Assembly (NCBI GenBank): GCA_973895155.1
Contig: OZ316898.1
Span: 12,237,187-12,301,186, forward strand
DNA: 64,000 nucleotides
Direction: 5' to 3'
DNA from: Marsupella aquatica
Taxonomy: Eukaryota; Plantae; Marchantiophyta
Every line of letters begins with the position of its first letter. Position 1 is the first letter of the stretch. The notes below the pieces were generated by a model that worked only from the letters and a program-made list of their open reading frames with translations, had not been told where the DNA came from and ran no database searches. This document shows positions 1 to 64,000 of the stretch, piece after piece. Both the position numbers and the translations under genes were made by a program.

Positions 1-1049
1 CCAAATTGCGAGTCCCACGTCTTGAAAACGGCTGTGTTCCATTAGAATCAAGGAAGGAGACACTGGCGACACATATAAAAAGTGCGTCAACCAGCCTTTT
101 TATTCACTAGTTGTAAACTGTTGGCAAAATTTCATGAACTAATCACCTGCTGAGTAGAATAAAGCTCATTTGATTCACAGCCCTGACTCGTCTACTTGTG
201 CTGCAAATCATTTTTACACGAAAATACACTGGACCTCAAACCGGGATGCCTCCTCCATCATGCCTCGAGTCCAAATATGATCAGTGCAATTTTGCAGCTC
301 GACAACCTCTCTCTACAAGGGAGTGAGCTCATACCAGATATACACTACTTAAGCACAGCCCGAACCTATCAAATTAGACAGGATAGAATGATCAACAGGG
401 ATTATCGAGACCAGAAAAGGGTGAAATGCGTTCAGATAAGCGCTTAACCTATTATCCGTAAACTCCGGCTGCCTCCCCACACACAGAATCCTTCGTGGCC
501 GACATCAAGTTCGAAACTGTGATTCAAGAACCGTCCATAAGCTGCAGCATTTGATTTCATTCGGTGAAGCTTTAATTGTACTTGTGCACACAACCTTTCA
601 TTGGGAGTGAGACTGCACTCCAACACGTGACCAGAGCTTTCAGCACATGATATACATATTGATACTGTTGACAATTATAATGCTCCACGTTACTGACATT
701 TCCGATCAAAGCAAGACCTAGAAATGACCTTCATGTCAATAACCAATAAGAATATGGCTCTGTCGTGTTCAATTACCAGCTGAAAAGGATCTTGCACATT
801 TCTTAGACACCTCTCCGGATCTTCTACGCCTACAAGTTCTATCCCCTTGACCTACTGGGTGTACACAATGAAACGAAAGTCTATCACTATCCTCTGATTT
901 CTTCAGTAAAGACTCAACGACTTCACTTCAATGGCTTTCAAAGTACACTTATCACAAATCAGAATCAAACACACTGGTAATGGTCTAGCTCTAATGTCTG
1001 CCTATTTTTATAGGAACACTGTACCTGTCGTGAATGTCCCTGTCAAATG

Positions 1050-4000
1050 TTATAATCTTGGTTCCGGCCAATTTGGAATGTTTGCTGTTGCCTCATTAAC
1101 TGCTTTGACCAAGGTCACCTGTACTCACAAAAGTCATGCCCAAAGAAATGAGAACGATAGTACTACAACAGAAAAGGTTTAAATAAATACATCAGTAAAA
1201 ATCGAGCATGCCAACATGGAGGAAAACTAATTTGCGCCTTCAAGTTTCCGGGAGGTTCGACTAGCCATCACGTGCAAGTAATCTGTTCTAGGCACAAGAA
1301 ATTGCAACAGTGTTCCAAAGCTTCTCACGTTTGGAAGAATGTTCACTCCGGATGTTAATGAGCATTTTTTGTGGCTAATCTGAAACAAAATTTGCGCGAT
1401 TTGTGCGTTTAAGGGTGCCGAAAAACTTCAGTTTACAAAGTGAGCAGGTTCGTGAAATCCGAAAGTACTCCAAACTTACCACTGTTTCCGGAATTCCAGG
1501 AGGGGGTAAAGGGAGATTTCTGGGAGGATATTCTTCTGTAAAGGACCTCTTGTCAAACCTCCACTCCCCGATCTTCCCATACGTCAACTCACCCTACAAG
1601 AACATGATCCAGAATCCGAGCTCAGACTCAATTTGAAACAATCTATGTTTCTTAATAGGATTCGGATCACACTTTTTATTTTTCAACTTTGGATTTCTCC
1701 GCAATAGATTTAAAAGATTTGTTTTACTTGATTCATCAAAAACTTCATATTTAGTTGCGGGTCTTACAAAAGCGAAAGGTTTTTGTTTGGGAGGTATAAC
1801 CCATGGGAGGTATAAACCCTGTGTAGGTTAAAAACTATCTGTCCTGCTCACAAGAAATTCTTACTATCGTAACATCTTATGAAATGCAACATTCGTACCC
1901 AACTACGTCCTCCGGAAAAATATGGGTTCGTGGTTATACTGATAATGAATCAACGCTGACGACTTTGTTCACTTTTGTTGAGCATAATCGAGGATCAAAT
2001 GGGTTAACTCTGCCAAAACCATCTAAATGCAACTATTGTGCATACATGAATTCAAGTAACATCTTTCAACCTCAATAGTCATAGCGGGCTCCATTTACTT
2101 TCGTTTTGTTGCAAGCATGGAGGATAGGGTACCTTCAAATTGTAATCACATCCATAAGAATAGTGAATGATACAACTCTTCTTGATTTCTGTATCAAACG
2201 GAGGCTGGAAACATACGGCAATACCACAGGATAAGACGGTTGACGTGAAAACCCAAATTACCTTCAATGTGTAATCACATCCATACGTGTAGTGAATGAT
2301 GTACATGTCTTTTAATTCAAGGTCCCAAGGAGGCTGAAACCAAACAGCAGAGAAACTGTCATGAGTTATGACATTGATTCATAAACGATACAGGACGTAT
2401 ACTTCGGACAAGAACAATGAGGAACTCGGCCACCCAAAAATCCAGAAGACTTAAAGTGGAAACTTGGCGACTTCAGCTCCTTCCGTGAGCTAGTGACCTT
2501 TACCTGGAGCATGAAGTCTTTCCTCAGTACGTGCTGTACACCATGAAGGGCAGATGCTGTAGCATAGGCGTACCTGCCATAGAGTACACACCAATTTTAA
2601 CCAGCCCAATTCACCAGTTCCCTATCATTCAATGAAAAGCCCTCTGTTGTCACACTATGTATGACAAGCACAGCTTTCGCGCGTATCTGTAAAACCTAGA
2701 AAAGGCACTATTTTCAAATTTTTGGACTTACATTTCCAGCACCCAACCAAATTTCTTATCGGCTTCTGGGTCGTCTTTCATGGCTACCGCGGTATTGTGC
2801 CAGGTTGGTGCAATCTTCATCAGCTGAGACTGCACTCACCAAAGATAAAACCCAATTTCCCCGAATCAGAGCAAAACTTGCATGATGAAGTCGGGATGCC
2901 GAACGCTTGACAATACAACATGGTAAACTCTATAGTGCTAGGTAGATGAAGTTCCAGGGGGGGGCAAAAACTCCAGTAACACCTTCTTGATGATGACTGG
3001 CGAGTTGCCGATCGGGTCAATGTTGGTGATTGGGCCCTTTTCGACTGGAAAAAAATTTCGCAAAATCTCTTCATTCAGTTGGGGCTCGATGTAGAAAAAG
3101 GGAAACGCGGCAGGCAACTCATCTGTAGCCAAATTAGGCAGCGGTCGTATGAAAATGTGATCTGGTTCGGCCATCATAATATAGCTGACACATGACGGCG
3201 TTGGGGAGCTATTAGTTTCGCAGATAGGTACTGTCTGGCGCGCTTTCTACTGCCGACCCAGGTAAGCAAGCTAAAATAGGGGTCACTTCTCCAACGATGA
3301 GATGAAATCAGTAGTGACTTCAGAGATTGACAAATAAGCGATTCTGTCATTTCTTGAAAGAATCCAAAGAGCTGACTACCATGAGTTATTATTTCAAACA
3401 CTCACTCTTCTTCAATGGTCGCCTGTTCTAGCCACTGAACAAACGCCCACGGACGGTTCAAAACGACATATCCCTGCACATTCAACCGTCCACTTGTCTC
3501 AGTTAGGTATGGGTCTTCACTGTAATAGAACGTAATGCGCACCGTAATGTCATTCTCTACGGGTCTATCAAGCTGGCAGTTGCAGGCAAAGTGAGGATAT
3601 CCTGATTTCTTTAATTTCCAACGCCACCTGAGAAGGTGAAGAAACACAAGACTGATCCACAATGCAACAGGAGAGAGAAGAAACCCCAGAATGATACTTT
3701 AGAAATTGCTGTGGAGCGAATTTGCAAGCACGAACGAACTAGCAGATAAACTGTCTATCCTAAATGCCCGGAAAAGGCTCTTTCTAGAGCAAACATTCTC
3801 AGCCGTTGCGGAAAAAAGGAGCCACACACCCGATCTTCGCCCGGAGGCAGAGGCTTCACTATGAATGTGGGAATTTCATCCATCACGTCGTCGGGTGTGC
3901 CTGAGTGCAAGAGCCGGGTGAACCCGCCCATTTCGGAGTCCGGATGATCCTTGAATTTCTTGTACCAGTAGTACATAATCCGGCACTGCCACCGGTTATA

Positions 4001-4267
4001 CTTGGACTCATTGGCCGTGACGACGACGTGAAACAGCCTCTTTTTCGGCGGCCCCTGCTGCGACCCCTTGAAATCGCGCGGCATTTTCACTAGAGGATCG
4101 AAATACTTTCCGGAATTCTCGTCATCTAGCACAGCCCTAGAAAGAACACCGCGACCAGAGAAGTTCAACTTCGTCCTGTACGCGACGATCATCGTAGCCG
4201 TGTTGTACGTAGCCACACAGAGCGCAAATGTGACCGCCAGCAAAAAAATGAAAGTCGTCCGCCTCAT
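1050..4267 (-). CDS. HPAT: Hydroxyproline O-arabinosyltransferase (HPAT/RDN1 family), about 376 aa. Exons: 4267-3830, 3473-3406, 3184-2983, 2829-2732, 2573-2504, [2333-2262 or 2204-2133], 1593-1480, 1118-1050
   Basis: N-terminal TM anchor, then family motifs WQCRIMYYWYKK, MGGFTRLLHSG, GYVVLNRPWAFVQWL, MAEPDHIF, IGNSPVII, FGWVLEMYAYA, HYTYGCDY and GEWRFDKRS. All junctions are GT-AG with matching phases, and the ORF ends ANIPNWPEPRL*. Confidence 0.95.
2133..2204 (-). other. HPAT exon 6b, tandem paralogous exon (PPFDTEIKKSCIIHYSYGCDYNLK)
   Basis: 72 nt, phase 0/0, flanked by ttccag| and |gtaccc; 16/24 aa identical to exon 6a; no stop or indel. Confidence 0.85.
2262..2333 (-). other. HPAT exon 6a (PPWDLELKDMYIIHYTYGCDYTLK)
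   Basis: 72 nt, phase 0/0, flanked by tttcag| and |gtaatt. Confidence 0.9.
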
Positions 4268-4744
4268 TGTGTGACGCTCCTTCTCCGCTTCCTCTACGCA
4301 TTCAGTCACTCACGCTTCCCACTTCCCGCTTCCCTTGCCCTCGAAAGCCTCATATGCCCTGCCCACTCAACTCTCTCGACCTACTCACTTCCTCTCACCG
4401 ACATTTCAATTATCTTATCGACCCGAATCCTTCTCCGAGGCCTCTTTGAGCATCCATTTCCTGAGCCTCCGCCGGACATGAAATCTGGTTCTCGCTCGTC
4501 CTGTTCATGGATGGATTCGATTCCGCTTGCTCGCCTGCCGATTGTGCTCCGGCTGTGTGCTTGTCTTAAAGCGTGTCTGGCTCAATTCGCCACTGCTGCT
4601 TCAGAGCCTCCGAGAATCGCACTTCGCCATTCCTTCGTAGTCAGTCACATCTTACTTTCACAATCGTTCGTAGTCAGTCCTTCCATAGCCACCGCTTCAC
4701 GGACTAGAGTAGACTAGACGAGACTAGACTAGACTTGACAAGAC

Positions 4745-4910
4745 CTGACTAGAAAGAAATCTGAAAAAGATTTTCCGATTCGTTGGCACCACTGGTTCAC
4801 GCCTAGACAGGAAAGAAATCTGCCTTTCACAGTCGTTGGCACCAATGCTTCACCGCACCGACTTGACTAGAAAGAAATCTGACTTTCATTTCATAGTCGT
4901 TGTCACATTC
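4745..4910. repeat. Three degenerate ~60-bp repeats (ctagaaagaaatctg...cgttggcacc) upstream of HPAT
   Basis: Motif recurs near 4748, 4803 and 4866. Confidence 0.55.
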
Positions 4911-5149
4911 GTTGGGCAGTCACTCTGCTTGCTTCAAAGCCTAGAATTGGGTTTTTCACATTGGAAGTGAGACAGAATGTGGTTGCTTCGCAATTCAGCT
5001 GCAGTACTGTGGAATTCACTGGAGTACTGTACTGTAGTCCTGTGGGACCATCGTTGCATCTAGTCTAGTGTGGGACCACATTACCACACGTTGCAACCAC
5101 AATTGTTCCGTGCGAGTGAATAAATAATGGATACGGTTGAGGACATTAC

Positions 5150-6000
5150 GGGGGCTACTGTAGTCATTATGCTATATTTTGGAGTGACTAAACTTAGGGG
5201 CACTTTACAAGACGTCGGGGGCAGTTCGCTTCCTTTTCTACCAAACTGAGCCAGCAGCAGTTTCACATGCTAAAAATAGTATACCGGGGCTAATAGAGAA
5301 TTTAGAAGACTTTTATTGCCCCCCCACGTCTTGTAAAGGGAACTCTGGCCAGTGTAGCTAGAATCATTGACTAGAAGACAAACTTGGGACCCACTAATGC
5401 TGGCTAATCTTTGGCTAATGCTGGCTAATCTTTGGCTAATGCTGGTTCCTGTGGGTCCGCATTTATTGAAAACTGCCCATAATAGGAATGGACCAAGCGG
5501 CCGGATGAAGGGACCTCCAACGGAGGTGGTCTAAAATTCTGGACAAAAAAGAGCTCCATGTCGGCAAAAGTTGGGCCCCACTGAAGTCCATGTAGGATCG
5601 GCAGAATCAATGAGCAAAACTGCCCCCGACGTTTTCTAAAGTGAACTCCAGCACTATCTCCCCAATGGATGGCCCGGATTGGATCTTGGATGTCAGAAAA
5701 GTGAAGGAACTGCCCCCGACGTCTTGTAAAGCCACCCTTATATGGTTAAGGATGGGGGCCAGTCATTATGCTATTATCTGGAGTGACTAAACTTATATGG
5801 TTAAGGATGGGGGCTAGGCATTATGCTATTATCTAGGCTGACTAAACTTACTTGGTTCAGGATTGGGACTAGTCATTATGCTATTATCTGGACTGCCTAA
5901 ACTTACTTGGTTAAGGATGGGAGCTAGTCATATCCTATTATCTGGAGTGACTAAAGTTATATGGTTAAGGATGGGGGTTAGTCATTATGCTATATTTTGG
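5150..6000. repeat. ~55-bp tandem repeat array (tatggttaaggatgggggctagtcattatgctattatctggagtgactaaactta) interrupted by a MITE
   Basis: Units start at 5741, 5796, ~5850, ~5905 and ~5960, with a partial unit left of 5196. Confidence 0.85.
5197..5737. mobile_element. Tourist-like (PIF/Harbinger) MITE, 541 bp
   Basis: ~30-bp TIRs (ggggcactttacaagacgtcgggggcagtt / aactgcccccgacgtcttgtaaagccaccc). TTA TSD at 5194-5196 and 5738-5740. The neighbouring tandem units show the empty site. Confidence 0.9.
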
Positions 6001-7029
6001 TTGCTTGTATGTCGACCTGTGTAGGCACGGAGAGTAAGGGAGACTGGATGTAGCGTAATGGCTGGGAAACATCCTTAGCCGTATGCCAACCAGACTAGAC
6101 TAGGGGAGACCAAGTCTACTTCTATAATATGTGATCACACCAAAAACAACATTGGTGACCTGCTTACAAACTTAAGTGGAGGGAATAAAATTTAGTCATC
6201 AGAAATATTCTGGACCTTTTCTATTCAACGTAATTGTATTGTGTGCGGGTGCCCAAAGAATGTCTATTATCTTGGGAGGGAGCTATGTATCATAGGCTAA
6301 TAGGGGATGTGGTGCATTTGCAACTTATATCATACAATAATAAATAAATGTATGAAAATGTGATTATACATGTGATACCCATACCTACATGCTATACCTT
6401 ACCATAGTGGACACGCATACATAAAAGCATGGGTGAGAGCTTTATGATGGGGAGAAGAGATGTATTTTGATAAATTTAAGTTCATTTTATATTCACTTTG
6501 TTGTCCTATTTACGGACCCCCATTAGGGGTCTTTTGCAAAATTCCTGGCTCCACAGCGCGCCACATCATCATGGCACGCTGCAAACAGGAAGAGACTTGT
6601 TTTTGAATAAAATTAACTTCTGCATTCGTGTTTGTGGCAAGTTTTCTGTAAAAACTGGGACGCCATGCCGTAAAAAAGAATGTAAGAAAAACTGACATGC
6701 AAATCAAAAGACAAAAAAGTTGAGGTAAAACTGCTCCCAATAACTACTTTATTTACATTTTGATTTTATTCAAAACATAAAATATTCTCGGTAGCAATTT
6801 TTGATTTGACATTGCTGAGTCAAATCATAATGAAAACTCACGTATAATATGGCGTTAGAAATATCTTGAAGAGACGATCGTGATGAGCTCAGCATTGTCA
6901 TCATTCGGTAAGAATTGAGTAAGTAATTTGAAACATAAAATTTACCCGTGATTTCATAATCTCTAACGTGAATATAAATCTTTGTTGTACAATCCTTGAC
7001 ATGTTGACCCCTGCCATGAGATTGAACCT

Positions 7030-7250
7030 AAAATTGACAGATTTTATTGAGTACTAAGGAAATGTGAATTTTAAAATTCTATAGCTTTTTAATGAACTTA
7101 ACATTGATAGATTTAGTTGAGTTATGAGGAGATTATAAGTTTCCAATGTTCTTTAGCTTTCCAATGAGTGTAACATTGGGAGATTTTATCAAGTACTAAA
7201 GTGGTCATGAGTTTCTAAATTTCTCTAGCTTTCTATCGATTCCAATTCCA
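7030..7250 (-). pseudogene. Possible decayed LRR-coding remnant
   Basis: Three ~70-72-bp repeats; the minus strand reads NLSMLSSLK / LPMLHSLE-like, with frameshifts and stops. Confidence 0.25.
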
Positions 7251-8619
7251 CAATTGGAGATTTGCTTCCATGAAACTTTTTGTCTTAAATGATTATGCGA
7301 GTGATTATGCAAAGTTAATGATTTGATGACATCGATGACTTCTCTCTCTTCATCTATCTGCGTGTAGGAATTGAAAGTGATTACTTTTGATGCAACTTGA
7401 GTGCATCCAGCATCCCGTCGGTACTGTGGAAGAAACCGTCGAGCATCGTTTTGCTGAAGTGGGCAATTAAGCTACCCACACATTAAAAAATAGTTCACAT
7501 TGCAACTGGTTTTACAAATGATGTTAATTATGGTTGCCTTGGTGAGTTTGCCAACTGTTTCAAGTGTCAAACATTGACTTGTCCATTTTTGAAATTTTTC
7601 TTTAGATTTGGAGGTCCATCTAGGCTCCAGTTTCTAGATAAGTGCCTCTAAAATAACATGGGGGTCCACAGATTAATTTTTATTAGTGTTAGAAGAACAG
7701 GGGTGATTTTGTTTTATGTTTTTCTGTTAGGTTTTTGTTTAAATTTATGGGGCCAAGTAGAACCCTTGCCCTCCTCCCACCTTTCCTGTTTCGTAAGCTG
7801 AGGCGAGGAAGGCACATTGTTGTGGCAAGGTGGTCAAACCTTGAGCAATGATTATTTTTAGTCTTCATTTAAACTTTACTTATCCTTGTCTCCCAGTTTA
7901 TTTTCTTTGCGTCACTCAACATATTTTTTGTTTTCATAGAATTACCTTTTTGCTTAAATAATAGATTTTTACCTTCCCCATGGGATTAGTTTTCCTTGCA
8001 AGTTTTCCTTGCAACCAATTGGCAGCCGACGCTTTTATGCCCACAATCTTTTTAAGTCAACCAAAAACATCAACAATACCTTGCACCCCATTTTGGTGGT
8101 GATTTTCTTTCCTGAGGAGGGAAAGTGGGAGAAGTGGGAGACAGTGGAATTGACACGAGGACTAGTATGGGAAAAGGGAACAGAACAAGGGGTATGATTT
8201 CATAGTCTGCCCATCTCTTTGCTTGCACCTTGTGCCCATTTACTTCCCTTATGCCTTGCCCACTGCCTCCTTCAAGTGGGGAGGGAGTGGAGAGAAGGGG
8301 GAAGGAGAGAAATGGGAGGAAGAGGAGGAAAAAAGTGTTGCATGACCCTACTTGGACCCAGAGTCAGCGTCCTGTCTTGCATAGATATTTTTTACCTTGC
8401 CTCCATGACGTTTCTTTTTCTCAATGACTTTCTCCAAGACATCTTTTACGCATCCACATCATTTGTGCAATGACATTTTTTCACATGGACATATTTTATT
8501 TAACAACATTTTTTATATAACTACATCTGTATGCAACAACAACATCTTTTCCCCAATGACATCTAACTTCTTTGCAACACACAGGTAGTGAACAACCGCA
8601 ATGACTATATGCCCAGGAT

Positions 8620-8990
8620 GACATGTAACATGCCTCAGCAACTACATTACAAGATCTATGTTTTCTAGCCTCATCTTGACATATTTTCTTGTCTCAAGTG
8701 ACATATTTTCTTGTCTCAAGTGACATATTTTTTTCATCTTGATATATTTTTCTCTCCTCAACATCATTTACTCCTTTCAACATAAGTTTCTCACCTTCGG
8801 ATCTTTTTCTTACCTCAACATCCCTTTTCTCCTTAACACCTTTTCTCATCTCGACATCTTTCCTCATCCCAACATCATTTTCTCTCCTTGACATCTTTTT
8901 CTTTCCTCAAACATATTTCTTCCCACCTCAACATTTTCTCTCACATCGACATCTTGACATCTTCTGTGCAATGCACGGACATTGGGCTAG
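8620..8990 (+). mobile_element. Non-autonomous Helitron 3' portion, copy A (5' end unresolved)
   Basis: CT-rich ttgacatctttt units ending in hairpin gtgcaatgcac followed by ...gggCTAG|T. Confidence 0.75.
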
Positions 8991-9815
8991 TGTAGCATAA
9001 TGGCTAGGAGATGTCCTTAGCTGTACATTAAGATTGTGTTCTCAAGATTGTGTTTTCAATTTTTAGTTGCCAGACCGGGGGCAAGAGTTGTGCAACATTG
9101 ATAAAACAGTGTTACAAGTTGATTGACCAGAGTATTACCCTCAACTCTAAGTACTACAGGGACACTCTGCAAGAAGAAGTTCCACCACATATAATAAAGG
9201 ATGTTGTGAGTTCTGACTAAACACTTGCTTGAATGCGTCTGGCCCGTCTTCACTCACCCTAAAGCTATCCCTTGGAGAAAATGATACTGTGTGAAGACTG
9301 TGTAGAAATATGGTCTCTAACCTATGAAATATCAATGATGAGAGCCAAAGTTGCTTACGTAGCAGCAAAGCCCTCCTCTCCATCCATACAACACACCACC
9401 CCGGCTTTGCAAAACATGGATCAAGGTCCCCGTAGGTGCTACTACTTCCTCCTTCCCTTGGAAAGCTGAGACCTCTTGCAGTACGGACATCTGTGTGGCC
9501 TCCAAACTCCCGTATTCTCAAAAAAATGCAATCCATTGTATCTCCTCCATCTTAGCTCCATTTTGGCCGTGTGACATGTCGTTGGATTCAGCTGGGCGAC
9601 CTCTTTCCAACAAGCCCGTAAACTCTTGATTTTGAGATGGTAAAAAATCTAATGTTTGTACAACCAAGGTCCGTACATACGAGTGAGAAACGAGACAAAG
9701 TGAAAGAAGAAAGTGTGAGGGCCTCGAAGTGAGGAAGGACAATGTGGGAAACTACGGGTGAGGAAGGGAAATATGGGAGAGTACGGGTGAAAAAGGAAAA
9801 TGTGGGAAACCCTTT

Positions 9816-9925
9816 CCACGGAGTGCCCCTCTACGGAGTGGTCCTTCTACGGAGTGCCCTTCTACGAAGTGACCATTCTACGGAGTGGTCCTTCTATGGA
9901 GTGCCCTTCTATGGAGTGGTCCTTT
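9816..9925. repeat. Short tandem repeat (ctacggagtggtcctt/ctacggagtgccc variants)
   Basis: About 7 near-identical short units directly visible. Confidence 0.8.
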
Positions 9926-9957
9926 ACTGAGTGGGGAAGGGAAAGAGAGCAAAACCA

Positions 9958-10544
9958 TGTGAGGACCACACAAAGGGTGAAGGGGAACACAAGTGTGGGA
10001 ACCCCTTCCTTAAGGGCCCTCTCACCATCACTACTCCAAGATTGTCTAGTTTTGTTGTTTTACGGGCGTTGAGGTCCCTCAAGATATCACTATTTGATAT
10101 AGACCTAAAATCAACTAGGAAAGCTCAGTTTTGAATGGGGCTCATTGAGGGCTTCAAAATGAATCCAAACATGACCATGTTTGGAATAGTACTAGTGTAG
10201 CAACGTTTATTTCAAGTTTCAACATTTTCTATATTTTGGTCATTATTCCCGTTTTGCGCCTTTTGTGGAGCCTCCGGCCAACCCCCACCCCTCCGAGATG
10301 CCCACACCTTGGCCTTCAAGTCCTTGGGATGCCTTGTGGCCTCCTTGTATCCCCTCAATGGCTCCATTGTCATCCATCACCGCCCGACACCCCTCTCAAC
10401 TCCGGCCTCCGGTTGTCGCATCAATTTAGAAAAAATAAAAAATTTGAAAATCCAAACACTCTTGCTACACCTACTTGTCTTTCTACTTATATACGCAATT
10501 ATAAGTCATCACTAAGTTACTACCGGGTTTGGGGCCCTGTCACA
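9958..10544. mobile_element. LTR-like segment
   Basis: TGTGA...TCACA termini with an adjacent purine tract / TGG on the left; no TSD, so orientation is ambiguous. Confidence 0.35.
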
Positions 10545-12066
10545 CATCCTTGTAAAGCCAACATTACATCAAGTTGGTAAGTGTAGGCTAAGAGCAAGTT
10601 TTCATGCACCAGGGTGAGGAGTACTCACATTCCCTCTCCCATTCTCCTCTCCCATCCCTTGGTGCCCACGTATGGTCCTTAATTTCAATAGATTCCTGAG
10701 AAAATTCAGGATCTAGATTGACAAACAGTCCTTCGCCCATAGGATGCCCTGCGTACTGCTGGAAACTTAGGGAACATGATGCCAATACATGATGTAATCT
10801 TACTATAAAAAACCCAAAATTAAGCCTACTCTTAAGGGCCTAAGTCTAGAATGAAGCCCCTAGACCATAACTCGTGATAGAGACAGAACTGAAAATGAGT
10901 CTCAATAAAGACAAAACTTAAAATGAGTATGGACAAAAGTGACATTGACAGTAAATAAAGACAATATTGAAATGAGGGTGAACAAAAAGCAAAGATGGGG
11001 CATAGAAATTTTATTGTGCAATATTTTTTTTTTCATATCTATTTAAGTTCAAGGAATGGGTAATTGGGCTAGTGTGTCTTAATTCTCATTGGTTAATGTA
11101 AGGGGACAATAGGGCTTAGAAAGTTAAACTTAGAGAATATTTGGCAGGTGATTGTATCAAACTCCTTATTGGTTGTATTGGCCTTACTTCCTATTTCCTT
11201 CTATAAATCATGAGTTTCACATTAAATGTTTGTCGCGTTGCACTTGTTCCATTAGTCGGTAGTTGCAGGTAGCTGGTAATTGCCCGCAAGCTGAAACTAA
11301 ATACCTAAAGAAGCTGCTTATGAGCATTGTGCAGTCCATGGGCTACTGGTAGTGCGCAAGAGTTGGGACACTCAGGTGTTGGGTTCAGAACTCACCGTGA
11401 ACTTTTTAACACATACCCGCCCCAAAAGTGGGGTTTAGACACCTCTTGTTACACTCAGAAGTTCTTTTGATTCAAGGAGAGTACACACATAAACCCCCAA
11501 AAGCGGGGCTTAAACACCTCTAGTAACACACAAACTTTTTTTGACTCCAGATGGGAACGGGTTGTTCAAGTTTCTGGTCAATAATCACTATAATCCAAAG
11601 GAGCTACAGAATAGTCTTAAATGCTGAACATGTTACTAGTAGAAGTGAATTATTTCCTCACCTTTTAATCTTAATTTGTCAGGCAATTAATTGCTTTATT
11701 AATATTTTTTCATGGATCTTTAATTGGTCCATTTTCTGTTAAGTTCCCTAATTGGTCAATGAAGAAGTGCTCGCTTCATTGAAGTAACATACAAGGCCCC
11801 TTTTTATTACCCGGCCTTGCGCGCCAGGACTAACATTATTTAATTATATATAGATAGATAATGTATATAGAGGCTAGAGCATAGATTTAGCAAGCAAGTG
11901 ATGATGTACTTAGTTATTTGCTGCATGGTCTCAAGAGGGATATGCTTAATAGGCCCCTTCCTGGAGATACTTTACTTGATGAGCCCCCTCGATACTTTTT
12001 TTCCCCAATCAGATATCAACCCCTCATTATGACCCGTACCCTTTTCCCTTGTGCAGTATATGATAA

Positions 12067-13281
12067 TTAAAGCTCAGCAAGTTGAGGGCGACTCCAGATC
12101 GTTTTAGAGAGCTGACAAATTTTACTATAGATGAATTTTTTGAGCTGTGTGCTAAAGTTGCCCCAACCATCACTTGTAATGCACGATCTACAGGAGTACG
12201 TGCTAAAGTCTCTGGCCGACCATGTAAGCTCAGCCCTGAATAGAGGATTCTCAATTTCATTCTTTATATGAAGCATGATAACATTATTCATTTTGACTCC
12301 ATGCTATGGAACTGGGCTCAGTCTGCAGTCTGTGATGATGCTTTTTTTGTAGCCTCTTGTTTGCATGATGCCATTGCAGATGAAATCCGTTGGCCATCAC
12401 CTGAAGCCCTGGGCCCTCAGTCTTAACTAATACATGGAGGACGTGTGAACGCTCGAAGGATAGTTTTTATTCATTTTGAACTAATAATTATAATTATTAC
12501 TGGTAACAAGGGAAATTTTAATGGTAAAATGGAAATAACAAGGGGTAAACACAAAAAGGGCCCGATCGCAGGGGGGTCCACTTCTTTTGCACGGAGTGAG
12601 GGCCCAGGGACCTGAAGAGAGGAGAGAGTTAGCCCAACACGTTTATCAGTTGCCTGAATGTATTGGTATAGTTGATGGTACACTAGTTAGGATCCGAAGG
12701 CCTTATGAAAATGAGCACCATTCTAAGTGGTTTCAGGGACGAAAGAAAATGTACTGCATGAACAGCTCTATGATTGTAGATCACCATGGTCTCTTCATCT
12801 TTGTTGATCTCGGCTATCCCGGAAGTTTCCATGATGTAACTATCCTGAAGCATTCCTGGGTGGAGCAGAATTGGAGGGATTTGTTCACTAATTTGGGTCC
12901 AGAGTACTGTGAGTACATCCTTGGTGACCAAGGATATACCAGCATGGAGAAGTACATCATGCGGGGTTTTCCAAAGCTGAAATCAATGCAATGCGCTTGG
13001 ACAACAATTGTGCTATCAAGCAAATCAACAAAATGCTTTCAGGTTATAGAGTTCGGGTAGAATGGGGTATTGGAGGCCTCAAGATGAAGTGGAGACGACT
13101 GCAGAAATGTTTTGACCTAGTAAAGCCAAAGTTTGCAATCACCTTCCAAGCAGTTGCTTTGATGACCAATTTCCTCCATCGTCGTCGACAAAATATGCGT
13201 GCAACCATTGAAGGTCCAAAGGAGCAAAGACATGACAGGCGAGGTTGGGCTGGAGACCCACAGGGCTTTGCACTTAGATAG
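12067..13281 (+). pseudogene. PIF/Harbinger (HARBI1-like, DDE_Tnp_4) transposase pseudogene
   Basis: Motifs FRELTNFTIDEFFEL, IRWPS, GIVDGT, YPGSFHD, ILGDQGY and RVRVEWGIGGLKMKWRRL (D-D-E triad). Disrupted by TAG at 12241, a MITE at 12407-12609 and a frameshift near 12962. Confidence 0.9.
12407..12609. mobile_element. 203-bp MITE with 13-bp TIR CCCTGGGCCCTCA and 8-bp TSD ACCTGAAG
   Basis: TSD at 12399-12406 and 12610-12617; removal restores WPSPEERREL in frame. Confidence 0.92.
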
Positions 13282-13764
13282 ATACATATATGCTATAGTT
13301 TTGAAGCTCAACAAATAGAGCATATGTAAAGACAGTGTGATCGGCTCTTTTTACATATAAATAAATCAAACTGTTTTGGCAAATTGATCCTCCTACATCA
13401 TGATTATTTGTGGTTTCATCTGTACATTCTTTTGAGTCTACAACTACAACACAAATCCAGATTTAATCAATCACATTTTCCGTGTGAAAGCATAAATCCA
13501 ATCAATTGCAGTGTTTGTGGACCTGGTCCCAGCAGAATGAAATAAATTCAATCAATCACAGTGACTCTGGTCAAAGCATCAACCTTTGCGCACCATATGG
13601 TGCATCACTATTTCAGTAATTGTTTTCGATACAATTAAAGTGTTTGTAGTGAACGATATATCCACCATAAAACCAACTAAGTATCTGAATTGAACTGCCA
13701 TGTCAACAATACTGCTACTTAGCTACACCTCAAAACTGAGCCTCAAAATTGCCCCAATCAGGTT

Positions 13765-15528
13765 CTACAAGCTACACTCCAAAACTGCTTTGTATTTCTC
13801 ACGGAATTCATCTTCATTGAGAATACCAATGCTTTTCATCTTCTCCAAAATTGCAACTTCTGCCAAGACATTTTGCCTCGCTTGCCCTACTTGTCTGGTC
13901 TCAGCCTCTTTAGCCTTGTTATCATGTTCTTGTTTCTTGGAATTCATCATGACAGCCTTAGCTTCTGTGAGCATCTTTTTATCCCCAGAATCATCTTGGG
14001 AACGCTGGCTGATGCGGGTAAATTCAGTCAATATGCTGGATATGTCATCTCCAGCTCGCTTCAAGTTCTGTGATTTTGTAGGAGGCTTGTCTTTCATGGT
14101 TGGTGGAGATTTAGGCCGAGGAGGCCCTGTACAATTCTCTGGTCCAATGCTTGATCCTTCTGTCTCTTTTGAAGGCAGTGGAGATGGTTCAGAAGGAGTC
14201 ACTGCAGCAAAGTTCATTGGATGAATGAAGCCATTTGAAACACTCTCCCTAACCTTCAGCACGTTGCGGGCCTTCCACTAGGGAGTTTCCATGAGCTTCA
14301 TCATTAACTGCTCATCTTGCATAGTAGCTCCCTCTCCTTCAGGGTTGTTAATCCCAGACTTCATCTCTGTTAAGCTTTTGCGTAAGTGATCCTTCAAGCT
14401 GTCTTCTTGCCAGTTATACTCAAAAATGTTCATGGCGTTCGTCGCTGCTGATGGCAGGATGGCCATCTCGAGCTGCTAGGGCTCGATGCGACAGCGCTCG
14501 ATGCAACAGCATCATCTACATTCACAAGAAGAGCAGTGGCCGCAATTGGAGATCTTTCCCCAGCGCGAAGATCTGCCCTGAAACCTTCCTGGCTTAGCAG
14601 AAACGCTTTCCACCGGATCTTCCTGGTGTTGCCGCTCCTTCTTGAAGTCTGCATAAATTTGCTTCCAAACCTTGTTTGGAATCAATTGCACAATAGTCTT
14701 CTTCCTGTCCTTGCTGAAAATGTTGAAGTACTTCCAATAATCATGTACCAGCTTCCAAACGTGGTTCCCCTCAACCAGCTGTCTCCCAACAGTCTTGTGT
14801 GCAATGGTCTTCTCTTGGCCCTCGGGGGTTTAATCCAAGGGGTGTCCCATATCACGCTTGAAGTTTTGGGGGAATAAAAACCCTAAAAGTTAAGTCAATA
14901 AAGTTTTTTTAGGAATTTTTTTACCCCTAACTTAATGGAATATTCCAAGAATATTCCCATATTTGATTAAAAAAACCCTATGATTCTTATAATTCTCAAA
15001 ATTGGATTAAAATAACCCTAATGTTTTTCAACAAAAATCTAAAAGTATTTCATTAAACCCAATAAAAAAACCCTATACTTATTCGTGCGTGATGGGTAGG
15101 AAGAAAAGAAGTGAGGACCCCGGGTCTTGGCCCAAAATTTCCTTCTGCCTGTTATCACTGGACAAACCCTTCTTACTATTCTTACCTTGCAAAGTATGCC
15201 CCTTTGCGCCCTTCTGAATTTTGTCCATGCTGGTAGCTTTGTCCTGGGAATCCTCGTCAGATAGCTGGTAGATGTCCTGCTTGTCTATCTCCCGATCCTT
15301 GTCCAAAGTACACCAAGATGGCTCCTCTGAGCTTTGTCCAATACCATTCCCAATTGTTCCCCTAGAGCTGTCACTAATGGTTAGTGCTTCTGGCAGGACT
15401 TCTGGTACAAGTTGCACTATTGGCACAGGTCCAGTCCTAATGTTGTTTGCATTAATTAAATCTAGGTACTTTGAAACTGCAAGACCGCAACTTGATAAAT
15501 TTACAATCACATATTTGCGGAAACACAC
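13765..15528 (-). pseudogene. Harbinger partner ORF (Myb/SANT/MADF-like DNA-binding protein), decayed; 5' end uncertain
   Basis: Convergent with the transposase. After removing the MITE at 14821-15124 one frame reads ...KEILGQEKTIAHK...VWKLVHDYWKYF...VWKQIYADFK...WQEDSLKDHLRK... with a coiled C-terminus and several in-frame stops. The Myb-like call is by resemblance. Confidence 0.65.
14821..15124. mobile_element. 304-bp MITE with 8-bp TSD TCTTGGCC
   Basis: TSD at 14813-14820 and 15125-15132; ends ctcggggg... / ...tgaggaccccggg; close copy at 40618-40916; removal restores the host frame. Confidence 0.9.
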
Positions 15529-18500
15529 ATAGACATCACATTTTCAGGCAACACATCGCACGGCAGAGTAAAAACTTAATTGCCAAGTACATGGCAGCCC
15601 TAGTTGTATCCAACAGAGCATTTTTTAAATCTCAAATCAATTGAAATTTAGCGACAAAAGACTCTATCATATCAAATTGACTGGATCCGAGACGTACTGG
15701 AGCCAAATTGAAATCTTACTTATGATCGATCGAGCCCTTCACATGATTAAAATCATAGCGACTTAAATTGATGTGAAAGAGGGGAGCAAGCTAGGACAGA
15801 GAAACTCGTAATGCAACCCAAAATACTGCACGTAACTAGTCTTTCCTGATCGGGAATCAATCCATGCATTAGACAGGAGTTGTGACAGGAGCAGGAGTTG
15901 CGTCTTCACTCAGCACCGGTGGAGTGGATGAGCCACCCTCTATCTGCACTTGTGAGCTTCGCAGCTCAGGCCTCACTCCACTACTGCCATCAGCCACTGT
16001 AGCAAGCCACTTTTGTCTCAGCTCCAAAGTCAGCTCCCGTATGGAGCAAGGCGATCGACCTGACTTATGCTCGAGCTCCCTCTTCTGATTCATGGCGGCT
16101 GCTGGAATTGCTCGCGATCGTAGTTGCTTCCCTTCGGTTGCCATGGCCTCTGCCTTTGAACCCCTAAGTTTCATTGACGTGGGCTCCTCCCCAAATTCAT
16201 TGGAAATTGATCGGCCAAGAATGCAAATCGTGCCCGAGAACTTTTTTCCCACCACTTTCGGTGCCCCGTAACATTTCACCCTAAGTTGGATGACGCGACC
16301 CCGCAACAGTTAACCCGAGTTGCGGGTTACGGTAACTGATTGGGGTTTTCATGGGTTAAAGCTAACTCGACCTCCATTTTTTGCACTTTACGGATATCTC
16401 TAATTAAATGAAAAGGAAACAACCCAAGAGTAGTAATAACCACTCAGGTCTTACATTACAAAGATATGTCACTGGAATGGAAATGGGGGACCAGTATCTA
16501 TCACTACATGCAAATTGAATACAAAAAGACGCCTGATTTTCATGTCTAAGTTGAGGTCTTGTTGTTAATAGATCTTAGCACGGTCACTTTGATTTTTGTC
16601 TGGTTACCACATAGTTCTTTGTGATTGAATGGTACTGGAAAAAGTCACCAAGCAAGGCTGAAACACACTTTATTAGGCCTTACACGGGAGAAAAGGATAG
16701 GGGTCATAATGAGGGGACTGGTGGGGACAAAAAAGTATCAAGGGGGCTGATCAAACAAAGTATCTCAAGGAGGGGGTCTATTAAACATATCACCTAAACT
16801 CAGTGGCATAGTGATGTGGGGGTATTCATTAGGGGCATGGTGTACAGTATTCATTTGGGGGTGAGACATGCACAGTTTGAAACCGATTCCAGGGGTTTAA
16901 ACCTGTTAGGGAGTGCCCCGTTTTTGTGCAACATCAGCATTAATCTCATGTTTATTGCTGGCAAAATCCCTTCCCTTGATCAGTTATTTCAATGGAAAGT
17001 ATTGGTCTACTTCCCCAACAACCTTTTTCCCCAACAGTACCAGCACCAAAGCTCATGCTTATTACGCTGACAACCCTCCTCCTGATTAGTTGTTTCAATC
17101 GAAGGTACAGTATTGGTGTACTTAAACATGATCAGTTATTTCAATGTACAGTATTGGTGTACTTAAGGACAACAGCTTCAAGTTTTAGGTGGCAACGAAA
17201 TCTTTCAGACACCGAAGGTATCGAGATCTTAACATAATGTCACAAATGTGGTACATGCCATGTAGTTTACGGTAATACTACCGTTGGGGAACTGATATTG
17301 CAGTATAATTATGCAGTTCAGAATGTTGAAAAAGTCTGTTTGCACACGTGTTCTCATGCTATGGTCGCACGAATTGTGCAAGTCATGTGAACTGCTGTGA
17401 CTAATGAGGAACTGACAAGCAAATCAGGATCTCGGAGGGGTGATTTCCGGCACCACAATAAATCTCTCCACGCACATGTTGGCTGTTAATTATATTTAGT
17501 ACACTCTGCACGTAGTACGATCCTACCATAATTACATCATTCAAATTTATGGACTGGCTTCAAAACTTCCATATCGTTCTTGTTAGAATGTTAGCTCCTT
17601 CCGCACGGTCATGAGGTTAAGATATCCACCTTCGTGCAGTCCTTCATCTCCGTGTGAAGTGCTGTTATTCGCGTCTAACACGAGTCGAACCTTTTTCTGA
17701 GATTTTGCCTCCACAGACGTACTGGCAGCACCTTTCGAACGTGTGAATTGACACATTCAATAAGTATAATGGAGTTTAATCCCCGAAATAAGAACACAAT
17801 TGAGAACCTTCATAGTATTTCGAGGGTGGATTTTGACAGTGCTTCGAGTGTAAAGATCCCTCTGACAATCTTTGCCGCAGACATCATAGTGGCTGGCATT
17901 CCATTAGGGAGATAGATTGAAATTCCCTGACTTTCAAGTGACGAATGTAAGAACAGCTCCACTACGTGTGAGAAAGTTTTAAGAATCTAACTAGACACAA
18001 GACCATTTGCAAATCATACGGCCCCTCCTATTCAGGCAGTATTGGCATGTTATAGAGAGGATTCCATTGCATGAGATAACGAACAACCTATTAAATTTCA
18101 AATGATAAAAGGCTAGCGAATGATCACAAAAGCGAACGTAATAGGGGCGAAACCATGGAGAGTCCCACCTCTTAACGCCCACATTGTCTCAAGGAATGAG
18201 AAGGATGTGCCCAGTGACTTAAAGTTCCTTGTCCTCGGTAAAGGTCGACTCTCAACACAGTGTGAGATGGAACAAAGTACACAAAAGTGTGCCCGGTAAG
18301 TACATCTTATTCAAAGAGCTTAAAGATCGTTCCACGCTAATGTATCCTTTTAAGGAAGAATTTCCCGGAAAGCCCGGTTACTACAAGGTTCAAGGCGTGT
18401 CCTAGAAAACTCTTGCTCTCTCCCGAATGAGACTGTCATCGTTGTCTTGAGCTTGACATCTCAACCCCTGCCGAGAACGGTCAGGGAAGCAACGACCCAC

Positions 18501-19053
18501 AATCCGTGCCCACCCAGAATATAAACTGACCAACTATTGACATATCAGATCTTATCCAAAGACCTAATTCAGGCAGACGATGCAAACAGCGGTTTGTTTA
18601 AGAAAGTCAGTCACCAATATGTTAGTCATTACTTGTACATCGCAGAGGCACAAGGTTCAGGACCAATTACAAGCACCTGCTAGCTTTCCAGGTAAGAAAT
18701 GTTTCCTTTCCAGTTGGTGAACAATTCATTTTGATGCCACGAGCTAAGGCACACAGCTTGCAAATTTGTCATTGACGAGATCGCTGGCTGGCTCCGCTGT
18801 TGGAGGACTATGGAAACAGAGGTTGAGCTTGGTGCCAACTGTCTGCTGGAAATCAGCCTACCCTCTATGTCTGGGGTAAGGGGGTGAACATGCCACTCAG
18901 CCTTAGTCAAGGCCAATGGAGTAATACTATACAAACCCTGAGGACCTGGTCTGAAGATCTTGATATGTTGCTTTATTGGTTGGTTTTGGATGATTGACCA
19001 AGAAAGAATGTGGAAGCGGAGAACATGAATAGCAGCCCAGTAGATGTGAAGTA

Positions 19054-22000
19054 CTACACCTGGTGCCTCCTTGAAATGTGTTCCTGAACAAGCTTCCTAT
19101 TAATTTCAAAAATGAAGCGCATACCGCCAACCTACACAACCACAACACTGTCAATCCTTAGATCCATCATTGTCCAATAACACTCGGCATTTCTATTCAA
19201 AATACTGACCAACCCCTTACAAAGCCAGGTCCTATCCTTTACGCACAATGAACTCTACATTTCCATGACAATTCTTCTCAATCAAAACCATTTTCTAGAG
19301 AGTCGAGTCCCTGACATAAGAATAAAATGATGTAGCTCCATATCTGATATTCTGAGAAAGGATCGAAATAATAAGATGAAGGTGTTTACAAACCTCTATT
19401 AAGCAGTTGGAATTCAGAATTGCTCGTTCACCTTTCTCCACAGATATATTATTCACAGTAATGCCACGCCTTCCAAGATTTCGCAAGTAAAAAACTCCGT
19501 CCTCTTTAAGTTTAATATTTGCCTGAAAAAATCACTCATTTGATGAGCACGTGAAGCACAGTGGATGATACCTACCAAAAATCTCCTTGTTGTGCCACGT
19601 GAGTTCAACAACTACAACAGAATCCTTATCACAATGTTTGGACTAGCCAAACTACTATGCCGCCATGATCTTTCTCGTTAAAGAGACTTACCTGCTGGCG
19701 AGACACTTTGTTTGCGCGCCCTTCTTCTCCTAAATCTATGTCGACAATATTATCTGATGTTGCCCGTCCCATCAAGACCTGCCAACACCATATAATGGAA
19801 CAAAGAGCTAAATCAAAGCTGCCAGTCTGTTGCCTTGTGTAAGGGGCCACCAAAGCAGCCTTAAGCTCGTTTCACTATAAGCTACAAAGTCATCCAAATA
19901 TAGCAGTTCATTCCAGACAGTAATATTTTTTGTACTCCACATTGAAAGCGGCTTCTATCAAGGACATATTTACTCAGGAAGGTCCTCCTCAACCGAGGAA
20001 AGGGAATGACCCAGGTTCAAGTATCCTCACGCCCTCGAAAGATCCGCATCATTTATATGGATATTATTCAGCACACAAGTAGAGGTAAAACAGCATATCA
20101 AAGTTAACCAGTATACCAGTAACCAGAACATCTTCTCCCTTCTAATAGGATGTACAGTGACAGAGAAAAAGAAGTCGTTGACATGTCTATACTAACCTTA
20201 TGGCCAGCAGTTTCACAGTCTTTCATCATCAACTACCAGGCACATCACGTAAGACTTGCAAGTTTACTAAGGGACGGAGTTTTTAGATGTCCCTTAGAGA
20301 CACTGGAGTGTATACCCACCTTAGTTTGTGTGATGTAGTGTTTAGAATGTCGCCCATAGAGAATTGCAAGGGCCCCTCGCAAATGTAGCATTCTTTGCAT
20401 TGCAGCAGTGGCAGCTTGCTCTGACCTTACAACGGCTCTGCCATGTCTCCTATATATTCGTCTAGATTCTGCATTGAACCAATGGAGTTAGGACTATGAG
20501 AGAAGGCATTTCCCGACACCCAATATGTTCCACGGCCATCCTAGTCAAGAATCAGACCTATGCCAACATCTTAAGACAGTTCATCTCACAATTGGCATGA
20601 TAAAAAAGGAGAGCATAAATAGAGACCTGCTCGTGCGGAAAAGTCGTCATCTGCTACATCCAGATCCATGTCCAATATCTGCAAGAAAACGTAAAACAGT
20701 AAGTAGGAAGAAAGACACGTAACAGTACCAAAAGGAACAATTTTAAAAAGAGATGTAATAAGTCTTGCAGGGCGACTGCATTACCATAGCTTCGATATCA
20801 GAAAACCGTGCCATCTCCTCATCACTCTCGACTTCCTCCTCAATTGGATCTTGCACTGACTTTGGAGCTTCAACATTTTCCACTTCAGTATTGGGAGGCA
20901 AAATTGGCAAATCCGTACTTGGTGACGCTTCAATTTCTCTATCTCCAATCACTGGCACAACAGTTAAGGTCTGCCACTCAGTGACCACAAAACTATTTGC
21001 TGCCTGCAGCTTGCCACCACTGCTTTCTTGTGGTGCCTCTTGCTGATGCTGAACTTGAGCTGGTGTAGATGAATAACGCCCTCCCAGATCAGAAACAGAA
21101 GTAGGAATTGTGCAAATCCCTGGATTAGATACCTGACCTGCACATCTCGACCCTATTTTCTCATCGTCCACAGGATGCAATGACCGGTCAGCGTCGTTGC
21201 CCGTATTCATTGCTGAAATCTCATCACGTTTATCTTCAGATAACCCACACAGTGCAGGGTCGGTTGAGATGTCACAGAAACCATTCATCATTTCAGGCTC
21301 AATCCTCGCGCTAGAGGCACCTTGGCTTGTAGAAATGTTGATGTATTCGCCATCTGTGTATGATTTTGCATCTACGTCCTCGTCTGCATAATAAAATCCA
21401 TCACCACCTGCATCAGCGTACGGGCTGTCTGCGTAACCGACAGTTTCACCCTGGTCTGATGGAGAAGAGAATCGTGATGGCGAAGCAAGTAGTGCACCCT
21501 CAAGGCTTGGAACTTCAGTGTCTTCAGTATTCAGCGTGCACACTGAAGGTTGAAAGATACTTGGTCCCGACGTATTCTGCTGTGGGATACAACAATCCGA
21601 CAAATATGGGCAGTCCAGATCACCAGTGCATGACTCATTAGTTAGAACATTTGGTAACCGCTCATCATGCGTTTCTTCCATTGTTGTGCAATTGCAGATA
21701 TCTGCATCACCGCTTTCCTCCTCAGTATCACCAGTGAGGTACTCTCCACAACAGCACTCTCTGTAGAGGGCTTCAATTGTCTCAGCCTCTTCCATCTCAT
21801 CCGTTACGTCATTGGCATCTGTTCTTGGACTAGGAGGTTCAGTTTTCTCATTTCCTCCTAAGGTGGAACCATCATCCCTTCCCACCGGTGAGGATTCGAA
21901 CACCTTGGTATCAGCATTAGGAATTTCCTTAAGATCAACTGCTGACACTGGACATGTCGCACAGGGTTGCACATCGTTGACCTCTGCGAAATTAATACTT

Positions 22001-23519
22001 AGAACAGCCCCTTCTGCAACAATGGTCTCAACTTTATTCGCTTCAGCAATCAACCTATTATCCAATTGTAAACTCACTCCCGATGTATCTTCTTTTCCGT
22101 CTAAGACTTGCGAAGACACTGAAGAAAGCCCTGGTGTAGGATCCTCAAGACTTCCATTTCCAGCCCCATGTGATTCATTGAGATCTTTTACAGGAGTTAC
22201 TGTTTGTACACAAAATACATTACACTTTACTTCTGGACGAGCAACATCCGTCTCGGCACTTTTCGTAGAGGGGTCTAGGCAAGTTTTTGATGGCGACAAG
22301 GCAGCATCTACGTTGCACTCTGCGACAGTGATGGTCAAATCTCCGTCTCCACTCAGACCAGAATGCCTCAACTTGACGGTACTGGTTTCCGATACAATGC
22401 CTGCTGCACTATTAAGCAAGGAACCGGCTACTTCCATGGGTACATCCGAAAGGGAACCTGATCCAGAAAGTTGCCCATTGTCGAAGTGTGGAACTGCAGC
22501 ATCCTGCTTAGAACCCACCATCTGGACCAATCCACTAACTGGAAGGAGATCACTCCCTCCACTTGGCGGAACTAAAATAGGGCAACCTTCTTCCTGTTCA
22601 GGTACGTTGACAGGCACACCAGCTGGTATAGCTGCAATGACAGCCTTAACTCCACCTGCAGCGAGAAGACTATACATCTGAGAGAAGGTTCCATCCTCTG
22701 TTTCAGGAGAGTGGCCTTCCTTGGAGGGTGTTGAGCCCTGATCCATTGACTCCGTCGTCACAGCATCTGGGAGAGATCTGATTCCAGAATCCACGAGAAT
22801 GTCGACAGCTGCCCCATTACTTGCTGCGCAAGCACCATCTGCGTTGCTTCCGGTCGCATCATTTGCAGTTGCTTGGGGAACATCTTCTAGGGGCACTGAT
22901 TTCCTTCGTTTGTAGTAGAGAGTGCGGATACTATTTGCTCTCCTCTTTCGAGCGAGCTCCTGAGGGTTTTTCTGCTCTACTGGACTTTTCGGTGTGCAGT
23001 AATTACTGCTATACTCCGCTTCTACCATCCTGACTGCAGCCTGTGCCGCTATTTCTGGGTCGTATAGAAGGGCACGCCATCTTTCCCGCAGCTCTTTCAC
23101 AGTAAACCGACGAGAAAAACGCATAGCCCCTTTTGCCAAAGCCTCCATGGCTGCGCCAGCCTGCACCCTTTCATTGCTGTCTTTAGAGACTGTATACAAT
23201 GTACAAACTACTTCAAGAACAGGAAGTCTTATGAACTCAGAGAATGCAGAAGAATGAAAGAATTAAGAGAAAGCGATGATCCCAATTTAATGTCATTCAT
23301 TCAAATTGGCCCAGAGGCGTGATGATGGAAACAAATCCATAAGGTGTGAATCTCATACCTCCATCGCATTTTTGAGAAGAAGATCATCATCTACCGTCCA
23401 TAGGCTGAAGTCAGGCCGGGGACCAGTCTCCACCACAGTACCACCGGTGACGATATTAGGGGCCACTTTAGCTGCGACTTTCGCTGCTGCAGCTGTTACA
23501 CTGCCCACTACAATCTCCA
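19054..23519 (-). CDS. MCRS1: Microspherule protein 1 (MCRS1/MSP58)-like MCRS_N + FHA protein. Exons: 23519-23359, 23160-20785, 20678-20627, 20468-20320, 19778-19692, 19522-19394, 19131-19054; start codon unresolved
   Basis: MCRS_N region (WTVDDDLLLKNAME-AGAAMEALAKGAMRFSRRFTVKELRERWRALLYD), a long acidic linker, FSDIEAMILDMDL, GALAILYGR, and FHA motifs VLMGRAT..VDIDL..KVSRQQA..LRNLGRR; all junctions GT-AG and in phase. Confidence 0.92.
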
Positions 23520-24336
23520 CTGCAATCAAACAAAGGGACTAAAATTAGCCAATTCTTCTACAAAATGCTCCAGAATGATACCAACAGAACAGAGCTGTAA
23601 TAATTAAATCTGCCATCAATCTTGACCCCTCAATTTCCTGAATATTGTGCCGTTTATTGACACTGCTACCCTGTGAGGTATGGTCTACGATACGACCAGT
23701 CTAAATTACGTACAACTGATTGATGCGATATATTACCAATAGTGCCCAATAGTGCACAAATTCGCATGGTCACGAACTTCACCCAACAACTGCCATTTCT
23801 CTGATTTAACAAGATTCTCACAATGCCCTCCGCTACTACTTAGTTCTCAGAAACATCAAACCTTTATGCTTCTAACACCGAGTAGCAGGAATATACGTTA
23901 CAGAAGGACCGAAACGAAACAAAGAAACAAAGAAACAAAGAGATCATTGTTCAAGGGGAAAACCTTTGGCAGTTTGGTTGGGAGTAGCTTTACTAGAGAT
24001 TCCATTGTTTTGAAATTCTACTTTCAAGCGTTTAGAGACTCTGCCTGTTCCTCCCCCTTTTCTTTTCGGTTGCACCGCCTCCTCAGTGGCAAGTTTTCGT
24101 TTCAATATGCCCTGAAAAATGCACAGGGGCTCAGAATCTCAATTCGAGAAACCACGCAACAGCATTCATGAGAATTAAAAGCATTCATCGTCCATACAAG
24201 CATTGCTAATCGGATTTGAGAGCATAAGATCCACGACGACGCATCGTATTGGTCCCGATGCATGACGGCATCACTGTCCAACTCTAGCCAGTCCGACTTT
24301 CATGTCGCGCGAAGACACAAAGAGAGAAGGAAAAAC

Positions 24337-24588
24337 CTGACGAACAACGGGATCGGGTAGACCGCGAATAGCTCTGCCAGAGAGCGTTTCTGCCCGGGAG
24401 GTATCCCCTGAAATGGGATCATCTTGCTCCGGGTAATCAATATCGGGAAGAGGGACGTGTTTCATTGCCTCAAAAACCATCTCCATATCCACCGGCACCT
24501 CATCGTCCTCACTGTCACAAAATGGTCCTCCTACTAAATCCGTTTCTTTCCCTATCATGTTTAAGGCTTTCAAGCCTGATCCCGGCAT
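24337..24588 (-). CDS. Upstream ORF or first exon ahead of the MCRS1-like gene (84 codons, MPGSG...DSEDDEVPVDMEMVFEAMKHVPLPDIDY...VVRQ)
   Basis: ATG at 24588, protein-like acidic composition, candidate donor CAG|GTTTTT at 24337/24336. Confidence 0.45.
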
Positions 24589-27331
24589 CACAACTTCTTC
24601 CGTTTACGAGGTGTGGTTAAATCCATTTACATATCTCTTCCCAGGTGGACGCTGCCTCCACTGTTCGCGTGGACCCTGTCACCGCCAAGATAGGACGTCC
24701 TTCATGCCCTTCCAAAGAAAGCAATCAGAAATCTTGTCTTGCCGAGCTAAACGACGGTATATTGAAATCACAGGCAGGCATCACCGAGAACGACTCAAGC
24801 TATCCTCCTTCAAAGTTGTTCGGCATCACAACGGTTACGAATATCCTCCATATCTCTTCCTTGCGTCCTACGGAAATGCCACACGTATCACACATGCTTG
24901 CCGATGATCCTCGCGAACTCGAAGCATTGAAGCGCTCAGTCTTGTTTGTCAAGCAATTAAAACTTGACGGTAATTTTTACACTTGAACCATAGTGACGAG
25001 AAGCCGTAAGCTTCCGATGCCAACCACCTCCACATGCCCTGATTTCAGATTTCTTAAAAATTGTCAGACCTGACTTTCGTCTCGTGCTTTGATCATCAGT
25101 ACTGCTAAAATGGTACATTCTTGGTGATCCAATACAGCATCACAGGTATCGCTTTCCTGTTTGATCCCTGTCCAGCGTTCATTTACATTCTCCATCTTTC
25201 AACCCTAGGATCTCTCCTCTTCTCCTGCCCCTGTACGAGCGCTAAAATCTATCTTAGAATTCCTACTTCTCGCCTCTCCTAGCTTCTTCTCGCCCTGACT
25301 GGTTATTCCCTTCCTTCGCAACCAAGAAATTATCCGCTTTCGAGATGGCTTTCTTCTTCGCTTTGTGGACGATCACTCCGGAGTCCAGCACTGTCTGCGA
25401 AACTCCACTGACATCCCATTCCGGGAAAGAGTTGGGAAATAGCAGTCCACGGTGAGCACACAGCACACCATTCCTCGAAACAGCACTTTCTTCTGCACCA
25501 TGCAGGTGCCAGTGGGATGTATCGAGTGGCGCGGTCAAAAACTTGCCCTCTACGGAAAACTCTGAACCTCCTCTCTTACCAATTTCTTCCAGTAGCAACA
25601 TGCCTTCTCTAATCTGGTCCGAACAGAAGGTGGAAAACAGCATACCCGTCGCCGAGAACCGACCAACCGAAATGGAACATCGCTCGTTTGTTCACTCGCA
25701 CTCCTGTGCGTCTGCCAGCGCTCGCTCGCGTCCTTGCTTCCTACCTTTCCCTCCCCCGTCATCGCTCGCTTCTCCTCCCGTTGCTCGCCAACACGCATTC
25801 ACTGATTCACTCCTGGCATTTGGCTTTGAACGAGAGCGCTGATAGCCTGATAGTCAATTCCACGGGCATTAAAGAGGACAAGAAAGGACAACAATGAGCA
25901 CAACTTACTACAGTATTGCTCTGCGCACTTTTAGAGCTGTACCTACGGTACTGTGCGCTCACCGTCCATCCCTCCGTCCATCGATCGCACGGCTAGTCTA
26001 GTCACCGTCAACATTCAACATTCTATAAGCGACCATCGGTCCCTCCCCCTCACTAAGATTTTTTTACCCCGGCTGACTGAATGAATGATTCTCGGGAGCT
26101 GGGGCAGCCGGGATCATTTTGGCATTCGTCAAGAACCAACAATGCGACAAAGGAAAATGCTAAATCTGCTCTAGAGGAGACAAATGGGCAGACCCACTCG
26201 TCGTTTGCTTTTTCGGAACAGGCAACATTTGCTGGTGGCGCCCCCTTTTGTCGTCATGGGTAAACGGGTAGCCTCCTCCCATTCCTGTGACACGAATCTT
26301 TCCGGGTGTCTGGTTTCTAATAGGTTTATCACGATGATGCGGCGGTCACTACGTAGAGCCAAGGGATAGAAAAGTAGCTCCGGAAAGAACTGGGAAATCT
26401 GGCATGGCGAACGAAACCTGATCAGTGAGGACGAACTCGAAGAAGATCAGGAGATGCCATAATTAGCGCGAAGGGACACAGAAGCAGCCCCGTCTTTCGC
26501 AAAACCCTTACCTCCGTAGCAGTGCGATAACTCATTCGTAGGCCAGGCCAGCCATCCCGCCAGCCGTAACGCCGTATGTATGCCGCTGCTCTAGATCTTT
26601 CGCGAGTAAATGGTTGGCCGGAAGACGATGAGCTAATGGGAGCACTCAGCACTGCCTACTGGCACCACCTCATTTCTTCCACTCGGCTAGAATGATCTCA
26701 GCCCTCCTCGAGCGCAATAATAATAATAATAATAACTATATCGGGGGAGCCCGAGGAAAAGCGGTCAGGCCGAACGCCCGCCACGCGCCTGCAAAGAGAC
26801 AATCACAATTACTGCCGGAGCATTCTTCCTCCACTCTGACAACATGTGATGCGGCCAACGCTTCATACGGCACTCGCCTCCTGTACGGGACGTACTCAAG
26901 TGTTAAATCGCACAGTCATGGAGGAAGTCAGGACTCAGGAGGACGAGAGCAGCGTCTCCTTCCTTGCATGCTCACTTTACTTCCATCCGTCACCGATTGT
27001 TGCGAATGTTGCAGTTTGCGGCGGCCTTTGCAGGTCAGGCCAGGCGAGGCGTACCGTAGAGGAGTAGAAGCTTATTTATATTTAGGACCATCGCCACTGC
27101 AGGCATTGTAATTGAATATTGGAATTGGGTGGCGGAGCTTTCCTCGCATTAACTTCGGCTCTGGGCCGACGAGGGTCGACGATAGCCCCACAGTCTCACA
27201 CCATAGCGCACGATGGGGCTGTAGAAAGAGAGCTCCAAGTCTGCGGTGCGCATCGCATGGGCGACGGGATTTTTGGGAGGAGGATTAAATTGGATCTGGG
27301 ATTAAACAATTTCCTTGAAATTGAAACAGGG

Positions 27332-27529
27332 AGGAGGGTAGTGATGTGACGATCACTGCGCGATCGATGTCACTCTCTTCATGGCCGCGGTGGTCGTTGG
27401 AATGCTCGATTTCAGGGTCCTCGAATCCTCAGGAGGGTAATGATGTGACGATCACTGCGCGATCGATTTCACTCTCTTCATGGCCGCGGTGGTCGTTGGA
27501 ATGCTCGATTTCAGGGTCCTCGAATCCTC
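27332..27529. repeat. 99-bp near-perfect tandem duplication
   Basis: 27332-27430 vs 27431-27529, about 2 mismatches. Confidence 0.9.
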
Positions 27530-30500
27530 GATAGTGGTTGCTGACTCGGTGGCTTGGCAGCATACCGCAGTCCCCGATGAAGCCTTTAATGCCCGTGTTG
27601 GCCTCGAGTGATCGAGCCATCGAGGGAGTTGTGGGACCATCGGCGAGTTATCTTAATCTTAATATACATTATTTATTTATATGGTAATTAAACAAATGTA
27701 TGAAATATAATAACACGTCCTACTGTAAATCCCTTGTCAATACTTTTTCCCAACTTGTACGGAGAATCTGTTTCTGGCCTTCGAGACCACAATTGTTACA
27801 TGTCACACAATGTTTAATGTGTGATACTAGCCGACTTTGAACATGACCAGAGGTGAGTATAAAACAGTGTAATTCTTTGATGAGAGCAGCTGACCAAAAG
27901 GTTGGCGTTTCACTATAGCCCTCGACCCTAGATGACCAGCTGATCACTTCATAGGTGGCCTTCCTAATGTATCGACTCTCTTCACATGCAACCCGTACTT
28001 CACAGACTTTCATAACGAGCCGACCCTATTTTTAAATGTGGGGCACTACTCCCAACAGTACTCCATCCCATCCCCATTTTTTTATCCCCACCCTTAATAC
28101 AATTATAGCCCCCTAGTCTTGGTCTGGCTTCAGTCTAGATGGAGGCTTTCAAAGTAGATTGGCCATTCTTTGAATATGATAACAAATTTAATAAAAATCA
28201 TCCTACATTGTCATCATTTTGACATACATAACATCCATGGTCCTCTTCGTCCACATACATTTTGGAGGGGACCTTGCATCATTTTGACACCATAACATCC
28301 ATGGTTCTACCCATCCACATGTATTTGTTGGGCCCTAGAGTCAGGGTCTAGAGGCTTCACTCTAGAAGCCTAGACCCAACTCTATTTATAAGTAAGATTC
28401 AAAAAAACTTTGCTTTCTCACATCCACTAGCCTGATTACCCACAGTTTGAAAATAATTAGAGATGAGGGGGAAACATCCTTGCAGAAAACGGATTCTATG
28501 GTATTTTCTATTCATCTTGCCTCATTGTTGTTTTTGTCTGCTAACTAAACATTCACACTTCAAAATAAACAAAGAAAGGGGTAATAAAATAAAGCAATCT
28601 TTGGATTGGGTGTGATTTTAATGTTTTTCAACAGATTGTTTAAATTTTCTATTAAATTGCCAAACTTTTGAAATAACCATGGGTAGAAAGAAACTCTCTT
28701 CAAGCTCTGTAACATTTACCAACTTAACATGGGAAACCCTTTGGCTACTATGGACAGAATAATACCAAGTGAACTTAAGAAACACTTAACATTTTGCATA
28801 GACTGGGATGTCATGGATTGTATGGACATAAGAGTACCAAGGGAACATTTTGCACGGACTCCATGCATAATCTCATCTCATCTCCATATTCAAACTTCGT
28901 CCAGTATGCAATTCTTCAATACCCCAACTTATTTGTCGAATTGCATCAAAGTTACATATTAATTGCTAATAGCTAAGGGGTCCTCAAGCTAATTTACTTG
29001 TTATGTTTGAACAATAGCAATCAATTCCTAAGAAATTTGGGTACCCTACAACTTTGCTCAAAGAATAAGAGACTTGGTAACAGAAATAAGGATCACTTTT
29101 CAAATTAAAACAATAACACTCAAGTCCTGACCCAAATCTGGTATTGGGTGCAAAAGGGATTCCAAATGCAAGAAAGTCCAAAAACAATGATTTAGTACCC
29201 TAAGTGCAATGTGGAGGCATTGTCTTTTGCTTGTGTTGGTTTTGAAAAATGGGCAGTTGTGGGCTTTCAAGTCTACTTGTTACTGGTGTAACATCTATAG
29301 TTTGTGTGATGAGTTGCATAGATGATTGACAATGTTGTATATTGATGTATGCCTGCACTAGAACAAGTATGTAATATAAACCTAACCCATTCACGGTTGG
29401 GCAATTCACTTTGTTTTCAACAACAAACACAGTCGTTGCCAGTGAAAGTCTTTGTATTAACAAAAAGAAACCTACGGGCTTGCTTCCATACTATGTACCT
29501 ACTTCACCGAAAGACTGAAATGGTTTAAACAAGAGGAACTAGCTGCCATGAAAGTTACAAAGATTGATTGTTGACATCTTTGCCAAACTGAAGCCATACG
29601 AGAGAATGTAAGGAAAAGTCAAAACAAAACGAAATCAGGGTAAGGAAGAAACCAAAATAATTATTAAGAAACTCTCAAATATACTTGTTTATCAAGTACT
29701 AGCCCTATTGCCATTGCCACCACGTCATAAAATCCAAACACAACCCAGTGACAGAAAAAGTATTGCAACGACTGTCACTAGCTTGAACTGCAGCATTGTG
29801 AAATTTGAAACTCAGTGTAAATGTAAACGTGAATGTAAAAGTGACAGAAAAGTCACTACTTGAGAAGTGGGCACAGGCACTGAGTGTAAAGACCGTGGCC
29901 TGAAAACTGAAGGATAATGCCAAAAAGGGGAAAATGCGGGGTACTGCTTCCGGTAGGCTGTGGGGAGTTTTGAGGCACACTTTATGTTATTCGAGGGACT
30001 CGTCTCGTTGGATCATTGTTACAGGCCCTCCCCTTTTCTTTGTCCTATTGGGGATCCCTTCTTCCTTGGGAATTGTACACTCCTATTTCAGTCATCTATA
30101 TTAAATTCTCTTCTTGCTTTAATTCCTTCTCTTTCGCTAGATTCTTTCTTTTGGGGGAATTGTAAATTGGAATGACAACCACGCTGTAAAAGGGCGCAAC
30201 CTTGTAATATAGATTTTGATGTATAGTAAAAATTGCAGAAAAAGTACTCTAATCTTGTAGTTTGATCCAATCACAACATCCAAAGTCCGGTGACATGCAA
30301 ATAATTAAACTACATCATTAAACTAGATTTTCACATATTGCCTCCTTCTGTCAAACATGTTGTGTGCATATACATTGTCAACCAACGTATTGTTGCCATA
30401 GTCTTGCACATAATCTAGTAATTTCTAGCCAACCTTAGAAATGACACATAAAGACAACACATCACACTTTGACATTTTCACTAACAGAAAGATGAAATTG

Positions 30501-31249
30501 TGCCACTGTCTTTGCATCTATTTTCATACCCAACCCATTACTCTTCCCACAACTTGCACATTCCTTGAAATCCAGGTGTCACAAGGACCTGCTTATTAGC
30601 TAGACAACTATATGACCATCTCACTTTTGCTCGACAACACTTCAGCTCTACATCACTTACTATCAGGAATTGGGCAAGTGTAGGATGACTACAAAGACTC
30701 CAAAAATCTAATGCATTTAAGGTACTCATTGTTTGTCTGTCGCCGTCCATGCAAAAGGTGGAACACTGCCAATGGAGAGCCACATATGTTCTAAATCAGT
30801 ATTTGTTGTATTTTTTGCAATGCTATTTGTAAAATTCAATGAGTAGCAAGTTCTGTTGGTTGGGATGTTCCAATACTCAATGAGGGTGGGAGGGTGAGAT
30901 CTAGTAAAACATTGTAGAGCAACTTCTTGAAAATTTGAGCCGGCAAAGTTGTAGCGGCAAATATGAGACTCATCAATGTTATCATTAGAAGATTTTGATG
31001 GACACTTGACAAGTTGATTCTAATGAATTTATGCATAGCATATACTATAATTTAGATCTCAGGTTATAATGAAAAGAATAGTTGTTGTTGAAAATTTCAG
31101 GATCAAATTCTGAAACAAAGAATGTCCAAAATTAGTGAAAGTAACCAACACAAGCAAATATGCCTGTTCATTCCTTATGCAACTCCTTCTACCAGTGTGC
31201 CATTTCCTTGTTAATTAGCATTTAGCATTTTGACAGTGGATGATATTAC

Positions 31250-31533
31250 CCTAACTGCCCTGCCTCTAGGACATGTGCACGGCCCAAGAGGAACTCTCAC
31301 TCAAGCCCTCAGAGTTCTCACTTCACCCTGAGCTCCGCCCATCTCATGGCCTGACCAGCCCCTAATGCCAATATGGGTCCCTTGTATTGGAGCTTAGCTC
31401 CATGCCTTGCTCTAAAGTCTTCTCATGCTTAGTCCCTTTCAGATGGCCACCCCGGGCCTGGACCATAGAGGAGCTCGGCATCGGAGTCAGTGGCGCCGGA
31501 GCTAAGTGGTAGGGTGGTCAAGTTCCGTGACTA
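31250..31533. repeat. Internally deleted copy of the dispersed element at ~41290-42357
   Basis: Shared segments ggacatg..cacggcccaa, ctctcac.caagccctca and the terminal ~90 bp ending gttccgYgacta. Confidence 0.7.
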
Positions 31534-31579
31534 TTTATTAGTAAACTATTTAACCCTATTGATACTTAACAATATGTTA

Positions 31580-32487
31580 TTACCACTTTTTACTAAGTTG
31601 TCCCCTGGATTGTCTTAATTTAGGATCCTGTCCCCCAAACAGATGTATTTGTCAAGGATGCCCCCCATTCCGTACATGGATTAGTATATATAGTTAACAT
31701 TGGGTTCCCAATTCCACATGGCAAGGCGTGAGTGGCTGCGGGTTAACCCGCTTTGACTGCTCCTTCGCCCTCCCCCTTCCCCACAGCAGGCCATCATAGC
31801 AAGCCCTGGAGGAGGCAAAATGCCCCGACCTCCTCAATCCTCGCTATGGCTGCTCAGTCACCCTCAGCCTGCAGTCGATACAATTAGGCCTGCGTGCGCT
31901 GCAGAAAATAGGGTGTTTTGCTTAAAAAAAGAGCAGGTTTCAGTGCGTTCTTCTGTGTAGAAATGAGGGATTCCAAGCATGCGTAAATAAGGGCTAAAAC
32001 TGGTCGCAACTCTGCTGGGTTCTTTTGTGTAAACTTAGCCCCTAAGCCAGTATTCAATGGAACAAGTCAAGCAGACCTTAAGGACCAAAGATGGCAGCAG
32101 AAATCAACAGAGTCAAATGTGTAAACATTTTCTGTATGATTTTGACTACAGAAATGAGGCAGGAAAAAAATGATAGTGGCCGTGTTTCTGTGAGTAAACC
32201 GAGGGGACAAAAGGTTATTGTTTTGTGAGGGGAAAGTTGGGCCCTTTTGGCTCCTCCCGGGCCTGCTAGGACAGCCTGCCATGGGGAAGGGGGAGGACAA
32301 AGGAGCAGTCAGAGGGGGTTAACCTCCAGCCACTAACACCTCACCATGTGGCATTGGGTACCCACTGTTAACTTTATTCTGTCTAACACGTACAGGGAAT
32401 GATGGGCATTGTGGCAAATAAATTTGCTTGGGGGACAGGATCCTAAATTTGGAAAATTGGGGGGACAGCTCAGTGAAAATCTGTTAT
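31580..32487. mobile_element. Foldback element (possibly Mutator-like) with ~260-bp degenerate terminal inverted repeats
   Basis: 31580-31837 is reverse-complementary to 32225-32487 (e.g. aatttaggatcctgtcccccaa / ttgggggacaggatcctaaatt); TSD not resolved. Confidence 0.75.
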
Positions 32488-34176
32488 ATACTATTACAAA
32501 GATGACTGCACTGCAAAATCAAACCAAAAAGTCAGGGGAGGGCTTTAATTGTCCTTCCTTCTTCACTATGAGGGCGGTCTTCCTGAAGGAGTTGAGTGAA
32601 TGAAAGCACAGTGAAGGCTGTGTTGCCCATGCACTGCTGTCCATCACTCGCAATTAGGGTGGTTTACAAAACATGGAGGCACTTGTGACTGTTGTCACCA
32701 AAACAAATTGGAGGGGCAGTTTTTGTTCCAAGGACATTTCAAATCAATAATTTTTGAAATGAATTCAATAAATACAAATTCTTTCAATTAAGAAGCCAAA
32801 GCTTGAAAACGTATGGACCACCCTAAAATACTAGACAACAGAAGCACTCCACATCAATGTTTCCTTGGGCTCCACATCAATGTTTCCTTGGGCCCACTGC
32901 TTGCCATGCAGTATAGATGGACAAAGGTACCCACAATTCTCGTAAAGCCAATCAAAACCCTTTCTATGGTCCAGACTAAATTAATGTCAGAGGGAAATAA
33001 AAATAAGCGATTGGGCCATTCTACGGATCAGATTAAATCTGAGAGAGAAAAACTAAACAATTGGGCCCCAGCTTCCAACATTCTTGGATTATTAAAAGCC
33101 TAAACTCTTTGAGAGCTCTTGCCCTTATTATTAGAGTAAAATCGGCCCCACCCCATGGCTATCCTTTACAAACAAGAATTTCCTTGGTCAGCGCACTGGA
33201 TTCGTTGTGAATCTCTCCTTTCTCTTCTTTCTCTTGCTTGGATTCTTCATTCTTCGAGTGGTGTTGTGTGTAGTGCATTTGGTTGTCCGTCTCATTTGAG
33301 GACTGTTGAGGACGGGACAGTGAGTTCTGTCATTTCAAAGCAAAACAGAGAGCAAAAGTTCTGGATCGATGGTGTCACAGGTGGTGAATCCGCAGAGCTG
33401 AGCTGCAGGACAAAGCACAACGCGTGGCGCCAGGACTTGCAATCTCTGCGGTCAGTTTCCAAAATCGAAACACGTTTCCCCTTATGCTTTTGAATCTAGC
33501 GTCTCCGGTTAATTACCTTTCGAGTGCCTCTTCTTCCTTTCCTTCAAGACCTCAAGAATCCTTTGAAATCTTTCGGCAGCTCAATGGATTCGAAACCGAC
33601 TGAGCCTCTCGCTCCTTCCGTTGCTATACTGTGGTCAGATTTAGTTAACGAGCTCTTTTCTTTGGGGAATACTGGAGCAAGAGTTTGGAGGCGGTTTCTG
33701 GCGGGGTTGCCTTGAGGGGAGTAGCTTTAAGGTCTGGGACCGATTCGACTGCACGAGTCCGGTATTCTGCCGGTTCTTCTTACCCAAGAATGATGCAAGT
33801 ACGTCTCTTCAGAGAATCGGATACGCCTTTCATTTATTTTGTTTCCTTATTGTGCTCCATTCGTTTAGGGAATACACTTTTCATTTTGTGTCCTCATTGT
33901 GGTCCATTCTCTGATTAGATACACATTAAGTAACGTCCCTTCTTTGTCCCTTCCATCGAGCATGATTAGTATTTATTCGAGGAAGAGCATTGATTCTCCA
34001 ACGAAAGCCGGAGGAGAGAGGGTGAATGGATTGGTCTTGCTGCTGAGTCACTTGACGGTGAAAGCGGAGTTTTTTTTTAAGGCGAAGCGTTCTGAAGAAG
34101 CCAGAGCCGGGCACGCAATACTCTTTGATTGTGTACTCGGTTCCCGACGAATTGACAAGCTCGTGGGAAACCTGCG

Positions 34177-37100
34177 ATGGCAACGCCGAGCTGCAATTTA
34201 GACGTGGATCCTACAGTACCGGTGGAAGAATTGTATGCTGCCGCGAGGTAAGATCGGTGGAGTAGTGACATCGGTTTCGAAGGTATCACTACTCTGGTAT
34301 TTTCCATAGTCTGCTTGCTCTTAATTGCCTGCTGCGTTTGTGGACGTGGAGGATAGTGGGTAACCTTACATGTCCTTGACGAACTGCAGGCGTGTGTGCA
34401 AAGTGCTCGTGAAAGAGTGGGCGAGTATTGACGAGACGAGTTTTAACGTGTCCACAATCACCGGAGGCATCACGAATCTATGTGAGGTTTTAAGCTCGTC
34501 TAGTGCTTGCTGTGTGATTGACTGACTTTCTAAGTAGACTAGCGTCAAGATGGGCAAGGGACAAATGCAATGTGATGGGCATACGCCATGATATCTGTCG
34601 CTGTAGTTCACTATGTGTTGTTAAACTTGATCTCGTCTCCACAGTGCTGAAGGTATGGGTGGATGCCAAAGGACTATCCCCTGATGCAGTTACAGTTCGG
34701 ATATTTGGTCCCAACACTGAGGCGGTCATCGATCGTAATCGAGAGCTTCAGGTGTGCGTTCATTCATTACGTTTTTTCCTCTTTGGCCCAGTAGTAGACA
34801 ACTTGGTTTTATGCCAAAAAAAGGATTTCATTTTAAAGAGTCAGCGAACGTGGAGTGTTCTTGCACTGGGACTTAAGAACTATGTTGGGGCTAACTTGCA
34901 TGGAGGGAGCTGGTCTCCAGTGTAGTGATGTTTGCAAACAACTGTAGGCCGTCTTCTCGAATCAAAAGTGGTGGGTATCTTGAAAGTGGATGTTTTGCTT
35001 CTGATAGGAGAGGGGCACATAACACCCGTTTGGACAGCAATGCGGCTAACTTATGTTGTTGTCAATTCAAACATTTTATACTGAAAAATAATGGCAATTC
35101 GCATGTGGATCGTGTTTACAAACTAGGCGTGTTGTGAACACAGTTTTGTCCAGTGCCTTTTGCATGGTTGCGGAGATTGGATTACATTTCCTCTAGAAGT
35201 TCATTGATGTTGACTGTAGTTACAAAATTGGGCAGTTTTGAAATGAAGCTTAAAGTCGCCCTGACACTTTTGAACTTACCAAGCAGTCAACGACCTCAAG
35301 ACCTAACTTTTGATGGGCATAATGTTCCAAAGGCTATCTACGATTCATGAATGTCGAGAAGGTCGACCTCTTGTTGTTTCTGTTGACAGTATTGTCTGGC
35401 TTCAAGTGCTAGTAGCAGAGTTGTATAAGAAGATCTGAACAGAATTTTGGCGTGGCGCGCAGGCTCTTCGTCATCTCTCGTCGGCTGGATTTGGTGCACA
35501 GCTAATTGGACTGTTCGAGAATGGAATGGTGCAAAGCTTCATCGTTGCCAGGACCCTTTCTCCCCCAGGTCATACTCTATTTAAATTAGTCGCTGCTGCC
35601 TTGGCCGCTCGTGTCAAACGAAGTGCATTTCTCGGATTAAGTTATAGGTCGTTGGATTATTTTTGTAGCCTCTGGTTTGATGGATGGTCAATGGATGTTA
35701 TGTTGCAGATCTTTCACATCCGAAATTGGCAGCCCGTATTGCAAAAGAACTCCGAAGGCTTCATGATACCGAGGTCCCTGGATCGAGAGAACCACAACTT
35801 TGGGTGGACATTGGGAAGTTCACGAATGAAGGTTTGCCTTATGGAGATTCTCAATGATTAATTGCCTAGGTTTCCTCAAGGGAATAGAAGACATATTTGC
35901 TGACGTGCATCCCTAAATGTTACTTTTGTGATCTATACCTGTATGCATGTTATGCTTATATGGTGTCGACAACGTTGTAGTTTTGAAAGTTGCATTGAAA
36001 CCTGGAATTTTTGCTTTGTGGCATTCATTAATATCATGTCAATTGCTGCACTGAAGCCTCAACCGTATCATTTGATGACGATAGCAAGCAAAAGAAGTAC
36101 AACACAATATCGTTCACAGAGCTTAGGGAGGAAATTCAGGCTCTCAAGGTAAAGTTTGATTTAGCAAAGGTTTGATGCATCCAGTGTGGCTTTAACCAAT
36201 TGTGAACTTACAGCGGTTTAGTTACAGTGAAGGACTTAAAATTGCTCTCCGTTCTAGTAAGATCGCTTGACCCTTCCCGTGTCTCTCTTCTTTTCTTGCA
36301 TCTTCAGTGCAACCAGCCAGACGATCCCTCTCTTCCAGGCCTGAACAGGTTCCAAACTTGTCTGCAATGGGTTTTGTTGTGGTGTACTAGTTGATATCTT
36401 TAATTGGAAAGAGGTGGAACTTGTAATTATGTCACAGATTAATGTGAGTTTACTGGAATTTTCAGAGTTTTTTTTGTTGTCCCTGTTTCAGAAATGCTGC
36501 GACTGTTTGGAGGCCCCCATTGTGTTTGGTCACAATGACTTACTCTCTGGTAACATCATGTACAATGAGGATACAGGTAGTTAATCGTCCTGACTATTAG
36601 GCCGACAGTCATGTGTGGCCTCATCAAGTTTAGAGTAGGATGTCGTCGCTAGCTCAAGGAATTAGTGTTAGAAGCATGTACCCTGTTCTAGCATTCCTCT
36701 CTGTAAATGTTTTAGGCTCTGGCAGACGTTTAGGTACAGTCTGTATATGTGGCTCTATAGGTTTGTAGCACTATTTTTGAAACTGAGGTTCTCTCCTTGG
36801 TAACCTGACATTAAGTGACATCATATCTGGTACTCCTTGGGTAGAAAACGACCACACTCTGCAACTGCTTTAACACTTGTCACTCTCTCTTCTCTCCACA
36901 GTTCGTATGTGGACCGAAGCTGCATCATACAGCACAATAGGAATAATAGAGTGGTTGAATGTTGCTATCCAGTTATACAAGTTACGGTAGTTTTTCTTGA
37001 TGACTGTTGCATCTTGGTAGAGACGGCAGCCCTAGATGTATGATATGGCCGATTCCCTTCGTTCATGTCGTGTCTTCGTTTTTAAAGAGGTGTAGCCCTA

Positions 37101-38401
37101 AATCAGTGAAATGAGGTGGATCTTTTGGAACATTGCATACCTTGATCCAAGATAGGTGCCTGCACAACTTTAAAATGTGTCGGAGGCTAAGCAGGAGGTT
37201 CTGGTTAATGGGGACTGGCCCATCGATAGTTTTCTAATAGAACCGCTAGGTGAAGGATGGTCTGAATATGTCTGTGCGGTACGAAATAGGTCTGAATATG
37301 AAATCTGACACAAAAATTCATATCCCTGTTGCAACATTTGTCAATATAATTCAAATCTATTTCAACAGATAATTTTCTTGCAAAGGTGACAGTTGGTTTT
37401 TTACACGGAGATTTTCTTGATGCAGGTGCACTGCATCTCATAGACTTTGAGTACAGTTCATACAGTTACCGTGGCTACGACATTGCCAATCACTTTAACG
37501 AGTATGCTGGATTTGACTGCGACTACAGCTTGTATGTTCAAACATTCTCGGATTTTACTCCCTGGCAGATTTTCACTTTTCTTAAATCTCATTTTGCTGA
37601 GAGATTCTTGTGAGCTTGGAAGTCTCGCTCTTGCTTTCTGAGAAGCTCTGCAGTAGATATGACAGATCGATAAGAACAGATTTATTGTACAGCTTTGAAT
37701 GCTAAAGTTCAAATTTAGTGGCTTAGCGTGTTAATGGTGCAGGTATCCAAAGAAAGAAGCTCAGTATCACTTTTTCAGACACTATATACATCCTGATGGT
37801 CCAAATAAGGTATGAATGAAATAACCCTGGTACTCGAAGGATTTTTTGCATGTGAAACAGAAATACTTGCAAAACACACTTTGGACTACTAACGGGATTT
37901 GTGCGTCCTATCTGTTCCTCAGACAACCGAAACTCAGTTGCAGTCGTTATATGTTGAAACCAATGTCTACGCCCTAGCTTCTCATCTTTATTGGGCCGTG
38001 TGGGCCATTGTTCAGGTACGTTTCAATATGCATCCCTTGGGGGTATCTTGTGCTTGGAATGTTCTATTGTTATGGGAGGTCCATGCTGGATTGATGTCCT
38101 CCTAGAATCTAGATTCAAGTCTAACAATCACTTTATATACGATTCAGGCTCCAATGGATGTTTCATTGATATCTTTGCAGCTTGAAGCCATGCCTCGTTC
38201 TCACGCAGATTTATCTTTATATCTCATAGAACAGTTCAGTCCTGTCCTACCTCATAAATCTCTCACAAATTTCTTACGCCGCTCCTGCAGGCTAGATTTT
38301 CTTCCATTGGCTTCGACTACTTGGAGTACTTCTTTTTGCGATACCAGGAATACAAGAAAAGGAAGACCGAGTACCTCAAGCTGATCCAATTGAAGAACTA
38401 G
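34177..38401 (+). CDS. Choline/ethanolamine kinase (probable ethanolamine kinase), about 350 aa. Exons: 34177-34247, 34390-34481, 34645-34751, 35463-35568, 35709-35831, 36057-36148, 36492-36576, 37426-37531, 37743-37809, 37923-38015, 38291-38401
   Basis: Motifs GGITNLLLK, VRIFGPNTEAVIDRNRELQ, Brenner motif HNDLLSGNIM, choline kinase motif IDFEYSSYSYRGYDIANHFNE, ASHLYWAVW and FDYLEY; all junctions GT-AG and in phase. Confidence 0.95.
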
Positions 38402-39464
38402 AAAGTGCCAGCTTGATGTTTATACTATGACAAAGTACGCTATACTGATATGACTTGTCGCAGGAGGCGATTGAGATCTGCACATCACCTGTACTTTAAT
38501 CTTGTACACTTACTTGGTAGTTGATGGGCCATTCAAAGGATTCTGGGAACTTTCCCATAATCCAGATCATGTACAAAATTGTTATTTTGAGAGGTAAGTA
38601 TATCCAGTAAAGATTGATCAATTACTGCATTCTATCGGTGTAAGTCACTTTTAGGTGCAATTGTACCTGCTTATAATAACAGAAATTTCTAAACACTTCC
38701 ACCTTCTAGGCTGGGAAAATGAGTATTATCACCTGTTTGTTGGATAATCAAATTGTGAAAATATTGTCCACAAAAAGCATCAATGGCCTTGTTCTAATTC
38801 TCATGGGATGTTGATCTTGATAGGAAGATTTCCTGAAGTGGTACTTTTGGGTAAAGTACTCGAATGTGCATTATGTACAAATCTGGTGATTCCATTCCAA
38901 AACATAGGACTACTCCCTCCCCGCCTCCATTGTCGCATTTCAATCCAAACTTGTTGAAACGGTTCTTGCAATAAAGATATCCATTCAAGATCAAAGTGTT
39001 GAACATAGATACGAGGTAAATTCCATGGTTCTTGCTTGTGCAAATCAATCTACGGCATGTGTATAATAAGAACATCAAGCGAGTGTCCTAATGATAAGCT
39101 CAAAGCACTCCTCAGAGTGTCTAAATAGGCTCGAAACCTTGAAAGTCCTGAGAGTGTTCTAATAATCTTGGAGCACTCCTCTGAGTATTTTAATAATCTT
39201 AAAACGTTTGGCTAAACTTTCAAAGACAACTTGAAAATCCAGTGTACAACTGAAAAGATAACTTCGGAACCGACTGCAAGGCTGTCAAGTGGGGTTCCAT
39301 AACCCAATAACAGTTTATGAGTGTAACCTGTAGTGCGTGTAGCAAATACAAAGGAAATGTGGACTGGTTTCAAATATTAAATTTCATGGTGGTCTGCAGC
39401 CGTCCTCTTCTCATCTCTGGTCTCATCTGTGGGGCCTGCCGGGGGCTGGTGGAAGCAGGAGGAG

Positions 39465-39639
39465 AACAGCAATTGCAGCACCTTACAATCACATGAAATT
39501 TCAGTCATCCTCTATTCCAACAACTACAAGTTCCATCTACAACTATAATACAAACAGCAATTACAGCACCTTACAATCACATGAAATTTCAGTCACCCTC
39601 TATTCCAACAACTACATGTTCCACCTACAACTATAATAC
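39465..39639. repeat. 88-bp tandem duplication, with a third diverged copy at ~43193-43262
   Basis: aacagcaattRcagcaccttacaatcacatgaaatttcagtca... at 39465 and 39553. Confidence 0.85.
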
Positions 39640-40617
39640 TTGATCACGCCAAAAGTTGTCAATTGCCTGTTTACAAAATGAGATTTGATGGTAACACTTG
39701 CTTACCATTGGATTTATGTTATAGTTTATTCCCACCTTTGATCAGTTACAAATGAATGTAACCAAGCAAACAAGACAATAAAGTATCTAGGTAGTACCTA
39801 GGTGATAATAATTGGGAGTGAACACCTAGTTAGTACAAGTTAAGAACAGCAGAATTTTTTGGTCACATATGAATATTCAATAGTGTACTCAATCATTATA
39901 TGCTACAACATTTATATTATTGGAAGGAAGTAGATGTATAATTAGTAATACTCTCCAAATGGGTGTCTATAATTTTGAACAATATATTTATTAGTGAGAG
40001 GGGAATTTGTGCAGTTTTGCTTTTTATTCTTTCTCAAAAAGTTAAAATTTGATTTTCATTTTTAATGTATCTTTGAGGTAATAAAAGGGGGAAGGAGAGG
40101 TAATGAAAGGGGGAAGGAGTGTCTCCTATATAATACCCTATCCCACCAAAAAGATGGGATAGTCTTTTCCAAACTCATAAAACATGGGAATAGATCTTAG
40201 ACTTGTATCAAAACATTGTTTTTCTACACCATCAGATCTATCCATACACACTGTTTAATATAAATGTCTGCCGAAGCTAAAATTTAGCCTCTTTGCACCT
40301 ACCCAAGATAAAAACTTAATTTTAAATAATCAGTTGTATTTATATCTAGAAAAATGGGAATTTAAATTGAATGTAAATAAAATACACAAAATTCTTATTT
40401 CTCTAAAAAGCATTTCCTCTCACTTGGTTAAACTCTATGACGCCGTGACCGCTATCTCATGTCTCCAGTTTTTATGCGCAACACGGGTTACAAAACACGG
40501 CCACAACAACTATATGGCCAGGATCGCGCACAACATACCCCAACAATTACATGGCAGTGGTGGACCTAGCCACCAAGCGCCCTCACCAATCTCAACGCCC
40601 TTATCAATCCCAGCACC

Positions 40618-40916
40618 CTCGGGGGCCTCAATCCGAGGGGTGTCCCATATCACGCTCAAAGTTTTAGGGAAATAAACACTCTAAAAGTTAAGTCAATAAA
40701 GTTTTTTTTAGGAATTTTTTTACCCATAACTTAATTAAATATTCCAAGAATATTCTTATATTTGATTTTAAAAAACCCTATGATTCTCAAAATTGGATTA
40801 AAAATAACCCTAATGTTCTTCAACAAAAATTTAAAAGTATTTCACTAAACCCAATAAAAAAACCCTATACTTATTCGCGCGTGATGGGTTGGAAGAAAAG
40901 AAGTGAGGACCACGGG
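40618..40916. mobile_element. 299-bp MITE, sibling of 14821-15124, with 8-bp TSD CCAGCACC
   Basis: TSD at 40610-40617 and 40917-40924; ends ctcgggggcctca / tgaggaccacggg. Confidence 0.9.
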
Positions 40917-41289
40917 CCAGCACCCACATCTAAGTGCCCCTGGTACCCGAACGCCTTCACGGAATACCTTGGGCAAGCAACTTGGTGTCTCTTGCATCGC
41001 CCGCGGCCCCTCCCATACGAAGTCGCGCTTGCCCCTAAACTCAACCGCTACTCAACGGTCCTCATTGCCTGCACAAGCAACCAAGCGTCTTGGTAAGTAA
41101 TTCCTCAGGATCTAGAGCTCCCAAGCCTAACATTCTAACTCAAGGTCAACAGACATAGGTAAGTAGGTAAGCGATAGGTCCTCCCGATGCCATAAGCCGA
41201 AACCAGAACCGACACTCATTGTTCATCCAGAATAGCTCCTTCCTTGGGCGCAGTCCGTGTTCCCCCTTGTCCCTATCCATCACCAACTG

Positions 41290-42357
41290 ACCATCCTGCC
41301 CCAGGACATGCTCACGGCCCAAATAGTATAGCTTGTCCTAAAGCTTGTCCCAACACACCGGGACCAGAAAGGCCTAGACTCTAGCAACCAACTCCTAGTT
41401 CTCGCCCAATTGATGGACTAGGGGCCAAGTTCCCTTGGAACTCAACCTCCATGCCTACTTGGCCTTGCCTCCCCAACGCAAGCTCCCTTGAGAGACTGAA
41501 CACGGCTTGGCTGCTATTTCGGCAGGATTTGGCAAGCGGGCGAGATAGCCCCCGCAAACTCTGAGAACCTATGGCACCCCCAGACCCAACTGAGCTCAGG
41601 AGGATGTAGCCCTCCTTGATAGTTTTCCCACACACCCAAGAAGTCCTCCAACGGACTTCCCATTGGGAAGTTATCACCATTTCTGTTTGACGTTTTTCCT
41701 TAGTGTTGCGACCGCCACGGCTCACGACTTCGGCTCGCCCTTAGCCCCCAGGGATACACCACTCCCTCATATATGCTTTTGGAGACGTGTTACCCCCTGA
41801 CCAACTTTGGTCACCAAATTTTGGCCCCCCACCTGGACCTCAACCTGCATGATTGGGTATGTCACCAACTGGCAATGCCCATAACTTTCTAGTTAGGTGT
41901 CCACAAGCAGAGTGCCTTAGCCCATTGTGATCGGGCCAACCCTATGCTCATGCCTAGGCCCTCAGATCCCATTGTCGCCCTGGGCCCCCGATCGGCCAAA
42001 CCCGGATTGGGCCATAACTCGCGCCCCAAGCGTCTGTTGCCCATGGAGTCAACTCCATTGGCATTGGGCCCAAGAGGAGCTCTCACACAAGCCCTCAAAA
42101 CTCAAAGTCCATCCGGGAGTCCGGACAGTCAACCTTGAGCCCGGCTCTTTTCCCCTTGACCCGACCAGCTCTCAACTAGTCTAAGTCCTTAGTGTGTGTC
42201 ACTAGCTTAGTGCCTTGCCTTAGCCAGTGCCACGCCCTGTTGCCCACAATGGTAAGTCCTCCCCGGATGGCCTATCCGGGCTTGGACCATAAGAGAGCTC
42301 AGCGTCGGAGTCAGCAACGCCAAAACTAAGTGTTAAGGTAGTCGAGTTCCGCGACTA
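41290..42357. repeat. GC-rich dispersed element, unclassified (longer version of 31250-31533)
   Basis: Shared terminus and internal segments with the 31.3-kb copy. Confidence 0.55.
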
Positions 42358-42369
42358 TGGCAAAGCTCT

Positions 42370-43159
42370 TTTATATGCCTCACCTTAGCATCTTTTCTCA
42401 CCTTCGTACATTTTTCTAATCTTTACATATATTTTTGCTCTTCAACATCTTTTCCTTGCCTTGACATAGTTTTCTCATTTCGCCATGTTTTTCTCACATT
42501 CACATCTTTACCTCACCATGACATTTTTCCTCGATATGTGTTCTCCCCTTGACATTTTTTCTCTACTCGAGATCTTTTCTTGCTTTGACATCTTTTCCTC
42601 ACCTCAACATTTTTTTCTTATATAGCCATATTTTTCTCACCTTGACATTTTTATCTCACCCCAACATCTTTCCCTCATCCTCGATATTTTTTTCTCTTCT
42701 CAACATCTTTCTCTCATTTTTATATCTTTTTCTCTCACCTCGATGTCTTTTTCTCTCATCAACATCTTTTTCATCTTGACACCTTTCCTTACCTCAAAAT
42801 CTTTTTCTTATATTGCCATCCGTTTCTCACCTTGACATCTATATCTCCCCACAACATCTTTCCCTCACCCACACCATTTTTTTCTCAAGGACTCAACATC
42901 TTTACATATTTTCCTCACCTCAATTTCTTTTTCTCACCTTGACATCTTTTTCTCTCATCGACATCTTTTTTCATCTAGACATCTTTTTCTCACCTCCATA
43001 TCTTTTTCTCTCATCAACATCTTTTTCATCTCGACATCTTTTTCCTCACCTCAACTTATTTTTCTCACCTTACATCATTTTCTCTCATCAATTTTTTTCA
43101 TCTCAACATCTTTTTCGTCACCTCAACATCTTTTGTGCAACGCACAAGCATTGGGCTGG
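42370..43159 (+). mobile_element. Non-autonomous Helitron 3' portion, copy B
   Basis: CT-rich units, then gtgcaacgcac hairpin and gggCTGG|T. Confidence 0.72.
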
Positions 43160-44419
43160 TGACTATACGATTTACCTGGAGCCCAGGGGAACTGCAATGG
43201 CAGCACCTTACAATCGCATATAAAATTGCAGTCACCCTCTATTATAACAACTACAAGTTCCCTGACTTCGTGATTTATTGAACAATACAGCGCACAAATC
43301 TATCCAAGAAGAAGGCCCTTTTCGACTCAACCACTACTAAAATAATGATAAGCTCATGGGGTAAAGAAACTACACTGGGTGGGACAAAGAAAACTACAGG
43401 GCAAAGAAATATCGATGGGAGGGGGCAAAGAAAAGGAATGGACGTGCAAACTAAAAAAACAACCAGTGCACACCCACCCCATTCCCTTTATTTCCTTACC
43501 CTTCTCTCTACAACCAGCCCCTTCCTAATTCTCGTTCCCCTCAGTTCTGCCCTAGCATCAATTCTTAGGGATCCCCTAGTCCTGTTTTTGATCCTTCGCA
43601 GCTTAATACCGTTGTTTGCAAAGTCCAAATGTAGACGGAAAAGACAAGCAACCACCCCTCATTTGCAGGCCAATGACTGACTGACACCTTGCAGCTTTAA
43701 CTGCCCGGTAACTATGTAGTAACTGGATCAAGTAAGCGTTAGTGAGTAGGGTATGTGGGCACGGCATAGCCCTACCTGGAACCCTAAACCCTGTTGTACT
43801 GTAACATGAGTTAAGTCAACCAACTTGAGTTCAACATGTCAAATCTTACTTAGTTTTGATCCAAATAAATCATGAAATTTACCTCATTGAATTCTCTATT
43901 TTCCTACCTTAGATTGAACTATGAACTGTTCACCATAGATTGTATTTCCTTTACAACAATACTCTATAAATGAAACCTCTAAACCTTGATTGTGGATTGC
44001 ATATCGTAGCCTTTGATTAGCCGAAAAGCAATCTTAGAGCACACAAGACAAAGTATTTTGGTATACCATAAAGATTATCTAGGAGGACCATGATTGTATA
44101 CCACATATGTGCTTGGTTTGACCTGACGCGCAACTTGACGTCTTGCCCAACACGTAAAATAGTCAATGATGGCCCAAAAGCGCCCGATTTGATGCATATT
44201 CCAAGTTATTCCTGGATGATTCTCAAACTTTCCCAGACTCCGTCCTGACCCGGTCCTACGGTCCTACAGACTCCCACGGTTTAGCGAGTCGGTCCCTCGG
44301 TTCGGGGTTGTGGCTGGTGTCGTAAGGAAATTAGATTATATGAAGAATAGTTTGGTTTTGTGTAAAAATTTAAAAATAAAGATTTTTGTGGTAAAAAGTA
44401 GATTTTTATTTTTACCAAA

Positions 44420-44740
44420 GTAAAATTGTAAGTCTTGGTAATTTTCAAGAAATTATCACAGTAAAAAGTGATTTCTAGAATTTACCATAGTAAAAAATAA
44501 AATTCTAGTAACTTCTAGAATCTACCATAGTAAATAGTAATTTCTAGAATTTACCATGTAAAAAATAAATTTTGGTAACTTCAAGAATTTACCATAGTAA
44601 ATAATAATTTCTAGAATTTACCATAATAAAAAAGTAACTTTTGGTAACTTCTAGAATCTACTATAGTAAATAGTAATTTCTTGAATTTACCATAGTAAAA
44701 AATTAATTCCGGTAACTTCTAGAATTTTACCATTATAAAA
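44420..44740. repeat. AT-rich ~30-bp tandem repeat (gtaatttctagaatttaccatagtaaa), probably inside an LTR-like element
   Basis: About 9-10 units directly visible. Confidence 0.8.
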
Positions 44741-46559
44741 TTTACTATGATAAAAAGTAAAATCTGACAGTAAGTTTTAGTAAGTTTTAGTATCTTCTAG
44801 GATACTCTTGTAAAAGAACCAGCGTGGCCCGGCTCCAACTATAAACAAGAGGGAGGCTCACCCTTCTAGAGGAAGTTTTTAGCATTTCAAGTATATGAGT
44901 GTGAGGATAAAGCATAGAGTGCATATTATGTACATTAGATTTGCCTTGGAGGAATGTTTTAACATCGATTTAACTAAATAGAATGGATATGCCATCGGTT
45001 TCTATGGTGGAAGGATTCTAAGTTTCATGATTCTTGGTCATGGAAGGCATTGCCACCACTTGATTACCTTGAAAATGAAGCTTTGAATCTAGCAAGGTCG
45101 GCTATGTCACCAATACCATAAATAGAACGTCTAAAACCATGTGATCAAATAGGGATGGCTCTGTCGCTGAACCTCTCTTAGTTAAAAAGCATATAGGAAG
45201 TATGAATGTCAATATTGATTTGAATGAGAGTTCGTCATTTCTGAATTTCCGTTCTACAGTGAATATTAAATTGATATAAAGAAAAAGATAGATACCAAAC
45301 AGGTTCTTGCAAGGAAGTTTGGAGAAGAAGAATACACTACAATTATTGCATCGTCAGATCCATTAATACTCTATAGATGCACAAATGAGGATGTGAATGT
45401 TTTCTTATTAGTGTAATAGATGAGAGATCATAGTCAAAAGTTCAAAGAAGTACATAGAGAAGATTATCACTTGGAGAAAAAATTTGTGGAGTGTGAGCTT
45501 GACCCCGACTACTCTGGTATTATTGTCAATATATGGAGTAGATCACACATATCTCTTGGCGAGTCTCTTGGTACCAAAAGTGCTTAGGAATCCTTGCAAA
45601 AAAAGGACGACCTTCCCACCCAATTTATCTGGAAAAAATCGCAAGAAGCACAGGGGTAACCCAAGAAACTTGAAAAATGGTCGGGAGGGGACAAGGCTCT
45701 CAAGTGAATTGGTTCTAAGCATGAGGTCTCTTACAAAGTGGTGAATAGGGTAATTAGCACATGCAGTCAGACACTCGGGGTGTTCTTGACAGCTTATTAT
45801 TCCCAGGACATCGGGTGGGGTTGGGGCCGACTGGGTGTGTGGGGCCACCTGCGAGGTTGGGGTCAGACCGGGTCAAAAATGGTGGGGGCGGGGCGGGGCG
45901 GTGGGTAGGGAACCAAGCAAGGTCGGGGCGGCATCGGGGCTGGGTGGGTGAGGGACCGTGGGACCAGGTGCCCGAGTGACACGATGATGTGATGACAGGG
46001 TCAAGACCCCCAGTATGTCTGTCATGGCTGAACCAGGCATATGTGAGTGCTAGATGTGTTGCCATTGGGATGCGTGCACTTGAGACACATTTACGAGGGG
46101 ACAGGGACTAGAGAGCCCTAAAATTCAAAGTAGGGAGGAGAAATTATTGATGCACCCAGTGGTCCATACCCAGAAATTAAGGATGCACCCATAGGTCCAT
46201 ACCTCCTCCAGTAAATAAGTAGGGAAAGGGGATGAGATAGGGGGATGAGACAAAGTGCAGCAAAGGAAAGTGAAATACAAAATTACGTAATAGTAGGAAA
46301 CTGCAAGAGGGAAAAAACAAGAGAAAATGGACACCCTTGCCTTTTATTGGGTTGGGGGAGCAAAATTAAACCAAGAGAGGGAAAATACAAGATTTTGTCT
46401 TCTTATTTTTTTGTTTTGTTTTGGGGGGGGTGGGAAGGGAGGGGGTGAGGCAGCCCAAGAGGAAGAGAGAGGAGGCCACAAGGGCGAGCATGTCACCCTT
46501 GCCTAGAGTTGGGTCGATGAGCTTGCCTTGATTGTCATCACCTATATATTGGTCGTGAT

Positions 46560-47015
46560 CACGCATAACATGTCTCAACAACTACATTGCAAAGCCTATA
46601 TTTTCTTGACTTGTCGTGACATCTTTCCTTGACATCTTTTTATAATCTTTTATATATATTTTTATCCTCAACACCTTTTACTTGCCTAAGTGTCATCTTT
46701 TTTCTCATCATGCCATGTTTTTCTCACCTTGACATCTTTTCTCTCATTGATGTCTTTTCTCACCTCAACATCTCTTCTTGCCATATTTTGTTTAAGCTTT
46801 ACATCTTTGTCTCATCCTTGAGATCTTTTCTCTCATTCACACTTTTTCTCTCATATTTTCTTCACCTCAACATATTTTTCTCATCTCACCACCTTTCCTC
46901 TCCTTGACATCTTTTCCTCACTTCAACATCATTTTCTCTCCTTGACATCTATTTTCTCCTCAACATGTTTTTCTCACCTTGACATCTTTCGTGCAACGCA
47001 CAGACATTGGGCTAG
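46560..47015 (+). mobile_element. Non-autonomous Helitron 3' portion, copy C
   Basis: Shares taacatg.ctca.caactacatt.caa with copy A; ends in gtgcaacgcac hairpin and gggCTAG. Confidence 0.75.
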
Positions 47016-47018
47016 GAT

Positions 47019-47470
47019 TGTAATAATAGATAATTGTTCTCAAAGATTCTCATAAATCATACTTAGAATATTACTTGAAGATGCATAATTAGATTATTTG
47101 TAACAAAATTTAGAATGTTCTTGTAAGATACCTAGGCAATAAGGTAGCTTGAGATAGAAGAAAATAAATAAAGAGAGCTACAAGCGTCGTGTACTACAAA
47201 AAACTTGAAAAGGTTGTGAGTTAGGTGTGCACAAAGGAAATAGAAAATGGTCGTAGTAAGATGTGCTAGGAAAGAACCAAAATAGATACATAATAAGAGG
47301 TGCTAGAAAGAAACTTCTAAAAGTTTTGAAAATGCACTAGTTTTTGGGAGAATTCTTGTACCAAACACTATATATGTTGAAGGAAACTTGACTTCTAACT
47401 ATAGTAATTACTAATTCTCATTGCTAAGAGTCTTGGTAGTACATTAGTGAAATGTTGGACCAAGCTAGGA
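47019..47470 (+). mobile_element. LTR-like repeat related to 53358-53721
   Basis: Both begin TGTAATAAT and share ttagaatgtt, cttgagataga and tgggagaa..cttgtaccaaacacta. Confidence 0.45.
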
Positions 47471-50033
47471 AAACTTTGATTTTAGATAGGGGCACATAAA
47501 TCACAAGTTTTTTTGGCAAAAACTTATTTGGGTTTGAAAAAATAGAAATTTTATATTTTTTTGGAAAAATTTATGAAACCCAAACAAAAAGGGTACAATC
47601 ACTCACAACATTTGAACCCAAGACTGATTAAACCAGTGACCGACCAAACACAAAGTATGGCTAGCAAACAAGAAGTGTGTCTTTGATTTTGCAAAAAATG
47701 GGAAAATGAACTAAAATTTATGTCAAAAACTTGAATGCAAGGAGGAATCCAACATTGGATTCCAAGTTGGGATACTTAATTTCTTACCAAAATGGCAAAT
47801 CCTTTAAAAGATTGACTTCATAACACTTCATCTCTCAAAAAATGGGAGAACATATAACCCGTAAAACAATGATTCTGAAGTCCTCTCTCCTGAAGATAAA
47901 TCAATGCGTCCTCCCAACCACCAACAATTCCATTTGACAAGAAAATAACATAAACCAAAATAGGATGTACATTGTATCCCATTTCATATCCATCCGTTAA
48001 AATTCAACCAGAAACATGCTAAGTCAATCATTTGGCGCATGTATTTTACCAGAAAGGTTAAGCCATATTTGAATATTCACCAACTGTAAAACAACCTACC
48101 AAGCTAAATTTATTGTCGACCACAGTTGATCTACACAGTCAGTTAAGTTGACCAAGCACACCTTTGCAACATATTTTAGGCCAGAACGTCACATGAATTA
48201 ATACAAGATGGGATCCACTATCCAATATTGTATTCAACCTCCTTCATTTACCACCCGCCACTCTCCATCTCATAGTTGATAGGTGTGAGTACTAACACAG
48301 ATCCATGGATCCCAACTCTTTTCCCAGAAACCAGGGATGAATACCAAATGGGATCCATGGATGATCCCATTTTTCCTCCCAAGTTCAAAAAGAACTCAAC
48401 AGACCAAGGATGAATACCAATCTATTCAATAAAAGTGAATTCTTATTTGATGTAAGAACATTTGGGCAACAGAAAGTGTCAATTTGACTTTAGAAAAATG
48501 TACATCTAAGCAAGCAACAAAGATGATGGCCTTTAGACGTACCACCATGTTCATCCTCTGTAAATGAACTATGATTAGACTCTTTCTAGTAAAAGATCTT
48601 CCCCCCCCCCCCTCAAGTTTACAATTGATAATTTAAGTGTAGAGTATTGTACCATAATGTACATTTTGGAATTAAGAAATATATTTAGAGACCAAAAAGT
48701 GGATTTAGAGGCCTAAAGTGTTCACAATTATACACTTTTAATGAATAGAGTGATAAAATGGGATTCACAAATCATATTTTTTTTAATTGCAAAAAGAACT
48801 CAATAGCAGCCAAGGATGAATGCCATCCACAATTTTTCTCAATTCTAAAATGAACTAAACAAAAATTGAGGGTGAATACCAAATGGGGTCCATGGATACC
48901 ATCTAGTATTCGACCGCCAAAATTTGCCCTTGCTACACCTTGCACCTTGATATTGAGATTTGAATATACCAACATAGATCCATGGATCCCATTTGTCAAT
49001 CCAACTCCAAAGCAATTCTAGATCATTCCTTGCTCATCACAACCCCGATCATATCCATTTTTTACTCTTTTAGAAATTTGTACGGACCGATCAACGGACC
49101 TATTGGAAAATGGAGGCAAATACCTAGTGGGTCTGTGGGCTCCACCTCAGATTCAAAGTTTTGGATTGGCCCTCGACCACAAGCCCTCCTCCATTTTCAC
49201 ATTTAAATACCAAATTGAATCCCATTTGGTTTTTGTAAAGTTCTTATCATTGTTTGTAAAGTTCCAGATTTGTAAAATAACATGCTTTGATATCAAATGG
49301 AATCCATGGATCCCACTTGGTATTCACTTATGATTTTTTCATTTCTAGATTTGTGAAATAACATGTTTGAATACCAAATGGGATACTCCCTATCCAACTT
49401 GGTGTCTTAATGTTTATAAATGTTTTGTGGATTCTTTGAGAAATGTACTCTGATTTTTTGGTAGATTTTTTTTGGTCTCAAATGCTTATATTTCTGTTTT
49501 TTTTTTTGGCAGCATGGAGTGAAGCAGCTGAAGGGTCTCAAGCTCTACTTTCTGAAAATGTCATTTATGAACAATTTGGATGAATATACACAAAGATATG
49601 ACTTCCAAAGCATGAGAGTGTACAAACTTAAATTTTCTATAATTGTTAATTTTGCCCCAAAACTTAGTTTGATCACATTTTAGTCAAACTTCAATCATTA
49701 CTCATTATGTACCAATTTAATGTTAGATGATGAAATCTTTTCAATCCATTATTGGGTTTGGACTCAGTCACACTTAGAAACACATGAATTCTTGTCAAAG
49801 CTGGGGAAGTTAAGTATGAATTTGGATCATTTCAAGTTGATCAGCTAGATAGGGTCTTTGGATTTGACTTTGAAGAAATAATTGAGAGTGTGCTTAGAGG
49901 CTTAGAGTTAGGAATGACTAGGGATTTCATTTGGGATTATTTGGGTTTCTTAAACCCAAGTTGATTTTTTCTACTTTCTATGATCCAAAGATTGATGGTC
50001 AAACCAAATGTGTCAATTTAACTATCAAATTAA

Positions 50034-53000
50034 ATTTCTTGCTGGGGAAGGTGAGAAAACAACTCTTTCATTGGTCCAATAGAAGCCTCACTATGGCGGG
50101 CCAGATCATCTTGTTGAAACATATTCTTTGGGAAATTCTGGTTTACCACCTGATGACTACTGAGCTCCAGAAGTCCAGTTATCGGGAACTGGAGAAACTG
50201 TGCAGAAGATTTCTATGGGGAACCAATCAATCCCAAGGCAATAAAAAAGCCCTCGTTGCATGGAAAGACTTAGCAGCACCAAAAGAAGTGGGGGGAATTG
50301 GCATTCTACCATTTGAGGAACAAGCTCAAGCACTGAAGATGCGTCACATCACAAAGATACTCAACGAAGAGAAGCGCGAATGGACGAAGATGGCTGCTGA
50401 CATCATTGTAAAAAAAATGAGAGTGGGACCAGGAAAGAAAACAAGACGGGGGTGGAGCCCCACGGAAGCCCCTCTGCTATGGGACAACATTGCTGTCAAA
50501 GGCTCACCAACTATGAAGGGGTTACTGAGAGGTTGGATAGCAAAACGGCAACATCTAACTTTCAATTACAAAGACGGCAAACTTCCATCGTCCCTTACTA
50601 CTGAACACTTGGTCCTGTTGTTCTCCTTCAACTCTCCCCTTGGAGACCAACAAGGCGTGGCGCTGAGAAGGTATCTGGCGGCAAGAGGAGTCAATAAGGT
50701 GATTGATTTGTGGTCGCCACAGCACGGATGGCTGGAGGTGAACCAGATCACCTCCAGGATCAGATCCCACCGTCACAATGGAACTGATATCTTTAACAGC
50801 TTCTTTGGGCAGCTACGATTGTGCCCTGGCATTGATGACCTGCGCCTGTCGGAGTGTGTTGGCTGGCAATGGAAGTGGCCAGGGAAAAACAAGGGTTGGA
50901 GATTCCCAAATAAAGTGTGGACTAGCTGCGATGCAACTGAGAGTCAGGATGTAACCAAATTGAATAGGTGCTGGGGACAACTGAGCCTTCCGAACTGTTG
51001 GCAAACCAGATGGAAAAAACTTTAGGAATGATGGTCCTTCCCTAAGGTGAGATTCTTCATATGGAGACTTCTCAACCACGGCTTCTACACCAATGGTAGA
51101 GGGAGCCAGTGGCAGATGAGTGACGGCATTTGCTCACGATGCAAGTTATGTTTTGAACACACAGATCACTTGTTCTTCAATTGCAACAAAGTCAAGGAGA
51201 GATGGCAGGAGGTGAAACAACTGGTGAAGGACCACCCCGCTGTCCGGGTGACCGTGTTTTCTGACAAGAGCATGTTGGCTCTTTTGAAGTTAACCTTGCA
51301 TGCTCATAAGTTCTACACTAAAATCAAAATGATAATTCTAGTAACAAGGGTAGTGGGTATTAAGAAAGGTTCAGGTGAAACTAAAATACTGTTAAACCCT
51401 ACTTCACCATACTTGCGGACCAACACATCACGAAAATTAGTTTTCTTACGACATATGATCCTAATATCTCCAAGAGAAAATGAAACAGGAATATCATTCG
51501 GATTCCTATTCAGATCCATGACTTCAATAAAGGACAAAGATGATGCACTCCCACTCCTCTCGGTACGACACCACTGGGTATATTATTGGCTCGTTAGAAA
51601 CCATAACAGCAATTGCAAACTGAGCTCCAAAATGATAGGTTAGATGTTGCCTCATTGATGGTTTGTCTAAAAGATGGACTCTAATCAAAAACGGATTACG
51701 AAGGGAAAGATCAGGGATAACTCTCTCTCCTGGATTCATGATGGCTCTCCTATTCCTTTGCTATCCGGGCCAAAGGACGCCCCACCCCTATATTCCCAAA
51801 GAAACCTTATTCCCTAAGGTCCCATCTATAAGTCTACCACTCATTCCTTTGCTATCCAGGCCAAAGGACGCCCCACTACTATGTTCAAGGCACAAAAGAG
51901 CTTCACAACCTTGAATGATAAACACTGCGGAATGAGGGGAGAGTGCCCCTCACCACTTTATTTATAGTGCACACCAAGAGGGCATGGATCAAGCCCAAGC
52001 ACTTGGATGAAAGCCAAGTGTCAAACATCTAATACCTAAGAGTGTGCTAGTACTGTTCATAGTTGGTGAAACTACTTTTAGTAAGTGGAACTACCATGCG
52101 TTGGTGGAACTACTATGTGTTGGTGGACCTACTATGCGTTGGTGGACCTACTGTGCGTTGGTAGAACTACTATGCGCTGGTGGACCTACTGTGCGTTGGT
52201 AAAACTACTATGCGTTGGTGAATATTATTGTAGTTGGTGGAACTACTCATATGCATTGGTGGAACTACTATAGTCCGTTAATATAGCTAAAGAAGTTTAA
52301 TAAAGTTTAAATTTAATAATCTAACTACTAAATTACTTATATAATCTATAGCATATTAAAACAAATAATTTTTTATAACTTAAGAGAAAATCATGACACC
52401 GCTCTAAATTTCCCTGTTGATTCCTTGTTTAAAGCGCTCAACTTCGCCATTCAAAATGCTAAGCGGAAACCGGGACTGTTGATCATCATCATGGAGATGT
52501 GTAACAATATCTAGAACGAAAGGAACACCTCCACGTATTCCCACTTCCTGGGCTCCCTGGTTGGGTTACACTGCTCAAGGCACTCAGTTAACCACCTTAA
52601 GTCCATGACTGACTGCTGCCACTCTGCTAAGAAAGGTAGACAGCTCAAGAACGCCATAGGACAATTGCAGATTGCTCTTCAACCATGGGAGACGACTGAT
52701 ATCCCTGTTTCCTTGTGCGATAATGACGATGACAACAGTGGAGGATGATTTGGGTGTTTGGTTTGGTCTGTGTGACACTGATGCCTATTGTGAGGGTGTG
52801 GTTGTGAGCCACACTGGTGTGGCTACCATGGGTGCTTCGACGGTGACATCGTTCGTTTCTTTAGCCCTTGGCTTGCTTTGAGGTCCCTGTGGAGTAGTCT
52901 GTCCGTGTCCCTCTGTGGGACTTTGCTTAGCACTGGTTGTGTTCCCTTTCTGGACTTGCCCATGTGGGCCTCTTAGGAGGGCTGGTGGTGCTGGTTTGGT

Positions 53001-53114
53001 AGGTACGGGCCTCGTTTGCTGTTGGCCGCGGTGTGTGCCCTCTGGGTGGCGTTTGTCCCCGTGAGTGGCTTTTGGGTTGGGGCCCTTTTCCCCATTTTTT
53101 GGTAAAAAAAAAAA
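50034..53114 (+). mobile_element. 5'-truncated L1-type LINE (post-RT region, zf-RVT, 3' UTR, poly-A)
   Basis: Motifs WSNRSLTMAGQIILLK, RRFLWG, LVAWKDLAAPKEVGGIGI, KVRFFIWRL, CSRC..EHTDHLFFNC and I*NERN. Poly-A from 53104. 14-bp TSD AACTATCAAATTAA at 50020-50033 and 53115-53128. Confidence 0.92.
51241..52398. mobile_element. Solo-LTR-like insertion (1158 bp) in the LINE ORF2
   Basis: TGTC...GACA termini; 4-bp TSD CCGC (51237-51240, 52399-52402); removal restores DHPALNFPVDSLFKAL in frame; internal ~19-bp tandem repeats at 52060-52270. Confidence 0.85.
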
Positions 53115-53357
53115 AACTATCAAATTAATGACAACTCCAAGCATTTACATTGGACAAGCTAATCAAGTCGGAACTTGTCTTATGCTTGGTTGAGTTTGTC
53201 TACAACAATTCAATTGTAGAGTATTTGGTACTCTTGAAATGATATCACTCCATGAAGCAATTTGAAAACCAATTGCAAGCCTCACTCATTGTGTTGAGAT
53301 TCTTCAAAGTTTTGAAACCTCTTGCACAAGGATGTTATATCTTAAAGCGAGGAGAAT

Positions 53358-53721
53358 TGTAATAATTTGAAATATGTCTCAATTACTCTTATAAAAAATC
53401 TTAGAATGTTCCTCAAAGATGCTTCCTAACCAATGAGGTAACTTGAGATAGAAAAAATGATGGAAATGGATGTACAGGTCACGTACAAGAAAAGAACTGT
53501 AGAAAACTGAGTGAAGTGTGTTATGAAAAAGTTTGGATAAGGTTACTGGTGAGGTGTGCTAGTAAAGAACTTTAAAAAGTTCACAAAATACTTTAGCTTC
53601 TGGGAGAAGCCTTGTACCAAACACTATAAAAATGAAATGAAAAATAAGTTCAAATTCATTTGGAGTTTTGATCAGTAAGAGTTGCTTGTACATGTGTACG
53701 AATGTTTGACCAAAGTAAGAG
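53358..53721 (+). mobile_element. LTR-like repeat preceded by a PPT-like tract (probable 3' LTR of the Gypsy remnant)
   Basis: aaagcgaggagaat|TGTAAT downstream of the integrase remnant. Confidence 0.5.
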
Positions 53722-54867
53722 GAGACGAGAGGCAAAGAGATAGAGTTGAGATTTTACAAATGTTCTCCAATGGCTTGTGGTCAATCTCTCCCTATTTTCC
53801 TCCTCCACCCTCACCTTTAGCTATACTCCCTCACCTTTAGTAATTTCCCCAATCATCATCGAAAGGCAGGCATCATCTAGAGGCTTTATCTAGAAAATAG
53901 GCTTTGGATTTACACTCTGACCGTATGAATAGATTGTTTTGCTCATGTATCTAGGTAAGGTACAGTAGTTGTAGTAGCTTTTTATTACTATTTGAGTAAC
54001 CTTTTCCACCATAGCTATGCCCCCAAGGTCTACTGTCTAGAAGTGTCTAGAGTCTCTACACTAGATATCTCTAGAGTGAGTCTCTACTCTCTAGACTACA
54101 TGACAAGGACATGAATGAACTACTGTAGATGTTTCTAGAATCTAGAGTGAAGTCTCTAGACTACTCAAAACCATTTGAACCTGAATAGTTTATTTACACT
54201 AGTTTTTGAGCACATCGTTTGAAAACCATTTGAATGTGAATGGCCTTTAGATCTTGAACTTGAAAAAGTGTAGTTTAGAGAATCATCAGTTTTTGGGACA
54301 ATAGCTTTTTCACGTGACCTGTATTTCCGTTATTAATTGAAAACGAACGGCAGTGAGACTTGAGACCACTCAGACCAGACTGGCAGACTCCATAGCCATC
54401 GAAACTCGCAACGTTTCATTACTGTGCACGAGTGGTGCGCCGAATTGAAATGGTTGATTCCTGTACAACGGTGGTGGCAGTTGGCGAATTGGAAAGGACG
54501 CCGGTAGAGTGGCCTCGGGTGACTGCGAATTCGATTAGTGTCGAACTCGGATGAGTTGGCGATGTCGATGGATAGGCGCCAGACCGCGTGGACTAGCAGG
54601 AATTGTCGTTTTTAGGTTTTGTTCCGTTTTTCCCGAATGTGTTCCGCGATTGAGTGGACAATCGTCCAATCGTCCAATCGTCGAGAACTGTGGTCCAGGG
54701 TGGATTGATCTCCTGATGCTCGCTTATCTCTCACGCTCTAGCGCGTTGCGCAAGTGAAGTAGTGATGGAGGGGCTGATTTGCAGTTATTATCAGTTCGTC
54801 AATGGTCTGTTATAACTTGTTGCTGTCTGGCACTCTGTCGAATTGCGTTGGTGCGGTCTTTTTCGAC

Positions 54868-55827
54868 ATGGCCGGGAAACTATCCCAGCCGGGATGTTAC
54901 TCGAACACTGGTGCCAGAAGTGGTCGGACTCTTGTGAAGCTCGAGATTGTTCTTCCAGAGAACAATAATAGACAGGGAGCGAACGGGAGGTTTTCTCCGA
55001 TTGGTGTGAGAAGGGAGGAGAAGAAGGCAGGGAAGAAGAAGGGCAAGAAGATTTTAGGGAGGAAATGTTCGTTTCTGCAGTTCGATTCGAAGGCCGTAAG
55101 GCCCAACTTCAAGAACGCTACGGAAGGTGTCGACGCTGCCCTCAGGAAATTCCAGAGCCTGCGGGTCACTAATACTCCACGGGGTGAGCAGGTCTTAGCG
55201 GCGATAAAAAACATGTATCCTCATCTGATAGTGAACAAGAGACCTGTGGAAGGGCATGTGCCCGGGGTGGAAGTGGGGAGATGCTTTGAGTCTAGAGCAG
55301 AGCTTTGCCTCGTGGGACTTCATCGGTTGCCCAGGGCAGGAATCGACTGGAAGGACATTATCACCAAAGATGGCAACAAGACCAGCATTGCTATTAGTAT
55401 CGTAGTTTCTGGAGGATATGAGGATGATGTCGACGAAGGCCACACATTGACATACACAGGAGAAGGCGGCCAAGACGACAGAGGTCGGCAATGCGCCGAC
55501 CAAAAGATGGAAGGCGGGAATATGGCATTACGCAATAGCCACACTGTGAAGAATTCAGTTCGAGTCATTAGGGGTCGACCCGAACCTGAATTTAGCAATC
55601 CGAACGCGATGCTGTATTCCTATGACGGCCTCTACAAGGTTGAGAGCTGGAAGGCGGACATAGGGCTTTCCGGTTTTAAAGTATATAAGTTCAGGCTGGT
55701 TCGAGAGGAAGGGCAGAGACCTCTCCGATGGCAATTTCCAGTGAGTTCCCCGCGCACCAAGGTGTCACGCGGATTCCAGTCTCCGCCGAGAAAGCGTTCT
55801 GGCGATCAAATTTGTCCCCGGCACTAA
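54868..55827 (+). CDS. Stand-alone SRA/YDG domain protein, SUVH4/KYP-type SRA without pre-SET/SET (alternative ATG at 54802; C-terminus may be spliced at 55740)
   Basis: Intact ORF with GHVPGVEVG..FESRAELCLVGLH..AGID, IAISIVVSGGYEDD, YTGEGG, DQKMEGGNMALRNS, VRVIRG, YSYDGLYKV and VYKFRLVREEGQ; Lys-rich NLS-like segment. Confidence 0.9.
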   Translation: MAGKLSQPGCYSNTGARSGRTLVKLEIVLPENNNRQGANGRFSPIGVRREEKKAGKKKGKKILGRKCSFLQFDSKAVRPNFKNATEGVDAALRKFQSLRVTNTPRGEQVLAAIKNMYPHLIVNKRPVEGHVPGVEVGRCFESRAELCLVGLHRLPRAGIDWKDIITKDGNKTSIAISIVVSGGYEDDVDEGHTLTYTGEGGQDDRGRQCADQKMEGGNMALRNSHTVKNSVRVIRGRPEPEFSNPNAMLYSYDGLYKVESWKADIGLSGFKVYKFRLVREEGQRPLRWQFPVSSPRTKVSRGFQSPPRKRSGDQICPRH

Positions 55828-55861
55828 CAAACGAGGGGATACTACCGGAGCACGTCCTCTT

Positions 55862-56110
55862 GAGCCGAAGCAATTTTGTAGGATGTACAGTAGGTGAGTC
55901 AGCCGTGTAGACTGCATCACCGTGCATGGTGCAGAAATGGTTTTCTCGAGCCGAAGCAATTTTGTAGGATGTAGGATAGGTGAGTCAGCCGTAGAGAATG
56001 CACCGTGTATGGTGCGGAATTTTTCTCGAGCCGAAGCATATTTTGTAGGATGTACAGTAGTTGAGTCGGCCGTTGAGAATGCATTAACGAGCATGTTGTG
56101 GAATTCTTTC
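55862..56110. repeat. Three 80-86-bp tandem repeats immediately 3' of the SRA ORF
   Basis: gagccgaagca.ttttgtaggatgta... at 55862, 55948 and 56028. Confidence 0.85.
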
Positions 56111-56944
56111 GTACACGTGTAAATACCGATCCATACGGCCAGTTTGAGCCAGTTTTGAGTCCCCGTAATGGTGCGTCGGCTCCCTCTTTTGTTTTCTCAA
56201 TGGGTTGCATCTCCCGTGTTCGAGTCGCGTGTCGGCCTGTGAAGGTGAACGGGTGGTTGACCGTCTCACAAGTCTGTGATACCCGGTTACAGCCCACTTC
56301 TACCACCCTACCCTACCCCTTGTCCTCTCTCGTCGTCAATGGACTCAGATCACATTGCTTTTGTGGGAGTCGAAGTCCTGGTTTGTTCAGAAGTGGTCAC
56401 TGAATGTGCTGGTTTGGGTCGGGGATCGGTCGATGGCTGGAAGGTGAGCAATTAGAGCAGATGATTTTGAGAATGGTTTGGAAAGGGCATTGGTCGATGT
56501 TGGACTGGTGGGATCTTTAGATTTACTTTCGTCTCAGTCGCTAAGAATGACGGAGTTCTTCCAGCTCTTCCAGAGAGTGACTATCGATGGCGTAACGGAC
56601 GTTACTCAAAACATTTTATGAAGGACGTCCGTAATCATGTGGCTGCAAAGAACTGCCTCTGCTCGGGCACGAACAGCATTGCAACACGTTGTGTCTCTAG
56701 AGCTAAAGAAGCAATGCTTCTGTACTTTTCCCTGCTATAAAGTGGACTCATTACTTTCCAAAGCGCTTTTTCTCCAATAAATACAGTGGTCTCGTCACTT
56801 TCCAAGCCAAGGCAACGCAGTGTCTCGCAGCTAAAGGAGTTTTGCTCTCTAGGTAGAATGCTTCATTGACTGGTGCACGAAAGGATAGATGGGGTTTCAT
56901 GTTTTCTTCCTAACGAGTGATCACATTTGGTCGAAGGCCAAACT

Positions 56945-57710
56945 GCATTGGCATCGATTGGTGTGAACGAACTGGTACTGTTAGCCATAACCATCATTGT
57001 AAAGATTCAATCTCGAACGAAGCTGCCTCGGTTCCACACTCATGAATGCTTTCTTGAGGGTTTGCAGATTTCTTTGGCACGGATTGGTATGAACGAACTG
57101 GTACTGTCAGCCATTACCATCATTGTAGATATTCAATCTCGACCACACTCATGAATGCTTTCTTGAGGGTTTGCAGATTTCTTTGGCATGGATTGGTATG
57201 AACGAACTGGTACTGTCAGGCATTACCATCATTGTAAAGATTCAGTGTCGAACGAAGCTGGCTGGGTTGCATACTCATGAATGCTTTCTTCAGGCGTTGT
57301 AGATTTCTGTGGCATTAAATGGTATGAACGAACTGGTACCGTCAGCCAGGCCCACCATTGTAAAGATTCAATCTGGAACGAAGCTGCCCAGTTCAATAAG
57401 AAGCTGCCCACACTGATGAATGTTTTTTTCAGGTTTTGTAGATTTCTTGGCAGTGATTGATAGAAACGAACCAGTACTGTCAGCCAGTTCCATTATTGTG
57501 AAGATTTTACCCGGAAAGAAGCTGCCCAGGTTCCATACTGATGAATGTTCTTTTCAGGTTTTGCAGATTTCTGGCGGAAGTGATCGATCCATTTGATTGT
57601 GGACAGGAGAGCACCTGATCCACACCGATGAATGCTTTTTCCAGAATTTGCAGATTTATGGCGAGATTGATTGATCCGTCTGATTGTGGACAGGAGAGCA
57701 CCTGATAGAC
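56945..57710. repeat. Tandem array of ~105-140-bp units (about 7, progressively diverged)
   Basis: Recurrent aacgaactggtactgtcag...atgaatgctt...ttgcagattt. Confidence 0.85.
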
Positions 57711-60040
57711 GACCAACAACTGTGATGAGCCTTTTGTGGTGTTCTAGACAAACTGAGAATGAGATTTGCTCTAGAACGTTCTAGAATACAGAGCTTTAGT
57801 TGATTTAGTTCTAGAGCAAAGAGCTTTGTTCTAGAACGTTCAAGTTTGTTCAAGAACGTTCTAGAGCAAAACAGCTCAGTGTTGCTGCTGATCCCAAGAA
57901 TGGAAAATAGAAGGAAAAAACTATTTTTAAAAATACACAAGAATTATTGTTACTTTGTACTCAAGATCATCCAGTTTCTTACTAGCAATTTAAGGAAAAA
58001 TGGAAAGGACCAATTCTGAAAAACAGGGGAAAATATGTGTTATTAGGATTCAAAATCACTATTACCTCTAACTCAAATTCTGGCATTAACACTAGTTATG
58101 GTGAACAGTGTAGCTATGTACTCGGCAGGAGCCCAAATAGATCTCCCTTATAAAAAAGATCTCCCTTATAAAAAAACCCAACAATTCTTGTCTAACATAC
58201 ATTTTTGTGAAACTTTTCATTTCTTCTCTCATGAGCATACAATACATACTTACAATGAGTCATGATAACTTTCATGGGGCAAGTTTAGCATAAAGGTTGT
58301 TTGCAGACCTTATGGACCTTGCTCACTTTAAATCAGATCTCGTCTTCACCCTCCCGCGGGTTCTTCTCCAGATGTCTCAACTAATCCTATGATTTTGTCA
58401 TGAAATCCTGATATAGTAATTAACTTACAGCTCTGTAAGTTGCCATTGAAGTAGATTGCAAAAAAACAACTTTTCATTTGTAATAACCTTGTAATCAAAA
58501 CCTCCATGAATGAACGAGCAAGTTTGTAAGACAATGAGTAGAACACACCCTTCATTGTGTAAATCAGCACGCTAGAAGATCCTAGGGATCATTTATGATA
58601 TCAATTTTTAGATTGCCAGTTAATCTGGTAACTTTTCCTTCAAAAACTCCAATTCTAATGGCAAATAAGAGCTGGTCATACACAATTTCACAGGTGTGCG
58701 ACCTTCTTTGCGATGACAACTTTGTACTCAGTTCCATTCAGCAGTTGCACTTTCTTGTGTGATGTGAGGTTGGAACATATATCTGCCACACCTTGATTTA
58801 AGTAGCCCTCTTATTTGACATGGTTTGCAACATATGCATCAAAAACTGGATCCAGGGCATTAAATGTATGATATGTGGACACTTCGTAATATCAACTTTT
58901 CCTGGTCTTGGAGTTAGAGTTGTGAGGGTAAATGTTATCCAACTTGATCAGCAGCTGAAAATGGACATTATGATCAATCCCTAGAAGAATTTTAGCCTAA
59001 TAATTAACAGAGTGAAGGGGGTGTTCTACCCAATGCCACTAGATTACGCTTTTTGTTTGGTCATTGACATTTATGTTTTGAAGGTCATTGCAGGAATTGT
59101 ATAAAACACATGCAGGGAAAGCTGTTGCTCAGAGCTGCTGCACCACTCACTGCAACTTACAGAGGAATAGGTTATGTAGTATGTCAATTTTACAACAGAA
59201 TCACCAGACATAAAATTTCCCAGATACACAATGTTGTTGTTTATGCCAAACTAGTCATGAAATACTCATTTTGAGCTTTTTTTATGTTGGCCACAAAGCT
59301 ACCGGCTCACAAAAAACATTATTTTCACCAATTTTTCCTCTGGTTAAGTGTGTCGATCTGATCGACCCTAAACATAAAAAATAGCATAGCAGTCACAGCT
59401 TCGTTCAACAAGGTGTAGAATGAAGCTTGGGCTCCTTGTACATTTGAAGCAAATTACACTCTGCGCGACTTTCAAATTTTGACACTGACTCCAGGACGAC
59501 ATATTATCATACAGCAAATGACAACACTGGAAAACGTCAGGAGGAATGAATTGTATTATTTTTGTCTAAAATCGTTCAGTTTATATTGCTCCTGAAATAA
59601 ACATTTGCAGCCTGTCCTCCAAACGCTCTTGGGACACACAGAACAATGCTGGATGATAAAATGTCGTCAATTACAATCAGGATGAATCATCCACAAAAAT
59701 GGAGTAACAACATTCGTCCAAAATAACTCGCGCCAGGTGTTGCGGAGGTGAACAGTCCGCAGTAATCAGTAGTGTAACCCTCAACTTTCATGACACTCTA
59801 CGACATGCTTCTAAAACAGAGATTGGCTTCAGTTTCCCCATTTCAAACACAGTGCTGATTTGCTGCAATTAACTCCCCTCTCCAATGCTCCCCTTAGCTT
59901 TGCGTAAATCGAAGCACGAAAGATCGATGGATTTAGCTTTTTGAAAAAGCAGCTTTGTTTTCAATCAATGCTCAGCTAGTGCTTTGTGCCCAGAAGATTT
60001 CCAGCTCAAGTTTTGGAAAAAGTAATACTGTTGTACATTG

Positions 60041-62623
60041 CTATGCAGTGCTATTAGGAGACCTCAATTTCGAGGGGCCTGCTGCTTCCTCGACTACTGG
60101 ATTCTCCTCTTGCTTCAAGATTCCATTTAATTGAAAAATTCTCGAGCTCTCCTGCTCACTCAGCTTCTTATTCAAGATCAAATTTTCAGCATGGGCTTGT
60201 ACCAGACCCTCCACATTCATTCGTATTGTTTGACATATGCTATTGAGTGAGAGCATAGATAAAGGCTCTTCAATGAGGACGCCCACCTGGAATGATTATA
60301 AAGATCATATTTAGTGACAACACGACATAAAGTTTCAATGTCGACAAATTTGTGTGAGTTGTGCTGAAATGAGAATGAGCATAGACAAGAACAAAGTAGG
60401 TCAACATAAAGGGCAACAAACACTCAGCAGCACGTGCACAGTCCATTTGATTGGTCCACAATGAAGAAGGAAAAACACCGAACTTCTTAATTCGGATCTG
60501 ACAGGACCACTCAAGAATTCATCCAAGACAAGGAGAATGAATCAAAATGGCATCCACACGCCCACGGGCACATAAGGTGAGGACAACAACGGTACCTCTT
60601 CGATGCAGAAAAGGGCTCCGGCGCTAAAGAATGTGGCAGGTATCACAACCCAACTGCATTGATCCCATAACGCTAAAGGGAGTGCAGTGTGCCAAATCAC
60701 CAAGAATCTTGATGTCAAACGTGTGTATGATAAAGGAATTGGAGTCTTCAAAATGCGCTCACAGGTTCCCAAATTATCATGAAACTGAGTCATATTCCGA
60801 TCCTGGAGCAACTCAGATAAAACAGGTGATCAGGAAATGACAAAGAGAACACTTCTTGCAAGCAAACAGAGCAAGGAAGACCAAAGGATGCTTACCAGAA
60901 GGGCTCTTTGCATGTCTGACAAGCTGCAACTGCAGATTATTTCTGACATTGTCTGCAACATGTAGTTGGGTTTGTGAGGATACCCCAGAAGAAGTTCTAG
61001 CTCAATCTGATCAAGTAAACCTCGCAGGTCTTCTCTGAGGCTCCCGCCCCGAGTCAAATGATCTTTCAGACAGAATGGAAGAGCTACCTGCAAGCAAAAG
61101 TACCTGTCAACATGTGAAATTGCTAGATAAGCCACGAGTCCTTTAAAGGAGAGTATCTACTTTGAATTGTGAAAGTAGAGAGGGACGTAAAGTTGAACAC
61201 ACAATGGCGAGCAGAAAAACACAAACAGAAGCCCTACTATTTAAAATAGAGAAATGGCATTTCCAAGTGTTTTCTCTTAGAGTTAACAACCGCGACCCAG
61301 TGAAGGGATTTTCTTCCTCGGACGATATGATAGCAACAATTGCTTGCAGTTGAAGAAAATGCGTCCCTGTCCATTATATTGATGGAAAAGGGAGCTCACA
61401 CTTCTATTTCCAAGATACAACCTATTTCTCTAAAGGAGCTTGTGGATTACTTTCAGCATTGCTGTCAAAAGCATTTCCGTCACTTTATCCGAAACAATCT
61501 CTAGAAATCTAGTGCACAAATTTGAAAAGAACCAGTATCACTGTTCGTCTAGGTAAAATACTCCGCCATTATGCAGAGACGGATCAGAGTTAGTATGTCC
61601 TCCAATTTGACACTAACTTCAGAAATTGAGAATGAAGGAGCTCCTCTTATAACCGAGCTTTCAGTACAGGCTCGTTAAACAGTGGACTTCATCTTCTCCC
61701 CAATATAGTTCCTCGATGTCTAGTAATGAGGAACATCTGATTGCTCAAGGTTCCAGATGAGCAAGATGGAGAAAACCTTGAGCTTTGTTGCTGCAAAATT
61801 AGTGTACTCGAGTAGGGCACACTGTAGCTGGCAATTCGTGGCTCAAAACGTCAACACAGAACTATGTCAGTACTTGTGGGGTACTTACGCAATAGCGAAG
61901 CAGCCTGTCCCGTTTCTCCGAATCGGCAGGGAGCCGAATCCACGTGAGCGCTTGCCTTGAAAAATCCCGACTTCTGTTCACGTTCGATCCCCACGCTTTC
62001 TGGGCCTCGTCAAACCTCCCATAAGAGGCGTTAGTGCGGAACACCAGCAGGAGAGCCAACGCCGGAGCTGTGAGCTGGAATGGGAGGGATGGAACGTGAA
62101 GCAGGGGAACCCAGAACGGAAAACATTCGAGGAGTACAGCCTCATTGAAAGTAGCCACTATGGCTGCAAGGAACGTGAGCTTGAGCACCGGTGGTCCCAA
62201 GGACCGAATCACTCGAGAGGATGCAATTGACAAGATATGGCGGCTGTGTCTGTCGCTGCTCCGGTGCCTCGTCCAGTCCTCTTGCTCGAAAACGGTCCGT
62301 CTAAACATCATGGACTCATCCTTTTCAAGGTCCGCTGATTCTTCAAGACCCTCCTCGTCGTGAGCCATCGCCAGGGCCCGAATTCCAGCGCGGAGGCCCG
62401 CTTCCCTCTCCCATGGTGGCCGTTTGGGGCTAGTAGTGACGCCTCGGCGGAGACTCCTCTCAAACCTGCGCGAAATTCGGAAGGTCTGACGAAATGGCAG
62501 TCGTGCGAGGGCAGCAGCCGGCCATCTCGAATCCCCCATTTTGGCCCTGACAGTCCATAGGTTGTTGTTGCAATACCCGCTGATGCCCTCCACGAGATCT
62601 GCCATCACTAACGAATGCTGCAT
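60041..62623 (-). CDS. VCCN: VCCN/bestrophin-like (UPF0187) voltage-dependent chloride channel, probably plastid-targeted. Exons: 62623-61889, 61087-60896, 60802-60596, 60286-60041; start could be a downstream ATG
   Basis: Motifs WTRHRSSDRH, PFQLTAPALALLLVFRTNASYGRFDEA, CERILKTPIPLSYTRLTSRFL and CIEEVGVLIEEP; Arg/Ser-rich N-terminal extension; in-phase GT-AG introns. Confidence 0.93.
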
Positions 62624-63239
62624 TTACCCCAACCCCTGCCTCATCTGAAAATTTGCGCGTCACAGCAACAGCAGCACGACAGAAAATTCGAAACTAGAAC
62701 TGATCGAGGTGTTCCTGAAAATACGCTCTCCCCGAGCCCTGCACATGAATTGCCAATTGAGAGACGAGCTTGAGCGCCATCCCTGATCATCATTCTTCGT
62801 TCAAGCGTCGGGGCAAGGACGAGGCATCTACCGTAATCGACGTACAGCACCAATTCATCTACTCGGAGAGTCCTCAATTTGAGCGATCAGTTCCAATTCC
62901 TTCTTTCCTTCCTTCCTTGCTTGCTTGCTGCCCATGGCAGCTCAAGATGGTAGCTCAAGATTCAGATCACCTCTAACTTACTGGTCAGAGATTCTAAACA
63001 CGGAAACCAATTTCCGACCAATTCAGAGCGATCCTCAAAGTGATGCAGAGTGTTCAGAGTGAAGGTTGGATGCGTGCAAGCATCCATAGCCCAGCAATTT
63101 GATTGAAGACGGGTGTGGCATTGGATTTTCTTTGGATGGACCCGCAAAGAGAAAAAAGACGCGGAATCTTGCCAGTCCGAATCTGAAGGTTGACTACTGG
63201 TGAGTGAGGAGCAAAAGACACTTCAATCCCTTAAAAGAC

Positions 63240-63660
63240 TCGTTTCTTTACTTTATGGAAGAGAGAGAATTCTGATAAGAGCGTGGTATTTTGAGATTTC
63301 TCCTTCCTTCAAATCCCTTCACAGACTCGGGTCTTTTGAATTTGTCTCTCCTTTATGGAAGAGAGAATTCTCAACACAGTTGTCTCTTTGTATTTCTCTC
63401 TACTTTATGGAAGAGAAATTTGTGATCACAGTTTCCTCTTTGTATTTTTCTCTGCTTTATGGAAGAGAGAGAATTCTCATCCCAGTTGTCTCTTTGTCTT
63501 TTTCTCTACTTTATGAAAGGGAGAGAATTCTCATCACAGTTGTCTCTTTGTATTTTTCTCTACTTTTTGGAAGACAGAGAATTCTCTCCTTCTTTTAAAT
63601 CCCTTTAAAGACTTGTCTCTTTGTATTTCTCAGTATTTTATGGAAGAGATCATCACAGGC
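63240..63660. repeat. ~55-bp tandem repeat (tctctttgtatttttctctactttatggaagagagagaattctcatcacagttg) upstream of VCCN
   Basis: About 6-7 units directly visible. Confidence 0.8.
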
Positions 63661-64000
63661 TGGTATTGAAAATTAAGCCTGGATAGACCTCTAGGTTTGT
63701 CAAATTGTTCCCATGGATTTATGGATTTGTGCGACTCAGGTAGACGACATTTTAACCACAATGCCATACAGAATATTCTGATTGTGTGGTTTCTGTCTAG
63801 GGCCCATGGGAGCATTGTTTTCCGCTGGTATTAATATTTTGATTTACAGTTAATAATAGAGTGGAGAAAAATGTAACTTTATTCATTCATCTTTTTTTTC
63901 AATAATTATTTGCCAAATAATTATTCTATTAGAACCTTCTATGATTGGTGAACATGGTATGATAAGTTTTCTCCTGATTTTTTCTTAGTTGAAAAAGAAA

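What the first reader, a model, noticed from the sequence alone, without database searches (positions are those of the whole stretch)
2133..2333. Candidate mutually exclusive exon pair in HPAT (tandem duplicated exon 6, 57-nt spacer)
Seen in sequence: two 72-nt, phase-0 exons with intact AG/GT sites encode PPWDLELKDMYIIHYTYGCDYTLK and PPFDTEIKKSCIIHYSYGCDYNLK. They are 16/24 identical. Six of the 8 differences lie in the variable first half, while IIHY.YGCDY.LK is kept, which looks like purifying selection on both copies. The spacer is 57 nt, whereas the other HPAT introns are 153-539 nt. Established: a too-short donor-to-branchpoint distance enforces mutually exclusive splicing in animals, and such exon pairs are rare in plants. 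Inference: one gene makes two arabinosyltransferase isoforms that differ next to the conserved His motif, possibly changing substrate preference (extensins vs signalling peptides) or tissue use.
Basis: partly seen in the sequence, partly recalled or inferred. Interest (0 to 1): 0.85.

Follow-up and report, generated by a model that had tools for sequence, protein, structure and literature searches.

The report
Conserved duplicated exon pair in HPAT
A bryophyte gene for the enzyme that starts arabinose decoration of cell-wall proteins carries two adjacent look-alike 72-base exons that selection has kept intact in at least two species; this fits two alternative enzyme versions, but so far only the first exon has been seen in messenger RNA.

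Summary
On the minus strand lies a complete 8/9-exon HPAT (GT95) gene. Exon 6 is present twice (2333..2262 and 2204..2133). Both copies are 72 nt, phase 0 and AG/GT-flanked, encode peptides 16/24 identical, and are separated by 57 nt.

New here:
- The same pair, with a 65-nt spacer, occurs in a second species (L084, dS about 0.75-1).
- 6b groups with 6b across species. It is 83% identical without gaps, like true exons; no 72-nt intron window exceeds 61%.
- 6b keeps every family-invariant residue.
- Depth arithmetic suggests the in-genome paralogue also has the pair.
- About 75 seed-plant loci and three other bryophyte-like loci have one exon 6.

RNA-like contigs of a related organism join 6a directly to exon 7 in at least two contigs. 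Constitutive double inclusion is therefore excluded there. No transcript using 6b was seen; the only 6b RNA contig is unspliced.

Verdict: 6b is a real, selectively maintained exon pair and a strong candidate mutually exclusive exon, with 6a as the default. Use of 6b, the steric mechanism and any change of substrate remain unproven. The scan has noted similar tandem exon pairs elsewhere in this genome (SEC6, AP-1 sigma, phytepsin).

The parts
1050..4267 (-). Complete HPAT (GT95 hydroxyproline O-arabinosyltransferase) coding region. Exons: E1 4267..3830, E2 3473..3406, E3 3184..2983, E4 2829..2732, E5 2573..2504, 6a, 6b, E7 1593..1480, E8 1118..1050 (stop included).
   Evidence: Pfam PF23452 on four exon translations. 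Exon borders come from the sequence and from spliced contigs of a relative, with joints 3472>3829, 3184>3406, 2829>2983, 2570>2729, 1592>2261 and 1116>1478.
2504..2573 (-). Exon 5. Its donor must choose between the 6a and 6b acceptors.
   Evidence: Sequence. An E5 to 6a joint is seen in the relative's RNA contig (joint 2304>2504 with 29 diverged 6a letters between).
2355..2376 (-). 22-nt intronic block 20-40 nt upstream of the 6a acceptor, identical in the second species. It probably holds the branch-point region of the 6a acceptor. Its CAATGT can pair with the last bases of 6a.
   Evidence: Alignment A6. RNAalifold predicts a 7-bp helix with one compensatory pair, from two sequences only. Caution: the ends of other introns are about equally conserved.
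2262..2333 (-). Exon 6a, the default copy (PPWD...IIHYTYGCDYTLK).
   Evidence: AG/GT flanks. The 6a-to-exon-7 junction appears in 2 RNA contigs of a relative at depth 341. The orthologue in L084 is 60/72 nt and 20/24 aa identical.
2205..2261 (-). 57-nt spacer intron between 6a and 6b, by far the shortest in the gene. A conserved CTTAT (2235..2231) lies 27 nt before the 6b acceptor and only 30 nt after the 6a donor. The spacer is in frame and stop-free in this species only.
   Evidence: The L084 spacer is 65 nt, with the same CTTAT 28 nt before the acceptor and 37 nt after the donor.
2133..2204 (-). Exon 6b, the second copy (PPFD...IIHYSYGCDYNLK). Candidate alternative exon; its donor (GTACCC) is weaker than that of 6a (GTAATT).
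   Evidence: AG/GT flanks. The orthologous 6b in L084 is 60/72 nt identical without gaps. No 72-nt intron window exceeds 44/72. Family-invariant residues are kept. In RNA it is seen only inside an unspliced low-depth contig spanning 2106..2238.
1480..1593 (-). Exon 7, the acceptor used by the 6a donor (and presumably by the 6b donor).
   Evidence: Joint 1592>2261; Pfam match.

Best explanation
Exon 6 of this bryophyte HPAT gene was duplicated in tandem before the window's species and the L084 species diverged, and probably before the in-genome paralogues diverged. Both copies have since been kept as intact, protein-constrained exons. 6a is the default exon. 6b is most likely an alternative coding exon that replaces 6a in a minor, stage- or condition-specific mRNA. 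That mRNA would give a second HPAT isoform that differs in 8 of 24 residues around the invariant PPxD...IIH(Y)xYGCDY motif. Shown: the anatomy, the conservation, and 6a-to-exon-7 splicing that skips 6b in a relative. Inferred: the exon 5 donor chooses between the two acceptors. Once 6a is used, its donor cannot pair with the 6b acceptor, because only 30-37 nt separate it from the likely branch point in the 57/65-nt spacer. It therefore splices to exon 7, and the result is one exon or the other, never both.
For: Anatomy: equal length, equal phase and AG/GT on both copies in two species. Orthology: 6b_window-6b_L084 60/72 nt and 6a-6a 60/72, against 47-51/72 for 6a-6b pairs, so there has been no recent conversion and the duplication is old. 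Exon-like conservation: 6b is 83% identical and ungapped, the same as 6a, E3 and E5. Introns are 43-65% identical with gaps, and 0 of 1461 intronic 72-nt windows exceeds 44/72. Nonsynonymous change in 6b is 0.15 per site, against a synonymous background of 0.52 in the other exons (binomial p 1.6e-8). Protein-type constraint: 7 of the 8 residues that differ between the 6b orthologues lie in the 10 family-variable positions, and only 1 lies in the 14 conserved ones (Fisher p 0.002). P1, P2, D4, H14, Y17, G18, C19 and D20 are invariant in 121 HPAT exon-6 peptides and are kept in both 6b copies. For 6a versus 6b, pN 0.18-0.22 is well below pS 0.63-0.82 (p 0.02 and 3e-6). Both exons show reduced synonymous change (0.31 against 0.52, p 0.03). 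By my own recollection of the literature this is typical of alternatively spliced exons. RNA: contigs of a related organism join 6a to exon 7 (2 contigs, depth 341), and a diverged paralogue does the same (loose end at 2270). The short spacer persists in both species (57 and 65 nt) while all other introns are 153 nt or longer. Paralogue: in run X2 a depth-17 contig covers about 2130..2303. This is inferred from bin depths: 29.1-12.1 = 17.0, and 20.4-12.1 = 8.3, which equals 57 nt.
Against: No junction into or out of 6b (2504>2204, 2133>1593) was seen. The only RNA-run contig over 6b (214 nt, depth 5.2 against 341) runs into intron on both sides, so it is unspliced RNA or DNA. That run comes from a related organism, is contigs only, and its tissue is unknown. 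The codon test between the two 6b orthologues alone cannot reject neutrality (omega about 0.5 from 12 changes). Synonymous sites are conserved too, so part of the constraint acts on the nucleotide sequence. Introns of 57-65 nt are at the lower limit in plants but not clearly impossible (my own knowledge), so the steric block is unproven. Only two species carry direct sequence evidence. The paralogue and organism A are indirect or partial.
Confidence: 0.55

Rival explanations
1. 6b is conserved for an RNA-level role and not as part of a protein. For example, it could act as a decoy exon or splicing-regulatory module that binds spliceosome components and tunes splicing of the long 6a-to-exon-7 intron or the HPAT mRNA level. 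Any 6b-containing RNAs would then be non-productive.
For: Synonymous sites of 6b are as conserved as nonsynonymous ones (pS 0.25, pN 0.15; omega about 0.5). Splice sites and flanks are conserved. The only RNA signal over 6b is unspliced. A 7-bp complementarity links the upstream block to the 6a donor region.
Against: The changes between the 6b orthologues follow the protein family's variable and conserved positions (p 0.002). All invariant catalytic-motif residues, the exact 72-nt length and the frame are kept in both species. A decoy has no need for that. No known RNA family matches.
Confidence: 0.2
2. 6b is a cassette exon that is sometimes included together with 6a after removal of the 57/65-nt spacer. 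Because 72 nt is in frame, this would give an enzyme with a tandemly repeated 24-residue motif. The pair would not be mutually exclusive.
For: Both exons are in frame, so double inclusion is not punished by nonsense-mediated decay. Introns of about 60 nt do occur in plants (own knowledge).
Against: All assembled mRNA-type contigs in the relative skip 6b, and no 2262>2204 joint was listed. Repeating a motif that holds the invariant His and Cys inside a GT-A type fold is unlikely to be tolerated. The likely branch point lies only 30-37 nt from the 6a donor.
Confidence: 0.1
3. 6b is a silent relic of an exon duplication (a pseudo-exon) that merely has not yet decayed.
For: No transcript evidence for its use. 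6b evolves faster at the protein level than 6a (16/24 against 20/24 identical between species) and carries unusual residues (S16 where 121/121 homologues have T; C11 in the window).
Against: At a divergence where introns retain at most 61% ungapped identity, 6b retains 83%. It has no indel, no stop, intact AG/GT and all invariant residues in two species. F3 and S16 are shared derived states, which means they were fixed and then conserved.
Confidence: 0.08

Closest known systems
Mutually exclusive homologous exon pairs formed by tandem exon duplication (criteria of WebScipio/Kassiopeia, PMC3228551 and PMC3923563; the steric-hindrance type is classically described for animal alpha-tropomyosin exons 2/3, from my own knowledge)
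   Same: Neighbouring internal exons of identical length, the same phase, conserved splice sites and clear sequence homology. The intervening intron is very short and places the branch point close to the upstream donor. The pair is conserved across species.
   Different: This is a plant (bryophyte) gene. The Kassiopeia paper (PMC3923563) states that reports of mutually exclusive spliced genes in Arabidopsis are rare and that its 99 internal candidates there are predictions. Use of the second exon and strict exclusivity are not shown here.
Arabidopsis FLM/MAF1 mutually exclusive exons (PMC3266260)
   Same: A plant gene in which one of two adjacent internal exons enters the mRNA and changes a short protein segment.
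   Different: The FLM exons differ in length (19 and 15 residues). The 3' one is called a cryptic exon that arose recently within the MAF1-3 clade, and both isoforms are experimentally documented. The HPAT pair is an equal-length homologous duplicate, older than a species split at dS about 0.75-1, and only one isoform is documented.
HPAT / GT95 enzymes of other plants (Arabidopsis HPAT1-3; Physcomitrella HPATa/b, PMC4738400; Marchantia Mp3g24020, PMC12398305)
   Same: Same family (PF23452) and the same exon-6 unit of 24 residues with PPWD...IIHYTYGCDY. There are two paralogues in the genome, as reported for Physcomitrella, whose two proteins are 87% identical.
   Different: All other loci examined here have one exon 6: about 75 metagenome-borne seed-plant loci and four further loci from other plants, L081, L085, L086 and L089. 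None of the HPAT papers read here mentions splice isoforms (0 occurrences of splic/isoform/exon).
Other tandem exon pairs noted by this scan in the same genome (SEC6, AP-1 sigma last exon, phytepsin insert)
   Same: Adjacent look-alike exons kept intact in relatives, with available mRNAs using only one copy (AI notes, unchecked by me).
   Different: They are different genes, and I did not examine them. If they are real, they suggest a lineage-wide habit and not an HPAT peculiarity.

Membership tests
Mutually exclusive homologous exon cluster | Neighbouring internal exons of the same or nearly the same length | tested here: met
   72 and 72 nt in the window; 72 and 72 nt in L084.
Mutually exclusive homologous exon cluster | Same reading frame/phase and canonical splice sites on every member | tested here: met
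   Both exons are phase 0 and AG...GT-flanked in both species.
Mutually exclusive homologous exon cluster | Sequence homology between the exons | tested here: met
   16/24 aa and 51/72 nt identical; tblastn E 2.5e-10 against the first 12 kb of the window and about 1e-8 against the whole window; 0 chance matches in shuffles.
Mutually exclusive homologous exon cluster | Mature transcripts of both kinds exist, each with exactly one member | tested here: inconclusive
   The 6a-only form is seen (joint 1592>2261, 2 contigs, in a related organism). No 6b-only form is seen. The data are contigs only, from one RNA-like run of unknown tissue.
Mutually exclusive homologous exon cluster | No transcripts that contain both members | tested here: inconclusive
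   No 2262>2204 joint is listed, but 9 joints were not shown and contigs drop rare forms.
Mutually exclusive homologous exon cluster | A mechanism that enforces exclusivity (steric hindrance, competing RNA structures, incompatible spliceosomes or NMD) | not testable with these tools
   Spacer of 57/65 nt with a conserved CTTAT 30/37 nt from the donor. This is compatible with steric hindrance but needs a minigene test. NMD cannot act because double inclusion stays in frame. All sites are GT-AG.
HPAT (GT95, Pfam PF23452) | Significant match to the family profile over the catalytic domain | tested here: met
   Exon 1 scores 98 bits (cut-off 23.9), exon 3 64 bits, exon 7 38 bits and the 6a/6b stretch 24.6 bits. 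The exons are 55-77% identical to Avena HPAT P0051.
HPAT (GT95, Pfam PF23452) | Family-invariant residues of the exon-6 motif (P1, P2, D4, H14, T16, Y17, G18, C19, D20) | tested here: met
   6a keeps all of them. 6b keeps all except T16, which is S in both species.
HPAT (GT95, Pfam PF23452) | Hyp O-arabinosyltransferase activity | not testable with these tools
   Needs an enzyme assay. The fold model of a homologue is GT-A-like (Foldseek hits to GT6 enzymes, TM about 0.4).
Decayed pseudo-exon | Neutral divergence, indels, stops or lost splice sites in relatives | tested here: not met
   83% ungapped identity against at most 61% for any intron window; intact frame and splice sites in L084.

The most novel reading that the evidence does not exclude
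A bryophyte lineage has kept, for tens of millions of years, a true mutually exclusive pair of homologous exons in its HPAT gene(s). A spacer too short to be spliced enforces the exclusivity. The result is two arabinosyltransferase isoforms that differ beside the invariant His motif and serve different acceptor proteins or life stages. Together with the SEC6, AP-1 sigma and phytepsin pairs noted in the same genome, this would point to animal-style tandem-exon isoform switching as a recurrent device in this plant lineage.
Probability: 0.45. Interest if true: 0.7.

Novelty: new member of a known kind. Interest (0 to 1): 0.5.

Why it matters
HPAT adds the first arabinose to hydroxyproline on extensins and on small signalling peptides, and it controls tip growth in moss and pollen (PMC4738400). 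A second isoform changed next to the invariant catalytic-motif residues would be a new and simple way to diversify this modification. Documented mutually exclusive splicing of homologous exons is scarce in plants (PMC3923563). A pair conserved across species, with a 57-65-nt spacer, would be a clean and genetically tractable test of whether the steric mechanism known from animals also works in plants. The finding also matters for annotation: gene predictors may include both exons, or the wrong one.

Tried and rejected
1. I searched the stop-free 99-codon frame 6a-spacer-6b against the protein collection. Only single-exon ORFs of other plants came back, with no 6b-type peptide. The length window (55-173 aa) may hide shorter ORFs of relatives.

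2. The first metagenome scan with that frame found nothing. The second, with an exon-7 profile, gave 80 loci, all with a single exon 6 where the motif scan found it (10 loci gave no hit), and none close to this organism.

3. I tried to reach full-length bryophyte HPAT proteins. The 50% representative search and a profile search (best 120 of 1286 listed) returned only seed plants. MAFFT scattered the exon fragments along the scaffold, so no clean all-exon profile could be made.

4. Conserved intron flanks would be the usual sign of a regulated exon. I rejected this argument because the last 50 nt of the other introns are about as conserved (33-39 of 50) as those next to 6a/6b.

5. The codon-based omega between the two 6b orthologues alone is not decisive (12 changes, omega about 0.5). 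The argument rests instead on rate, on ungapped conservation and on which residues change.

6. A search for docking/selector-type RNA pairing found only a 7-bp helix with one compensatory pair in two sequences, which is too little.

7. The in-frame, stop-free spacer could suggest an intron-retention isoform. It is not conserved: the spacer is 65 nt in L084 and shifts the frame.

8. The AlphaFold model of a homologue has pLDDT below 50 over the exon-6 segment, so I drew no structural inference about isoform differences. There is no solved relative by sequence.

9. Rfam gave no hit at E up to 1.

10. Cluster look-ups around L084 gave only the same species again (L090, L091).

11. The taxon was not established. 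Other agents' notes call the genome a liverwort. No protein in the collection is closer than 73% to exon 1.

Full report
OBSERVATION. The gene lies on the minus strand. Exon 6a is 2333..2262 and exon 6b is 2204..2133. Each is 72 nt, in the same phase, preceded by a pyrimidine-rich tract ending in CAG and followed by GT. The peptides are 16/24 identical, with 6 of the 8 differences in the first half, and nucleotide identity is 51/72. A 30-nt core pattern matches only these two places in the 64-kb window, with none in 100 shuffles. tblastn finds no third copy. The spacer is 57 nt, and the gene's other introns are 356, 221, 153, 158, 170, 539 and 361 nt.

THE GENE. Exon translations match Pfam PF23452 (HPAT): exon 1 at E 9e-28, plus exon 3, exon 7 and the 6a/6b stretch. 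With one copy of exon 6, the model runs from the ATG at 4267 to the stop at 1050 and gives about 376 residues. The borders were read from the sequence. Spliced contigs of a related organism confirm them with CT..AC joints at every intron. All searches used single exons by reference, and the fold was made for a natural homologue.

RNA EVIDENCE. No run on record as RNA holds this locus. One run (X1, organism A) holds exon-only contigs that are 92-97% identical to the window, plus a more diverged paralogue, so it is cDNA of a relative. Two of its contigs (depth 341) join exon 7 directly to the end of 6a (joint 1592>2261), skipping 6b. The paralogue's contig does the same (loose end at 2270). An exon 5-to-6a joint is also seen. 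The only X1 contig over 6b is 214 nt long at depth 5.2. It aligns from 2106 to 2238, which means it runs into the intron on both sides of 6b, so it is unspliced. 6a is therefore the default exon, constitutive inclusion of both is excluded in that organism, and use of 6b is not shown. Contigs drop rare isoforms and the tissue is unknown, so absence is weak evidence. Runs X2, X4 and X5 are DNA. X2 matches the window exactly and also carries a paralogue about 88% identical. From bin depths, a depth-17 contig covers about 2130..2303 (29.1-12.1 = 17.0; 20.4-12.1 = 8.3, equal to 57 nt). This suggests that the paralogue also has 6a-spacer-6b. That is an indirect reading.

RELATIVES. About 75 HPAT loci from metagenome contigs, all seed-plant-like, have one exon 6 upstream of exon 7. 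So does L081. A search with exon 1 found nothing closer than 73%. That best hit lies on a 3.7-kb Logan contig (L084) which carries the whole gene and the same tandem pair. The 6a type is at 2388-2459 and the 6b type at 2525-2596. Both are 72 nt and AG/GT-flanked, with a 65-nt spacer. Three further bryophyte-like loci (L085, L086, L089; 57-72% in exon 1) have a single exon 6. The duplication is therefore confined to a lineage that contains the window's species, L084's species and organism A.

SELECTION. 6b groups with 6b and 6a with 6a across species (60/72 nt each, against 47-51/72 for 6a-6b pairs). The duplication thus predates the species split, and recent gene conversion has not homogenised the copies. 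The species differ at about 52% of synonymous sites in the other exons (dS 0.75-1). Segment by segment, exons are 76-87% identical without gaps and 6b is 83% without gaps. Introns are 43-65% identical with many gaps. None of 1461 intronic 72-nt windows finds an ungapped match better than 44/72 in the orthologous intron.

Nonsynonymous change in 6b (0.15 per site) is far below the synonymous background (p 1.6e-8). Of the eight residues that differ between the 6b orthologues, seven lie in the ten positions that vary across the family and one in the fourteen conserved positions (p 0.002). The residues invariant in 121 distinct HPAT exon-6 peptides are all kept except T16, which is S in both 6b copies. 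F3 and S16 are shared derived states. Between 6a and 6b, pN is 0.18-0.22 and pS is 0.63-0.82 (p 0.02 and 3e-6).

Two caveats apply. The codon test between the 6b orthologues alone gives omega about 0.5 from 12 changes. Synonymous sites of both 6a and 6b are unusually conserved (0.31 against 0.52, p 0.03), which points to added nucleotide-level constraint. By my own recollection of the literature, that pattern is typical of alternatively spliced exons.

MECHANISM (inference). The spacer is the only short intron in both species (57 and 65 nt), and it contains a conserved CTTAT 27-28 nt before the 6b acceptor. If that is the branch point, only 30-37 nt separate it from the 6a donor. This is below the spacing that spliceosomes need in animals and yeast, and at or below the shortest plant introns (my own knowledge, not tested). 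The exon 5 donor would then choose between the two acceptors. After 6a is chosen, its donor can only reach exon 7. After 6b is chosen, 6a is removed with the intron. The 6b donor is weaker (GTACCC/GTATCA) than the 6a donor (GTAATT in both species), which fits 6b as the minor, regulated exon. A 22-nt block upstream of 6a is identical in both species and can pair over 7 bp with the end of 6a, with one compensatory change. With two sequences this is only a lead. Flank conservation is not special to this exon pair.

PROTEIN CONTEXT. A model of Cryptomeria HPAT (P0292, 30-sequence alignment) has mean pLDDT 72 and resembles GT-A enzymes of family GT6 (TM about 0.4). The exon-6 segment has pLDDT below 50, so I draw no conclusion about how the isoforms would differ. 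PPFD in place of PPWD occurs in a few functional-looking HPATs of grasses, so that change is tolerated in the family.

LITERATURE. The Physcomitrella HPAT paper reports two genes whose proteins are 87% identical, and it does not mention splicing. Marchantia has one HPAT. Homologous-exon mutually exclusive splicing in plants is known mainly from predictions (Kassiopeia). FLM/MAF1 is the classic documented plant case, and its exon pair is unequal and recent. Notes of this scan report similar pairs in SEC6, AP-1 sigma and phytepsin of the same genome, also without RNA proof of the second exon.

VERDICT. The pair is real, old and under exon-like, protein-type constraint in both copies, so 6b is not a decaying relic. 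Mutually exclusive use is the best-supported reading (0.55), but the defining evidence, mRNAs that contain 6b instead of 6a, is missing.

Noticed in passing
window 1602-1835 (inside the intron between 6b and exon 7): DNA-run depth jumps about 80-170-fold over the flanks (X2 1120-2320 against about 14). In organism C, contigs skip 1676-1818 (143 nt) and carry 14 other letters instead. This looks like a high-copy short repeat (MITE-like) inserted here, polymorphic between the window's genome and its close relative.
   Followed up: no
window 2082-2378 (minus strand): In this species the 57-nt spacer is in frame and stop-free, so 6a-spacer-6b forms a 99-codon open frame. This is not conserved (65 nt in L084), so it is probably a coincidence and not an intron-retention isoform.
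   Followed up: yes
window 2262-2264 and 2133-2135; L084 2457-2459 and 2594-2596: The last codon of both 6a and 6b is AAG (Lys) in the window and GAG (Glu) in L084. This is a parallel change in both copies, next to exon 7 starting GE... against GD.... It suggests either a short gene conversion at the exon ends or co-selection of both exons with exon 7.
   Followed up: partly
window 2370-2376 with 2264-2270 (minus strand): An upstream intronic YCAATGT can pair with ACATTGR at the 3' end of 6a, right at its donor. U-A in the window becomes C-G in L084. It could loop out 6a, but only two sequences are available.
   Followed up: partly
window 2314-2315: One X5 contig (organism C, depth 151 of 337) shows 3 extra bases inside 6a. 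This may be the paralogue's or an allele's 6a with one more codon, or an alignment effect in the variable half.
   Followed up: no
whole genome (notes of this scan): Several other tandem look-alike exon pairs have been flagged in the same genome (SEC6, AP-1 sigma last exon, CBS-PB1 tail, phytepsin insert). Tandem exon duplication with retained copies may be a lineage-wide feature worth a systematic count.
   Followed up: no
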